This document shows, one piece after another, positions 1-42,449 of a stretch of 42,449 bases of DNA. The DNA comes from a virus. The stretch is taken from IMG/VR virus record IMGVR_UViG_3300045988_091463, positions 1 through 42,449 of that record; one strand, given 5' to 3'. Within the stretch, counting starts at the first letter, position 1. Every line of letters begins with the position of its first letter. The notes under the pieces were generated by a model, which had not been told where the DNA came from, searched no databases, and saw nothing but the letters and a program-made list of their open reading frames with translations. The translations under genes and the position numbers were made by a program.

Positions 1-55
1 AGGAGGTAATCAAAATAGCTTACGATTATGCAGAAATTCCTGAGCAGTATAGAGA
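1..55. repeat. Terminal overlap, identical to 42395-42449
   Basis: Direct comparison of both ends (AGGAGGTAATCAAAATAGC...GTATAGAGA). Confidence 0.95.
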
Positions 56-80
56 TACTGCTTTTTATTATGCACTCGAT

Positions 81-1763
81 GTGGTCGAAGGCAATGTTAA
101 AGCTTGTCAGAAAGTTATCAAAGCTTGTCAAAGACATTTGGATGATTTAAAAAACATCAGCAATTCTAATTTTGAATTTGATTATTTCCCAGAGAAAGCC
201 CAAAACACTATCGACTTTCTAGAAATCTTGCCAGATGTTAAAACAGGCAAAACTTATCCGTTGGCTAGATTTCAAAAATTCATCATCTCCAGCTTATATG
301 GCTGGCGAAAGAAAAAAGACCATTCTGTCAGACGATTTCGCAAAGCTATGGTTTCAGTTGCTCGTAAGAATGGGAAGACCATTTTAATCGCTGGTATTTT
401 GCTATATGAGTTTTTATTTGGCAAGAACCCTGCATTAAGTCGTCAGTTATTCTGTACGGCTAACGACCGCACGCAGGCAAGAATTGCTTGGACAATGGCT
501 AAGAAGCAGTTAGAAGCTCTTAGGACTAAGGATAAGGACATCTTCAAAGCAACTAAAATTGTTCGCGATGAGTTAACAAACAAGCGTGATGAATCTTATA
601 TTAGAGCATTAAGCCGCGACACTGGTGCAGTCGATGGTTTTGAACCATATGTTGGCGTGCTAGATGAGTACGCCGCAAGCAAAACCAATGAAATGATTGA
701 ACTTTTGGAATCTGGGCAAGGTCAGCTTGATAATCCATTGATTTTAATTATTTCGACAGCTGGTCTAGATTTAAATGTACCAATGTACACCATTGAATAT
801 AAGTACGCTACTAAGATTTTAGATAAGAAAACAGTCGATGATTCGTATTTTGCGTTCATTTCCGAACAAGATGACGAGAAAGAAATTGCTGACGAAAGCA
901 ATTGGATTAAGTCAAATCCTATTTTGGAAGTGCCAGCGTTGTATGAAAAAATCATGGATTATTTGCGAAAAAGGCGTAAAACTTCGCTTGAAACGGGTGA
1001 AATTAACAAAGTTTTGGTTAAAAATTTCAACATGTGGCGTCAATCTAGCGAAGCCTCTTATATGGATAAACAAACGTGGGAAGATGCACTTATTGATAAG
1101 CCAGATACGACTGGCAGACGCGTCTGGATAGGGGTAGACGTTGGACATTCAAGTGACTTGTTTTCAATCAGCACAATGACGATGATGGATGATTATTGGT
1201 TTGCTGATAGTTTTTCTTTTATCGCTACTAAGTATGGACTGATAGCGAAAGAAAAGCGAGACGGCGTTTCTTATACGAATTTAGAGCGCATGGGCGAATG
1301 TGAAATTACCACACTCGAATCTGGTGTCATTGATAATGAGCGAGTTATGGAAAAACTCGAAGAAATGGTTATTGAAAACGATTGGGAAGTTCAAGGAATT
1401 TACTTCGACCCTTATCAATATGGAGCTTTGCTAACCATGATTGAGAAACGACACCCAGAGTGGACACAAGTCCAAATCCCACAAACGACTATGGTTTTGA
1501 ATATGCCGACAAAACAGTTTAGAGATGACGTCAAAACTGGGAAAATAAAACATTCGGGCAATAAGTTACTTACAATGGCTGTTAATAATGCTTATACACG
1601 AGTTGATAACAACGGTATGCGTATTGATAAGAATAAAAACAGCAATAAAATTGACCCGCTCGATGCACTTTTAGACGCATATGCGGCTTGTTATCTCGAA
1701 GCATTTGACGGTGCTGGCTATTGGACTGATGAGAAAATCTTTGAAAGTGGAGGTCTGTTTTGA
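81..1763 (+). CDS. terL: Terminase large subunit; the true start is probably upstream of the GTG at 81 (see findings)
   Basis: 560-aa ORF between terS and portal. The N-terminal YYALDVVEGNVKAC..ACQRHLDDL pattern and the size fit Terminase_1-type TerL. Confidence 0.9.
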   Translation: MVEGNVKACQKVIKACQRHLDDLKNISNSNFEFDYFPEKAQNTIDFLEILPDVKTGKTYPLARFQKFIISSLYGWRKKKDHSVRRFRKAMVSVARKNGKTILIAGILLYEFLFGKNPALSRQLFCTANDRTQARIAWTMAKKQLEALRTKDKDIFKATKIVRDELTNKRDESYIRALSRDTGAVDGFEPYVGVLDEYAASKTNEMIELLESGQGQLDNPLILIISTAGLDLNVPMYTIEYKYATKILDKKTVDDSYFAFISEQDDEKEIADESNWIKSNPILEVPALYEKIMDYLRKRRKTSLETGEINKVLVKNFNMWRQSSEASYMDKQTWEDALIDKPDTTGRRVWIGVDVGHSSDLFSISTMTMMDDYWFADSFSFIATKYGLIAKEKRDGVSYTNLERMGECEITTLESGVIDNERVMEKLEEMVIENDWEVQGIYFDPYQYGALLTMIEKRHPEWTQVQIPQTTMVLNMPTKQFRDDVKTGKIKHSGNKLLTMAVNNAYTRVDNNGMRIDKNKNSNKIDPLDALLDAYAACYLEAFDGAGYWTDEKIFESGGLF

Positions 1764-1918
1764 AATTTCTTAAAAATAACATTCATACATTACTACTACT
1801 AACGGGCTTTGGCTTGATTGATTATTCATTTTTTAGATTGGATTTAACAGCTGGCTTTATGTGTTTGGGTTTGATGTGTACATTTTTAGGTTTATATATT
1901 GACAAAACCATGCGCTAG
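1760..1918 (+). CDS. Small membrane protein (52 aa, two hydrophobic segments)
   Basis: TTG start overlaps the terL stop. GGAGG at 1749-1753. Translation MKFLKNNIHTLLLLTGFGLIDYSFF..GFMCLGLMCTFLGLYI. Confidence 0.45.
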   Translation: MKFLKNNIHTLLLLTGFGLIDYSFFRLDLTAGFMCLGLMCTFLGLYIDKTMR

Positions 1919-1933
1919 AAAGGAGGTGAGACA

Positions 1934-3160
1934 ATGAGCTTTTTTCAGTCGTTAGGAGATTCCAAACTCTCTTATGACGATTATGTCGCTTCGGTAGTGT
2001 CTGGCAATGATAGCGCAAAGTATGTTGGTATTTCAGCTCTTAGAAACAGCGATGTGCTGACAGCGACTTCAATTATTGCTGGTGATATTGCTAGGTTCCC
2101 TTTGATTAAGAAAAATGTTAACGGTGACATCATTCAAGACGAGGACATCAATTATCTGTTGAATGTAAAATCGACTGGCAATGCTTCGGCTCGAACGTGG
2201 AAATTTGCAATGGCAGTCAATACTATTTTGACAGGTAATGCTTATTCTCGTATTTTGAGAGACCCACGGACTGGCAAAGCGTTGCAATTTCAGTTTTATA
2301 AACCATCTGAAACTCGTGTAGAAGAATTAGATAGCCATGAACTTATCTATACTTTCGTTGACAGTTTGACAGGCAAAGAGGTTGCTTGTGGAGCTGATGA
2401 TGTCATTCATTGGAAATTCTTTAGCCATGACACAATCTTAGGGCGTTCTCCGTTGCTGTCTTTGGGTGATGAAATTAGTTTGCAAAACAGCGGAACAAGT
2501 ACGCTTTTAAAATTCTTTAAAGACGGTTTTTCAAGCGGTATTTTAAAAATGGAAGGCGCTATGTTGAGTGGTGAAGCTCGCAAAAAGGCTCGTGAAGAAT
2601 TCGAGAAAATGCGAGAAGGAGCGAAAGGTGGCAGTCCACTAGTATTCGATAAGACAATGTCCTACGAGCCACTCGAAATTGATACTAATGTCTTGCAATT
2701 GATTACAAGTAACAATTTTTCAACAGCTCAAATCGCTAAAGCCTTGCGTATACCTAGTTATAAATTGGGCGTAAACAGCCCTAATCAGTCCGTAGCGCAA
2801 CTTACAGAAGATTACGTTACAAATGACTTGCCGTTCTATTTTGACGCGATAACGAGCGAATTAGGACTTAAAATCTTTAGTCCAAGAGATAGGCGGAAAT
2901 GCCGACTTGAGTTTGACACACGTAGTGTAACAGGTCGAAATGTTGATGAGATTGTTAAACTTGTCAATAATACATTGTTGACACCAAACCAAGGACTTAT
3001 CGAGCTTGGCAAACAGCCGTCTGATAATCCAGATATGGATAGGTATCAAACAAGCCTTAATTACGTTTTCTTGGACAAGAAAGAAGAATATCAATCATTG
3101 AAAGGAGGTGAGACTAATGCCGAAACGAATTCAGATGAGGGGCCCGCTGATTCCGAATAA
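1934..3160 (+). CDS. Portal protein (HK97-family type)
   Basis: 408 aa, directly after terL. AGGAGGTG RBS. Position and size are typical of a portal. Confidence 0.88.
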   Translation: MSFFQSLGDSKLSYDDYVASVVSGNDSAKYVGISALRNSDVLTATSIIAGDIARFPLIKKNVNGDIIQDEDINYLLNVKSTGNASARTWKFAMAVNTILTGNAYSRILRDPRTGKALQFQFYKPSETRVEELDSHELIYTFVDSLTGKEVACGADDVIHWKFFSHDTILGRSPLLSLGDEISLQNSGTSTLLKFFKDGFSSGILKMEGAMLSGEARKKAREEFEKMREGAKGGSPLVFDKTMSYEPLEIDTNVLQLITSNNFSTAQIAKALRIPSYKLGVNSPNQSVAQLTEDYVTNDLPFYFDAITSELGLKIFSPRDRRKCRLEFDTRSVTGRNVDEIVKLVNNTLLTPNQGLIELGKQPSDNPDMDRYQTSLNYVFLDKKEEYQSLKGGETNAETNSDEGPADSE

Positions 3161-3794
3161 TAGCCAAGAAGTTTACGACTATTATGGAATGGAAGCGATC
3201 AGCGCTAAATCGATTGCTGAAGCTCTTCCAGAAGATGGTTCAGACGTAGTAATTGAAGTCAATTCAAACGGAGGTTTGGTGACAGTAGGCAGTGATATTT
3301 ACACAACGCTGAAAAACTATTCTGGGCACGTCACAGTTGAAGTAACTGGAATGGCTGCAAGTGCTTGTAGCGTCGCAATTATGGGCGCTGACAAAGTCGT
3401 TATCAGTCCAACAGCTCAAATCATGATTCACAAAGCGCTATTGACTTCTGTAGCTGGTAATAGTGACGACCTTGAATCAGCAGCAAACGCTTTGAAAGCT
3501 AGCGATAAAGGCATTATTAATGCTTACAAGGCTAAAACTGGTTTAAGCGAAGATGAATTGCTTGAACTCATGAAAAATGAAACGTATATGAGTGCTGACG
3601 AAGCTGTTGAAAAAGGTTTTGCTGACGAAGTAATGACTTTTGACGAACAGCAGGCAGTTGCAAGTATTGGCAATGGACTGTTACCACAAGCGGTTATTGA
3701 CGACTATTTTGCAAATCATGGCAACAAGCGAAAACAGGAAATTGAAGCTATGAAACGTGAAATCGAAAAAGAAGAAATTTTACAAGGACTTTAA
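3117..3794 (+). CDS. Prohead maturation protease, ClpP-like (S14)
   Basis: The pattern INSNGG..GMAASA..IHKA fits Clp-protease-like prohead proteases. The ATG at 3117 follows AAAGGAGGTG; the track start at 3108 lacks an RBS. Confidence 0.85.
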   Translation: MPKRIQMRGPLIPNNSQEVYDYYGMEAISAKSIAEALPEDGSDVVIEVNSNGGLVTVGSDIYTTLKNYSGHVTVEVTGMAASACSVAIMGADKVVISPTAQIMIHKALLTSVAGNSDDLESAANALKASDKGIINAYKAKTGLSEDELLELMKNETYMSADEAVEKGFADEVMTFDEQQAVASIGNGLLPQAVIDDYFANHGNKRKQEIEAMKREIEKEEILQGL

Positions 3795-3809
3795 GTCCTT
3801 TTTATTTTG
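3785..3809 (+). terminator. Hairpin plus T-tract between the protease and capsid genes
   Basis: AGGACT-TTA-AGTCCT followed by TTTTTATTTT. The protease stop codon sits in the loop. Confidence 0.4.
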
Positions 3810-3831
3810 CACAAAAAAGGAGAAAAACTAT

Positions 3832-5019
3832 ATGTTTGATGAAAAAATCAAAGAATTAAAAGCATCTATCAACTCGCTTTCAACTACTATCGCTGATAAA
3901 ACAGCGCAGGTTAAAAACGCTCTTGAAGCTGATGACCTTGAAAAAGCTCGTACAATCAAAAACGAAATTGACACTGCTAAAGAAGAATTAAAAACAGCTA
4001 AAGCTGATCTTGAACTTTTTGAAGCTACTAAAAATTCAGGTGGGGCAGAAAACAAAAAAGGTCACGAAGTAAAAGGAGAAGATATGAATTATCGTGATAA
4101 AGTTAACGCATTTTTGCATTCAAAAGGCGCTGTTGTAAATGAAGGACTTCGCTTCGACGGTAAAGATGAAGTGCTTATCGCAATGAACGAAGTTACACCA
4201 GTAGCACCAACAACTGACGGTGTTAAGAAAGCAGATACGACTAAAATTACTAGCGAAGAGCTTGTTACGACTCCAATCCGTGAAATTAAGACTACTGTTG
4301 ATTTGAAACCATTCACAACAATTTATCCAGCTAAAAAAGCTTCTGGTAAATATCCAATTTTGAAAAAAGCGACATCAAAAATGGTTAGCGTTGCTGAATT
4401 GGAGAAAAACCCAAAACTCGCTAAACCAGAATTCGAACAAGTTGATTGGTCTGTTGAAACATATCGTGGAGCTATTCCAGTTTCACAAGAATCTGTTGAC
4501 GATGCAGATGTTGATTTGATTAGCATTGTTGCTGAAACAGTCGGTCAAATTAAAGTCAACACAACTAATGCAGCTATTGCCGACGTACTTAAATCATTTA
4601 CAGCAAAAACAGTAGCAAACGTTGATGACATTAAGAAAATTCTCAATATCGACCTTGACCCTGCTTATGACGTGGCATTCGTGGTTTCACAAAGCTTCTA
4701 CCAAATTCTTGACACTCTTAAAGACGGGAACGGACGTTATCTATTACAAGACTCAATCACAGCAGTAACTGGCAAAGTTTTGCTTGGTAAACCAGTATTC
4801 GTTCTCTCTGATGAAGTTCTTGGCGCGTCCGGAGAAGCGAAAGCGTTTGTTGGTGATTTTAAACGTGGTGTCTTGTTCGCAGACCGCAAAGATCTTGGAC
4901 TTCGTTGGGCAGATAACGAAATCTACGGTCAATACTTGCAAGCTGTTCTTCGTTTTGGCGTTAAGAAAGTTGATGCGAAAGCTGGCTACTTCGTAACATT
5001 TACACCCAGCGAAGGCTGA
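3832..5019 (+). CDS. Major capsid protein (HK97 fold type) with an N-terminal coiled-coil scaffold-like region
   Basis: The ATG at 3832 follows AAGGAGAAAAA. Its position after the protease and its size fit a capsid gene. The upstream part of track ORF 3757 overlaps the protease and has no RBS. Confidence 0.88.
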   Translation: MFDEKIKELKASINSLSTTIADKTAQVKNALEADDLEKARTIKNEIDTAKEELKTAKADLELFEATKNSGGAENKKGHEVKGEDMNYRDKVNAFLHSKGAVVNEGLRFDGKDEVLIAMNEVTPVAPTTDGVKKADTTKITSEELVTTPIREIKTTVDLKPFTTIYPAKKASGKYPILKKATSKMVSVAELEKNPKLAKPEFEQVDWSVETYRGAIPVSQESVDDADVDLISIVAETVGQIKVNTTNAAIADVLKSFTAKTVANVDDIKKILNIDLDPAYDVAFVVSQSFYQILDTLKDGNGRYLLQDSITAVTGKVLLGKPVFVLSDEVLGASGEAKAFVGDFKRGVLFADRKDLGLRWADNEIYGQYLQAVLRFGVKKVDAKAGYFVTFTPSEG

Positions 5020-5149
5020 TGCGGAAATCGTAAGCGTTCCGACTGAGGCGAACACAATTACAGAGATTAAAGCTTACTTAGATACTAAAGGTATTAGCTA
5101 TACAAGTAGTATGACTAAAGCTGAATTATTGAACTTAGTAAATTCTTAA
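5006..5149 (+). CDS. HeH/SAP-like motif ORF in the +1 frame relative to the capsid, with no canonical start codon
   Basis: Frame open over 4997-5149, encoding ..AEIVSVPTEANTITEIKAYLDTKGISYTSSMTKAELLNLVNS. The only ATG/GTG/TTG lies near the 3' end. Confidence 0.4.
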   Translation, partial: PAKADAEIVSVPTEANTITEIKAYLDTKGISYTSSMTKAELLNLVNS

Positions 5150-5161
5150 GGAGGTAGCTAA

Positions 5162-5473
5162 ATGGCAGTCTCACAAGAATTACTGGAAGCAGTTAAGCTC
5201 TATTGCAAGATTGACTTTGACTTTGAAGATAGCATTTTGGAAGAAATGATCGAAGCTGCGCAAGAACAGATTTGCTTTGCGATTGAAGCTGGTTCAACAC
5301 CAGAAGATTTTGCGGGTTACAAAAAATTCGACCTTGCTGTTAAGAAACAAGTTAAAGAAGATTATGAGCATAGAGGCGTAACTGCCGATAGCAATCGTTA
5401 CCCGCTGGCGAATGGTGTGTTAAACATCGTTCACCAATTACGTTTGCGAGGTGATGGCAATGTTGACACGTAA
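5162..5473 (+). CDS. Head-tail connector (gp6-like DNA-packaging/connector protein)
   Basis: 103 aa with AAGGAGG RBS. N-terminus ..ELLEAVKLYCKIDFDFEDSILEEMIEAA is typical of this family. Confidence 0.75.
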   Translation: MAVSQELLEAVKLYCKIDFDFEDSILEEMIEAAQEQICFAIEAGSTPEDFAGYKKFDLAVKKQVKEDYEHRGVTADSNRYPLANGVLNIVHQLRLRGDGNVDT

Positions 5474-5813
5474 GATGAATGTGCGTATCACCATTTTTAA
5501 AAGAGAAGGCGGGCAAAACGAAGATGGTGAGGTTTTAGATAATGTCAGAACAGACATAATGAGCTGTTGGGCTGAAGTGTCTAAGACGACTGTTAAAGAT
5601 TTTCGTGAGAATACGACAGGCAAACAAGCAGATAATGCAGTGTTGACTAAAACGAGCGACACGAAAGTCTTTTTAATTCGCTATATGCCTAAACCACCTT
5701 TTGACAATTCAATGTTCGTTGATTTTAACGGGCTTGAATATAAGATTGAAAAAATGGAAGTTGATTACGCCAACAAGGAAATGATTATGATAAGCGGGGT
5801 GCGTGTCGAATGA
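5451..5813 (+). CDS. Head closure / head-tail joining protein
   Basis: About 117-120 aa, overlapping its neighbours, in the conserved position. The start is ambiguous (5451 GTG, 5454 or 5460 ATG). Confidence 0.65.
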   Translation: MMAMLTRKMNVRITIFKREGGQNEDGEVLDNVRTDIMSCWAEVSKTTVKDFRENTTGKQADNAVLTKTSDTKVFLIRYMPKPPFDNSMFVDFNGLEYKIEKMEVDYANKEMIMISGVRVE

Positions 5814-6175
5814 CATCTGGACTCGATGAAATCTTATCTAATCTTACGAAATTGCAGGTTAAAGCACCTAAAACAGCGAGAGCAGCGGTAACTGAAGTTG
5901 CTGATAAATTTGAAGAACAATTGAAAACCAACACACCAGTTGAAAGCGGTGAGTTGAGAGATGACACGGCAGTCAGTGGTTTTAAAGGAGCCAGCGAAGG
6001 TATCGTTTCGAAAGAAATTGGTTATGGTAGTGCTACTGGGTGGCGTGCGAAGTATCCTGATTCAGGAACGATTTATCAACGAGGTCAAGAATTTGAAGAA
6101 AAAACAATCAATCAAATGACCCCTGTTGCTAAGGAAATTTTTGCAGAAAAAGTGAAGGAGGGCTTAGACTTATGA
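5810..6175 (+). CDS. HK97 gp10-family tail/neck component
   Basis: 121 aa with an ATGA overlap. Motif ..NTPVESGELRDD. Confidence 0.7.
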   Translation: MTSGLDEILSNLTKLQVKAPKTARAAVTEVADKFEEQLKTNTPVESGELRDDTAVSGFKGASEGIVSKEIGYGSATGWRAKYPDSGTIYQRGQEFEEKTINQMTPVAKEIFAEKVKEGLDL

Positions 6176-6600
6176 TCGCCGAAACGACGGCTTACAGGCT
6201 ATTAAGTAACGATGTTCAATTGAATGAGCTGTTTGACAGCTATCGTGGAGGGAAGTTTGGGGGCGGTTTTAAACAAGGAATTTTCACTTATGACATTCCA
6301 GAGAAACCCACCAACATGAAGAAAAAAGAACTAGCTCCATTTCTGCGAATTAACACGATTTACGATGCGCCAAATGCATATGCTGACGATGGCTATATTG
6401 GCACGGAACAGCGTATTGTCATCAATTTTTGGTGTCAAACGGCTGCGCAATCAGAAGCAATTGTAAAACGCATCGATGCCATTCTAACCGAAGCGGGTTT
6501 TGAATGGTATACAGCTAACGAAACGCCTCGGTATAAAGATAACGATATTGGCTTACTGATGAACGTAAGAAAATATCGTTTTTTTGATTGGGGTAATTAA
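6172..6600 (+). CDS. Tail completion / tail terminator-like protein
   Basis: 142 aa, overlapping start, position just before the major tail gene. Confidence 0.55.
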   Translation: MIAETTAYRLLSNDVQLNELFDSYRGGKFGGGFKQGIFTYDIPEKPTNMKKKELAPFLRINTIYDAPNAYADDGYIGTEQRIVINFWCQTAAQSEAIVKRIDAILTEAGFEWYTANETPRYKDNDIGLLMNVRKYRFFDWGN

Positions 6601-6620
6601 AAGAAAGAAGGAATTAATAC

Positions 6621-7172
6621 ATGGGTAAAGTAAAATTTGGTCTTAGTGGTTGTGAATATGGCGTTTTGAATAATGCTGAAAAAGTTACACAAAGCAAACG
6701 ACTTCCAGGACTTACAAGCGCAAAACTTGAGCTAACAAACGAACTAAAAACACTTTCAGCTGATGACGGACCATACGTTGTCGTTTCTGGTGGTATTACA
6801 GAAGCTAAATTAACAATTGAAACATACGACTTGACATCTGATGCACGCAAAGACTTCTTTGGCATTACTGTTGAAAACGGTGTTGAAAAATATACCAAAG
6901 ACCTTACACCGAACGATATTGCAATTTTATTCCGCACTAAAATGGACGATGGCAATTATGTATGGGTTGGCCTCTTGAAAGGTAAATTCAATCTTCCTGG
7001 CTTTGAAGCATCTACTGTTGATGGTGCGCCAGACCCTAAAGCTGACTCAATTGAAGGTAGCTTCGTAGCGCGTGGTGGCGAAGATGGCACAGTTCTCTTG
7101 ATTGGTCGTGAAGATGCAGACGGCTTTGACCTAACAGCGTTCAAAAAAATGGTATTTCCAACTGCGGGATAA
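6621..7172 (+). CDS. Major tail protein (phi13/TP901-1-like)
   Basis: 183 aa, followed by a strong terminator. GAAGGA RBS. Conserved position. Confidence 0.8.
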   Translation: MGKVKFGLSGCEYGVLNNAEKVTQSKRLPGLTSAKLELTNELKTLSADDGPYVVVSGGITEAKLTIETYDLTSDARKDFFGITVENGVEKYTKDLTPNDIAILFRTKMDDGNYVWVGLLKGKFNLPGFEASTVDGAPDPKADSIEGSFVARGGEDGTVLLIGREDADGFDLTAFKKMVFPTAG

Positions 7173-7178
7173 TCAACT

Positions 7179-7205
7179 GGCCGCATTTTGCGGCCTTTTA
7201 TTTTT
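7179..7205 (+). terminator. Intrinsic terminator after the major tail gene
   Basis: GGCCGC-ATTTT-GCGGCC followed by TTTTATTTTT. Confidence 0.8.
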
Positions 7206-7220
7206 ATGTGAGGAAAAATT

Positions 7221-7550
7221 ATGTACGAAATTAAATTGAAAAAAGGTGGCGTTACCAAAGAATACGCAAAAGAATACATCAATGTTGAAGATAACCTTTT
7301 AGCTGTTGACCACAACGCACGTCAAAACGCTTTTATTTCAAATGATAAAGCTGCTTTCGATTCGAAACAAACACGAAAACTTAACGAAGCGTACCTTCAA
7401 ATGTTCGTTGATATGTATGGCAAGCAATTCACTGTTGTTGATTTAAAAACTGCAGATGTTGAGACATTGAACGTACTTGACAAGCTTTATGTTGACGCTT
7501 TGGGTCGCGGCAAAAACAACGAAGAGGAAGATGCCGAAAAAAAGGAATAA
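7221..7550 (+). CDS. Tail assembly chaperone (gpG analogue)
   Basis: 109 aa with an acidic C-terminus, located between the major tail and tape measure genes. Confidence 0.8.
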   Translation: MYEIKLKKGGVTKEYAKEYINVEDNLLAVDHNARQNAFISNDKAAFDSKQTRKLNEAYLQMFVDMYGKQFTVVDLKTADVETLNVLDKLYVDALGRGKNNEEEDAEKKE

Positions 7551-7741
7551 CACCAGAGCAAGCCAAGTCTAACTTGTTAAAAATGATTCAATCGCTTTTG
7601 AATAGCGGCTACACGATTCTTGATATTAAAAAAATGCAACTGTCAGATTTTGAATTAATGGTAGAAGCATTAGAACAAGAAACAGTAGCAGAAGAAACTG
7701 AGACAACGTTAGATAAGGCTTTTCCTTTCTTGTTCGGTTAG
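7221..7741 (+). CDS. Tail assembly chaperone GT fusion (via -1 frameshift at 7538-7544)
   Basis: The -1 frame encodes KKGITPEQAKSNLLKMIQSLLNSGYTILDIKKM...FPFLFG and ends at TAG 7739-7741, just before the tape measure RBS. Confidence 0.7.
7538..7544 (+). promoter_or_regulatory. -1 programmed frameshift slippery heptamer A_AAA_AAG
   Basis: The zero-frame reading GA[A AAA AAG] GAA TAA places the heptamer two codons before the G stop. The -1 frame stays open to 7741. Confidence 0.75.
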
Positions 7742-7753
7742 AAAGGAGGATAA

Positions 7754-10700
7754 ATGGGAAATATAGGTAAATTGGTAGCCACTGCGACGCTTGACATAGC
7801 GCCGTTTCAAACCAACACAAAACAATTGAAAACTTACATGCGTGGCATCGACAGCTCTTTGAAAGCCGTTGAAAAATCTATTAGCGGTCAAGGAAGTAAA
7901 ATCAAAGGTTTGCGTGCCGTCTATAACGAAACAGGACAAGCTTTAAAAGGCTACCAATCGCTATTAGTACAGCAATCCCAAAAATATAATGCTTTGAAGG
8001 CTGAAATAGGTGATTTCTCGACAGCGACAGCAGCTCAAAAAGACGCTCTGATTGGCGCACATACAGCGATGATGGATACCGCAGCTAAAGTAAGCGAGTT
8101 ACAAGGACGTTTACAAGGCTTAGCTACTGAAATGAGTGTGTTTACTCGAATGGGCTCGGCAATGACCAATTTTGGTAACACGCTTCAAAGCGTCGGCGGT
8201 AAGATGACAGGGCTTGGGAATACCATGACGGTTGGTGTGACAGCGCCAATTGTAGCAGGAGTTGGAGCCGTCGTTAAATCTGCCATGTCCTGGGAAAGTG
8301 CGTTTGCTGGTGTTAAAAAGACCAACGATGAAGTCGTTGATTCGAACGGTAATGTGGTTTACTCATATGCGGATTTGGAAAGCGGTTTGCGTGGTTTAAC
8401 AGCGCAATTGCCAGCTAGTCACGAAGAAATTGCAGGGGTGGCTGAAGCAGCTGGTCAGTTAGGCATCAAGTCACAAGACGTTGTTAGCTTTACCAAAACC
8501 ATGATTGATATGGGCGAGTCAACTAACTTGTCAGCTGAAGACGCGGCATCAGCAATTGCTAAAATTGCAAATATTACTGGTTTAACATCAGATGAGTACC
8601 AACGTTTTGGTAGTTCAGTAGTAGCTTTGGGTAATAACTTCGCTACCACTGAATCAGACATTGTCAGCATGGCTAACCGTTTAGCGGCTTCTGGAACATT
8701 GGCAGGTTTGACTAACCAAGAAATTCTAGGTCTTGCGACAGCGATGTCTTCTGTCGGTATTGAAGCAGAAGCTGGGGGGACTGCAATGACCCAAACCCTA
8801 TCAGCTATCGAATCTGCGGTAGCTGCTGGCGGCGAAGACTTGCAAAAATTTGCAACAGTCGCTGGCGAATCCGCACAAGAATTCGCTGATAAATGGAAAA
8901 ATCATCCAATCGAAGCTATCCAAGATTTCATTCGAGGTCTTGGAAAACTTGACGAAAAAGGCGAGAGTGCCACTATGGTGTTGGACGACATGCAACTTTC
9001 TGGTGTTCGTCAGTCTAACATGCTTAAATCATTAGCACTTGCCGCAGATACAATGACAGGTGCGGTTGATCTGTCAAATCGGGCATGGAGTGAAAATACG
9101 GCGCTTACTAACGAAGCAAGCACACGTTACGAAACAACTGAATCAAAACTTAGAATGTTAAAAAACCAAGTGGTCGATATGGCTATCGACTTCGGTGGTC
9201 CGTTCGTAGATGCGTTAAAAAATGGTCTCGAGGCATCTAAGCCACTCATTCAGACGTTGTCTGACATGGCCAAGAAATTCAACGAACTAAGTCCAGCTCA
9301 ACAACAGCACATTATGAAGTGGCTAGCTATTTCAGCAGCTGCTGGTCCAGTGCTTTCGATTTTAGGAAAACTAACAACTGGTCTCGGCAGCATGTTTAAA
9401 GTCTTCGGTTCAGTCAATAGTGGAATTGGAAAACTTGTCGGCAAGCTCGCACCAATGGCTTCTGGCTTAACTGGTGTTGGAAGTGCAGCAGGTGGAGCGG
9501 CAGGTGCCGCATCTAACTTCGGTGGTGCAGTAGGATTGCTATCCAATCCACTGGGACTTGTCGTCGGCGGGGCGGCAGCACTCGCTGGTGGTTTGGTTGT
9601 ATTAGCTAATGCTAAACAGCACGCTCGTGAGGAAGCTCAAAAATACGGAACAACGCTTTCTGGCGAAACCAAAGGTGCGCTTGACCAATTCGGAACTGCA
9701 GTGACTAACGCTCAGATTGCTATGACCAACTTTGAAACCGGCGCAGTGCAGTCTGCCGATAATGTCAAGACGGCTGTAAGCGATATGATGAAACAAATCA
9801 CAGATGGTGCCAGTGACACCAAAACTCGAATAGATGAGCTCGCTCAAAAATACGGTTTTACCGATGAGCAGGTAGCCGCAGCGAAAGCTAAACAAGACCA
9901 GATTGTTTCGAATTCGCAAGCGATGGCAGACCAAATCACGTCAATTTACGAGAAACACAATGGCGACGTCAGCAAATTGACCGCTACCGAAAAGACGATT
10001 GTTGAAAACAATATGAGAGAACTTTGCAAAGCTCGTATTCAGGAATTGGGCCTTGGTAAAGATAAAGAAAAAGCTATCCTCAGAGTCTTTAACGGTGACG
10101 TTAAAAACATGACGATGGCACAGCTCAAAGACCAATCTTCGGCTTTGAAAGCTGCGATGAAAGAAGAACAAAAATCGTATAAACAACAGCGGAGCGATTT
10201 GAAAGAATCACTAAAACTCGGTCTTATGGATCAAGAGGAATACAACACGAAAATGGCTACGCTCAAGGCACAACACAATGCGACGATGTCTGAATTCGGT
10301 AAAGCACTAATTAAAGTAGCACAAGAACAAGATGCTCAAAGTGGCCAGTTTGGTGTGTACGCTGAAAAGGTTCGAAAAGTCTTGGCAGATTATGGCATGA
10401 GCTTTGAAGATTTGTCGAACCAAGCTTTGGAGTCTGCTAATAAAATAGGTCAAAATACATCGATGATTGGTACATATGCTGCCGATATGTCATCAGATGC
10501 AAGAACCGCTACCGACGAATGGAATTCTTTGACGCTCGATTTGTTAACTGGTGAACTTAAAACGAATGCAGTGCAAGAAGTAGCAAAAGCTTTGACTGCT
10601 GAAAACGGTTGGAACAACATGGAATTCATTCTCAAGAATGCCAATATAAATTCCAACGCTCGCGTAGAAGTTGCAGACGCTTTGCAAAGATTAGGCGAAT

Positions 10701-11857
10701 GGGACAATACGACACCTGAGCAAAAAGAATTGTTGTTTCAAAACGACAAAGGTTTGTTAGCTATTTACCAATCTAAAGACCAGCTCGATATTTGGAACGG
10801 TATGCCGACAAACGTTAAAGAACTTTTGTGTGAAAATGAAAAATTCACTTCGAACGCAGGAACAGCTAAAGAAATGCTTGACAAGTGGAATAATGCAACA
10901 CCAGATCAAAAAGATTTGATAGCGCATAACCAAACGTCTGACGCCGTCAGCGCAGCAATCAATATGCTTTTGACTGTGCCTGATGCCAAAGACACTAATT
11001 TGACAGCTACTGATAGCACAGGTGGCGCCACTGGTTCTGCCCAAAGTAAAATCAATAACGTTAACCAGAAATCAGTCCCTGGAATCTTAGCATCCGACTT
11101 AACAGGCGGGGCTACGGGTTCTGCCCAAGGTAAAATAAACAACGTTAATCAGAAATCAGTACCCGGTATCTTAGCATCCGACTTAACAGGCGGACCAACA
11201 GGAAGCGCCAAAGCAAAAATTGCTAGCGTTCATGGTAAAACAGTACACATCAGTGCTGTAGACCGCGCCTCTGGCATTATTTCAGGGATCAAAGGCTGGA
11301 TAGATTCTCTGCACGACAAAGTCGTTAATATCAGAACGAACCACACAAAAAATGAAAAAGGTACTAACTTCCACCCAGGTGGATTAGCGCTTGTAAACGA
11401 CCAAAAGGGCGGCACTTATCGCGAATTGGTCACTTTGCCTGACGGAACTAGCTTCATTCCGAAAGACCGTAACGTTATGCTGCCGCTCCCTCGAGGTTCA
11501 AAAGTCCTACCTGCCAACAAAACAAAACAACTGTTTCCTCGCTATGCGAACGGAATTGGATTTGAAAATACTCGTGTTGCAGATGTCGCACGAAGAATCG
11601 GTAATTTGCAGTCACAAAGTGACGTGGCCGTTTTAACCGACCACAGCGATAATAGCAACATTAATCAAGCTCTTAATAAGCTTATCGAACTCGTAGCGGA
11701 AAACACAGACAGCTTAGATAAGCTGGCTGCAAGACAAATAATTATTGAAAACTACATGGATACTGAACGCGTTGGGCGTTCGGTTGCTAAGTCAGTAACT
11801 AGTGAACAAGAGCGTCAGAACTCCATTAAAAACGCAATCTATGGAAAGGGGTGGTAA
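7754..11857 (+). CDS. Tape measure protein
   Basis: 1367 aa, Ala/Gly-rich with hydrophobic segments and coiled coils. Standard position. Confidence 0.95.
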   Translation: MGNIGKLVATATLDIAPFQTNTKQLKTYMRGIDSSLKAVEKSISGQGSKIKGLRAVYNETGQALKGYQSLLVQQSQKYNALKAEIGDFSTATAAQKDALIGAHTAMMDTAAKVSELQGRLQGLATEMSVFTRMGSAMTNFGNTLQSVGGKMTGLGNTMTVGVTAPIVAGVGAVVKSAMSWESAFAGVKKTNDEVVDSNGNVVYSYADLESGLRGLTAQLPASHEEIAGVAEAAGQLGIKSQDVVSFTKTMIDMGESTNLSAEDAASAIAKIANITGLTSDEYQRFGSSVVALGNNFATTESDIVSMANRLAASGTLAGLTNQEILGLATAMSSVGIEAEAGGTAMTQTLSAIESAVAAGGEDLQKFATVAGESAQEFADKWKNHPIEAIQDFIRGLGKLDEKGESATMVLDDMQLSGVRQSNMLKSLALAADTMTGAVDLSNRAWSENTALTNEASTRYETTESKLRMLKNQVVDMAIDFGGPFVDALKNGLEASKPLIQTLSDMAKKFNELSPAQQQHIMKWLAISAAAGPVLSILGKLTTGLGSMFKVFGSVNSGIGKLVGKLAPMASGLTGVGSAAGGAAGAASNFGGAVGLLSNPLGLVVGGAAALAGGLVVLANAKQHAREEAQKYGTTLSGETKGALDQFGTAVTNAQIAMTNFETGAVQSADNVKTAVSDMMKQITDGASDTKTRIDELAQKYGFTDEQVAAAKAKQDQIVSNSQAMADQITSIYEKHNGDVSKLTATEKTIVENNMRELCKARIQELGLGKDKEKAILRVFNGDVKNMTMAQLKDQSSALKAAMKEEQKSYKQQRSDLKESLKLGLMDQEEYNTKMATLKAQHNATMSEFGKALIKVAQEQDAQSGQFGVYAEKVRKVLADYGMSFEDLSNQALESANKIGQNTSMIGTYAADMSSDARTATDEWNSLTLDLLTGELKTNAVQEVAKALTAENGWNNMEFILKNANINSNARVEVADALQRLGEWDNTTPEQKELLFQNDKGLLAIYQSKDQLDIWNGMPTNVKELLCENEKFTSNAGTAKEMLDKWNNATPDQKDLIAHNQTSDAVSAAINMLLTVPDAKDTNLTATDSTGGATGSAQSKINNVNQKSVPGILASDLTGGATGSAQGKINNVNQKSVPGILASDLTGGPTGSAKAKIASVHGKTVHISAVDRASGIISGIKGWIDSLHDKVVNIRTNHTKNEKGTNFHPGGLALVNDQKGGTYRELVTLPDGTSFIPKDRNVMLPLPRGSKVLPANKTKQLFPRYANGIGFENTRVADVARRIGNLQSQSDVAVLTDHSDNSNINQALNKLIELVAENTDSLDKLAARQIIIENYMDTERVGRSVAKSVTSEQERQNSIKNAIYGKGW
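11018..11250 (+). repeat. In-frame 84-bp tandem repeat inside the tape measure gene (two full copies plus a diverged third)
   Basis: The peptide TGGATGSAQ(S/G)KINNVNQKSVPGILASDL is repeated. The DNA copies start at 11018, 11102 and 11186. Confidence 0.9.
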
Positions 11858-13356
11858 AAATAGAAAAAGTATTTTTTGACGAAAAAGAATTGACACAATA
11901 CATTACAGTAGCTTCCGATTTTCATCTGTGGCAAGGTGCCGATTTCGACCCGCAGTTTTCAGAAAATGAAATTCTGAGTGGTTCGGAATTCAATTATACG
12001 CGTTTTGGCACAAAGACAATACCTGTGCCGTTTTATACGTGCACTGGCTCAGTCGAAGACTATAATCAGCTACAGCGCATTTTAAAAGTCAAAAAACCTA
12101 AAGAACTCCGTTTCAGTAGTCTGCCGAATTTAACGTTTCAGGCTATTCCAAGTGGAGATTTAGACTACGATAAGATAACACGAAACGCTGGAAAAGGCAC
12201 AATTAACTTTATTATCGCAGATGGCTTAGCACATTCAAAAACAGCACGAGAGTTTGAATTTGCTAAGAATTCTGACGGCATTTGGGAAACTGAAATCGTC
12301 AACGACGGTAGTGAAGACGCATATGTCAATTACGAAATTAAGCTCAAGAAAGAATCTGGTTTCGTTGGCATTGTTAGCGAGTATGGTGCTATGCAATTTG
12401 GGAAAGTTGACGAAGCAGATGGTTACACCGCACGAAAAAACGTGACCGTTTTAAGTAACCAAAAAGGCGATTTTGCCAATTGGGCAGACGGTACTGTTTG
12501 TTACGAAAATCAAAGAAAAATCGTAACAACTCAAATGACGTCAGATGCAGCGTTCAACGGCCGTCTTGGTTTATTGCCGAGTTCCTTCAGAACGAGCGGA
12601 ACATCTGGTGCCCTGCAGTATGGAGCGGTTAAAGAATACACACTAACCAATCCTATTTCTCAATGGTATATTTGGGCTAGAGCTTGGTTTGAAACTGGAT
12701 TGATGGGGCAAACTGGCGCCTGGTGTCTGTCTGTACTAGATGAAGGTAATCATCTCATAGCTGGCATGGCAATTGAGAAAGACGACACAGTTGGTAATAC
12801 TGCTAATATTCGCTTCTTAATGGGTGACGGTTCAGGTGGTAGCCGTACGGTTAAGACAATTCCATTCACGCCATCGTATTGGTTGCCACCTAACCCATAC
12901 GGTTCAGAGGGACGTGCTAAGAACTCGAATATGTTCGACTTAGTAAAAGAGAAAGACCGTGTGCAGTTCTTCTGGTACGGTGGCTATTATCCGTACTATG
13001 ATTCTCGTTTAGCAAATGTCAAAGCGAAGAAAATTCAGTTTTTCGTCGGACAGTATGCAGGACGAAACACGACCGACAGAAAAGTGACACATCACTATTT
13101 AAACGATTTTCTTTTTCAAGAATTGCATGTTGATTATTGGAAAGACGTTCCTAATCGCTATCCAAGCGGTTCAACGATTGCTATTGACGGCGAAAAAGGG
13201 CAAATCAAAGTCAATAATCAAATTCGTTTAGATGACGAAATTCTTGGTACGACTTATTTCAAAGTTCCACCTGGGAAGACAAAAGTGCGGTTATTAGTTT
13301 CTAGTTTTGCCGAAGTGGCAAGTGCCACAGCAACAATACAGGAGGTTTACATTTGA
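11851..13356 (+). CDS. Distal tail protein (Dit), long form with an inserted domain
   Basis: 501 aa. The GTG start overlaps the tape measure stop. Position is between the tape measure and Tal genes. Confidence 0.75.
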   Translation: MVKIEKVFFDEKELTQYITVASDFHLWQGADFDPQFSENEILSGSEFNYTRFGTKTIPVPFYTCTGSVEDYNQLQRILKVKKPKELRFSSLPNLTFQAIPSGDLDYDKITRNAGKGTINFIIADGLAHSKTAREFEFAKNSDGIWETEIVNDGSEDAYVNYEIKLKKESGFVGIVSEYGAMQFGKVDEADGYTARKNVTVLSNQKGDFANWADGTVCYENQRKIVTTQMTSDAAFNGRLGLLPSSFRTSGTSGALQYGAVKEYTLTNPISQWYIWARAWFETGLMGQTGAWCLSVLDEGNHLIAGMAIEKDDTVGNTANIRFLMGDGSGGSRTVKTIPFTPSYWLPPNPYGSEGRAKNSNMFDLVKEKDRVQFFWYGGYYPYYDSRLANVKAKKIQFFVGQYAGRNTTDRKVTHHYLNDFLFQELHVDYWKDVPNRYPSGSTIAIDGEKGQIKVNNQIRLDDEILGTTYFKVPPGKTKVRLLVSSFAEVASATATIQEVYI

Positions 13357-16300
13357 GCAAGAATAATGTACGTATTGCAATTCGTGATTCAACAGACAGC
13401 CATAATGTGGCTTTTTTTGATAATAAAGCAGGAATTAAATATAAGAGTGCTAATTTGCACCGCTTCTTAGCAGGTTCAGCAAGTATTTTAACGATTAAGT
13501 ACAATTCAAAAGATATTGACAGTATTCGTTCTGGCTGTAAGCTAGCTTTTCGCTATAAGAATCGTGACTACTGGCTTAATGTCATGAGCTTTGAAAAGAA
13601 AGGTTTTGAAGTCGAATTGACCGCTTATTCGCTTGGCCTTGAATTGAATAATGAAACTCGTGGCGAACATAAACCAGCGAATGCTATGTCAATTGCTGAA
13701 TATGTGGCTTATTACGACCCAGAACACGCTTTAACAATCGGCGTTAACGAAGTATCTGACAAGCGAATCAAATTGGAATGGACGGGCACAGACACGATTC
13801 TTGCACGTCTTTTTTCTGTTGCGAACAGTTTTGGCGCAGAACTTGATTTCAACGTTGAACTCAATGACGATTATTCACTTAAACGTCAAGTGTTGAATAT
13901 CTATAAAAAAGGTAATCTTGGCACAAATAAGGTCAGTCAACCTGTAAGAGTTGGCAAAGAGCTTAAAGTCATCAACTACAGCGATAATATCAAAGAGTTA
14001 AGAACAGCAGTTCGAGCAACTGGTAAAGACGGCTTAACTATTGACGGTCTTAATAAAACAATTTACGACAACAATAAAGAGCTACTCTATTACTCAAGTG
14101 GTATGACAGTCTATGCGCCACAATCTCGTGACCGCTTTCCATCTGTTGGCAAAGGCTCAAATGACAACTGGATTGTTAAAGATTTAGGTGAAACACAATA
14201 TGAGACCAAAGAAGCTCTTTGGGGTTATATGTATGGAGAAATCCAAAAAATATCTGTGCCAGAAATCACCTACGAAGTTGAAGGTGCTATAGAAGCTGGT
14301 ATCGGCGACACGCAAACATTGATTGATGATATTCACTTTGAACCAGCGTTATATGTGCAGGCTCGGGTTTCTGAACTTGAAGATGACATCTTGACAGGCA
14401 AAGTGACAAACTCAACATTTATCAACTTTGAACGCAAATACAGTCAGATTGCAGACAGCTTATTAAAACAGGTTGAAGCACTAGCAGAAGAGGCAGCGCC
14501 TTACATCGTCCGTCTATCAACTGATAATGGCTACAATTTTAAAAACGGTCAAGGTACAAGCACAATCACCGCACGTCTTGAGAAATACAGCAAAGACATA
14601 GCGGCAACATGGAAGTGGGTCGTTGATAATAAGGTTGTTGGAACTGGTGACAAACTAACGGTTAAGGCTGAACAGGTCACGAACACAATGGCTGTCACGG
14701 TCATTGCTTACGTTAATGGCAATGAAGTTGTACGCGACTACATGACCTTTTCAAACAGCGATGACGGTGTAGGTGTTGAATCTATCGACCGCTATTTCAC
14801 ATCAAGTGACCAATCGGACGGCGTGACAATCGAAGGAGCAGAATGGTCTGATAAACCACCAGCACCGACAGAAGACGGCAAGTATTTATGGGCATATGAT
14901 GAAATCACTTATACAGACGGCACAGTTACCACGACGAAACCAGCCGCTGTTGGTGCAAACTTTGACGTCGATGCCTTTCGCGCTGAAATCGCCGAAGACC
15001 TAAAAGACGTACCAAACCGTGAGGAATTTGAAAACAAAATTGCCGAGGAATTGGCTAACTCAAAAGCGGAAATCGAAACGCAGATTGAAACAGCCAAAAC
15101 GCAAGCTGAAAGCAACGCCAAAGAATACGCTGATGAAATCAACCAGGCAACAGCAGAAGTCGCAGAACAAGCGAATACAGCTGCCAACAGTTTAAAATCT
15201 GACTTAGCCAAAGTCAAAACTGATTTAACTACCACAACGTCAACTGCAAATGCTGCTAAGACGTCAGCAAGCGAAGCCAAACAGCAACTTACCGCAGTAG
15301 CTAATGATTTGTCTAAAGCAAAAACAGACTTGCAAAACGCTGTTAGCGCGGTTGACACAAAAGCTACGAATTTGCAGAGTGATGTATCAAATCTCAATAC
15401 AAGTTTGTCTAACACAGCTAAAGCGTTGCAGACACAAGGCACGACATTAGCCAATCAAGCTAAAGAGTTACAGACACAAGCTAGTCAGTTAACGGATCAA
15501 GCAAAAGCGCAAGAGACGTTAACTACACGAGTAGAAAATGTTGAGACTACTGCCAACGGCACTAAGACAACAGTCAGCGAATTAAGTAAAACAGTTACTC
15601 AAAATGGCAAAGACATCACAAGTGTGTCGAACCGTACTAAGACGGTTGAAACTAGTTTAACTAGCGCTAAAACGTCAATTAGCGAACTGCAAACAAGTGT
15701 ATCAACAGCTAAAACTGATTTAACGAATCTGACTAAGCGAACTAAGACTGTTGAAGATGGCTTGACAGGAACTAAAACTAATCTTAGTGAGTTAACACAA
15801 ACTGTTTCAAACGATGGTAAGACGATTGCTAGTCTAACCAGTCGAACTAAAACGGTAGAGGACAGCGTAAGTGGTCTTAAGACTACGATGTCAAGCGTGC
15901 AGAAAGATTTAACTGCTGTTACAACTCGCACTAAAACGGTCGAAGATGATTTGTCAGGAACTAAAACAACATTATCACAAGTACAGACAACAGCTAACAG
16001 TGCTAGTCAGAAAACAGCAACGTTGGAAACTGGTTTGAATGGGTTAACTGCGAAGTTTGATAATTTAAAAATCGGTGGCACGAATCTTTTGCTTTATTCG
16101 GGCGACCCATGGAAAGCTCCAAACGATTACTATCAAAATGTTGGTGCTATCAAGACAGATGAAACATTAAATGGCTCAATCGTGTACAAGACACGCTCTG
16201 CTTGGGCTAGTTTGCGCTCGAATTGGGGTAAACATCTAATCGACAGAAATAGCGTAAAAGTTGGCGACGAATTTACATATTCAGTCTACGTAAGAACCGA

Positions 16301-18845
16301 CCAAGAAACACCAATAAAAGCACGGCTATTCTTTAGATATAGCGGTCAAAGCAACGCCGAAGATATGACGGGTGAAAAGCTTATTACACAAGAATGGCAG
16401 CGATTTACGAAGACATTCACCGTTACTCAAAAAATGTTGTCTGATTCCTCTAAGTTGAACTGGGTTGGTTTCGAACAAACATCAAACAGCGAAGATGGAA
16501 AATTTGTTTATTATGCTTGCAATAAGTTGGAACGTGGGAACATCGCGACCGATTACAGTCCAAACGAAGCCGACCTCGAGCAAAAGGTTTCTGAATATAA
16601 GCAAACCGCAGACCAAAACTACGCAAGCTTGCAAACGACTGTACAAGCCTTAGATGGCACAGTGACAGCCAACAAGGCAACCGCAGACCAAACGGCGGAA
16701 GGCTTTAAGACACGTATTGAATCACTTGAAACGTACAAGAGCGGTGAATCAACACGGGCTAACCAATACTTTGAGAGCGCTAAGACTGAAACAGCACGGC
16801 AATTGACTGCTGAACGTACAGCGATTGCTAAGGACTACGTTGCTAAGTCAACATATACTAGCGATGTGACTGGCATTCGTAATGACTTAACAGCAACGAC
16901 CACAACAGCCAATACGACTAAAACCAATCTTGCTAACTATCAAGCGAGCAATGATAAAGCAGTAGCTAACTTGCAAAGCAATCTGCAAACAGCGAATGGC
17001 AATATTAGCAGTTTGAAGACGAAAGTTGAAGCAGTACCTGGCCAGATTACAAGTGCGGTGTCTGCGGTTGAGGGGAAAATACCGAAAAGCGTTGGCGCAG
17101 TTAACTTATTTAAAGGTAGTCGTGATTTTAGCGGTACGAGCTGGGTTAATAATAACAGTAGTCTCTATACTGAAGATTATCAGGGCGTTAAGATATTTAA
17201 AAAAAATTCAATGTGGGGTGGGCTCTCGCAGTATTTCGAGGTGAAAACTGGTGAAGAGTATGTGTTTAGTGGATATGTCAAAAGTAGCGCTAAAACAGAC
17301 AATGTTACATTCTATTTAGTCCACAAATCAAAACAACCCATGGCAACAGGACTTGTAAGCTTTGACTCTGCCAATACCCAAGATCTTGTAAATTTCGACT
17401 TGACAGACAAATACAAACGCATTGCTATTAAAATCAAAATCACTAAAGATGGCTGGATAATGCCACGTTTAGAGCGGTATAACAATGACGCTTATCTTTT
17501 CTTTGGCGGGTATAAGTTGGAACGTGGCAACATCGCAACTGACTACAGCCCGAACCCTGAAGACTATGACAGTAAGTTAGCAACTGCACAGTCTGAATTC
17601 AAACAGACGACTGACGCAATCAAAGCCAGTGTGTCTTCGTTGGATAGTTCAACGGTCAAGAGTGCTAGCTTGACTATTAATACAGACGGAATCGTCATGA
17701 AGGCTGGCAAGTCAACGACTGATGTTGCTAATGCAATTGGCTCTTATTTTGCTGTTAATCAGAATGCTATCAATCTGTTTGCTGACAAGATAAAAGTTAA
17801 AGGTGACATGATTGTTGATGGTGCCATCACAAGCAACAAGATAGCCAGCCAATCGATTAATACGGCACATTTGAACGGTAAAATCATTACTGCTGACGTG
17901 ATAGCCACAGGAGCGATTACAGCAAATGCCATTAAAGCAGGAGCGGTAACTACCGACAAGATGACAGCGAACAGTATCAATGGCGACCGTATCACAGCTG
18001 GCACATTAGATGCAGCCAAAATCAAAGCTGGTAGCATTACAGCTAGTCAAATTGCAAGTGGCACAATTACCAGCGCACAAATCAAAACAGGAACAATTAG
18101 TGCAGCGAATATCGCAGTAGGTGCGATTACCACAGATAAAATAGCTGCTAATTCTATTAATTCAAGCAAAATTGTATCAAGTGGTATTACAGCGAACGTT
18201 ATCAAAGGTGGTAAATTACAATCACTATCTAACGCAACTAATTTTGAACTTGATACTGGTAAGCTTTTTTACAATAACAACAACACTGGTATTTTTCGTG
18301 TTCAAGCAAATGCTAGTACAATGGGACTTAAATTTTCAAATACTAGTATCACAGTTAGTGGAACTAGCCGAATCTTATCGCGAGTTATTTTAGGCGGTGA
18401 TCGTCGTGAAACTTCACTAGATGACGGAAAGTGGGACCAAGGTGGGTTTACTGGTATTGTGGCTGAAACAATCAACGGTGTTGATTCTAACGCTCACAGT
18501 CAAGCTGATACTTTACGTGTGATTGGAGATAATATTTATTTCACCCACAGTTACAACTACGACGCTCAAACAAAAACAAGTGCACAAGGTTGGAAGATGG
18601 AAACGTTCAGCCCTTTTTCAAGTTATGCAGGGAATGTCGTCTTGAAACCGTACGGTATTAATTATCGTCAATCAGACATCATCACTGGTGATGTTCGTTT
18701 AGATAACGGGGATGGCTCTGGTTATTGGGTGCGAGAATGTATAAGGACTTTAAGAAACTGTTTTCAACATTATCTCAACGGTGGAACAACATCAGGTGCT
18801 ATGAATGCAATACGAGATGCTTTAAAAGAAATTTCAGGAGTTTAA
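13353..18845 (+). CDS. Tail-associated protein (Tal N-terminus) fused to a long fibre/receptor-binding region
   Basis: 1830 aa with an overlapping TTG start. Contains coiled-coil repeats, two CBM-like modules each ending in KLERGNIATDYSPN, and a C-terminal G.IT...I.A repeat region. Confidence 0.85.
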   Translation: MSKNNVRIAIRDSTDSHNVAFFDNKAGIKYKSANLHRFLAGSASILTIKYNSKDIDSIRSGCKLAFRYKNRDYWLNVMSFEKKGFEVELTAYSLGLELNNETRGEHKPANAMSIAEYVAYYDPEHALTIGVNEVSDKRIKLEWTGTDTILARLFSVANSFGAELDFNVELNDDYSLKRQVLNIYKKGNLGTNKVSQPVRVGKELKVINYSDNIKELRTAVRATGKDGLTIDGLNKTIYDNNKELLYYSSGMTVYAPQSRDRFPSVGKGSNDNWIVKDLGETQYETKEALWGYMYGEIQKISVPEITYEVEGAIEAGIGDTQTLIDDIHFEPALYVQARVSELEDDILTGKVTNSTFINFERKYSQIADSLLKQVEALAEEAAPYIVRLSTDNGYNFKNGQGTSTITARLEKYSKDIAATWKWVVDNKVVGTGDKLTVKAEQVTNTMAVTVIAYVNGNEVVRDYMTFSNSDDGVGVESIDRYFTSSDQSDGVTIEGAEWSDKPPAPTEDGKYLWAYDEITYTDGTVTTTKPAAVGANFDVDAFRAEIAEDLKDVPNREEFENKIAEELANSKAEIETQIETAKTQAESNAKEYADEINQATAEVAEQANTAANSLKSDLAKVKTDLTTTTSTANAAKTSASEAKQQLTAVANDLSKAKTDLQNAVSAVDTKATNLQSDVSNLNTSLSNTAKALQTQGTTLANQAKELQTQASQLTDQAKAQETLTTRVENVETTANGTKTTVSELSKTVTQNGKDITSVSNRTKTVETSLTSAKTSISELQTSVSTAKTDLTNLTKRTKTVEDGLTGTKTNLSELTQTVSNDGKTIASLTSRTKTVEDSVSGLKTTMSSVQKDLTAVTTRTKTVEDDLSGTKTTLSQVQTTANSASQKTATLETGLNGLTAKFDNLKIGGTNLLLYSGDPWKAPNDYYQNVGAIKTDETLNGSIVYKTRSAWASLRSNWGKHLIDRNSVKVGDEFTYSVYVRTDQETPIKARLFFRYSGQSNAEDMTGEKLITQEWQRFTKTFTVTQKMLSDSSKLNWVGFEQTSNSEDGKFVYYACNKLERGNIATDYSPNEADLEQKVSEYKQTADQNYASLQTTVQALDGTVTANKATADQTAEGFKTRIESLETYKSGESTRANQYFESAKTETARQLTAERTAIAKDYVAKSTYTSDVTGIRNDLTATTTTANTTKTNLANYQASNDKAVANLQSNLQTANGNISSLKTKVEAVPGQITSAVSAVEGKIPKSVGAVNLFKGSRDFSGTSWVNNNSSLYTEDYQGVKIFKKNSMWGGLSQYFEVKTGEEYVFSGYVKSSAKTDNVTFYLVHKSKQPMATGLVSFDSANTQDLVNFDLTDKYKRIAIKIKITKDGWIMPRLERYNNDAYLFFGGYKLERGNIATDYSPNPEDYDSKLATAQSEFKQTTDAIKASVSSLDSSTVKSASLTINTDGIVMKAGKSTTDVANAIGSYFAVNQNAINLFADKIKVKGDMIVDGAITSNKIASQSINTAHLNGKIITADVIATGAITANAIKAGAVTTDKMTANSINGDRITAGTLDAAKIKAGSITASQIASGTITSAQIKTGTISAANIAVGAITTDKIAANSINSSKIVSSGITANVIKGGKLQSLSNATNFELDTGKLFYNNNNTGIFRVQANASTMGLKFSNTSITVSGTSRILSRVILGGDRRETSLDDGKWDQGGFTGIVAETINGVDSNAHSQADTLRVIGDNIYFTHSYNYDAQTKTSAQGWKMETFSPFSSYAGNVVLKPYGINYRQSDIITGDVRLDNGDGSGYWVRECIRTLRNCFQHYLNGGTTSGAMNAIRDALKEISGV

Positions 18846-18846
18846 T

Positions 18847-19020
18847 ATGGATAAAAATCAATTAATTATTAATGAATTACTACAAAAACTAGCCACTGCG
18901 CAATATGAAGCAGTACAATTACGTGCTGAATTAACAATTGCTAATCAGCATAACAGTGAACTTGAAGACAAGTTAGCTGCACTAATGCCTAAAGACGATT
19001 TGAAAGGAGGTGATGAATAA
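18847..19020 (+). CDS. Small coiled-coil protein (57 aa)
   Basis: The ATG lies 1 nt after the fibre stop, and the 3' end overlaps the next start (TAATG). Below the ORF track length cutoff. Confidence 0.5.
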   Translation: MDKNQLIINELLQKLATAQYEAVQLRAELTIANQHNSELEDKLAALMPKDDLKGGDE

Positions 19021-19442
19021 TGAGAGCATGGAACGTTGTCGGGAAATACCCAATTTACACTGATGGAAAAGTAACACACACAGAAATCACACTAGCTACT
19101 TTGTCAGGCAGCTACGGCACATTCACTGAACGTGTCATTGGCGACCAAACTGGCAAAACTGACAATGAACTTATTGAATTAGCTCGTGATGCATATTTCA
19201 AAACTGAATATGCCGACAAAGCTATGCCAGAAGCCGTACTAAAAGTTGATGAGATGGCAAATAAATTTAATGAAAAATCTGTTGAATACCAAGAAACAAT
19301 TGACCAAATGCAAGCGGCCATTGACAAATCTGAAAAAATAGCTCAACTAACGACTGCTACACTTAATGAATTGATTGGCGTAGTGTACCCTGATGAAGAA
19401 ACTACTGACGGTGCTACAGATGAAACTGCTAAAGAAAATTAA
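19020..19442 (+). CDS. Conserved phage protein of unknown function (140 aa)
   Basis: GGAGGTG RBS, tight packing after the fibre gene. Confidence 0.6.
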   Translation: MRAWNVVGKYPIYTDGKVTHTEITLATLSGSYGTFTERVIGDQTGKTDNELIELARDAYFKTEYADKAMPEAVLKVDEMANKFNEKSVEYQETIDQMQAAIDKSEKIAQLTTATLNELIGVVYPDEETTDGATDETAKEN

Positions 19443-19467
19443 AAATACAATTATAGGAGGAAAAACA

Positions 19468-19599
19468 ATGATGATTAATTATTTTGCAATGCAAATTGAA
19501 CTAGGTTGGATTACAATTGAAGCTGTTCCAAAACGCTTCCGTAAACAAGTACAAGAGCTCTTAGATTTGTCACACGCAGGCTTGCAAGACGAAAAATAG
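19468..19599 (+). CDS. XkdX-like small phage protein (43 aa)
   Basis: The ATG follows TAGGAGGAAAAACA. Translation MMINYFAMQIELGWITIEAVPKRFRKQV... resembles XkdX-type proteins that precede lysis genes. Confidence 0.5.
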   Translation: MMINYFAMQIELGWITIEAVPKRFRKQVQELLDLSHAGLQDEK

Positions 19600-19619
19600 G
19601 TTTTAGGAAGCGGTGGATT

Positions 19620-19844
19620 ATGAAAAATGAATTCTTCTCGGGTATATTCTCGCTTGTAGCCAGCTTGGTTGGAACGTTTGGCGGGATTATCACTAGTACA
19701 AAACTGATTAACTATCAAATCAATGAATTAAGAAAACGTGTTGAGAAGCACAACAACGTTATCGAACGAACTTATAGATTAGAAGAACACTGTAAATATG
19801 TAGATGAACGCATTGAGAAACTCGAAAGCGAGGTTGAGAAATGA
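19620..19844 (+). CDS. Lysis-cassette membrane protein (N-terminal TM plus coiled coil); holin-like or XhlA-like
   Basis: 74 aa with TM segment FSGIFSLVASLVGTFGGII followed by a charged coiled coil. ATGA overlap with the next gene. Confidence 0.5.
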   Translation: MKNEFFSGIFSLVASLVGTFGGIITSTKLINYQINELRKRVEKHNNVIERTYRLEEHCKYVDERIEKLESEVEK

Positions 19845-20038
19845 AAAATTATTTTGAAAAGTTGGGAGTCAAAGTTTTGAAAACTATGGCGCAATCAGCG
19901 GTTGGCGTCATAGGAGCTAGCACATTAATTTCACAGGTCGATTGGAGAGTGGTTGTTTCAACCGCTCTTTTATCTGGCCTCGTTTGTGTGCTGACTAATT
20001 TGTCTGATTTGAAGGAGGAAGATGTCGATGAAAATTAA
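19841..20038 (+). CDS. Holin (LL-H-family-like)
   Basis: 65 aa with two hydrophobic segments and an acidic C-terminal tail, directly upstream of the endolysin. Confidence 0.7.
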
Positions 20039-21302
20039 ACGACTTTTAGCAGGAGTAACAGTGCTAGCTAGCTTATTGTTACAATCAACAGCTTATGCGG
20101 CTGTCGGCGACCAAGGTGTGGACTGGTCACGATACCAAGGCGCTAACGGCATCTTCGGTTATGGTCATGACAAGTTTGCTATTTGTCAAATCGGTGGTGT
20201 TAATGGCGGTGGTATGTACGGTCAATCAACGTATGAGACACAAGTTGCTTCGGCGATTGCTCAAGGCAAACGTGCTCACACTTACATCTGGTATCAAGTC
20301 GGCGGAAACGCTAGCTTAGGTGAACAAGTGCTAAATACATTCTTGCCGCAGGTTCAAACACCTAAAGGCTCAATCGTAGCGCTTGACTATGAAAGTGGCG
20401 CTAGCGCTGATAAACAAGCGAATACCAACGCTATTCTGCACGGTATGCGCATGATTAAAGCGGCTGGATATACACCTATGTATTATAGTGGCAAGCCTTA
20501 CACAGTAGCTAACGTGTATGTTGACCAAATCATCCGTGAGTTCCCTAATTCGCTTTGGATGGCTGCTTATCCAGACTACAATGTGACACCAACACCAAAT
20601 TATAACGTCTTCCCGAGCATGGACGGTGTAGCAATTTATCAATTTACGTCAACATATATTGCTGGTGGACTTGACGGGAACGTCGATTTGACTGGCATTA
20701 CTGACAATGGTTATACTAAGAACAATAAACCAGAAACTGAAACACCATCAATTTCCCCAGGTCAACAAGCTGATAATACGCAAAAATCAGATATTGCTGT
20801 AGGAAACCAAGTTAAGGTTAAATTTGGTGCCAATGCATGGGCGACTGGTGAAGCTATTCCAACTTGGGTTAAAGGTCGCACTTACAACGTAGCTCAAGTG
20901 TCTGGCAATCGTGTGTTGTTAGCAGGCATTAATTCATGGATTAATAAAGCAGACGTTGAAATTATTTCAGTTTCATCTGCGCCAATTCAAGCGCCAGCTA
21001 CTAACACATACACAGTACGTTCTGGAGACACACTTTCTAGCATTGCTTCAAAATTTGGGACAAGCTACCAAGCACTAGCTAGCTTGAATGGAATCTCAAA
21101 TCCAAATCTTATCTACGCTGGACAAGTATTGCGTGTCAATGGTTCAGCAAGCGCTGGTTCAGTTTACTATACAGTGCGAGCAGGTGATAACCTATCAAGC
21201 ATTGCAAGTCGTTACGGTACTAGCTACCAATCAATTGCTAGTCTCAATGGTCTAACTAATCCAAACTTGATTTATGCTGGGCAAACACTTAAAATTAAAT
21301 AG
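20022..21302 (+). CDS. Endolysin: signal peptide, GH25 muramidase, SH3-like linker domain and two LysM repeats
   Basis: Signal peptide [33 protein letters not shown] is the GH25 N-terminal motif. Two copies of [13 protein letters not shown]...LIYAGQ.L are LysM. The ATG at 20028 has the better RBS spacing. Confidence 0.9.
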
Positions 21303-21316
21303 TAAACACTTTTACG

Positions 21317-21350
21317 CTCTCAGCTTTTGCTGGGGGTGTTTTTGTATTTT
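21317..21350 (+). terminator. Terminator after the lysis cassette
   Basis: CTCAGC-TTTT-GCTGGG followed by GGTGTTTTTGTATTTTTTT. Confidence 0.7.
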
Positions 21351-21450
21351 TTTACAGTATAAATATAAATAAAAAACGTAAAAACACTAAAAAGTTTCGT
21401 TTTTGTAAAGAAAATTTGCGTTTTTAGAAACAAAAATAAGTATTTATAAG

Positions 21451-21479
21451 TTGAAATAAGGTTGAAACTATGGCATAAT
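21451..21479 (+). promoter_or_regulatory. Sigma-70-type promoter for the DUF4065 operon
   Basis: TTGAAA, 17-nt spacer, TGgCATAAT (extended -10). Confidence 0.6.
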
Positions 21480-21531
21480 GTAGTTGCTATAACTCAAGAC
21501 CTTTCTAAATATTTAGTTATGGAGTAATGCG

Positions 21532-22005
21532 ATGATTGATGTATTAAAAATTGTCAATTGGTTCAAAGTACGAAATTATTCAGATATGAAAACTAACGAT
21601 AATGTTGAAGCTTTGACTCAATTAAAAGTAATGAAATTATTGTACTATGCTCAAGGCGTATCGTTAGCTGTATATGATAAAGTATTATTTCCGGAAAAAA
21701 TTCTGGCTTGGAGATATGGGCCTGCAGTTCAAGAAGTTTATGATGTATACAAAGGGTCAAGAGAGATAGTTGATTCTACAAGTAACGGGATGAGCGATAC
21801 TGAAATAGGAGATTATCAAGAGGTAAACTCCGATCAAGAAGCGGCTCTTATTTTGAATGCAGTCGTTGATGCATATGGCGATATGTCTGCGATAGAGTTA
21901 ATGAATCAAACGCATGGAGAAGCTCCGTGGTTAGAAACAACTCAAAGTCAGGAAATCGATGTTAATCTAATCAAAGATTTTTTTGTTAAAGAAATAGTTG
22001 AATGA
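21532..22005 (+). CDS. DUF4065 (Panacea/SocA/GepA-like) antitoxin-type protein
   Basis: Motifs LTQLKVMKLLYYAQGVSLA and W.YGPAVQEVYDVYKG are characteristic of DUF4065. Confidence 0.8.
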   Translation: MIDVLKIVNWFKVRNYSDMKTNDNVEALTQLKVMKLLYYAQGVSLAVYDKVLFPEKILAWRYGPAVQEVYDVYKGSREIVDSTSNGMSDTEIGDYQEVNSDQEAALILNAVVDAYGDMSAIELMNQTHGEAPWLETTQSQEIDVNLIKDFFVKEIVE

Positions 22006-22424
22006 CAAAAATTAAAAGTAAAAAAGTAAAAGCAAGACCAAAAATAAAGTCTAATAAACTTGAAGATTTTAAACCAGAATATGTTCAATTTAATTTTTCA
22101 TTTATTACTAAACACGAGAAATATAATTTAGAAAATAATAATTTAATCCATACGCTTTTACTAGAAAAAATTTATTATTTATCTTCTATGGACTGGGTTC
22201 AAGTGTTGGCTCTTAGGAAGGAGCAAGGAATTGAGACACTTAGCTCCCATGCATTAAAAAAATTCACCATACCCCTTGAATTCAAGGAGAGACGAGATGA
22301 CTATTGCACTGATAAATTTTTTGTGTTTCGCTTAAAAAATCAAGGCAGAGTAATTGGAAAGATGATAGATAAGACATTTTATATATTGGCTATTGATACA
22401 ACATTTGATTTGTATAAACATTAA
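22002..22424 (+). CDS. Unknown 140-aa partner of the DUF4065 protein (candidate toxin/effector)
   Basis: 4-nt ATGA overlap with the upstream gene. Lys-rich N-terminus. C-terminal FFVFRLKNQGRVIGKMIDKTFYILAIDTTFDLYKH. No domain recognised. Confidence 0.55.
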   Translation: MTKIKSKKVKARPKIKSNKLEDFKPEYVQFNFSFITKHEKYNLENNNLIHTLLLEKIYYLSSMDWVQVLALRKEQGIETLSSHALKKFTIPLEFKERRDDYCTDKFFVFRLKNQGRVIGKMIDKTFYILAIDTTFDLYKH

Positions 22425-22426
22425 TA

Positions 22427-22450
22427 CCCTAGCGCAAGCTAGGGTGTTTT
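22427..22450 (+). terminator. Intrinsic terminator of the DUF4065 operon
   Basis: CCCTAGC-GCAA-GCTAGGG followed by TGTTTT. Confidence 0.75.
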
Positions 22451-22474
22451 AATTTTGTTGACGTCAACAAAATT
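22451..22474. repeat. Perfect 24-bp palindrome AATTTTGTTGACGTCAACAAAATT (operator-like)
   Basis: Exactly self-complementary. Its right end overlaps the -35 element of the next promoter. Confidence 0.85.
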
Positions 22475-22501
22475 GGCAGTCATACACGTTTATGGTATAA
22501 T
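22473..22501 (+). promoter_or_regulatory. Near-consensus extended -10 promoter
   Basis: TTGGCA, 17-nt spacer, TGgTATAAT. Confidence 0.65.
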
Positions 22502-22506
22502 AGCTG

Positions 22507-22618
22507 CTGTAAGAGTGTAAAGGTCTTACTAGATAGGCAATGTGTGGGCTGGCGAGTGCACGTTAAACTAAATACAGCAGGACTTATTTGCAGGACTAGC
22601 GTGAGCTAGTCCTTTTTT
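22507..22618 (+). ncRNA. Candidate small RNA of about 110 nt (promoter to terminator, no credible ORF)
   Basis: Bounded by the promoter above and the terminator GGACTAGC-GTGA-GCTAGTCC-TTTTTT (22593-22618). CTGCTGTA and TACAGCAG are complementary. Confidence 0.4.
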
Positions 22619-22874
22619 ATTGCCGTTAAAACGGACTTATTTGCAAATTGTGGTTATAATGGCAAAACAAACTTGTCCCAAATGACTTATTTTTCTTTTT
22701 GGGGGCATTTTTGGGGCATAAGTTTAAAACTTATGTTGTTTCATCAATTAATCCTGCTATTGTTTGGGTCTTATATAACCGTATTTTATAGAGTTTATGT
22801 CTATTTTGATTCTATATAATAGTAGAAAACCTTAAAGACGCTTTACCATAATTATCGGCTGACTAACGTATGCT

Positions 22875-22931
22875 AGCTCTATAATTTCTGTAGTGGGTAA
22901 AATCCTACTAAGAAATTATAGAGCTTTTTAT
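22875..22931 (+). terminator. Very long hairpin (15 + 4 bp) with a T-tract; terminator or structured RNA element
   Basis: AGCTCTATAATTTCT pairs perfectly with AGAAATTATAGAGCT. Inner stem GTAG/CTAC, loop TGGGTAAAATC, followed by TTTTTATTT. Confidence 0.6.
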
Positions 22932-22993
22932 TTGCAAATAAAATAATAGAGGAGTAGACTTAAGGCATCAAATACTTAAGGAGTGTATCTATT

Positions 22994-23245
22994 ATGTCAA
23001 ACTATGAAGAAAAAGAAGCAAAAGCATTAGTAAAAATTGCAGATGTTTTGAACAAACTGGATTCAAATTTAGAAGAATTAGATTCTCTAAATGAAGATGC
23101 AAAAAAACATAGTATGAGAAAATGGCTTGTTGAGAAAAAAGCCATGCATGAAATTAAAAAGATTGTACACGAAGCTGGTAAGTATGAAAAGTACGATGAA
23201 AAAGAACTACAAAAAGAAATTGAACATGTAGAACAATATATGTAA
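22994..23245 (+). CDS. Small charged coiled-coil protein (83 aa), cargo gene
   Basis: AAGGAG RBS. Standalone ORF in the cargo island. Confidence 0.6.
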   Translation: MSNYEEKEAKALVKIADVLNKLDSNLEELDSLNEDAKKHSMRKWLVEKKAMHEIKKIVHEAGKYEKYDEKELQKEIEHVEQYM

Positions 23246-23327
23246 AAGAAAATATTAAAAAGAAGAGTGTGCAGTCCCTTTTTTGTGGCTCTTTGTCAAC
23301 TGTAGTGGGTGGCAAAGTTAAGCTCTA

Positions 23328-23356
23328 GCGAGAACAAATGATGTTCTCGCTTTTTT
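23328..23356 (+). terminator. Intrinsic terminator
   Basis: GCGAGAAC-AAATGAT-GTTCTCGC followed by TTTTTT. Confidence 0.75.
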
Positions 23357-23632
23357 GCTGTTCAAAGCGATGTAAATACGTTTTTTTAAAGTTGTCAAAG
23401 TTCCTGTAACCAAAAGCGCAAGTGATAAATTGGATATATTGGATATATTGTTACATACTTATGATTCTGAATGTTGGAGGTAACCATTCCTTCCTAGTCA
23501 TTGAACCTCTTAGGAAGTTGTGAGGTAGCTCTTCATAGCTCAGACCTAAGACGACTATCAGCTAATAAGTTGCATATATTTGAAGCAGAGCGAAGGCTCA
23601 TTTAGTTGATTGTTTTAAATTTGTGATATAGA

Positions 23633-23660
23633 AGAGTCAGCGCAAGCTGGCTCTTTTTTA
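23633..23660 (+). terminator. Intrinsic terminator closing an ORF-free unit of about 300 nt
   Basis: GAGTCAGC-GCAA-GCTGGCTC followed by TTTTTT. Confidence 0.7.
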
Positions 23661-23705
23661 TGCGCAGTAAAATTAAAAAAATACAAAAATATTTGTAGAA
23701 AAGCG

Positions 23706-23734
23706 TTGACGTATATTTAAATATACGTTATAAT
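23706..23734 (+). promoter_or_regulatory. Consensus promoter P1 with an 18-bp palindromic operator in the spacer
   Basis: TTGACG, 17-nt spacer, TATAAT. The palindrome CGTATATTTAAATATACG lies at 23710-23727. Confidence 0.75.
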
Positions 23735-23773
23735 ATATTTGTAAGATAAAGAAAGACGAAAGAGGCAACTATC

Positions 23774-24139
23774 ATGATTAAATGGAATGGAAAATCAACA
23801 AACGGCGCTTGGGAAAAAGAAATCATCGCAAATGACTACGAAGACTTACTAGAAACAATGGTAGACAAAGGTATTTGCGATGGATATTGGAATATTGATA
23901 GCCAAGCTTACAATGAACTTTGCTTCTATTCAGAAAAACTTGAAAAACTTCGCGATGAATATCAAGAAGCCATCGAAGAAGACGACGATGAAAAAATGGC
24001 AAATTTTGAAAAACAACTTGATGACATTGATTGGCACGAAGAAATCTTCAGTAAACTAACTGACAATCAATTTGAACAAGTTATCCGTGGCATTGACGGT
24101 ATGGCTTATTACCAAGAATTTGAAGAAGTAGAAGATTAA
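23774..24139 (+). CDS. Highly acidic 121-aa protein (candidate DNA mimic or anti-defence; function unknown)
   Basis: AAGAGG RBS. Asp/Glu-rich throughout (EEDDDE, EEFEEVED). Has its own promoter and terminator. Confidence 0.75.
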   Translation: MIKWNGKSTNGAWEKEIIANDYEDLLETMVDKGICDGYWNIDSQAYNELCFYSEKLEKLRDEYQEAIEEDDDEKMANFEKQLDDIDWHEEIFSKLTDNQFEQVIRGIDGMAYYQEFEEVED

Positions 24140-24142
24140 TTT

Positions 24143-24168
24143 AGCGGTCATAGTGACCGCTTTTATTT
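24143..24168 (+). terminator. Intrinsic terminator
   Basis: AGCGGTCA-TAG-TGACCGCT followed by TTTATTT. Confidence 0.7.
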
Positions 24169-24184
24169 AATGAGGAGAAATAAA

Positions 24185-24610
24185 ATGATTATCAACACAT
24201 CGCGAATTGAACACGTTTTAACAAACAAAGCAATACCAGCCTATATGCTAGAAGCGGAAACTGGTATGTCTAGAATGACAATAGGAAAAATCAGAAAAGG
24301 AGAAGCTAAAGTCGAGAATATAACATTAAAAAATATTATGGCGATCCAGAAATGGATTGACAGCGGGAGCTATACTTTTAGCTATGATTACAGCGATTTA
24401 TTAAGCGAAGTTCTAGCTGATAAAGCAGAAGGACTTTTCGACGAATATATGTACATCGTTCGAGGTGATTGGAACGAACTACTGGAATGCGCACCAATCG
24501 TCGATTATTATTATTCACTTGATGAAGTTGAAAATGAAGATGAAGTTGTTCAAAAAATGCCTGTTGATCAAGTTATTAACGAGATGAAAAAATTTAACCA
24601 AATTCTTTAA
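24185..24610 (+). CDS. HTH-like N-terminal domain protein with an acidic C-terminal half (141 aa)
   Basis: The ATG follows GAGGAG. The segment AETGMSRMTIGKIRKGEAKVENITLKNIMAIQKWI looks like a helix-turn-helix. Confidence 0.65.
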   Translation: MIINTSRIEHVLTNKAIPAYMLEAETGMSRMTIGKIRKGEAKVENITLKNIMAIQKWIDSGSYTFSYDYSDLLSEVLADKAEGLFDEYMYIVRGDWNELLECAPIVDYYYSLDEVENEDEVVQKMPVDQVINEMKKFNQIL

Positions 24611-24617
24611 AAAATAC

Positions 24618-24646
24618 TTGACGTATATTTAAATATACGCTATAAT
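24618..24646 (+). promoter_or_regulatory. Promoter P2, a near-identical copy of P1 with the same operator and leader
   Basis: TTGACG, 17-nt spacer, TATAAT. The palindrome CGTATATTTAAATATACG lies at 24622-24639. The leader ATATATTTGTAAGATAAA is shared with P1. Confidence 0.75.
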
Positions 24647-24686
24647 ATATTTGTAAGATAAATAAAGAACAAAAGAGGTATTTAAA

Positions 24687-24926
24687 ATGAAATCAATCAA
24701 AGTTAACAACAAAGTCGTAGCTGTACCAGCTGAAACAATCGTGGAATATTTGGAATACCGCAAACTTAACAAAGAACTTGAAAAAGGTTACAGCGAAGGT
24801 CTTTATCAAGCGCAAGATGATTTAGTTCAAAACATCATGATTTGGGCTAACGGCATCAAAGAACTTAATACAACATTCCCAGAACTTGAACCAGAACTCG
24901 AAAAACTTGCACTTGAACTTATCTAA
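24687..24926 (+). CDS. Small acidic protein (79 aa), cargo gene
   Basis: AAGAGG RBS. Driven by P2 and followed by two terminators. Confidence 0.7.
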   Translation: MKSIKVNNKVVAVPAETIVEYLEYRKLNKELEKGYSEGLYQAQDDLVQNIMIWANGIKELNTTFPELEPELEKLALELI

Positions 24927-24946
24927 AAATATATGTTATACTATAA

Positions 24947-24971
24947 GTACCTCTTTTGAGGTACTTTTTTT
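24947..24971 (+). terminator. Intrinsic terminator
   Basis: GTACCTC-TTTT-GAGGTAC followed by TTTTTTT. Confidence 0.8.
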
Positions 24972-24984
24972 ATCTTACAAGTTA

Positions 24985-25009
24985 CACCCGATTTTTTCGG
25001 GTGTTTTTT
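24985..25009 (+). terminator. Second intrinsic terminator
   Basis: CACCCGA-TTTTT-TCGGGTG followed by TTTTTT. Confidence 0.8.
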
Positions 25010-25249
25010 AGTGCAATAAAAAAGCCTTGTCCATAAAAGCTTAAGGCGGGGAATAGGCGGGGACGAGTGCTAGAAAGCGCGTAGTAGAGCGTGAGAATAT
25101 TTTATGTTATAAAATTTATCGTTTTTCCATAACGGATTTAACCGCATTTTAACTACTGTTTTATAGCATTTTAAATTATAACTTTCAAAAAATAATCGGT
25201 ATTTTTAGGTATGATTAGGTATAGTGGCGGGGAATAAGACGGGGATTTT
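25010..25249. other. Probable attP region with repeated GGCGGGGAATA(G/A)G(C/A)CGGGGA boxes
   Basis: Non-coding DNA directly 3' of int. The boxes at 25045-25063 and 25226-25245 flank an AT-rich stretch. TTAGGTAT occurs twice at 25205-25223. Confidence 0.5.
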
Positions 25250-26410
25250 TTACCTAATTGCTCGCAAGAATGAATCAGTAACTTCACTTGCGACTTCGTC
25301 TTGAATGTGTGTGTATTTTTGAGTCATATAAGACGTTGAATGGCCTAACGCAGCTGCCATATGTTCAACTGGTACACCAGCGATTTGACCTTGTGTAGCG
25401 AAGAAGTGGCGCATCATGTGGGGTGAAACGTGAATACCGATTGCTTTACTGACCTTTTGAAAAACGACGCTAATGCGCGTGTACACGACTGGTTTTCCAA
25501 ATAGCCTTTTGCACTTTGAACCATCATCGATAAAAAGAAAGCTTTCCTTGTTTAGTATAATGCCAGCTTTTTTAGCGATGCGCTTGGTTTCCTCGATGGC
25601 TAAATCTAACAAAGCCGTGGTTTCCTGATCAACAAACACATATCGTTCAGATTGTTTAGTTTTCATTTTTCCGCCACTTGGACGTCCTTTTGTACGGCTT
25701 TCGTTCAAAAAGATACGATAGCGACCCTCTACTAGCTTCAATGAGCTAAATTTGATCCCCAAAACTTCGCTGACACGTAGTCCAAAATAAGTAAGTCTAA
25801 CCATCGTGTAATCATAAGTACTTAGCACCTTTTTTGCACATCTATCCCAATTTTGAAATTTTTCGACAGATAATCGTTTATCTCTCTGATTAATACTGCT
25901 GTCACCTACATAAATTTTTAGAATAGGGTTTTTATCGATGTAACCATTGACCTCCGCATCTGTAAGCATTGCTTCAAGAATGGCACTTGTTTGAACGACA
26001 GTTGTTCGTGAGTATTTTTTAAGCATTTTTGCTATAAAAACTTCATACTCTTGTCTATTAATGTCAACTAATCTAGTTTGACCATATCTTTTCTCAAAGT
26101 GTACTTTAAAGAGGTTGTTTTTGTTTCTAATCGTGTCTGGCGCCCATCGACCCGTTTTAATACGGTTCTCGCTGTATATTTCCCAATAATCGTTGACCGT
26201 CATGTTTTTCTTCGGGTCATACTCGTTATTTGCTATTTTGTTTTCGATTTCTGCAAGCGCGTGTCTAGCCTCGGCAAGTGTCTTTAAGTTGCTAGCAGTA
26301 GCTTCTTTCTTTTTGCCGTTTAATTTAAAGTTTCGGCGAACGTAGTAGCGTTTGCCTTTTTTAGTTTCATATGTATATATATTTGGATATTTTGTCTTAT
26401 TGTATTTCAT
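25250..26410 (-). CDS. int: Tyrosine integrase
   Basis: 386 aa. C-terminal HMMRHFFAT...LGHSTSYMTQKYTH contains the R-H-R-Y catalytic pattern. Confidence 0.93.
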   Translation of the reverse strand: MKYNKTKYPNIYTYETKKGKRYYVRRNFKLNGKKKEATASNLKTLAEARHALAEIENKIANNEYDPKKNMTVNDYWEIYSENRIKTGRWAPDTIRNKNNLFKVHFEKRYGQTRLVDINRQEYEVFIAKMLKKYSRTTVVQTSAILEAMLTDAEVNGYIDKNPILKIYVGDSSINQRDKRLSVEKFQNWDRCAKKVLSTYDYTMVRLTYFGLRVSEVLGIKFSSLKLVEGRYRIFLNESRTKGRPSGGKMKTKQSERYVFVDQETTALLDLAIEETKRIAKKAGIILNKESFLFIDDGSKCKRLFGKPVVYTRISVVFQKVSKAIGIHVSPHMMRHFFATQGQIAGVPVEHMAAALGHSTSYMTQKYTHIQDEVASEVTDSFLRAIR

Positions 26411-26428
26411 TTTTTTCTCCTTGTTAAA

Positions 26429-26456
26429 AATTTAGCTTCTGGACAAGGCTTTTCAA
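26429..26456 (-). promoter_or_regulatory. Putative int promoter whose spacer is the 18-nt repeat AGCTTCTGGACAAGGCTT
   Basis: The minus strand reads TTGAAA, 16-nt spacer, TAAATT. Confidence 0.4.
26434..26451. repeat. 18-nt motif AGCTTCTGGACAAGGCTT, copy B
   Basis: Identical to 30534-30551. An inverted, slightly diverged copy lies at 25022-25040. Confidence 0.9.
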
Positions 26457-26635
26457 CTTAGAGAAATTCTTGACATCACCACCTTTTTTGATAAAATTAA
26501 ATAAGCGGAAAGCAACGAACCTGGATTTTTCCATTTTCAATTTTTTAAGTAATCAATTAAGTTGTTTTTTCGTACTTATCATCTAACCCTTACACTCAAA
26601 ATTTGGCGATGGAGAGTGTGAGGGATTTTTTGTTT

Positions 26636-27262
26636 TTATTTCCAAAATTGTTTTCCGTATTGGACTTTTAATTCTTTTTCATCATATTTTTTATCTTTAT
26701 CGCCGCCATAGAAATTTACAAATGTTTTAGTTTCTCCGGCGGGAATAAGAACAGTTCCGTCAGTGTAGGTTTCGCCTGTAAAGAATGTTGAATCAAATTT
26801 TAAATAGTCATCACCAGATTTTAAAAAGAACTCTTTAGGGTTAACTGTGGCAGGGGTATTACTTGTATTTACTATATCAACACCTACCAAAAAAACGTCA
26901 TTTTTTGAAGTATCTATACCCGTTGCTATAAGATTACTATTGTTTTTCTTGGCGTACAATGCTGCAATATCAACGCCGACGCTATCGTTAGAATAATTGA
27001 TATATTCTTTAAAGTCACTTGAACTAGTATCTTGTGTTGTCGTGAAATCAATCAATGAATCATAAAAGTTTGTCCCTGCATTCATTTGCCTTACATAAGC
27101 AAATGCTTTGCTGCTTAAATTTCTATCTTTATCTATTGTTTTTTGTAATTTAGCGTTTTCATTTGAATACGCTATAACTTTAAAAATTAAAAATAAAATA
27201 GCAACAACAGACACTAGCTGCGTCCAAAAAAGTGGTTGTTTAAAAATAGTTTTCTTTTTCAT
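26636..27262 (-). CDS. Membrane-anchored DUF4352-like protein (candidate superinfection exclusion or surface protein)
   Basis: N-terminal TM segment LFWTQLVSVVAILFLIFKVIA. C-terminal VGVDIVNTSNTPATVNPKEFFLKSGDDY fits a DUF4352-type Ig-like domain. Lies in the lysogeny-expressed orientation. Confidence 0.7.
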   Translation of the reverse strand: MKKKTIFKQPLFWTQLVSVVAILFLIFKVIAYSNENAKLQKTIDKDRNLSSKAFAYVRQMNAGTNFYDSLIDFTTTQDTSSSDFKEYINYSNDSVGVDIAALYAKKNNSNLIATGIDTSKNDVFLVGVDIVNTSNTPATVNPKEFFLKSGDDYLKFDSTFFTGETYTDGTVLIPAGETKTFVNFYGGDKDKKYDEKELKVQYGKQFWK

Positions 27263-27291
27263 TTTCTTTCCCTTGTTCAATAAAAGTTTTT

Positions 27292-28080
27292 TTATTTTTC
27301 AGAATATCTTCCAACGACCTTGCCGATAATCCTAAAATCGCTATCGATATCAACTAGTATGTCATCATATTTAGAATTTAAACTGTGTAGATATGCTCCA
27401 GAATCATTAATAACTAGTTCTTTAATGTAAGCGTCGCCGTAATATTCGAATACTCCGATATCACCGTTTGAAAGTTCCACAGACAACTTTACAAATACGT
27501 AGTCACCAGAGTGATATTCTGGCTCCATTGAATCGCCGTAAATAGGAACAACAAAGTCTGCATCTACATCTATCGGCAATTCAATCTGTTCAACTTGTAC
27601 ATCATTTAAATATTGTCCTGTACCAGCCGATAACGCTTGGTCGTAGTAGTTATAGGTATAATATATAGTTTGAGGTTCGTTAATTGTATTCTGATTGTTT
27701 ACTTCTAATTCTTGTTCTTTTAGTTGCTTATCAGTATAAGCCAAAACTTTCTTTTGACGTGCTTTGTGTAATCTAGCAACTTTATTATTGATTTGAGAAA
27801 TTAAAGAGTCATCAATATCTTCCTGTTTTTCAGTTTTAAAACGAGGGTCAATGTCAGATTTTAAAAGACCAAAATAATCAGCGATTTTTTGGACATTCCC
27901 CGGACGAGGTAGAGCGTTTCCTCTAACATATTCGTTAAAACTACTTCGTGGAATATCTAATTTATCAGCAAGATGAGATTGTTTTAAATTATTTTCATCT
28001 AATAGCTGTCGTATTTTAGTAGAAACAAATTCCATTGCTTCTTTTTCTTGAGGAGTAGCTTTTCCTCTTCCTCTAGCCAT
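27292..28080 (-). CDS. CI-type repressor (XRE HTH plus S24 LexA-like peptidase domain)
   Basis: N-terminal HTH LKQSHLADKLDIPRSSFNEYVRG. C-terminal YGDSMEP with a downstream K, as in S24 autopeptidases. Confidence 0.9.
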   Translation of the reverse strand: MARGRGKATPQEKEAMEFVSTKIRQLLDENNLKQSHLADKLDIPRSSFNEYVRGNALPRPGNVQKIADYFGLLKSDIDPRFKTEKQEDIDDSLISQINNKVARLHKARQKKVLAYTDKQLKEQELEVNNQNTINEPQTIYYTYNYYDQALSAGTGQYLNDVQVEQIELPIDVDADFVVPIYGDSMEPEYHSGDYVFVKLSVELSNGDIGVFEYYGDAYIKELVINDSGAYLHSLNSKYDDILVDIDSDFRIIGKVVGRYSEK

Positions 28081-28112
28081 TCAGTTTTCCTCCTTTTGAT
28101 TTTTGTACTTAT

Positions 28113-28141
28113 ATAATACCGATTTTTTTCGGATTTGTAAA
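28113..28141 (-). promoter_or_regulatory. Repressor gene promoter
   Basis: The minus strand reads TTTACA, 17-nt spacer, TATTAT. Confidence 0.55.
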
Positions 28142-28181
28142 TAAAAAAACGAAAAAAATTCGTTTTTTTTCGTTTTAAGCA

Positions 28182-28210
28182 TTGACATTCGTTTTAAAAC
28201 GGATTATAAT
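28182..28210 (+). promoter_or_regulatory. Consensus rightward early promoter with a palindromic operator in the spacer
   Basis: TTGACA, 17-nt spacer, TATAAT. The palindrome CGTTTTAAAACG lies at 28190-28201. An AAAACGAA/TTCGTTTT inverted repeat lies at 28146-28166. Confidence 0.8.
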
Positions 28211-28258
28211 ATACTCGTAAGGTTGAGAGAGACCTTAACAAAAACAGGAGGTGAGGAT

Positions 28259-28390
28259 ATGAACGAACTAGAAAAAACAGCCCTCAACGAAATACTGAGG
28301 ACTGTGACCTATATTGCAGAGAAAATCGATGAAATTGATTCTAAGATTTCTTTGGACGATTCACGAGTTCTTGAGCATCAAGAAAATTAA
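28259..28390 (+). CDS. Small acidic ORF (43 aa), first gene downstream of the early promoter
   Basis: AGGAGGTGAGG RBS and an ATG at 28259. The 3' end overlaps the convergent gene by 50 nt. Confidence 0.45.
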   Translation: MNELEKTALNEILRTVTYIAEKIDEIDSKISLDDSRVLEHQEN

Positions 28391-29030
28391 GTTGCATTTC
28401 AATGTAGTGTAGGAATCCATGAAGATATCTTTTTAAATCTTGTAAGTCTTTATCGCTATGTTTTCTAACATAATGCGTTTCATCGTTTCCGATGAATGTT
28501 GAAGCAGTTGCGAAAGTTTGAAGAGTATCATCTTTTATGTATTTATCAATAACCTGTTTAAGTAGCATTTTTTCAACTTTTGATTTGTCTTTAGGATTTG
28601 TTGCAATGACAAAATCTTTTACAAAAAATTCTAACGCTTTTCGAAAGCCGATTCCTGCAATGTGGTCAAGTTTTTCTTGTTCTGCTTTTAGAGATTGCAA
28701 GTAGATTTCTTTGCCGATAGGCGATATAGCTGCAAGATTATCACTGATAGGAATATCGCTAGGAAGCTCAGGCTTAACATCTTGTAACGTTATATTTTCA
28801 ATGGATTCACGCCCAAAAACGCTCATGGTTTCCACGTTGAATTCGTCAATAAAATAATGCTTACATTGCGAACAAAAACGCATTAAAGCAAGGTGATAGT
28901 GATTGTTGTCAGTTTTCTTAGTTGTGTTATGTATCACAATCGGACTGGTAATGTTGTTGCAAATTTTACAAGTATCTTTAACTTCAACTGATTGCTTAAA
29001 ATACTCGGTTGGTTGTACTTCTACATACAT
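28341..29030 (-). CDS. Zn-ribbon plus DUF4145 (HEPN-like?) protein, cargo/defence candidate inside the switch region
   Basis: CKIC..(30)..CSQCKH forms a four-Cys ribbon. C-terminal GIGFRKALEFFVKDF...FIGNDETHY fits the DUF4145 pattern. GGAGA RBS. Confidence 0.75.
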   Translation of the reverse strand: MYVEVQPTEYFKQSVEVKDTCKICNNITSPIVIHNTTKKTDNNHYHLALMRFCSQCKHYFIDEFNVETMSVFGRESIENITLQDVKPELPSDIPISDNLAAISPIGKEIYLQSLKAEQEKLDHIAGIGFRKALEFFVKDFVIATNPKDKSKVEKMLLKQVIDKYIKDDTLQTFATASTFIGNDETHYVRKHSDKDLQDLKRYLHGFLHYIEMQLNFLDAQELVNRPKKS

Positions 29031-29058
29031 AATTTATTCTCCAATCATTTTTATTTCC

Positions 29059-29087
29059 ATTATACCATTTTAGAAAGGGGTGAGAAT
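29059..29087 (-). promoter_or_regulatory. Extended -10 promoter for the DUF4145 gene
   Basis: The minus strand reads ATTCTC, 17-nt spacer, TGgTATAAT. Confidence 0.5.
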
Positions 29088-29327
29088 ATGCAAAAAATGA
29101 CGTTACGTGCTTTACGCACAAACTATAGTTTAACAGCTAAAGAAGTAGCTGAGGAATTAGGTATTCATCAACAAACACTTCTTAAATACGAAAATGATAG
29201 TACAGATATTCCTTTGAGTTTATTAGAAAAACTAGCTAATTATTATGGCGTTAATAAAGATTTTATTTTTTTAGGCAAAAAATTCGTTTTAAAACAGAAT
29301 TTTAACAAACATTTATCAGCAGGTTAG
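29088..29327 (+). CDS. Cro-like XRE-family HTH protein (79 aa)
   Basis: The ATG follows AAGGGGTGAG. The HTH is LTAKEVAEELGIHQQTLLKYEND. Confidence 0.8.
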   Translation: MQKMTLRALRTNYSLTAKEVAEELGIHQQTLLKYENDSTDIPLSLLEKLANYYGVNKDFIFLGKKFVLKQNFNKHLSAG

Positions 29328-29339
29328 AAAGGAGCAAAC

Positions 29340-29486
29340 ATGAAACCAAAGCGTTATCCGTATAGTGGAAATAAAAAGCAACCTCATGAAGAGATTGCTA
29401 AGTTAAAAATTGGTTCTAACATGGTTAAAATCACTGCGAAAAAGATTACTTTTTCTGGGGCACTAGAGTCCCATCAGATTTTTTAA
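29340..29486 (+). CDS. Small basic ORF (48 aa)
   Basis: AAGGAG RBS 6 nt upstream. The 3' end overlaps the convergent gene at 29446-29679. Confidence 0.35.
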   Translation: MKPKRYPYSGNKKQPHEEIAKLKIGSNMVKITAKKITFSGALESHQIF

Positions 29487-29679
29487 TCAAGAGCCATTCT
29501 GGATTAATCTCAATACTTGCAGTTCCGCTATCTAGCTCTGCAACAAACCAAAATCCGTTTGGATAAGTTGTTTTAGTTTTGGAGTATCCAGGACGAAAAT
29601 CGATAATTTCCTTTTTGATTTCATTAAAATCTACCTCAAAGTTAGAGGTGTCGATATTAACATGAACTTGTTCAGACAC
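29446..29679 (-). CDS. Unknown 77-aa protein, minus-strand cargo gene
   Basis: GTG start preceded by GAAAGGAGG. Has its own promoter (below). Confidence 0.7.
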   Translation of the reverse strand: MSEQVHVNIDTSNFEVDFNEIKKEIIDFRPGYSKTKTTYPNGFWFVAELDSGTASIEINPEWLLIKKSDGTLVPQKK

Positions 29680-29765
29680 GCCGTTGCCTCCTTTCTGTAA
29701 AACTTAACTCTCAGGAAATCGCTTGGTTTGGTAGTTAAAGTTTTTTACCTGATTGTCATATCTAT

Positions 29766-29794
29766 ATTATAGCAGAAAGTAGAATTAATCACAA
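29766..29794 (-). promoter_or_regulatory. Promoter for the 77-aa minus-strand gene
   Basis: The minus strand reads TTGTGA, 17-nt spacer, TATAAT. Confidence 0.55.
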
Positions 29795-29848
29795 GATGTA
29801 GTGAGTAAAATTAAAAACAGATACAACATATTGTGGTTTGGTGAAGAT

Positions 29849-30037
29849 ATGTGGAAAAAATTAAATCATATTTTGATTGAAAAAGGAATGACAAAAAAAG
29901 AACTTGCGGAAAAAGCAGGAATTAGTAAAAACACAATCCAAAACATTCGGAATAGTAAAATCTCATTTCGAAATATGGTCAAAATCGCTGATGCTTTAGA
30001 CGTTAGCTTAGATGAATTTAGAAAGGATAACACATGA
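29849..30037 (+). CDS. Second XRE-family HTH protein (62 aa)
   Basis: The HTH is MTKKELAEKAGISKNTIQNIRNS. The GTG start at 29801 in the track is less likely. Confidence 0.75.
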   Translation: MWKKLNHILIEKGMTKKELAEKAGISKNTIQNIRNSKISFRNMVKIADALDVSLDEFRKDNT

Positions 30038-30184
30038 AACTTAACGTAGAAATTACAAATCTAGCTGAGTTTATAACAGCAACAGAAGTAGTGCTAAAAA
30101 AAAGCCGAAGAATTACAAAAAGCAATTCAACGACTTAATGCAATTGAGCTTGAAATTTCAACGTCATATGATAAAGAAATTTAG
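30034..30184 (+). pseudogene. Small coiled-coil ORF split by a frame change at an A8 tract (30096-30103)
   Basis: The zero frame stops at 30138 after 34 aa. The +1 frame continues as AEELQKAIQRLNAIELEISTSYDKEI to 30184. Confidence 0.4.
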
Positions 30185-30280
30185 AAAGGACGGTGTATCT
30201 ATTTTGGATACAAAAAAAGCCACTGAAAAATCAGTGACTTTCACAAAAACTTACTTACATTATACCAGAAAGGAAACAAC

Positions 30281-30532
30281 ATGGATAGTGTAATGCAACA
30301 ATTCTCTGATTGGCTAAAGGGCATAATCAAGGAAACATTAAACAAGCTTTTGGAAATCGAACGGGACGACGGTTTTCCAGAATTGATGGACGTAACAACG
30401 ACGTGTGACTTTTTGGGAATTAAATACGACACGTTTCAACTTTACCGCTATTCAGACGGTTTCCCAAAAGAATTGCCAGCCAAACGCTGGTCAAAACGAG
30501 CTATTAAGAAATGGCTTGAAAATCAAATTTAA
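30281..30532 (+). CDS. Excisionase-like / MerR-type HTH DNA-binding protein (83 aa)
   Basis: The segment LMDVTTTCDFLGIKYDTFQLY resembles Xis/HTH_17 small DNA binders. Confidence 0.55.
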   Translation: MDSVMQQFSDWLKGIIKETLNKLLEIERDDGFPELMDVTTTCDFLGIKYDTFQLYRYSDGFPKELPAKRWSKRAIKKWLENQI

Positions 30533-30533
30533 A

Positions 30534-30551
30534 AGCTTCTGGACAAGGCTT
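30534..30551. repeat. 18-nt motif AGCTTCTGGACAAGGCTT, copy C
   Basis: Identical to 26434-26451. Confidence 0.9.
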
Positions 30552-30567
30552 AGAAAGGAAGGGAAAC

Positions 30568-30825
30568 ATGGATGAGTATTTAGTTTTAGAACGTCCGTTG
30601 TATGACGGTCATCAAAAGATTTACTTATTCGAAAATGGCTACGGTGCAAGCGTAATAAACCATTCATTTTCGTACGGGCTTGAAATGGCTGTAATCAAAG
30701 GGAATGTTGATAATTGGGACATTTGCTGCAGAAAATTAATTTTCGATGACGATGATGACGGTATTTTAGGTTATCTAACTGAAAAAGAAGTTGAAAAATA
30801 TCTAAAAAGAATCAAGGAGTTGTAA
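30568..30825 (+). CDS. Hypothetical early protein (85 aa)
   Basis: AAGGAAGGG RBS, tight packing. Confidence 0.65.
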   Translation: MDEYLVLERPLYDGHQKIYLFENGYGASVINHSFSYGLEMAVIKGNVDNWDICCRKLIFDDDDDGILGYLTEKEVEKYLKRIKEL

Positions 30826-30827
30826 AC

Positions 30828-31010
30828 ATGGATTTATTTATTATCTGCTTTAGCTTAGCAGCACTGCTATACGTGCTAACATTGCCATTTATCGGCAAGA
30901 GAGCGAGAAAGAAAGAAGAACCAAAGCGGGGGTATTCAAAACGTTTCCCGTGGGAAGAAAATCAAATAGCATACAATCGCATGCACAGTTTACCAGATGA
31001 CGCGATTTAA
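30828..31010 (+). CDS. Small membrane protein (60 aa)
   Basis: N-terminal TM segment LFIICFSLAALLYVLTLPFI. AAGGAG RBS. Confidence 0.6.
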   Translation: MDLFIICFSLAALLYVLTLPFIGKRARKKEEPKRGYSKRFPWEENQIAYNRMHSLPDDAI

Positions 31011-31020
31011 GAGGTGCTAA

Positions 31021-31119
31021 ATGGAAAATGAATATTTTGACACAGATGAAATCATGGTAATCGGCTTTGACACAGATGGCTGGCACGGGTGCTGGGGCGA
31101 AAGAGAGGAAGAAGATTAA
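31021..31119 (+). CDS. Small acidic ORF (32 aa)
   Basis: GAGGTG RBS. Fills the gap between its neighbours exactly. Confidence 0.4.
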   Translation: MENEYFDTDEIMVIGFDTDGWHGCWGEREEED

Positions 31120-31121
31120 TA

Positions 31122-31256
31122 ATGTACACATACGAATACCGCTGCTTGGATTGTGGTGAGCGTTGGGAAATTATTGATAGTTACCCGCCGCTTGAATGTC
31201 CACATTGTGAAAGTGAACAGATTTATCAATTATGGAAAGTGAGGGCGTACGATTGA
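31122..31256 (+). CDS. Zinc-ribbon protein (44 aa)
   Basis: The arrangement CLDCG..(15)..CPHC forms two CxxC pairs. Confidence 0.55.
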   Translation: MYTYEYRCLDCGERWEIIDSYPPLECPHCESEQIYQLWKVRAYD

Positions 31257-31540
31257 GAATTTATGTTAATAAACGCAAAAAATTGATTTTAGCACCAGAA
31301 GTTTTTGAAAAATACGGTGGTGTCAGTAACGAAACTATGCAAATTAAAAATGGTGAATTTGCAAAGGAAATCGAAAAAGAGGTCAACGAAGCTATGCAAG
31401 AGATTATCGAACGTTGGCAACCAATTTTCGATAATATTCCAACGGAAGCACTATTTGCTGAAAGACAAAGGCAAGTTAAAAACTTTAGTGATTTTGAAAC
31501 AGTGCTAACAGAACTGGTAGAGGAGGAATATAGTAAATGA
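31232..31540 (+). CDS. Hypothetical early protein (about 95-102 aa)
   Basis: ORF track entry. An alternative TTG start at 31253 follows GTGAGGG. Confidence 0.6.
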   Translation: MESEGVRLRIYVNKRKKLILAPEVFEKYGGVSNETMQIKNGEFAKEIEKEVNEAMQEIIERWQPIFDNIPTEALFAERQRQVKNFSDFETVLTELVEEEYSK

Positions 31541-31740
31541 TTTTCGTAAAACAGTATTTTGACGGTATTAGCTATAATGCTACAGATTGGTTAAACCATG
31601 AAATTGAATTGAATAAGCATTGTTGGAGCCATAAAATCGTTGGTTATCAACTTGGTCTAGAAGATGTCGCTACTATTCTTGTTGAATGGGTTGGTTTGAT
31701 CGGAAATGAGTTTGAGGAGTGGGAACGTGAAGATTACTAA
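31537..31740 (+). CDS. Hypothetical early protein (67 aa)
   Basis: ATGA overlap with the upstream gene. Confidence 0.6.
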   Translation: MIFVKQYFDGISYNATDWLNHEIELNKHCWSHKIVGYQLGLEDVATILVEWVGLIGNEFEEWEREDY

Positions 31741-32401
31741 CGCAAGCAATATCGAACTTACCAGAAACTGGCGTATCCTCATTTATGGGAAACCTGGCCT
31801 TGGTAAGACAACATTAATTAAACAATTAAAAGGTAAAACGATAGTATTATCACTTGATAACTCGCAACGTGTTTTGGCGGGTAGTGAAAATATTGACGTC
31901 GTAGAATTTGATAGAAAACATCCGACGGAGTGCATGACTAACTTCTTGAAAGAAGTCGATGAAATTCTTTCAGAATATGACAATTTAGTCATTGATAATA
32001 TTTCAAGCTTTCAATCGGATTGGTTTATTGAACAAGGACGAAAATCAAAAAATGGTATCAGCAACGAATTGCAACATTATTCGCAATGGACGAACTATTT
32101 CTTACGAGTGCTAACAGCGATTTACAGTAAACCAATCAACATTTACGTGACAGCTTGGGAAGATACACACGATTTAAATTTGGAAACAGGGCAAATTATC
32201 ACGCAGTATGTTCCGCAAATCAGAAATAGTGTTTTAAGTCAGTTATTAGGGCTTACAGACGTCGTCGGACGAATCATTGTCAATGAGAAAACGGGCGGTC
32301 GTGGGGTTGTTTTAGAAGGTTCAGAAGGCACTTATGCTAAGAACCGTTTAGATAAACGCACGGTCTGCTCTATCGAGGAAGTGTTTGAGTTTGAAGCTTA
32401 G
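31727..32401 (+). CDS. Sak4-like / AAA_24-type ATPase (recombination-replication module)
   Basis: Walker A motif YGKPGLGKTT. The GTG at 31727 follows GAGGAG. Followed by helicase and DUF669 genes, as in Sak4 modules. Confidence 0.78.
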   Translation: MKITNASNIELTRNWRILIYGKPGLGKTTLIKQLKGKTIVLSLDNSQRVLAGSENIDVVEFDRKHPTECMTNFLKEVDEILSEYDNLVIDNISSFQSDWFIEQGRKSKNGISNELQHYSQWTNYFLRVLTAIYSKPINIYVTAWEDTHDLNLETGQIITQYVPQIRNSVLSQLLGLTDVVGRIIVNEKTGGRGVVLEGSEGTYAKNRLDKRTVCSIEEVFEFEA

Positions 32402-33734
32402 AGACTACCAAGAAGAGCTCGTCAATGGTGTCAAGCAATCGATGCTTGACGGTAATCATTCGATTATCGTCCAAAGCCCGCCACGGTCTGGGAAAACAGT
32501 CGTAATGGCGCATATCGCCAAAGGGGCGACTGATAAAAATAATAAAGTATTATTCTTCAGCCACCGAAAAGAAATTAATGAACAGGTTTATAAGACGTTC
32601 GAAAATAACGAAGTAAACATGAATTTAGTAACCATTGGCGGTGTTCAATCGCTAGTTAGAAAACTAGATAAGCTTGATGAACCGACAATCATATTGATTG
32701 ACGAAGCTCATCATAGTAAAGCAACTAGTTACAAGAAAATTATTGATTACTTTCCAAACGCTTATAAGTTACTTTTTACTGGTACACCAATTCGTTTAGA
32801 TGGTTCGGGTTTTGATGATATTGCGGAAGATATTATTTTAGGTAAATCTGTCAAGTGGTTACAAGAGCACGGAAGAATCGCACCATTTAAGTATTATGCA
32901 CCACTCATGATTGACATTGCTAGTCTTAAAAAACGAGCCGGAGAATTTACGAAGCAATCAGTAGATGAAACCATGAAAACAGTCATTTATGGTGATGTTA
33001 TCAAGCATTATGAAAAGTTAGCTAAAGGGAAACAAGCTATTGTTTACACGCATAGCGTAGAAGCTTCTGAGAACGTCTCTAAAGTGTTTAATAAAGCTGG
33101 CTATAATTCTATGGCGGTTAGCGGTAAAACGCCAAAAGAAGAACGTGAGACGGCAATGCGAGCGTTTAGAAACGGTGATTTAAAAATCATGGTTAACTGT
33201 GAATTATTCACCGAAGGCATTGACTTACCAAACGTTGATGTTTGTATCATGTTAAGACCAACGCAGTCGCTGTCGCTTTACTTACAATTTGCTATGCGAG
33301 CTTTAAATCCTCGTGACGGCAAAACAGCAATCATTATCGACCACGTCGGAAATGTTGAACGTTTTGGTTTACCTAACCAAGACCGTGAATGGTCGTTGCA
33401 AGGCGTGATCAAGAAAAAACAAACCGCAAAGATTGGCGAGCCAACTGTCAGAACGTGCGAGCGGTGTTTTGCGACATTTTGGTCGAAAGAACGCATCTGT
33501 CCCGAATGTGGCCTTGAAAACAAACCAACGGCAAAAGAATTAGAAATCATGCGAGAAGCTGAACTCGCTGAAATCAATGAACAAAAACAGCAAAAAATAA
33601 AAAAACGTGTCGAAACATATACCACAGCAGATATGTGCCGAAACATGGATGAACTTAAGGAATATCGTGACCAGCACGGCTACAAGAATGGCTGGGTTTG
33701 GTACATGGCTAAAAAAATAGGAATTTTGAGGTAA
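32385..33734 (+). CDS. SF2 DEAD/DEAH-box helicase with a C-terminal zinc ribbon
   Basis: Motifs SPPRSGKT (I), DEAH (II) and TGTP (III), plus CERC..CPEC. Confidence 0.88.
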   Translation: MSLKLRDYQEELVNGVKQSMLDGNHSIIVQSPPRSGKTVVMAHIAKGATDKNNKVLFFSHRKEINEQVYKTFENNEVNMNLVTIGGVQSLVRKLDKLDEPTIILIDEAHHSKATSYKKIIDYFPNAYKLLFTGTPIRLDGSGFDDIAEDIILGKSVKWLQEHGRIAPFKYYAPLMIDIASLKKRAGEFTKQSVDETMKTVIYGDVIKHYEKLAKGKQAIVYTHSVEASENVSKVFNKAGYNSMAVSGKTPKEERETAMRAFRNGDLKIMVNCELFTEGIDLPNVDVCIMLRPTQSLSLYLQFAMRALNPRDGKTAIIIDHVGNVERFGLPNQDREWSLQGVIKKKQTAKIGEPTVRTCERCFATFWSKERICPECGLENKPTAKELEIMREAELAEINEQKQQKIKKRVETYTTADMCRNMDELKEYRDQHGYKNGWVWYMAKKIGILR

Positions 33735-33740
33735 AAAAAC

Positions 33741-34205
33741 ATGTCAGTATTTGAAATTGATTACTCTAAAGCACAAGAATTTGCAAAAGTAACAGACGGA
33801 ACATACGAGATTTTAATTGACAAAGCTGTTCAAAACGCCAGTCAAGGCGGGACAGATTTCTTAGATATCCAATTTAAAATCCGTGAAGATTTCAACCAGC
33901 CTTTTAAAAACAATCGTATTTTTCACAAAATCTGGATCAATAAAGAAACTAAGAAATACCCAGTCGGACAAGTAATGAATCTCGCTAAGCAATCTGGTAT
34001 TCCAGATGGAACTAAGTTCAACAGTCTTGATGACTATTTAAATATGTTGGTTGGTAAACCGCTTAAAGTAACTGTCAAAAACGAAACATCTGAATACAAC
34101 GGTAAAACATACGAGAATTTGAATGTTAAGCGTATCGAGAAATCAGAACTTTCAGGTATGCAAGCACCAGTTAACGATTTTGACGAATCAAGTCTGCCAT
34201 TTTGA
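33741..34205 (+). CDS. DUF669-family protein (ssDNA-binding-like accessory of Sak4 modules)
   Basis: 154 aa. N-terminus ..GTYEILIDKA.. and the gene context fit DUF669. Confidence 0.7.
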   Translation: MSVFEIDYSKAQEFAKVTDGTYEILIDKAVQNASQGGTDFLDIQFKIREDFNQPFKNNRIFHKIWINKETKKYPVGQVMNLAKQSGIPDGTKFNSLDDYLNMLVGKPLKVTVKNETSEYNGKTYENLNVKRIEKSELSGMQAPVNDFDESSLPF

Positions 34206-34221
34206 TTGCACGAGGTTTTAT

Positions 34222-34776
34222 ATGAAAATATTTAAAGAAATACCAGGTTACGAAGGCTTATATGAAGCGTGTTCAGACGGGTCTATCTGGACTTGTGAAG
34301 GGAAAACCACTTACAGAATCTTAAATGGTAATAAGCAAAAGCGTGTTTGGAAACGTCGCAAAATGAAACCTAAATACGAAAAACGTTGTCGCAGTATTCA
34401 TTGTGACGCAAGAGTTGAGCTTTGGAAAGATGGAAAACATGAGACAAAATTAGTTTCGAGGTTAGTTGCTTCAGCTTTTGTTGACAATCCTGAAAATAAA
34501 CCGGAAGTGAACCACATTGATGGTAACCCCTTAAATAATTCAATTAAAAATCTAGAATGGGTTACCCGTTCAGAAAACATTAAACACGCAATAGTGAATG
34601 ATTTAAATAGTCAACATCGTAAAATTCAATTAATTAACAAATCAAACAGGGAAGCCCATAATTTCACAAGTTTATCACAAGCAAGCTTGTTTCTTGGTTT
34701 TAACAAAGGTTATGTGAGTAATAGATTGAACCAAAACAAAAGCATCCCTGGTTTCGACTACACTATAATAGGTTAA
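34222..34776 (+). CDS. Free-standing HNH homing endonuclease (NUMOD4 / HNH_3 type)
   Basis: N-terminal WKEIPGYEGLYE-like motif (FKEIPGYEGLYEACSDGSIW) and NHIDGNPLNNSIKNLEWVTRSEN. Confidence 0.85.
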   Translation: MKIFKEIPGYEGLYEACSDGSIWTCEGKTTYRILNGNKQKRVWKRRKMKPKYEKRCRSIHCDARVELWKDGKHETKLVSRLVASAFVDNPENKPEVNHIDGNPLNNSIKNLEWVTRSENIKHAIVNDLNSQHRKIQLINKSNREAHNFTSLSQASLFLGFNKGYVSNRLNQNKSIPGFDYTIIG

Positions 34777-34778
34777 TT

Positions 34779-35588
34779 ATGCAAATGGTGGATTATGCGC
34801 TTCACTATCAGCGTAATGGATTTTCAGTCATTCCTATCTCACCAGATAGTAAGAAACCGCTTGTAAGTTTTGCGGATAAGCCACCAGCCGACGAAATTAC
34901 AATTAGGCGTTGGTGGCGAGATTATCCAGACGCTAACATTGCTGTTAGGACAGACACATTCTTCGTCATTGATGTAGATATGCACGGTGATGTTAACGGA
35001 TTAGAGAGTTTAAGGCACTGGGAGCACGCAAGGTTGATACCTAAAACCTTGCAGGCAACCACGCCTAGCGGTGGACGTCACATATTCTTAAAAAAACGTG
35101 ATGATATTAGTATTTCTCAAAATATTGGTTTTATTGAGGGTGTGGATTTAAAAGCACATGTTAACAATTATGTGTTAGTCGCTCCGTCAAATACCTCTAA
35201 TGGGCAATACAAGTGGGATATGGTTCACTCGCCAGAAAACGGTGAAATGGCTGAAGCTCCTTACGAGTTAGTGAAAGTTTTGAAAGATTTAAAACCTGAT
35301 ATGCCGTCGTATGACTTTTCGAGTTTTGCGGATAATGGCTATCAAGGAAGTAACAAAACAGCTAAATTGTTCGAACAAATCGTCTTTGGTTTTGGTGATA
35401 ATGGTGGACGTAATAATGCGCTTGCTGAATTTGTCGGTGGTCTGCTATTAAGAAATGTTGATATACAAGCCACTTATGAATTAGCGAGAATGGCAAACCA
35501 CAACACAGCAGACCCGTTGCCAGAAAGTGAATTTGAACGAACATTTAAGAGTATGTTAGATAAGGAGGTGAGAAGGCGTGGTAATTGA
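34779..35588 (+). CDS. Bifunctional primase-polymerase (PrimPol) N-terminal domain protein
   Basis: Motifs GFSVIPISPDSKKP, VIDVDMHG and GGRHIF are typical of Prim-Pol. Confidence 0.82.
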   Translation: MQMVDYALHYQRNGFSVIPISPDSKKPLVSFADKPPADEITIRRWWRDYPDANIAVRTDTFFVIDVDMHGDVNGLESLRHWEHARLIPKTLQATTPSGGRHIFLKKRDDISISQNIGFIEGVDLKAHVNNYVLVAPSNTSNGQYKWDMVHSPENGEMAEAPYELVKVLKDLKPDMPSYDFSSFADNGYQGSNKTAKLFEQIVFGFGDNGGRNNALAEFVGGLLLRNVDIQATYELARMANHNTADPLPESEFERTFKSMLDKEVRRRGN

Positions 35589-37098
35589 TTTTGACTACTA
35601 CCGCGAGAAATTTAAAGAAGTTGAAAGTGACGGTTTTAAACCGAGCAAACCAACGAGTTGGAAAGCGTTAAAAAATAAATGTATTGCTTATCGTAACGAG
35701 TGGTTGGAAAACGCCAACGCTCCAGAAACCGATAGCGATAAATGGAAAATCAAAAACCTAAGCGAGTTAGCAGTCGCGCAGGGAATTGATAAACTTTGTC
35801 ACGTCGTTACGTTGCCAAACGGTCGAGTAGCTATCTACGACCCCGATAAGGGTTACTACCACAAAGACCCTAAATTCGCTTACAAAATTATTCACCTCTT
35901 ACAACCAACATTCAATGAAACTAGATGTCGTAACGTGCTATTTATGTTAGCAAATATCGACCGTGAGCATGAATATCAATCTATGTACTGCGATTTTGAA
36001 CCAGAATACAGAGACGTCAGACGGTTCATTCTTGTTAAAAACGGCATTTACGACAGACAAAAACGCAAATTGCTACCATTTGATTATAAATTTATTAATT
36101 TCAGCACCATTGAAACCAAGATAGTTCCAGACGCCCCGCTCCCCGCCTTTGACGGTTGGGACGTGGAGTCATGGCTCTTGGATTTAATGAGTGGCGATGA
36201 AGATCTTGTAAATTTATTGTGGCAAGTGATTTCAGCGTCATTAAACGGCAATTATAGCTATCGAAAATCTATTTGGTTGGTCGGTAACGGTAACGATGGT
36301 AAAGGGACCTACCAACAGTTAATTACTAATCTAATCGGGAGCAGTAACATTGCACCTTTAAAATTAAACCAATTTGCAGAGCGATTTGGTTTAGCGATTA
36401 TCGAAGGTAAAACAGTGATTATCGGCGATGATGTTCAAGCAGGTATTTACGTTGATGAATCGTCAAACTTTAACAGCGTGGTGACTGGTGAACCAGTTTC
36501 TGTTGAAAAGAAAGGTGAAAATCCTTATATGGCTGTATTCAAGAAAACAGTCATTCAATCAACGAATGGCATGCCGTCTTTCAAAAATAAATCAAACGGT
36601 ACATACAGACGTATTATCATCATTCCATTCTTGAAGACGTTTAGTGCTAAAGATGATAATTGGTCGATTAAAGATGATTATATTAAACGCCCAGAAGTAC
36701 TTGAATATGTTCTTTGGAAAGCCATTAATCTTAATTTTGATAGATTTAGCGAACCAAAAGCAACTGAAGAACAAATGAAAGTATTCAAAAAAGACAATAA
36801 CACTGTTCTCGCTTTTGTTGAAGAATGGTTTGATAATTTCGAATCTACAGCACTGCCCACACGTTTCTTGTGGTGGCTATATAAAGAATGGTGCAAAGAA
36901 AACGGCTATACAGCCTTAAAGAAAACAACGTTTGAAAAAGAGTTAGCTAGTAATATTTCTGATGATTGGATTTTAAAAAGTTCTCGGGTAAAAGGCAAAT
37001 TCTTCCCAGACGAAGATGCACCGACTTATTACAATACTTTCCCTTGGAACAACGACAAAGACCCTCAAAAAGTTTTCAAATGTTACTGCAAAGAGTGA
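35578..37098 (+). CDS. P4/D5-family primase-helicase (NTPase) protein
   Basis: Walker A-like GNGNDGKGT and a D5_N / Primase-C-type layout. The GTG start follows AAGGAGGTGAG. Confidence 0.82.
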   Translation: MVIDFDYYREKFKEVESDGFKPSKPTSWKALKNKCIAYRNEWLENANAPETDSDKWKIKNLSELAVAQGIDKLCHVVTLPNGRVAIYDPDKGYYHKDPKFAYKIIHLLQPTFNETRCRNVLFMLANIDREHEYQSMYCDFEPEYRDVRRFILVKNGIYDRQKRKLLPFDYKFINFSTIETKIVPDAPLPAFDGWDVESWLLDLMSGDEDLVNLLWQVISASLNGNYSYRKSIWLVGNGNDGKGTYQQLITNLIGSSNIAPLKLNQFAERFGLAIIEGKTVIIGDDVQAGIYVDESSNFNSVVTGEPVSVEKKGENPYMAVFKKTVIQSTNGMPSFKNKSNGTYRRIIIIPFLKTFSAKDDNWSIKDDYIKRPEVLEYVLWKAINLNFDRFSEPKATEEQMKVFKKDNNTVLAFVEEWFDNFESTALPTRFLWWLYKEWCKENGYTALKKTTFEKELASNISDDWILKSSRVKGKFFPDEDAPTYYNTFPWNNDKDPQKVFKCYCKE

Positions 37099-37349
37099 TG
37101 TTACCGGCCTGTTACCTGTACCAGTAACAACGAAACCCCTTGGGGCATAAGGGTTTTTACTATTCTTGTTACTTGTAACCTTTATTTTCTAATATTAATA
37201 AAAAATAAAGTAAATAAATATATATAGAGAGAAAAGCGAAAAATGCCGAAACAAGTAACGGTAAACGCTCAAACCCTTGTATATCAAGGTGTTTGGCTGT
37301 TACTTGTTGATGTAACTGCATTAGTAACAAAAGCTTAGAAAGGTGGTTT
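37099..37349. repeat. Putative replication origin: about 10 TGTTAC/GTAACA iterons flanking an AT-rich core
   Basis: TGTTAC at 37099, 37110, 37167 and 37298. GTAAC(A) at 37124, 37175, 37255, 37312 and 37324. AT-rich core at 37181-37245. Confidence 0.5.
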
Positions 37350-37667
37350 ATGACAACAGAATCATTAATTCAAAGTAAAATCCGCGTGGCTTTATCACAA
37401 GCAGGACACAGAGTGTTTCGGGCGAATGTTGGTAAAGTCAGAATGGCGGACGGGCGTTTCTTTGACACTGGTTTGCCAAAAGGTTTTTCAGATTTGTTTG
37501 GTTTTCGAAAGGATGGGCAAATATTTTTCATCGAAGTAAAAAACGAAACAGGTCGTGTGAGACCTGAACAGAAACAATTTTTGGAAACAATGAGAAGCTT
37601 TGGAGCGTTAGTGGGAGTGGCTAGAAGTCCAGAAGAAGCATTGAGGATAGTGAGAGATGAGAAGTAA
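37350..37667 (+). CDS. VRR-NUC domain nuclease
   Basis: The segment GFSDLFGFRKDGQIFFIEVKNETGRVRPEQKQF matches the D..(D/E)xK VRR-NUC core. Confidence 0.82.
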   Translation: MTTESLIQSKIRVALSQAGHRVFRANVGKVRMADGRFFDTGLPKGFSDLFGFRKDGQIFFIEVKNETGRVRPEQKQFLETMRSFGALVGVARSPEEALRIVRDEK

Positions 37668-37905
37668 GTATATGAATAATTTAGCAACTAAACATTGTGT
37701 GATTTGGTACGAACATCATGAGGAAACGCCGTTGGACGTGCTAGAGGATTTCGTTAATTGGACTAAGACCAGACATTTGAGAAGTTACATTAAAATTGCA
37801 GAGATGCTGCATGTCACAAGAAATGAAGCAAAGAGGTTATTGGATTTAGCGGCATTGCCAGACGATGTGACTATTAAACGGATGAAGAAATTGATGGAGG
37901 GATAA
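37657..37905 (+). CDS. Hypothetical protein (77-82 aa)
   Basis: ORF track entry. An alternative ATG lies at 37672. Confidence 0.55.
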   Translation: MRSKYMNNLATKHCVIWYEHHEETPLDVLEDFVNWTKTRHLRSYIKIAEMLHVTRNEAKRLLDLAALPDDVTIKRMKKLMEG

Positions 37906-37908
37906 GAG

Positions 37909-38229
37909 ATGAAAGGAATTAAATTAGTAGACGTAGATTTATCTGAAGCGCGCACTGAAACAATTGGGACATGTGAATTGTGCTTCGGTTCAAGGTTTTG
38001 CAACAATCCTGTCTTGGTTTTTGAAAATCCATATGGTGATCGTGTGAAAATTGATGGCTACTTTTGGAGTTGGGGTGATTATCTTGAGCTTGAGATTGAC
38101 AACTATTTAAATTTCTCTGATTGGCTGTCAAAACAAGATGTTGATTGGAATATGTTGAATGAGGATGGTTATGAGTACTTAGCAGATTTAGTTTATTGGT
38201 ATAGAGAGGAAGAGGTGGAAGATGAATAA
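37909..38229 (+). CDS. Hypothetical protein (106 aa)
   Basis: GGAGGG RBS, tight packing. Confidence 0.6.
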   Translation: MKGIKLVDVDLSEARTETIGTCELCFGSRFCNNPVLVFENPYGDRVKIDGYFWSWGDYLELEIDNYLNFSDWLSKQDVDWNMLNEDGYEYLADLVYWYREEEVEDE

Positions 38230-38767
38230 ACAAGAAGCGATTGAAAAAATCAAAAGAAGAACTGAGTATTTCAAAGTTGAAAAAGAATACAATAGAGGTT
38301 TTCGAGATGGTTTAAACAATTCAATACCGGTTATTAGAGAAATTGATGCGCCAGAAAGACCTGTGGTTCCGCAATATGTGGCTGATTGGATAGAGTGGTG
38401 CAAAAGAAACAGTGTAACTTTGCTTGGAGGAATTAGGTCAATAGATGAATTTGGTTTAGCTATCTGCAATGATAAGAAAGTGAAATCATTGGATGCTTCT
38501 AAATGGGCAACACAAAACCAAGAAACATTTGCGAAAGCGTGGCTTTTCGGCTATGAGGTTGAGAAAGAGAAATTGTACAGAGTAGAACTACCGAATCCGA
38601 ATGGCGAAAGCAATAGATACGGCTTGTGCAAAGTAGACGGTAGGATTATGATTGGGACTTTCATATTTGGTCTAAATAATGCAATCAACACAAAACTAAC
38701 TGAAGCTGAAATAAAGCAAGATTTTGATTGGGCGTGGCAGTTTGCGAAAGAGGTGGAAAATGACTAA
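38222..38767 (+). CDS. DUF1642-like phage protein (181 aa)
   Basis: The segment PVVPQYVADWIEWCK is reminiscent of DUF1642 proteins of Lactobacillales phages. Confidence 0.55.
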   Translation: MNKQEAIEKIKRRTEYFKVEKEYNRGFRDGLNNSIPVIREIDAPERPVVPQYVADWIEWCKRNSVTLLGGIRSIDEFGLAICNDKKVKSLDASKWATQNQETFAKAWLFGYEVEKEKLYRVELPNPNGESNRYGLCKVDGRIMIGTFIFGLNNAINTKLTEAEIKQDFDWAWQFAKEVEND

Positions 38768-39107
38768 TTTATGGGAAGAAACATTAAGAGAGTTAGCGAC
38801 TTACGGAAAAACATTTAAAGATGTCAAATATGTTCAAGGCTCAAATTTTGGAATTACAAAAGAAAATTTTGAAAAAGTCGCCAAGAAATCTGACTATGAT
38901 TCAGGTTTTGGAGCTCCTGAAGTAGCCGAAGATTTAGTTATCGCTGGTGATGATTGGTGGTTTGAACGTCACGAATATGACGGTAGTGAGTGGTGGGAGT
39001 ACAAAGAAAAACCAAAGCGAATTAGCGAAATAAAAAAAGTTAGCCATCTTGCTGGCGGAAGGTGGGACAAACTAGCTGAACTAAATGAAACAGAGGTGGA
39101 AGAATGA
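38760..39107 (+). CDS. Hypothetical protein (115 aa)
   Basis: The ATG follows GAGGTGG. The upstream extension in the track lacks an RBS. Confidence 0.6.
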   Translation: MTNLWEETLRELATYGKTFKDVKYVQGSNFGITKENFEKVAKKSDYDSGFGAPEVAEDLVIAGDDWWFERHEYDGSEWWEYKEKPKRISEIKKVSHLAGGRWDKLAELNETEVEE

Positions 39108-39241
39108 TATTTGTGACTTGGATCCTGCTGGGATTCCCAATGTTTGTAGTGTACGATGAAAAAGAGCGAGCGAGATTAGTGGCGTGCGGGTTGCTTTATC
39201 ACATTATCGATGTATTTCTTAAGAATAGAGGAGACAATTAA
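39104..39241 (+). CDS. Small membrane protein (45 aa)
   Basis: ATGA overlap. Translation MIFVTWILLGFPMFVVY... Confidence 0.45.
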   Translation: MIFVTWILLGFPMFVVYDEKERARLVACGLLYHIIDVFLKNRGDN

Positions 39242-39625
39242 ATGACACCAAAATTTAGAGTGTGGCTCAAAGAAGAGAAACGAATGACAGATGTCCATGA
39301 AATGTCATTTATTGATGGTGAAGTTTACCTTATTTCAGATGTTACAGGCTTCTACGCTTATGAAGAATTTAAGCTAATGCAGTCAACAGGAAATAAAGAT
39401 AAAAACGGCAAGGAAATCTTCGAAGGGGATATTATTAAGTTCTTTGACTGTGATGGTGATGGTTATACAGTTCCTGTGGTGTGGGATAATGACTATGCTT
39501 GTTTTAGTGTAGACTGGGGAAGTAATATGTTAACATCTTTTGATTATTTAGAGGAGTTTTACACAGACCTTAAAGATATTGAGGTCATTGGAAACATTTA
39601 TGAGAACTTATCTTTGATTTGTTAG
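39242..39625 (+). CDS. YopX-family protein
   Basis: Motifs KFRVW...DKNGKEIFEGDII are typical of YopX. Confidence 0.78.
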   Translation: MTPKFRVWLKEEKRMTDVHEMSFIDGEVYLISDVTGFYAYEEFKLMQSTGNKDKNGKEIFEGDIIKFFDCDGDGYTVPVVWDNDYACFSVDWGSNMLTSFDYLEEFYTDLKDIEVIGNIYENLSLIC

Positions 39626-39634
39626 GAGAATGAT

Positions 39635-39799
39635 ATGGAAACATTACAAGAACAATTATTAGAACCACAGCTAGACATTGGCAAAGCAGTTCTTGAAAGT
39701 ATGATTGAAATGTATTTTAGAGATGGTGCTATGAAAGGCGTTGTTATCCCAGCAACTTTTCAGGATAAAGAATTTGAAATTGAGGTAAGAATGAAATGA
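39635..39799 (+). CDS. Small ORF (54 aa)
   Basis: TAGGAGAATG RBS region. Below the track cutoff. Fills the gap. Confidence 0.5.
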   Translation: METLQEQLLEPQLDIGKAVLESMIEMYFRDGAMKGVVIPATFQDKEFEIEVRMK

Positions 39800-39936
39800 G
39801 TAAAGTTACAGTTTACAAAATAACTAAAGGAGACCATAACTATCTGATTGCTGATCCTAATGTTATGAGAGATGTAATAGTACATTTTCTTGAAGATGAA
39901 AACGTTGATAAAGTTGTGATTAGGAAAGGGGAGTAA
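39796..39936 (+). CDS. Small ORF (46 aa)
   Basis: ATGA overlap with the previous ORF. Confidence 0.45.
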   Translation: MSKVTVYKITKGDHNYLIADPNVMRDVIVHFLEDENVDKVVIRKGE

Positions 39937-40017
39937 ATGAAGTATGCAATCATAATAATCTGTATAGTTAGTGTGGCATTTGGAGCATTACTAGGATATT
40001 TTACAAACAATCGATAA
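39937..40017 (+). CDS. 26-aa hydrophobic peptide (MKYAIIIICIVSVAFGALLGYFTNNR)
   Basis: GGAAAGGGGAG RBS. The ATG abuts the preceding stop codon. Confidence 0.35.
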   Translation: MKYAIIIICIVSVAFGALLGYFTNNR

Positions 40018-40560
40018 CCCACAATGGTATCTAGCAAGGTTCGAATCCTTGCTTGGGTATAAGGCTAGGAAGAAAAATAAAAAAAGAAAGCAGGCCTATG
40101 ACGAGCACTCCCTAGTCGGTGCTCTGAGGACTCTAAATTATTCTAGATACATGGGAAATGGCTCATTACTAAGGTATTCTCTAAAGCCTTAGATTTTCCA
40201 GAAGATTTCGCGGATAGACTATTGGGAACAGTCGTTTTCGCAAAAGGCTGCGTGGGGTTCGACTCCCTGCGCGGTTGTTAAACCAGAAATTAAAAAACGG
40301 AAATAGAGGTGGTTAAAGCACTTCTTCTTACAAAAATTAGTACTGCAGGCAAGGTTTTATCTGGTTTACTTGCTAGCAAACATAGCGAAATAAAATAGAA
40401 ACGAGGTATTCCTTAAGACTATTTTCTTTAAAATCCAACGCAGTTTATCGCTAGGCTGTTATTATGTAAGGCGTCACTTTCGTTATCAATAATTCAATAT
40501 TTGGGTCGTGCGCCTGCCTAAGAAAAAAAGTCCTGCTTACGCAAGACTTCATCAATATTA
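40018..40560 (+). ncRNA. Candidate large structured RNA region containing two tRNA-like T-arm/acceptor minihelices
   Basis: No ORF above about 30 codons on either strand. T-arms CAAGG-TTCGAAT-CCTTG (40035-51) and TGGGG-TTCGACT-CCCTG (40253-69). Several local and long-range helices. Confidence 0.4.
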
Positions 40561-40600
40561 AACAATTACTTATATTATAACATATCGAAGGAGAAAAGAC

Positions 40601-41026
40601 GTGAGCAGGATTAAAACTAAAGCAGATTATATTTTAGAAGAACTTAGATTAATTCCTAAAACGATTAAGCAATTAAAATTAGACATCGAGAACACCAGAA
40701 GCTCACTGTTCACGTCGCCGCAATGGTCTGACATGAAAGTGAGCGGAGGTGTTAGACGTACACAGACAGATAAGAATGTTTCAATCATTGACGCATCTGA
40801 TTACGGGCTGGCAGAGATTGACCGTTTAGTCAAACGGCGTGAAGAAATCATTGACGTCATTATGCAAATACCCGACAGTGCACAGCGTCATGTGCTGCTG
40901 ACTACTTATCTCAATTGTCAAACGTTTGACGAAGCTATTGACAAACTCGAACTTAATCGCAACAAGTATTACACAATTAAAGCAAAAGCTGTAAAAAGCC
41001 TGAACGTTATACTAAATCAATACTAA
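40601..41026 (+). CDS. ArpU/RinA-type late transcriptional activator
   Basis: 141 aa with a GTG start after GAAGGAG. The position just upstream of HNH/terS and the C-terminal sigma-region-4-like segment (..YLNCQTFDEAIDKLELNRNKYYTIKAKAVKSL) fit this family. Confidence 0.75.
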   Translation: MSRIKTKADYILEELRLIPKTIKQLKLDIENTRSSLFTSPQWSDMKVSGGVRRTQTDKNVSIIDASDYGLAEIDRLVKRREEIIDVIMQIPDSAQRHVLLTTYLNCQTFDEAIDKLELNRNKYYTIKAKAVKSLNVILNQY

Positions 41027-41102
41027 AACATACTGAAATAGTACAAAGTAATACTCACAAATACAATCTGCCATGCTAACATAGTAGTATGAAATAATGA
41101 CG

Positions 41103-41130
41103 AGGGGGCTAAAAGGTAGCTCCTTTTGTT
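41103..41130 (+). terminator. Hairpin plus T-tract after the activator gene
   Basis: GGGGCT-AAAAGGT-AGCTCC followed by TTTTGTT. Confidence 0.5.
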
Positions 41131-41490
41131 ATGCAAAAAGGAAAAAGGAATATGAAACCACAGAAGCTTACTGTTGTTGGTGGAAAGCGAAAGCAAGTAG
41201 ACTTTGATAGTCGAAGTGAAGAGTACAAGAACTATAACAAGATTAGATGGAACTATGATAAGAAGATAACAAGGTTCTACAATGATCCAGTCTGGAGAAG
41301 TACAAGTAAGTTGGTATTACTTCGTGATGGTGGTGTCTGTCAAATGTGTGGAGGAGAAGCGACGATGGTCGACCACATAATTCCAATTAAAAAGGATTGG
41401 AATCGAAGATTGGATCTTGACAATCTTCAAGCGAGTTGTAAAGCATGCAACGATGCTAAAGCTAATCGTGAGAATTATGGTAAAAAATAG
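41131..41490 (+). CDS. Packaging-associated HNH endonuclease
   Basis: The segment CQMCG...DHIIPIKKDW...NLQASCKACNDAK is an HNH motif. An alternative ATG lies at 41152. Confidence 0.85.
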   Translation: MQKGKRNMKPQKLTVVGGKRKQVDFDSRSEEYKNYNKIRWNYDKKITRFYNDPVWRSTSKLVLLRDGGVCQMCGGEATMVDHIIPIKKDWNRRLDLDNLQASCKACNDAKANRENYGKK

Positions 41491-41675
41491 CTTAAAAAAA
41501 GCGAACTATTCTACCTATGGTAGGCGCAGGGCGAGACAAATATTCGGAAATACCCCTTGTTTTTTTATCGGGGCTTGGTATCGTTCGTGTTCTACAACGC
41601 CGCCCTCTTCCGTGCGAAAAATTCCCTTTTTGAATTTTTGAAAGCTGAAAATTCTAATGTAAAGGAGGTGTCAAG
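41491..41675. other. Candidate cos region
   Basis: Non-coding gap between HNH and terS, containing the palindrome CTACCTATGGTAG and the GC-rich segment CGCCGCCCTCTTCCGTGCG. Confidence 0.35.
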
Positions 41676-42146
41676 TTGGGAAGAAAGTTAAAAGTAGTTG
41701 AGAATAACAAAAAACATTTGACTAAAGCTGAAAAAGCTGTACGTGTTGAAATCCAAAAATCGGCTGGCGACGGTTTAATTGAGCTACAATTAACACCTCC
41801 TAAACATTTAGGAGAAACAGCGAAAGTTGAATATGCTCGTATTGTTGAAGATTTAAAAAGTTTGCCAGTCCGTGATTTAGACAGGGCCGTTTTAGAAAAC
41901 TACTGTACATGGTACGGTATATATGTCGAAGCAAGTCAAAAAGTAAATGAAATAGGTATTTCTGTTTTTAGCGAAGATAAAGGCATGTGGATTCAGAATC
42001 CATTAGTTGTTACTCTTGAGAAAGCAACGAATAACATTAAATCATGTGCGGCTCAACTAGGTTTGACTGTTGATAGTCGCATGAAGATGTATGTGCCTAA
42101 GGCAGAAGAAAAGAAAGACGGTATATTTGATAAATTTGGAAATTAG
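41676..42146 (+). CDS. terS: Terminase small subunit (P27-family type)
   Basis: The TTG start follows AAGGAGGTG. The segments ..HLTKAEK.. and LENYCTWYGIYVEA are typical of P27-family TerS. Confidence 0.82.
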   Translation: MGRKLKVVENNKKHLTKAEKAVRVEIQKSAGDGLIELQLTPPKHLGETAKVEYARIVEDLKSLPVRDLDRAVLENYCTWYGIYVEASQKVNEIGISVFSEDKGMWIQNPLVVTLEKATNNIKSCAAQLGLTVDSRMKMYVPKAEEKKDGIFDKFGN

Positions 42147-42162
42147 CGGAGGTGAACGGAAA

Positions 42163-42387
42163 ATGAAGCGAGTAAAAGAATTCTCTATTAAAATAACAGA
42201 AGGTGATAGCTGTCCAATTGTGAAAATAGACGGAGAAGAAGTGCCCCACATTGCTAAAGTAAAATTTTGCTTCGAATCCGAAAACGCAATCGATGCACCG
42301 TGGGAAAATGGATTCTTTATTGAATTTTTTGACATTAATGATGGTAGAGGATTCAAAAGAACTCTCGGACAGTCGTTCCGTATTTAA
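42163..42387 (+). CDS. Unknown 74-aa protein encoded between terS and terL
   Basis: The ATG follows GCGGAGGTGA. The upstream extension in track ORF 42091 overlaps terS. Confidence 0.6.
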   Translation: MKRVKEFSIKITEGDSCPIVKIDGEEVPHIAKVKFCFESENAIDAPWENGFFIEFFDINDGRGFKRTLGQSFRI

Positions 42388-42394
42388 AAAAGAG

Positions 42395-42449
42395 AGGAGG
42401 TAATCAAAATAGCTTACGATTATGCAGAAATTCCTGAGCAGTATAGAGA
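42395..42449. repeat. Terminal overlap, identical to 1-55
   Basis: Direct comparison. Confidence 0.95.

Follow-up and report, generated by a model that had tools for sequence, protein, structure and literature searches.

The 229-aa gene on the minus strand (28341-29030) and its extended -10 promoter constitute a moron cassette of about 0.7 kb, placed antisense in the early operon of the virus represented by the window, the 42,449-nt stretch of IMG/VR record IMGVR_UViG_3300045988_091463 analyzed here. The virus is a temperate phage of streptococci from the S. macedonicus/equinus group, and the operon its early lytic operon; the phage's own portal gene is probably the one at 1934-3160, a guess from position. 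The reading that we favor, to which we assign a probability of about 0.5, is that the cassette encodes a likely defense protein with a build like that of RAZR, and that it would be on in the lysogen and shut down by read-through from the early lytic promoter, PR.

Repressor, Promoters and Operators

The first-pass annotation had placed the cI-type repressor, PR, the operator, a 43-aa ORF, the 229-aa gene and the start of a cro-like gene, and all of these coordinates were confirmed. The repressor (262 aa; 27292-28080, minus strand) contains an HTH_3 and a Peptidase_S24 autocleavage domain (E 4e-24), and a predicted cI promoter, TTTACA-17-TATTAT (28113-28141, minus strand), which matches the consensus at 10 of 12 positions, diverges from PR. 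The latter, located at 28182-28210 on the plus strand, is indeed a perfect TTGACA-17-TATAAT promoter (12/12) with a palindrome inside its spacer. It is the sole 12/12 match within the 4.2 kb that were scanned. Of the 11 relatives in which the layout next to cI is the same, nine also have a 12/12 promoter. The main operator in the PR spacer is ATTCGTTTTAAAACGGA (28187-28203), which has the palindromic core CGTTTTAAAACG at 28190-28201.

Three operator copies flank the switch, two of which were overlooked in the first pass. The left auxiliary, operator-like site (27830-27846; core AGTTTTAAAACG) is located within the cI ORF, 358 bp from the PR operator, and the distal copy, ATTCGTTTTAAAACAGA (29282-29298), lies beyond the cassette in the 3'-terminal part of the cro-like gene. 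The distance between the distal copy and the PR operator is 1095 bp, and the two are identical at 16 of 17 positions. Since the distal copy has no promoter hexamers, it would serve as an operator only. The operator 17-mer had four matches as compared to 0.33 expected, and a count of four was reached in none of 100 shuffles. Furthermore, a perfect palindrome with 13-nt arms (AAAACGAAAAAAA/TTTTTTTCGTTTT; 28146-28176) between the two -35 boxes is a possible second type of operator. An Rfam scan of 25000-32000 gave a single sub-threshold match (AgrB, E 0.41), which was dismissed.

Lambda (OL/OR) and the lactococcal phage TP901-1 (OR/OL/OD) have three-operator, looping repressor switches. The layout in the window resembles these in that one operator is placed in the lytic promoter and two auxiliary copies are found in the flanking genes, at distances that range from a few hundred bp to roughly 1 kb. 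It differs from them in that the putative right-hand loop of 1095 bp, from the PR operator to the distal operator, would enclose the whole antisense gene and its promoter.

The Antisense Cassette and Its Boundaries

The 229-aa gene opposes the early operon and has the same direction as int and cI; together with a 214-aa gene, these are the four minus-strand ORFs of at least 120 aa that are not nested in a longer plus-strand ORF. The TGgTATAAT promoter that had been assigned to the gene at 29059-87, abutting the cro-like start, was recovered as TTCTCA-16-TGgTATAAT (29059-29086, minus strand), an extended -10 promoter with its -35 box 2 nt from the cro-like ATG, and strict TGNTATAAT was present in 62 of 80 relatives. 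An intrinsic terminator for the gene (28267-28305, minus strand; z = -3.4) is contained within codons 3-16 of the 43-aa ORF. It consists of a stem of 11-12 bp (28305-28277) followed by UUUUUUCU, lacks a U-tract in the plus direction, and its hairpin is conserved among the relatives inspected. This minus-strand hairpin inside the 43-aa ORF had previously escaped notice. With a conserved promoter and a terminator of its own, the gene is supported as an independent transcription unit, judging from these sequence features.

A comparison of Spn1, the prophage of the pneumococcal lysogen P1121 with a layout beside cI like that of the window, with phages that lack the gene revealed that the homology ends 10-36 nt inside the 3' end of the gene and returns about 15 nt before the next early gene. 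The gene is missing from phiARI0031 and MissC, which have retained the small ORF, and from close relatives with unchanged flanks. Javan220 and Javan213 were rejected as comparators with and without the gene, since they carry different, shorter repressors. As in the lambdoid morons, we thus observe a promoter-gene-terminator unit that looks autonomous and is present or absent among related phages.

Relatives of the 229-aa protein are encoded by at least 589 IMG/VR contigs, and clustering at 50% identity divides the family into 2,436 clusters. The layout is common to hundreds of prophages of streptococci. A convergent small ORF with an overlap of 38-74 nt was found in 76 of the 80 IMG/VR loci inspected, and in phages of Anaerostipes, Staphylococcus and Fusobacterium the gene likewise stands alone in antisense orientation and overlaps at its 3' end; homologs in other genera face unrelated small genes. 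A tblastn search of 50,697 phage records with the 229-aa protein gave no match in an S. aureus phage. The three antisense genes of SM1 were considered as paralogs, an idea that was rejected since tblastn gave one match in SM1. Two transcriptome papers on pneumococcal prophages gave nothing specific to the 229-aa gene.

The first-pass annotation had described the locus as a genetic switch split by the antisense gene. The pair is located directly beside cI in only 11 of 59 related loci, and most relatives have the homolog 0.4 to >1 kb from cI. Splitting of the switch is thus not a conserved feature.

The 43-aa Early Gene

The first gene behind PR encodes an acidic protein of 43 aa (28259-28390, plus strand; phrog_4488; pI 4.4) that begins with MNELE[KR]TALNEILRTVTYIAEK... 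and is preceded by a strong RBS. Over its final 50 nt, the gene overlaps with the 3' end of the 229-aa gene, just as had been described before. The gene was identified in 62 phage records with the differences concentrated at third codon positions, a pattern which indicates that it is a strongly conserved coding gene and not just an incidental leader. Every match in a search with the protein was from Streptococcus. The ORF is kept in phiARI0031 and MissC, both of which lack the 229-aa gene, and in the satellite Javan289 it is paired with an unrelated gene of 240 aa. We therefore rejected the strict rule that it is a dedicated partner of the cassette; co-occurrence is strong, yet non-exclusive. 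No matches were obtained in PADLOC or NCBIfam for the 43-aa protein, nor for the 77-aa and 214-aa proteins.

Transcription of the cro-Like Gene

The cro-like gene (29088-29327, plus strand) encodes an HTH_3 protein of 79 aa (E 5e-14) and has no recognizable promoter of its own. A consensus scan, which cannot see weak, non-consensus or activator-dependent promoters, detected no plus-strand promoter with at least 9 of 12 matches between 28859 and 29402. In 80 loci, the mean best score for an early-direction promoter near the 5' end of the cassette was 8.49, as compared to 8.08 for the controls. The earlier statement that there is no convincing separate promoter for the cro-like gene is thereby extended, since none was detectable in the window or across the 80 relatives. 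The intergenic space, which is occupied by the cassette promoter and RBS in the window and in all seven loci compared, measures 53-57 bp in the window and four of these loci and 93-208 bp in the other three.

A cro promoter has been annotated in EJ-1, which we rejected as evidence for a separate promoter because it has a 19-nt spacer and overlaps the RBS and start codon of an unannotated ORF. Its equivalent in the window was also rejected, as transcription would start inside the cro-like ORF. No plus-strand terminator was found in the scan between PR and 29088. With no promoter in the early direction detected downstream of the cassette, we consider antisense read-through from PR the likeliest way in which the cro-like gene is transcribed.

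A Zinc-Ribbon Protein With a DUF4145/HEPN-Like Domain

The 229-aa protein (phrog_1305) consists of a variable RPB9-type Cys4 zinc-ribbon/beta domain (residues 1-88) and a conserved DUF4145/HEPN-like helical domain (residues 97-225), as indicated by profiles and a structural model. The four-Cys ribbon that was recognized in the first pass is well supported by the family, in which C21, C24 and C56 are invariant and C53 is kept in at least 90% of the members. The family profile matches the RPB9 C-terminal ribbon (E ~1e-3) and, weakly, 1QYP, which is the template used by the authors of the RAZR study (PMC13017515). The AF2 model (pLDDT 92) shows the N-terminal domain as a six-stranded sheet. Identity between members is 20-32% in the N-terminal domain and 44-60% in the C-terminal domain.

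The suggestion that the C-terminus is of the DUF4145 type is supported at the level of the family. Of 47 diverse members, 27 were matched by the Pfam DUF4145 model (PF13643) at E<=0.01 (best 4e-8), as were 8 of 22 close members, and several homologs carry the NCBI name "DUF4145 domain-containing protein"; the 229-aa protein scored 18.2 bits (E 0.0027), which is below the gathering threshold of 23.1 bits. The earlier statement that DUF4145 is grouped with the HEPN-like domains agrees with its classification within the HEPN superfamily (PMC3710099). In Foldseek searches of the PDB with two models, no match reached E<=0.001, and neither 9Y9C nor 9Y6U, the RAZR entries, was among the matches listed. 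The C-terminal bundle weakly matched two HEPN homologs, 1wol (ST0689; E 0.19, prob 0.95, TMt 0.58) and 1ufb (TMt 0.55). Two significant matches were obtained in the Foldseek viral database, both to unnamed proteins, the best of which (236 aa) looks like another member of the family. A PDB sequence search with two family profiles recovered zinc-finger and zinc-ribbon proteins and a designed binder, and no RAZR.

With regard to putative active-site residues, N182, H186, R130, K131, E134 and K200 are invariant in a family with a mean column identity of 37%. G181, N182 and H186 correspond to the GN and His of the RAZR motif. The catalytic Rx4-6H motif of HEPN RNases, located where the last core helix begins, is not present, in that no Arg occurs 4-8 residues upstream of H186 in the whole family. 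Position 178, the equivalent of R146 in RAZR as aligned by motif spacing and DUF4145 model positions 54-74 and not directly, is A, T, S, V or N in 47 of 47 members and never Arg; R189, located after H186, is R or K in 45 of 47. PADLOC gave no match for the 229-aa protein at E<=0.1, and none of the 47 diverse members matched its PD-T7-4 model at E<=0.01, or any other PADLOC model. NCBIfam also gave no match for the 229-aa protein. Because the canonical Arg is absent from the family and there is no PADLOC match, nuclease activity is uncertain.

Relationship to Known Systems

RAZR (ring-activated zinc-finger RNase) is an experimentally established abortive-infection RNase of about 219 aa with a Zn-finger and DUF4145, which responds to ring-shaped phage proteins and forms higher-order oligomers (RRL46918.1, E. 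coli UMB1727; PMC13017515; PMC9519451 Table S2). The 229-aa protein resembles RAZR/PD-T7-4 in being a single protein of similar size (~219 vs 229 aa) with an N-terminal, RPB9-comparable Cys4 zinc ribbon and a C-terminal DUF4145/HEPN-like helical domain, and the GN...H part of the motif is common to both. Furthermore, the variability among RAZR homologs is concentrated in the zinc-finger domain (PMC13434031), as in the family described here. Unlike RAZR, which has the catalytic residues R146 and H154 (R-x7-H), this family keeps the His and never has the Arg; the 229-aa protein also has a larger N-terminal domain with a six-stranded sheet, has no match to the PADLOC PD-T7-4 model, and is encoded by an antisense cassette of Gram-positive prophages. 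We thus consider the protein to be built like RAZR, a likeness that is drawn from architecture and motif spacing and not from a direct alignment. The first-pass idea of a HEPN-like nuclease or Abi protein is consistent with this architecture; its catalytic part is uncertain, given the absence of the canonical Arg and of a PADLOC match. BxaP is another DUF4145 defense protein (PMC10799925).

The closest regulatory precedent that we considered is Tha/Ith of the S. aureus phage 80alpha, a prophage HEPN defense that is turned off on induction via a small overlapping antisense gene (PMC11087260). The two promoters belong to opposite phases of the life cycle such that expression of one excludes the other, the purpose being to avoid autoimmunity on induction (PMC11087260). 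The regulatory principle is therefore already known, since 2024, and the architecture that was initially thought to be noteworthy is not new as such. Both systems combine a prophage HEPN-type gene with a small antisense-overlapping gene, under promoters of opposite phases, which for the window we infer from the operator in PR. The polarity is reversed: in 80alpha, tha is transcribed with the cI operon, and ith, the small gene, forms the antisense insert and has a constitutive promoter, whereas in the window the insert is the HEPN-like gene, under a promoter of its own, and it is the small gene that belongs to the cI-repressed lytic operon. Moreover, Tha has a canonical RNSIMH motif and no zinc ribbon, and the searches of phage records with the 229-aa and 43-aa proteins gave no sequence similarity to Tha or Ith.

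A strong lytic promoter that opposes a weaker lysogenic-phase promoter with overlapping transcripts is known also from pR/pL of coliphage 186 (PMC5001618). However, the convergent promoters of 186 are the switch itself, whereas the weaker promoter in the window drives accessory cargo. In addition, the promoters in the window are about 850 bp apart, and the terminator lies within the coding sequence of a neighbor.

A Proposed Mechanism

We propose that the cassette, located directly behind the 43-aa early gene whose coding sequence would double as host of the terminator, encodes a fast-evolving Cys4 zinc-ribbon "sensor" fused to a conserved DUF4145/HEPN-like "effector," a candidate RNase. In the lysogen, cI bound to the operator in the PR spacer, probably aided by the two auxiliary operators via looping, would keep PR silent. 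The cassette promoter would then be unopposed and the 229-aa protein would be made, most likely as an abortive-infection or superinfection defense. Upon induction or infection, PR would fire, and its transcript would arrive at the cro-like gene and the remainder of the early operon only by traversing the whole cassette in the antisense direction, including the cassette promoter. The weaker cassette promoter would be silenced through collisions, occlusion of the promoter and pairing of sense with antisense RNA, and abundant 43-aa protein may also neutralize the 229-aa protein already made.

An extension of this hypothesis, which is doubtful and which we put forward only tentatively, is that the 43-aa protein (MNELERTALNEILRTVTYIAEK...) is an Ith-like inhibitor and an immune-evasion factor directed at an Arg-less zinc-ribbon/DUF4145 branch of defenses, such that the pair would be a Tha/Ith switch of reversed polarity. 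If so, the reversed-polarity switch would be widespread in S. pneumoniae, S. pyogenes, S. suis and related prophages, and in phages that carry only the small gene, it would serve for anti-defense against resident prophages.

Alternative Explanations

We also considered the possibility that the cassette is a plain moron without any regulatory coupling, either because the cro-like gene has an unrecognized promoter or because read-through is without meaningful effect. The depositors of EJ-1 did predict that cro has its own promoter, placed in the homologous intergenic region, weak or activator-dependent promoters are invisible to consensus scans, and several antisense genes are scattered in such early regions, so the arrangement may merely be tolerated. 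Yet, the EJ-1 prediction is poor given its spacer and its overlap with an RBS and start codon, the short intergenic space of the window is taken up by the cassette promoter and RBS, the early-direction scores in 80 loci are those of the background and no terminator interrupts the path from PR to the cro-like start. Moreover, a 12/12 promoter that faces a weak convergent one at a distance of about 850 bp is a classic setting for transcriptional interference, as exemplified by coliphage 186 (PMC5001618), and we find the absence of coupling unlikely. Decidedly unlikely, in our view, is that the 229-aa protein is a nucleic-acid-binding regulator of the lysis-lysogeny decision, such as an auxiliary repressor or RNA-binding factor, and no defense effector. 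PHROGs labels phrog_1305 "DNA binding protein" and RefSeq gives the same annotation to SM1 gp14, EJ-1 ORF9 and phiRS7 Orf55; however, the label is apparently automated and no experiment was found behind it. RPB9/TFIIS-type zinc ribbons do contact nucleic acids and the catalytic Arg is missing, but the ribbon is the fastest evolving part of the protein, which is unusual for a DNA-binding domain that reads a fixed operator. Likewise, the gene adjoins cI in the window phage, but most relatives have it 0.4 to >1 kb away, and the cassette is dispensable, being absent from close relatives with the same flanks.

The two other explanations that we weighed accept the HEPN-like domain and assign it a different role. 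It could be catalytically dead, with the protein acting non-enzymatically as a decoy or by sequestering, for example, a ring-shaped or other structural protein of an incoming phage. None of the 47 diverse members has Arg at the R146 equivalent, the R146A substitution abolishes defense by RAZR (PMC13017515), and the 2013 HEPN survey includes families with the His and without the Arg (PMC3710099). We nevertheless consider this very unlikely, since the invariant residues N182, H186, R130, K131, E134 and K200 argue for a conserved active or binding site, and R189 or R130 could replace the missing Arg. The least probable alternative is that the locus encodes a toxin-antitoxin or addiction pair, in which a HEPN-like toxin is counteracted by the acidic 43-aa protein or by antisense RNA and defense is not the main role. 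HEPN domains are frequent among such toxins (PMC3710099), the convergent 3' overlap of 38-74 nt is like that of type I pairs, the small protein has a pI of 4.4 and the two genes occur together in 76 of 80 loci. But with the putative antidote placed behind the repressed lytic promoter in this phage, a lysogen would make the toxin and no antidote, the opposite of what addiction calls for. In addition, the small gene occurs alone and with an unrelated partner, and overexpressed RAZR alone has been reported to be non-toxic to E. coli (PMC13434031).

Implications for Streptococcal Prophages

We therefore favor the hypothesis of an antisense, RAZR-like defense cassette controlled by read-through from PR. 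If the proposed function is correct, a large uncharacterized family, which is absent from PADLOC and NCBIfam, would be added to the RAZR-type zinc-finger/HEPN defenses, of which it would represent a divergent branch whose active site is altered. The "noncontiguous operon," a solution to prophage autoimmunity that has so far been documented for Tha/Ith in S. aureus phages, would then recur with reversed polarity in the prophages of major streptococcal pathogens. The 43-aa protein would be a candidate small anti-defense protein, and the cassette a candidate factor in the resistance of pneumococci, S. suis and S. pyogenes to phages and in their superinfection immunity.

Organization of the switch region

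The phage genome is complete, circularly permuted and temperate; genes for terminase, a probable portal (1934-3160), capsid, tail and lysis are followed by int, a 214-aa gene, the cI repressor gene and a 229-aa gene, all four on the minus strand, and then by the early and replication genes. Among named proteins, the nearest is one of Streptococcus macedonicus, and the closest phage DNA is that of S. equinus/gallolyticus prophages.

All features described in the first-pass annotation, a reading of the sequence by eye, were recovered. These are the cI-like repressor gene (27292-28080, minus strand; HTH_3 and Peptidase_S24), the early lytic promoter PR (28182-28210, plus strand; TTGACA-17-TATAAT, a 12/12 consensus match) with the operator CGTTTTAAAACG in its spacer (28190-28201), an acidic 43-aa ORF with a strong RBS (28259-28390, plus strand), the 229-aa ORF that overlaps it by 50 nt (28341-29030, minus strand), the promoter of the latter with an extended -10 box (29086-29059, minus strand; TTCTCA-16-TGgTATAAT), and a cro-like gene (HTH_3) starting at 29088. 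What had been overlooked is an intrinsic minus-strand terminator directly 3' of the 229-aa stop codon and inside the 43-aa ORF (28305-28277; an 11-12 bp stem followed by UUUUUUCU, z = -3.4), as well as the presence of the operator three times around the switch.

The main operator, ATTCGTTTTAAAACGGA, lies in the PR spacer (28187-28203), with auxiliary copies 358 bp to the left inside cI (27830-27846; 14/17) and 1095 bp to the right at the 3' end of the cro-like gene (29282-29298; 16/17). The motif gave four matches, the central palindrome scoring on both strands, against 0.33 expected by chance, and none of 100 shuffles reached four. Cooperative looping is a feature of the repressor switches of lambda and TP901-1, and by analogy the two auxiliary copies suggest cooperative looping by cI. 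A perfect palindrome with 13-nt arms (AAAACGAAAAAAA ... TTTTTTTCGTTTT; 28146-28176) is situated exactly between the -35 boxes of PR and the divergent cI promoter; it is unlike the CGTTTTAAAACG operator and may be a binding site of the cro-like protein.

The 214-aa protein encoded between int and cI (26636-27280, minus strand) carries a hydrophobic segment at its N-terminus; its match to DUF4352 is weak and below threshold (E 6.5e-4), and PADLOC, PHROGs and NCBIfam gave no match. It may be a membrane protein or lipoprotein that acts in superinfection exclusion.

A moron cassette in antisense orientation

The layout of the 229-aa gene and its convergent partner is conserved. In seven annotated Streptococcus phages, the large gene at its 3' end shares 38-50 nt with a small convergent ORF, and this ORF is present in 76 of 80 IMG/VR loci, with an overlap of 38-74 nt (50 nt in 60 loci). 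The hairpin 3' of the large-gene stop codon is likewise conserved, G.U to A.U changes preserving the pairing, as is a gap of 53-57 bp to the next early gene, which holds the cassette RBS and TG[GA]TATAAT (the strict form TGNTATAAT in 62/80 loci). When Spn1 was compared with phages that do not carry the gene, homology stopped 10-36 nt inside its 3' end and restarted about 15 nt short of the early gene that follows. The unit is therefore a moron, a cassette of about 0.7 kb that comprises a promoter and a gene and has its terminator embedded in the neighboring gene.

Phage EJ-1 carries an extended large ORF with a longer overlap with the MNEL reading frame of the small ORF. The annotated length of this ORF9 (AJ609634, 3001-3774) is 257 aa; its C-terminus is aberrant and hydrophobic, and its match to the family is confined to query residues 1-205. 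These traits suggest a frameshift, which would also break the customary overlap with the small ORF.

Outside this group, Anaerostipes, Staphylococcus and Fusobacterium phages have a lone antisense homolog in the early operon that faces an unrelated small gene (11-20 nt 3' overlap), and in Aeribacillus AP45 the homolog has the same orientation as its neighbors. Of the 59 loci in which a cI-like gene was found, only 11 have the gene pair directly beside cI, 9 of the 11 with a perfect 12/12 PR. The genetic switch split by an opposing gene, as originally proposed, is therefore a trait of this phage and of Spn1-like pneumophages rather than of the family as a whole.

Further downstream (29340-29800), this design recurs in a second antisense unit. 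Its 77-aa ORF (29446-29679, minus strand) has its own promoter (TTGTGA-17-TATAAT with an upstream TG; 29794-29766) and a 41-nt overlap with a convergent 48-aa ORF (29340-29486, plus strand), inside which lies a terminator-like hairpin (29399-29377). The 77-aa protein has no significant Pfam match and none in PHROGs, PADLOC or NCBIfam. Downstream of this unit, another small HTH protein (29801-30037, plus strand; HTH_26/HTH_3, E ~1e-13) brings the cro-like candidates to two. An 18-nt inverted repeat, TTTTTATTTCCATTATAC / GTATAGTGGAAATAAAAA (29048-29065 and 29360-29377; 94% complementary), flanks the cro-like gene at 29088; its left arm coincides with the -10 box and 5' UTR belonging to the promoter of the 229-aa gene, its right arm adjoins the second hairpin, and the repeat may mark a module boundary or serve in recombination. 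In phage SM1 (AY007505, 3001-6000), three oppositely oriented early-region genes, gp7, gp11 and gp14, each overlap a small convergent ORF at the 3' end. Since only gp14 is a homolog of the 229-aa protein, slots for antisense cargo appear to be common to early operons of this kind.

The large protein and its relation to RAZR

The large-protein family comprises 1,696 clusters at 90% identity and 2,436 clusters at 50% identity, occurs on at least 589 IMG/VR contigs, and consists almost entirely of full-length matches of 215-240 aa. Across an alignment of 47 diverse members (mean column identity 37%), C21, C24, C56, G126, R130, K131, E134, I161, N182, H186 and K200 are invariant and C53 nearly so. 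In the AF2 model (pLDDT 92), the Cys4 ribbon of the N-terminal domain (residues 1-88) continues into a six-stranded sheet. A search with the family profile hit the C-terminal zinc ribbon of RPB9 (E ~1e-3) and, weakly, 1QYP. For the C-terminal helical domain, the phage protein scores 18.2 bits against Pfam DUF4145, below the threshold of 23.1, and 27 of the 47 members match (best 4e-8). DUF4145 belongs to the HEPN superfamily, with zinc-ribbon fusions on record (PMC3710099). The bundle weakly resembles HEPN homologs (1wol, TMt 0.58; 1ufb, 0.55), with no match at E<=0.001 in the structure search. Mean pairwise identity is 20-32% in the N-terminal domain versus 44-60% in the C-terminal domain. 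PHROGs labels the family "DNA binding protein" (phrog_1305), a label for which we found no underlying experiment.

The closest CHARACTERISED protein is RAZR (PD-T7-4) of E. coli, of about 219 aa and listed as "Zn finger-HEPN" (PMC9519451 Table S2). In RAZR, an RPB9-like Cys4 ribbon senses infection and a DUF4145/HEPN RNase with catalytic residues R146 and H154 is the effector, acting by abortive infection after assembly around phage portal or Gp77 rings; defense is lost upon R146A substitution (PMC13017515). According to a review of that work, RAZR homologs differ chiefly in the zinc-finger domain (PMC13434031), so the two proteins are alike in architecture, size and pattern of variability. 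However, neither the phage protein nor any of the 47 members is matched by PADLOC, which includes PD-T7-4, and the position equivalent to R146 in R..GN...H is A, T, S, V or N in 47/47. Because of this, and because the comparison is with the published description of RAZR rather than with its sequence or structures (9Y9C, 9Y6U), the phage protein is a candidate rather than an established member of the RAZR family. GNDETHY is kept across the family and followed by R/K at position 189, so the active site may be rearranged, or the proteins may be non-catalytic. BxaP (PMC10799925) and DS-38 (bioRxiv 10.1101/2025.01.08.631726) are further defense proteins of the DUF4145 or Zn-finger/HEPN type.

The small early gene

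The 43-aa ORF (phrog_4488) is a genuine gene. A tblastn search found it in 62 records of Streptococcus phages (54-90% identity), and phiSS12 and Javan197 carry it without an annotation; among 12 copies, third codon positions vary at 23/31 sites versus 8/31 for second positions, and residues 1-22 are almost invariant. Where identity between the large proteins is down to about 35%, the small one is still nearly unchanged. Nor is it exclusive to the cassette, as it stands without a convergent gene in phiARI0031 and MissC. In the satellite Javan289 (MK448403, 2501-3452), the small ORF (MNELERTALNEILRTVTYIAEK...) is joined to an extended C-terminus (78 aa) and faces an unrelated 240-aa gene with an HELLH motif, whose product may be a metallopeptidase.

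Transcription across the cassette

No plus-strand promoter of at least 9/12 is present between 28859 and 29402, in agreement with the first-pass annotation, which saw no convincing separate promoter for the cro-like gene. Early-direction promoter scores near the cassette 5' end are at background across 80 loci (mean 8.49 vs 8.08), no plus-strand terminator was found between PR and 29088, and in the plus direction no U-tract follows the small-ORF hairpin. The EJ-1 depositors annotated a separate cro promoter here (TTGAAA-19-TAAAAT); it overlaps the RBS and start codon of an unannotated ORF, and its equivalent in our phage would place the transcription start inside the cro-like ORF. Given the missing terminator, the background scores and the poor EJ-1 candidate, read-through from upstream is the best-supported route to the cro-like gene, while a weak or activator-dependent promoter is possible, judging from sequence alone. 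A conserved early ORF, short or unannotated (MEDKIIELADYFISENTTYREAKIACEKLLKQV...), recurs in several pneumophages (phiARI0031, 2981-3148; MissC, 3001-3183) and also occupies the EJ-1 "intergenic" gap before cro.

In the lysogen, cI bound in the spacer would keep PR off, and the extended -10 promoter would then produce the 229-aa protein; the right-hand 1095-bp loop would enclose the cassette, and the terminator would keep its transcript out of PR and cI. Upon induction, the consensus PR would fire into the weaker convergent promoter about 850 bp away, and collision, occlusion and duplex RNA would silence the cassette. Interference between convergent promoters is an established principle (PMC5001618), and in the tha/ith "noncontiguous operon" of 80alpha a prophage HEPN defense is turned off on induction by a small gene that overlaps it in antisense and encodes Ith, an inhibitor of the defense protein, with a contribution from antisense transcription (PMC11087260). 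In our phage the polarity is reversed: the gene inserted in antisense is the HEPN-like one, while the small gene lies on the repressed lytic operon. The 43-aa protein comes first among the PR products and is probably the most abundant of them. That it inhibits the 229-aa protein, as Ith would suggest by analogy, is possible but not likely; its occurrence in phages without the cassette would suit an immune-evasion gene and, equally well, an unrelated early function.

Anatomy, conservation and two close precedents thus lend partial support to the proposal of a lysogeny-expressed defense gene silenced by convergent early transcription. The element appears to combine a RAZR-type Zn-ribbon/DUF4145 protein, Tha/Ith-type antisense control and a moron, and it is distinguished by the Arg-less motif, the reversed polarity, the terminator in a conserved neighboring gene and a distal operator past the cassette. 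In principle, such an architecture no longer comes as a surprise. The large-protein family is large, uncharacterized and absent from defense databases, and it occurs in major pathogens and lends itself readily to testing.

Follow-up and report, generated by a model that had tools for sequence, protein, structure and literature searches.

A modular structured RNA with tRNA top-half mimics and a predicted antisense unit precedes the late-activator gene ltrB in streptococcal phages

What is specified by the 583-bp block (40018–40600) that lies between the last early ORF of this phage and its late transcriptional activator gene? The gene on the downstream side, which the initial annotation had taken to be ArpU-like, is assigned by Pfam to DUF1492, the LtrB family (PF07374; E = 4.7e-16, 59.2 bits with the cut-off at 21.5), a family for which activation of terS promoters has been shown (PMC3753634); HNH and Terminase_4 genes come after this ltrB gene. 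In the window, i.e., the whole 42,449-nt stretch analyzed (IMG/VR record IMGVR_UViG_3300045988_091463), the block had been described as free of ORFs longer than about 30 codons. This is essentially right in that no ORF within it is conserved, but the longest ones, of 47 aa (40049–40192, TTG start) and 34 aa, exceed that limit and are followed by one of 29 aa. Indels that separate the block from its relatives have lengths that are multiples of three in 104 cases and other lengths in 776, and in a second count these numbers are 2 and 90. A protein-coding reading was rejected because the ORFs are unconserved and the indel lengths are mostly not multiples of three.

To describe the block at the RNA level, we retrieved homologous regions from ≈70 distinct contigs of Streptococcus bovis/equinus-group phages and measured covariation in 50 sequences, picked solely by a sequence pattern outside the tested helices. 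Eleven helices, three of which are pseudoknots, are kept across the homologues. In the 50 sequences, 86.8% of the cells are paired (38–43% with the partners slid), 39 pairs are changed on both sides (14–22 in slid controls), and the covariation score of 0.299 compares with 0.05–0.075 in slid controls and 0.140 in shuffles, none of 500 shuffles scoring as high. Covariation in the homologous intergenic regions of related phages, a check that the initial annotation had proposed, is thus strongly positive. Furthermore, counts of G·U against A·C favor the plus strand at every tested helix except hairpin F (acceptor 32/2, T-stem 24/0, and hairpin C 58/0), and the RNA is assigned to the plus strand because of this asymmetry. 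Covariation in 11 helices and the G·U/A·C asymmetry together bear out the earlier view that the block holds RNA-level structure rather than spacer DNA. RNAalifold on a MAFFT alignment retained two helices only, and the full structure was set by hand and tested against the slid and shuffled controls; independent RNAalifold runs recover the T-stem and PK2. RNAalifold energies (−74.6 for the plus strand and −77.8 for the minus strand) do not discriminate the strands, and the single-sequence folding energy, modestly better than that of shuffles (z = −1.81), was not used as evidence. A scan within the block and just upstream found no plus-strand promoter or terminator. Judged from these sequence comparisons, the block is a non-coding, plus-strand structured RNA region of streptococcal phages.

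The single large RNA with long-range closure that had been envisaged is replaced by a tandem array of pseudoknotted units (Table 1), in every one of which a hairpin loop pairs with a single strand 60–80 nt upstream. The array is modular, with a copy number of 1 to 5 per phage, and in Javan220 a homing-endonuclease gene sits between domains.

Table 1. Features of the structured RNA block, its predicted antisense unit, and ltrB
Feature	Position	Strand	Elements	Basis
Unit 1	40017–40200	+	minihelix 1, unit 1 body, local hairpin	
Minihelix 1	40017–40059	+	acceptor/T-arm mimic of tRNA top half; acceptor 5′ strand 40017–23, 3′ strand 40052–58; linker with GG 40024–34 (11 nt); T-stem 40035–39/40047–51; T-loop UUCGAAU 40040–46; discriminator A40059, then U40060	covariance model R1
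Unit 1 body (“type II” unit)	40063–40129	+	tail GGCUAGGAA 40063–71; A-rich linker; hairpin 40103–08/40119–24; pseudoknot of hairpin loop UCCCUAGUC 40109–17 with tail; probable stem extension CCUA 40095–98 with U-AGG 40125–29	28 distinct homologues
Local hairpin CUAAGG/CCUUAG	40169–40192	+	40169–74/40187–92	comparative; also in MFE fold
Unit 2	40205–40380	+	irregular hairpin, minihelix 2, A/B pseudoknot unit	
Irregular hairpin GCG...GACU/AGUC...CGC	40210–40241	+	GACU 40217–20/AGUC 40230–33; conserved loop AUUGGGAAC with GG, D-loop-like	by-eye comparison
Minihelix 2	40246–40277	+	linker-less variant; hairpin 40246–57/40265–76; T-loop UUCGACU 40258–64; G40277 at discriminator position	helices 1–2 of covariation test
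A/B pseudoknot unit	40279–40377	+	PK1, tail UAAACCAGA 40279–87 with UCUGGUUUA 40360–68 in loop of hairpin B; hairpin A 40305–11/40319–25; hairpin B 40345–53/40369–77; conserved AAUUAGUA 40335–42 between A and B	helices 3–5 of covariation test
C/D/E double-pseudoknot domain, widely conserved leader of late-activator gene	40383–40519	+	PK2, UAGCGA 40383–88 with UCGCUA 40448–53 in loop of hairpin D (40440–44/40455–59); hairpin C 40403–06/40411–14; PK3, 40469–74 with 40510–15 in loop of hairpin E2 (40503–06/40516–19)	helices 6–10 of covariation test
Predicted convergent antisense RNA unit	40520–40582	−	extended −10, TG 40582–81 and TATAAT 40579–74; predicted start near 40567; terminator hairpin 40550–40527, U-run 40526–40520	−10 box and terminator scan
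RBS and ltrB	40588–41026	+	RBS GAAGGAG 40588–94; GTG start 40601; 141 aa	Pfam PF07374

The array opens with minihelix 1, which begins on the final A of the stop codon that closes a 26-aa ORF (39937–40017). Its T-arm, CAAGG/TTCGAAT/CCTTG at 40035–40051, had been recognized before and is confirmed, as is the 11-nt gap that replaces the D and anticodon arms. Of the acceptor stem proposed with it, CTTGGGT (40052–58) does face ACCCACA (40017–23), but the two pair at 5/7 positions only; relatives carry G at 40053, which gives six acceptor pairs. A covariance model of the module, R1, scores 56.6 bits (E = 1e-12) against minihelix 1, a sequence that is itself in the model seed, and finds 118 further matches in related loci (E < 1e-3), which lie on the ltrB strand wherever the orientation is known. 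Across this family, 93.7% of the cells are paired as compared with 31–47% in slid controls, 315 cells are changed on both sides, compensatory change is found in 12/12 pairs, and G·U exceeds A·C by 56 to 2. A scan of 937 kb of related loci for the minihelix pattern gives 188 occurrences, as compared with 14 in shuffles.

The layout of the module is that of a 6–7-bp acceptor stem, a 10–11-nt linker with GG, a canonical T-arm, a discriminator A, and an invariant U. Over 87 distinct copies, the T-loop reads U (86), U (85), C (87), R (87), A (87), N, U (86) and is closed by a G-C pair; the linker harbors GG in 76–78 copies, the discriminator is A in 73 and G in 13, and every one of the 87 has U as the next base. 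Most first acceptor pairs are A-U, and at 7:66 an A·C mismatch prevails, which leaves an acceptor stem of effectively 6 bp. No CCA is present, and the GG linker replaces the D-loop. The minihelices carry a 7-bp acceptor stacked on a T-stem of 5 bp with a UUCRANY loop and, like the host genes, have a discriminator and a CCA-less trailer; they are genuine mimics of the tRNA top half, i.e., of the coaxial acceptor and T-arm. The literature yielded no described tRNA-like or minihelix phage RNA that matches them. Most matches of a genome-wide pattern scan reflect chance in AT-rich genomes; among the 80 of 97 matches listed, those in four Streptococcus species, equinus, gallolyticus, infantarius, and vicugnae, looked genuine.

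The second T-arm noticed earlier, TGGGG/TTCGACT/CCCTG at 40253–69, is likewise present and extends via GCG/CGC into the continuous 12-bp hairpin of minihelix 2, which includes five G·U pairs and is capped by the T-loop; this G·U-rich pairing works on the plus strand only. Its match to the linker-type covariance model is weak (10.7 bits, E = 2.4), and one relative (L098) carries a linker-type minihelix at the same position. Two pairings formerly drawn around this element, CGCGG with TCGCG and a 5+4-bp hairpin at 40229–50, are displaced because they conflict with covarying helices, GACT (40217–20)/AGTC (40230–33) and the 12-bp minihelix. By eye, the stem of the irregular hairpin varies among GACU/AGUC, UACU/AGUA, and GGCU/AGUC around an invariant loop.

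In the body of unit 1, the 6-bp hairpin reported earlier is retained and covaries at 5/6 pairs, and the tail–loop pairing is kept in 87.6% of the cells with little covariation. The enclosing long-range helix, TAAGGCT (40060–66) with AGCCTTA (40185–91), exists as a complementarity in this phage but is not kept in relatives, which support instead the pairing of GGCTAGGAA (40063–71) with loop 40109–17. The AGCCUUA segment is used in the local hairpin, and at the same place relatives have a different self-complementary hairpin, CUUCGAG...CUCGAAG. In unit 2, the haplotypes of PK1 covary (UAACCCGA/UCGGGUUA, ACCCAG/CUGGGU, UAAACCAGA/UCUGGUUUA, and UAACCCAA/UUGGGUUA).

The C/D/E domain ties the array to ltrB. 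PK2 occurs in at least seven haplotypes, hairpin C has an invariant G·U, and the PK3/E2 element is absent from at least six relatives. In phages of S. pyogenes and S. agalactiae, nhmmer detects the domain (E 1e-10 to 1e-18) upstream of the homologous gene, and for 64/69 distinct units the invariant box described below and the ltrB start follow at 178–290 nt. In many S. pyogenes prophages, an ordinary hairpin and not a minihelix precedes the conserved 3′ domain; the minihelix is therefore not required for the role of the domain. T12 and the SF370 prophages are examples of carriers in S. pyogenes, which makes the RNA experimentally tractable.

Between the C/D/E domain and the RBS, the opposite strand presents a conserved promoter–terminator pair that converges on ltrB. 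The window contains the extended −10 sequence TATGTTATAAT, which conforms to TGnTATAAT and is thus a predicted promoter; TATTATAnCA is invariant in 50/50 aligned sequences, and TGnTATAAT is found in 31/31 distinct ltrB upstream regions. The terminator-like hairpin by the A-run, already suspected on the minus strand, is confirmed as an intrinsic terminator with a 10-bp stem followed by TTTTTTT (z = −3.5), and its cells include 62 A·C and 39 C·A on the plus strand, i.e., G·U on the minus strand. In 29/31 loci, a hairpin and T-run lie 40–47 nt downstream of the −10 box, the scan having stopped at an earlier T-run in the other two. Since this terminator follows the invariant minus-strand box by 40–47 nt, an antisense RNA of ≈45 nt is predicted (≈45–48 nt here), with complementarity to the leader immediately ahead of the ltrB RBS. 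The invariant pair points to an unrecognized antisense layer on the lysis-timing switch. Late regulators of lambdoid phages are under antisense control by the paQ anti-Q RNA and the oop RNA. The likeness lies in a short convergent transcript that overlaps a late or decision regulator region; the lambdoid cases belong to another phage group and regulator family, and here the predicted RNA would cover the 5′ leader and not the coding region.

The SF370 prophages of S. pyogenes carry a homologous cassette, with a predicted RNA of 42–45 nt antisense to the ltrB leader. Northern blotting in this strain revealed a 42-nt prophage RNA, Spy_sRNA1212757, equipped with a promoter and a terminator of its own (Le Rhun et al. 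2016, PMC4829319). It is probably the counterpart of the antisense unit, being like the predicted RNA a short prophage sRNA with its own promoter and terminator; its 5′ end is unstructured. The source paper proposes no function for it and no link to ltrB (PMC4829319). The correspondence extends to the minus-strand part (40520–40582) only and not to the structured plus-strand RNA.

The explanation that we consider best, at a probability of about 0.5, is that of a modular leader RNA in which the minihelices act as tRNA surrogates and an antisense RNA tunes the late switch. Plus-strand transcription would run through the block, most likely at the end of a long early transcript, and the modular structured RNA would double as the leader of ltrB. 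RNase P would cut on the 5′ side of the minihelices as surrogate tRNAs, and a cut by RNase Z may follow the discriminator; cleavage at these sites would part the units from the early mRNA and from one another, leaving ends buried in stable helices, and the last domain would remain as the structured 5′ leader of the ltrB mRNA. The ≈45-nt RNA from the opposite strand and its convergent promoter would damp or time the expression of ltrB and hence the late switch. It is plausible that the RNA ends are set by RNase P and RNase Z, as the initial annotation had suggested. Acceptor/T-arm minihelices are classic substrates of RNase P, RNase Z, and the CCA-adding enzyme, and their use as substrates reportedly goes back to McClain, Guerrier-Takada, and Altman in 1987. 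Small phage RNAs that are matured by RNase P from longer transcripts and control lysis and lysogeny include the C4 RNA of P1/P7 and the CI RNA of P4; these are antisense repressors that lack a canonical T-loop or the 7+5-bp tRNA geometry and have no sequence relation to the present RNA.

In Streptococcaceae, all tRNA genes are CCA-less and RNase Z cuts right after the discriminator, and in the example mapped the 3′ fragment begins with U (PMC8549757); where a precursor has a long 5′ extension, RNase P is the first enzyme to act (PMC1874595). Plant mitochondrial t-elements are reported to set the 5′ and 3′ ends of mRNAs via tRNA-processing enzymes (PMC1920247). Like these, the minihelices consist of an acceptor stacked on a T-arm, have no D or anticodon arm, and lie inside longer transcripts at gene borders, right after the stop of the last early ORF and at the 5′ edge of each extra unit; they differ in the bacteriophage setting, in the putative status of the cleavage, in a 3′ trailer held in a pseudoknot, and in the conserved GG linker. 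Several observations run against the mechanism. PK1 pairs the trailer from or next to U74 and could block RNase Z; an A-U first acceptor pair and a 7:66 A·C mismatch are both unusual for bacterial tRNAs; and the acceptor of minihelix 1 is weakened (5/7 pairs), as minihelix 2 is by its score of only 10.7 bits.

A doubtful but substantial alternative is a purely cis-regulatory leader, resembling a sensor or attenuator, in which the whole structured RNA, or at least 40383–40600, sets the translation or stability of the ltrB mRNA, possibly through interplay with the antisense RNA or with a bound protein, tRNA, or metabolite, and in which the minihelices are uncut, structural T-loop modules. The core unit is always immediately 5′ of ltrB, the 3′ domain keeps its place before this gene in phages of the bovis/equinus group, S. 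pyogenes, and S. agalactiae, the S. pyogenes versions work without a minihelix, and the direct stacking of PK1 on the acceptor stem gives the minihelix the look of a part of one fold. Against this reading, we found no plus-strand terminator/antiterminator alternative and no RBS-sequestering helix; the upstream units are separable, numbering 0 to 5, S. pyogenes and S. agalactiae phages also have minihelix units between ltrB and terS, and the exact tRNA details (7+5-bp stack, discriminator, and invariant U) are superfluous for a mere tertiary-contact motif.

Also tentative is an extended form of the processing scheme that can be termed a bacterial tRNA punctuation. Minihelix-guided RNase P/Z excision would release pseudoknotted RNAs from the early transcript, GOLLD included in other phages; the freed, CCA-tailed minihelices or units might act in trans, as decoys or as self-assembling RNA particles, and the last unit with the 45-nt antisense RNA would gate the late switch. 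Targets of such decoys might be, for example, enzymes or defence toxins that recognize the tRNA acceptor end.

That the units are simply trans-acting phage ncRNAs, perhaps tRNA decoys directed after CCA addition against host enzymes or defence toxins for which the acceptor/T-arm half of tRNA is the recognized part, is unlikely. Action away from ltrB would be of the kind suspected for GOLLD or ROOL. The genomic niche of the units is the same as that of GOLLD with tRNAs in related phages, a tRNA and a minihelix are interchanged at the GOLLD 5′ edge, copy number varies as in phage tRNA arrays, and the top-half features are strictly kept. Against this, the anticodon arm is absent, and anticodon nucleases are therefore not mimicked; there is no linked defence or counter-defence gene, a free 3′ end and CCA addition are both without support, and the tight core–ltrB linkage argues for a local role. 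Type III toxin–antitoxin pseudoknot repeats and anti-CRISPR tRNA-fragment complexes were also considered and dropped because no short tandem repeats, linked toxin, or similarity were present.

Decayed tRNA genes followed by functionless, drifting spacer are hardly tenable: tRNA genes are frequent at this junction in phages, neither ARAGORN nor the Rfam tRNA model accepts the elements, and the acceptor stem of copy 1 is damaged, but decay is contradicted by compensatory changes in 12/12 pairs of the minihelix and 39 across the whole structure and by the U that is invariant after the discriminator in 87 distinct copies. An element that acts as DNA, with hairpins belonging to an attachment site (a tRNA 3′ half), a replication origin, or a packaging site, is very improbable. 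The 3′ halves of tRNAs are classic phage attachment cores, and the 48-bp minihelix is the best-conserved stretch relative to Javan227; the integrase, however, is 14 kb off (25250–26410), a cos site is expected next to the HNH and terS genes, which lie downstream of ltrB, the preference for G·U over A·C (56 versus 2 in the minihelix) is sensible only for RNA, and pseudoknot covariation has no DNA rationale. Position and strand asymmetry led us to reject an attachment or cos site at the block.

Finally, the initial annotation had raised membership in GOLLD, ROOL, or the Y-RNA-like class, or alternatively a tRNA-mimic RNA outside the described classes; tRNA top-half mimics are present, and no Rfam 15 family is matched. 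At the gathering score, in scans of the window and 24 related loci, Rfam 15 gives no GOLLD, ROOL, Y-RNA-like, tRNA, or tmRNA match in the window, nor is there a ROOL match in the related loci; at E ≤ 10, 39850–40700 and the S. pyogenes locus yield nothing relevant. The tRNA model (RF00005) has no match at E ≤ 10, and the acceptor 5′ strand and the T-stem are a mere 11 nt apart. ARAGORN finds no genes in the window and none in all bovis/equinus-group loci. A divergent member of a catalogued family (GOLLD, ROOL, YrlA-type Y RNA, or tmRNA), which the ≈0.5-kb length, phage context, and tRNA-like pieces recall, is very improbable, as are hidden small protein genes in the three ORFs, which the indel lengths oppose; the same scan that is negative here detects GOLLD at 255–266 bits in other loci, and ARAGORN reports no tmRNA.

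The resemblance to GOLLD and ROOL is that of phage-borne, multi-pseudoknotted RNAs of several hundred nucleotides and unknown function, found in Lactobacillales and in the rumen, at the early/late junction beside tRNA-type elements (PMC12286853, PMC5737381). Here, repeated small pseudoknot units take the place of one large multi-junction fold (ROOL, of ≈580 nt, has six junctions of the multistem type plus three pseudoknots, as compared with tandem hairpin-loop pseudoknots), and the RNA is tightly linked to the start of ltrB and has a narrower host range. YrlA Y RNAs and tmRNA, some of them phage-encoded, also have tRNA-mimic modules with a T-arm and an acceptor-like stem, formed by the 5′ and 3′ ends of the whole molecule; in the present RNA the module is local, with both acceptor strands of the minihelix within 45 nt. 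This well-supported family, absent from Rfam 15, joins the few large structured phage RNAs such as GOLLD and ROOL, and differs from these in its small size, its modular build, and its tie to a defined gene, the activator of the packaging and lysis genes in streptococcal prophages. The contextual hunch that pointed to GOLLD was nevertheless apt. True GOLLD RNAs (RF02032; 265.9 bits in L027 and 254.6 bits in L032) adjoin the homologous activator gene, together with tRNAs, in more distant streptococcal phages, and the minihelices exemplify the tRNA top half in a natural, covarying form, at the very place where some relatives hold real tRNAs. A full tRNA-Ser flanks GOLLD at its 5′ edge in one phage, and in a related phage the homologous spot is occupied by a minihelix, a swap that gives a testable route for the cutting of GOLLD-type RNAs from phage transcripts.

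The ORF-poor block of 583 bp (40018-40600) between the last early gene and the late-activator gene carries a modular, pseudoknotted plus-strand RNA with mimics of the tRNA top half, and this RNA is tightly linked to the activator gene and followed by a conserved convergent promoter-terminator pair. The window is a siphophage genome of the Streptococcus bovis/equinus group. The activator gene, initially described as ArpU-like, encodes a Pfam DUF1492 protein (E 4.7e-16) of the LtrB family and not ArpU itself; LtrB-family (DUF1492) proteins are late activators that turn on the terS promoter (PMC3753634). The sequence features named in the initial annotation are all present, and its view that the block lacks a protein gene holds: none of its ORFs is conserved, the longest being of 47, 34, and 29 aa, and internal indels relative to related phages are multiples of three in 104 versus 776 that are not (core alignment) and in 2 versus 90 (unit-1 alignment). 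The last early ORF encodes a hydrophobic 26-aa peptide (MKYAIIIICIVSVAFGALLGYFTNNR), and minihelix 1 begins with the final A of this ORF's stop codon.

Positions of the features discussed (window coordinates unless a locus is named)
Feature	Position	Strand	Remark
Large terminase gene	window start		
Integrase gene	25250-26410	minus	
Long early block	up to 40017	plus	
Last early ORF	39937-40017		26 aa
Unit 1	40017-40200		
Minihelix 1	40017-40059		
Unit 1 tail	40063-71		GGCUAGGAA
Unit 1 hairpin	40103-24		loop complementary to tail
Minihelix 2	40246-40276		
A/B unit	40279-40377		hairpins A and B, PK1
PK1	40279-87 with 40360-68		minihelix trailer with hairpin B loop
3' domain (C/D/E)	40383-40519		PK2, PK3
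C/D unit	40383-40459		
PK2	40383-88 with 40448-53		second strand, hairpin D loop
PK3	40469-74 with 40510-15		second strand, hairpin E2 loop
Antisense unit	40520-40582	minus	
Hairpin F	40527-50	minus	
Activator gene (ltrB)	40601-41026		141 aa; then HNH endonuclease gene, then terS
Minihelices, S. pyogenes prophage (L037)	3082-3127, 3342-3385		activator gene to terS
Minihelices, phage T12 (L219)	2031-2076, 2292-2337		activator gene to terS

A T-loop scan reveals that the first T-arm element represents a module that occurs repeatedly and comprises, in order, a 7-nt 5' strand, a linker mostly of 10 to 11 nt (AnGGUAyyrG), a 5-bp T-stem with a UUCRANU loop, a 7-nt 3' strand, a discriminator A, and a U. 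Related loci totaling 937 kb contain this pattern 188 times, versus 14 times in shuffles. Both stems vary among copies yet stay paired (e.g., ACCCAC/GUGGGU, GACCACA/UGUGGUC, AUCUGUG/CACAGAU, and GUCCGC/GCGGAC). Among 87 distinct copies, 93.7% of cells pair versus 31 to 47% in slid controls, compensatory changes are seen at each of the 12 pairs, and the covariation score is 0.866 versus 0.06 to 0.18; the T-loop is canonical in 85 to 87 copies, the linker GG is found in 76 to 78, and the base following the discriminator is U in every one. A covariance model built from 41 copies gives 118 matches at E<1e-3, all on the strand of the activator wherever orientation is known, and scores window positions 40017-40061, themselves part of the seed, at 56.6 bits, with near-identical relatives at 57 to 62 bits. 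Position 7:66 is mostly an A.C mismatch, and a G-to-U change at 40053 leaves minihelix 1 of the window with only five acceptor pairs. The second T-arm proposed initially does form a T-loop hairpin, but as a variant: its 12-bp stem is continuous and includes five G.U pairs, and the linker-type model gives it only 10.7 bits; one relative carries a linker-type minihelix at this position. Internal minihelices, i.e., those without a preceding ORF (L018, L043, L055, L056, L067, and others), have a conserved UCAUUCGGU motif immediately on their 5' side.

The block outside the T-arms is also structured. We aligned 50 sequences of <95% identity, chosen without regard to pairing, and set 11 helices by hand. 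Paired cells amount to 86.8% (38-43% in slid controls), 39 pairs are changed on both sides (14-22), as are 418 cells (27-89), and the covariation score is 0.299 versus 0.05 to 0.075 in slid controls and 0.140 in shuffles, with none of 500 shuffles as high. Three of these helices are pseudoknots, formed between a hairpin loop and a strand 60 to 80 nt upstream of it. PK1 is represented by the haplotypes UAACCCGA/UCGGGUUA, ACCCAG/CUGGGU, UAAACCAGA/UCUGGUUUA, and UAACCCAA/UUGGGUUA; PK2 has at least seven haplotypes, those of S. pyogenes and S. agalactiae phages included, and is also recovered by RNAalifold; and the E2 stems adjoining PK3 covary (GGGU/GCCC, GCAGU/ACUGC, GUGCU/AGCAC, and GACA/UGUC). 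Unit 1 follows the same plan, with an A-rich linker between tail and hairpin; the hairpin stem covaries at five of six pairs, and the tail-loop pairing is 87.6% paired with little covariation. Relatives do not retain the long-range pairing TAAGGCT/AGCCTTA suggested earlier; the local partner of AGCCUUAG is CUAAGG, and other phages carry a different self-complementary hairpin instead. The A/B and C/D units resemble an internal duplication, each with a 5' strand ending in GAAAU, then a UAGA..GAGG segment and a small hairpin, and then a further hairpin with a loop that begins UUAUC and pairs with that 5' strand. The PK2 strand of S. pyogenes prophages is the minihelix trailer GACCGAAAU itself. 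In Javan220 (L005/L020), an HNH homing-endonuclease gene (1674-2225, corresponding to ≈40465/40491 of the window) is inserted between hairpins D and E2 and removes the 5' strand of PK3, which indicates that the RNA domains are separable.

Counts of G.U versus A.C place the structured RNA on the plus strand: 32 and 2 in the acceptor, 24 and 0 in the T-stem, 34 and 7 in hairpin A, 58 and 0 in hairpin C, and 16 and 4 in helix E. These counts are reversed in hairpin F (5 and 62, plus 39 C.A at one further pair), which is thus a minus-strand hairpin and, with its U-run, forms a standard terminator, as the initial annotation had read it. The sole invariant block in the region, TATTATAnCA, lies 40 to 47 nt upstream of hairpin F on the minus strand, where it reads TGnTATAAT, mostly TRTGnTATAAT. 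All 31 distinct loci examined (from L001-L041 and L219-L221), some of them without the large RNA, have this box shortly before the activator gene. A hairpin and T-run follow at the same spacing in 29, and in the remaining two an earlier T-run ended the scan. The arrangement predicts an RNA of ≈45 nt, antisense to the ltrB leader just before the ribosome-binding site. Spy_sRNA1212757 of S. pyogenes SF370 is a 42-nt prophage sRNA detected by Northern blot; it has a promoter and a terminator of its own, and its 5' end is unstructured. The SF370 prophages Javan488 and Javan489 carry the antisense cassette, with a predicted RNA of 42 to 45 nt that is probably Spy_sRNA1212757; the minus-strand sRNA has probably been seen this once before, in S. 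pyogenes, without interpretation.

By BLAST, homologous noncoding sequence precedes the activator gene in S. equinus, S. gallolyticus, S. pasteurianus, S. infantarius, S. macedonicus, and S. ruminicola prophages; in a one-genome-per-species scan, the genuine species among the 80 of 97 matches listed are S. equinus, S. gallolyticus, S. infantarius, and S. vicugnae only. Viral contigs searched with the activator protein (34 loci) and with a conserved mid-block DNA pattern (80 loci, four false) gave 69 distinct units combined. The TATTATAnCA box lies 178 to 290 nt downstream in 64 of these, at 808 nt in one, and nowhere within the available sequence in four. Javan227 has only one minihelix, and the homolog of 40256-40608 comes immediately after it; the window therefore has an extra module of ≈200 nt between its two T-arm elements. 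Three small plus-strand ORFs at 910-1500 of Javan227 (L001) are unannotated in GenBank, and its true noncoding gap is ≈377 bp, not ≈965 bp. An nhmmer profile of the PK2-to-E2 domain also detects it ahead of the homologous gene at several other streptococcal phage loci (E 1e-10 to 1e-18); those named by BLAST are S. pyogenes and S. dysgalactiae prophages (phage T12, Javan493), the two SF370 prophages, and S. agalactiae phages; the minihelix is kept ahead of this domain in Javan493 and Javan488, with an ordinary hairpin instead in others.

Membership in GOLLD, ROOL, Y-RNA-like, tRNA, or tmRNA classes, as raised initially, finds no support: ARAGORN detects no tRNA or tmRNA, Rfam 15 gives no match at gathering score in the whole window, and at E≤10 yields only four meaningless matches in 39850-40700. 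The family is absent from Rfam 15, and we found no published description in the literature searched. We rate it as a phage-borne ornate RNA associated with tRNA-type elements; GOLLD and ROOL occupy the same niche but show no homology, plant mitochondrial t-elements share the anatomy and presumed use of the minihelices, and phage RNAs matured by RNase P are among the closest known things.

RNase P, RNase Z, and the CCA-adding enzyme are known to accept minihelices of the acceptor/T-arm type as substrates. The minihelices would act as surrogate tRNAs for processing enzymes, a reading suggested by their exact tRNA geometry, their position at unit borders, the CCA-less A-U junction, and a natural tRNA-for-minihelix swap at the 5' edge of GOLLD. 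This junction matches host tRNA genes; Streptococcaceae tRNA genes are all CCA-less and cut by RNase Z after the discriminator (PMC8549757), and in long precursors RNase P acts first (PMC1874595). The swap is found at homologous sites of S. agalactiae-type phages (L027 3005-3095 and L032 ≈3050-3095), with a full tRNA-Ser in one and a linker-less minihelix in the other (UGGGACG-U-GCAGG-UUCGAAU-CCUGU-CGUCUCA). Predictions place no plus-strand promoter or terminator within the block or immediately ahead of it, and its RNA would therefore most likely form both the end of the early transcript and the 5' leader of ltrB. A serious rival is that the 3' domain acts purely as a cis-regulatory element, given that this conserved domain occurs without a minihelix in many S. 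pyogenes prophages, that the trailer is engaged in PK1, which may block RNase Z, and that the A1-U72 pair and 7:66 mismatch are unusual for bacterial tRNAs and speak against surrogate tRNAs.

Minihelices also occur beyond the block. S. agalactiae phages harbor GOLLD, tRNAs, and minihelices between the activator gene and terS, and S. pyogenes prophages including T12 have two more minihelix-headed units in their 600-nt gap between these two genes, around the expected place of the late promoter. Finally, ORFs annotated as "hypothetical protein" upstream of the DUF1492 gene in phage T12 (NC_028700, gp33, 1273-1479) and L221 (645-770) overlap the structured leader and antisense cassette and are probably spurious gene calls.
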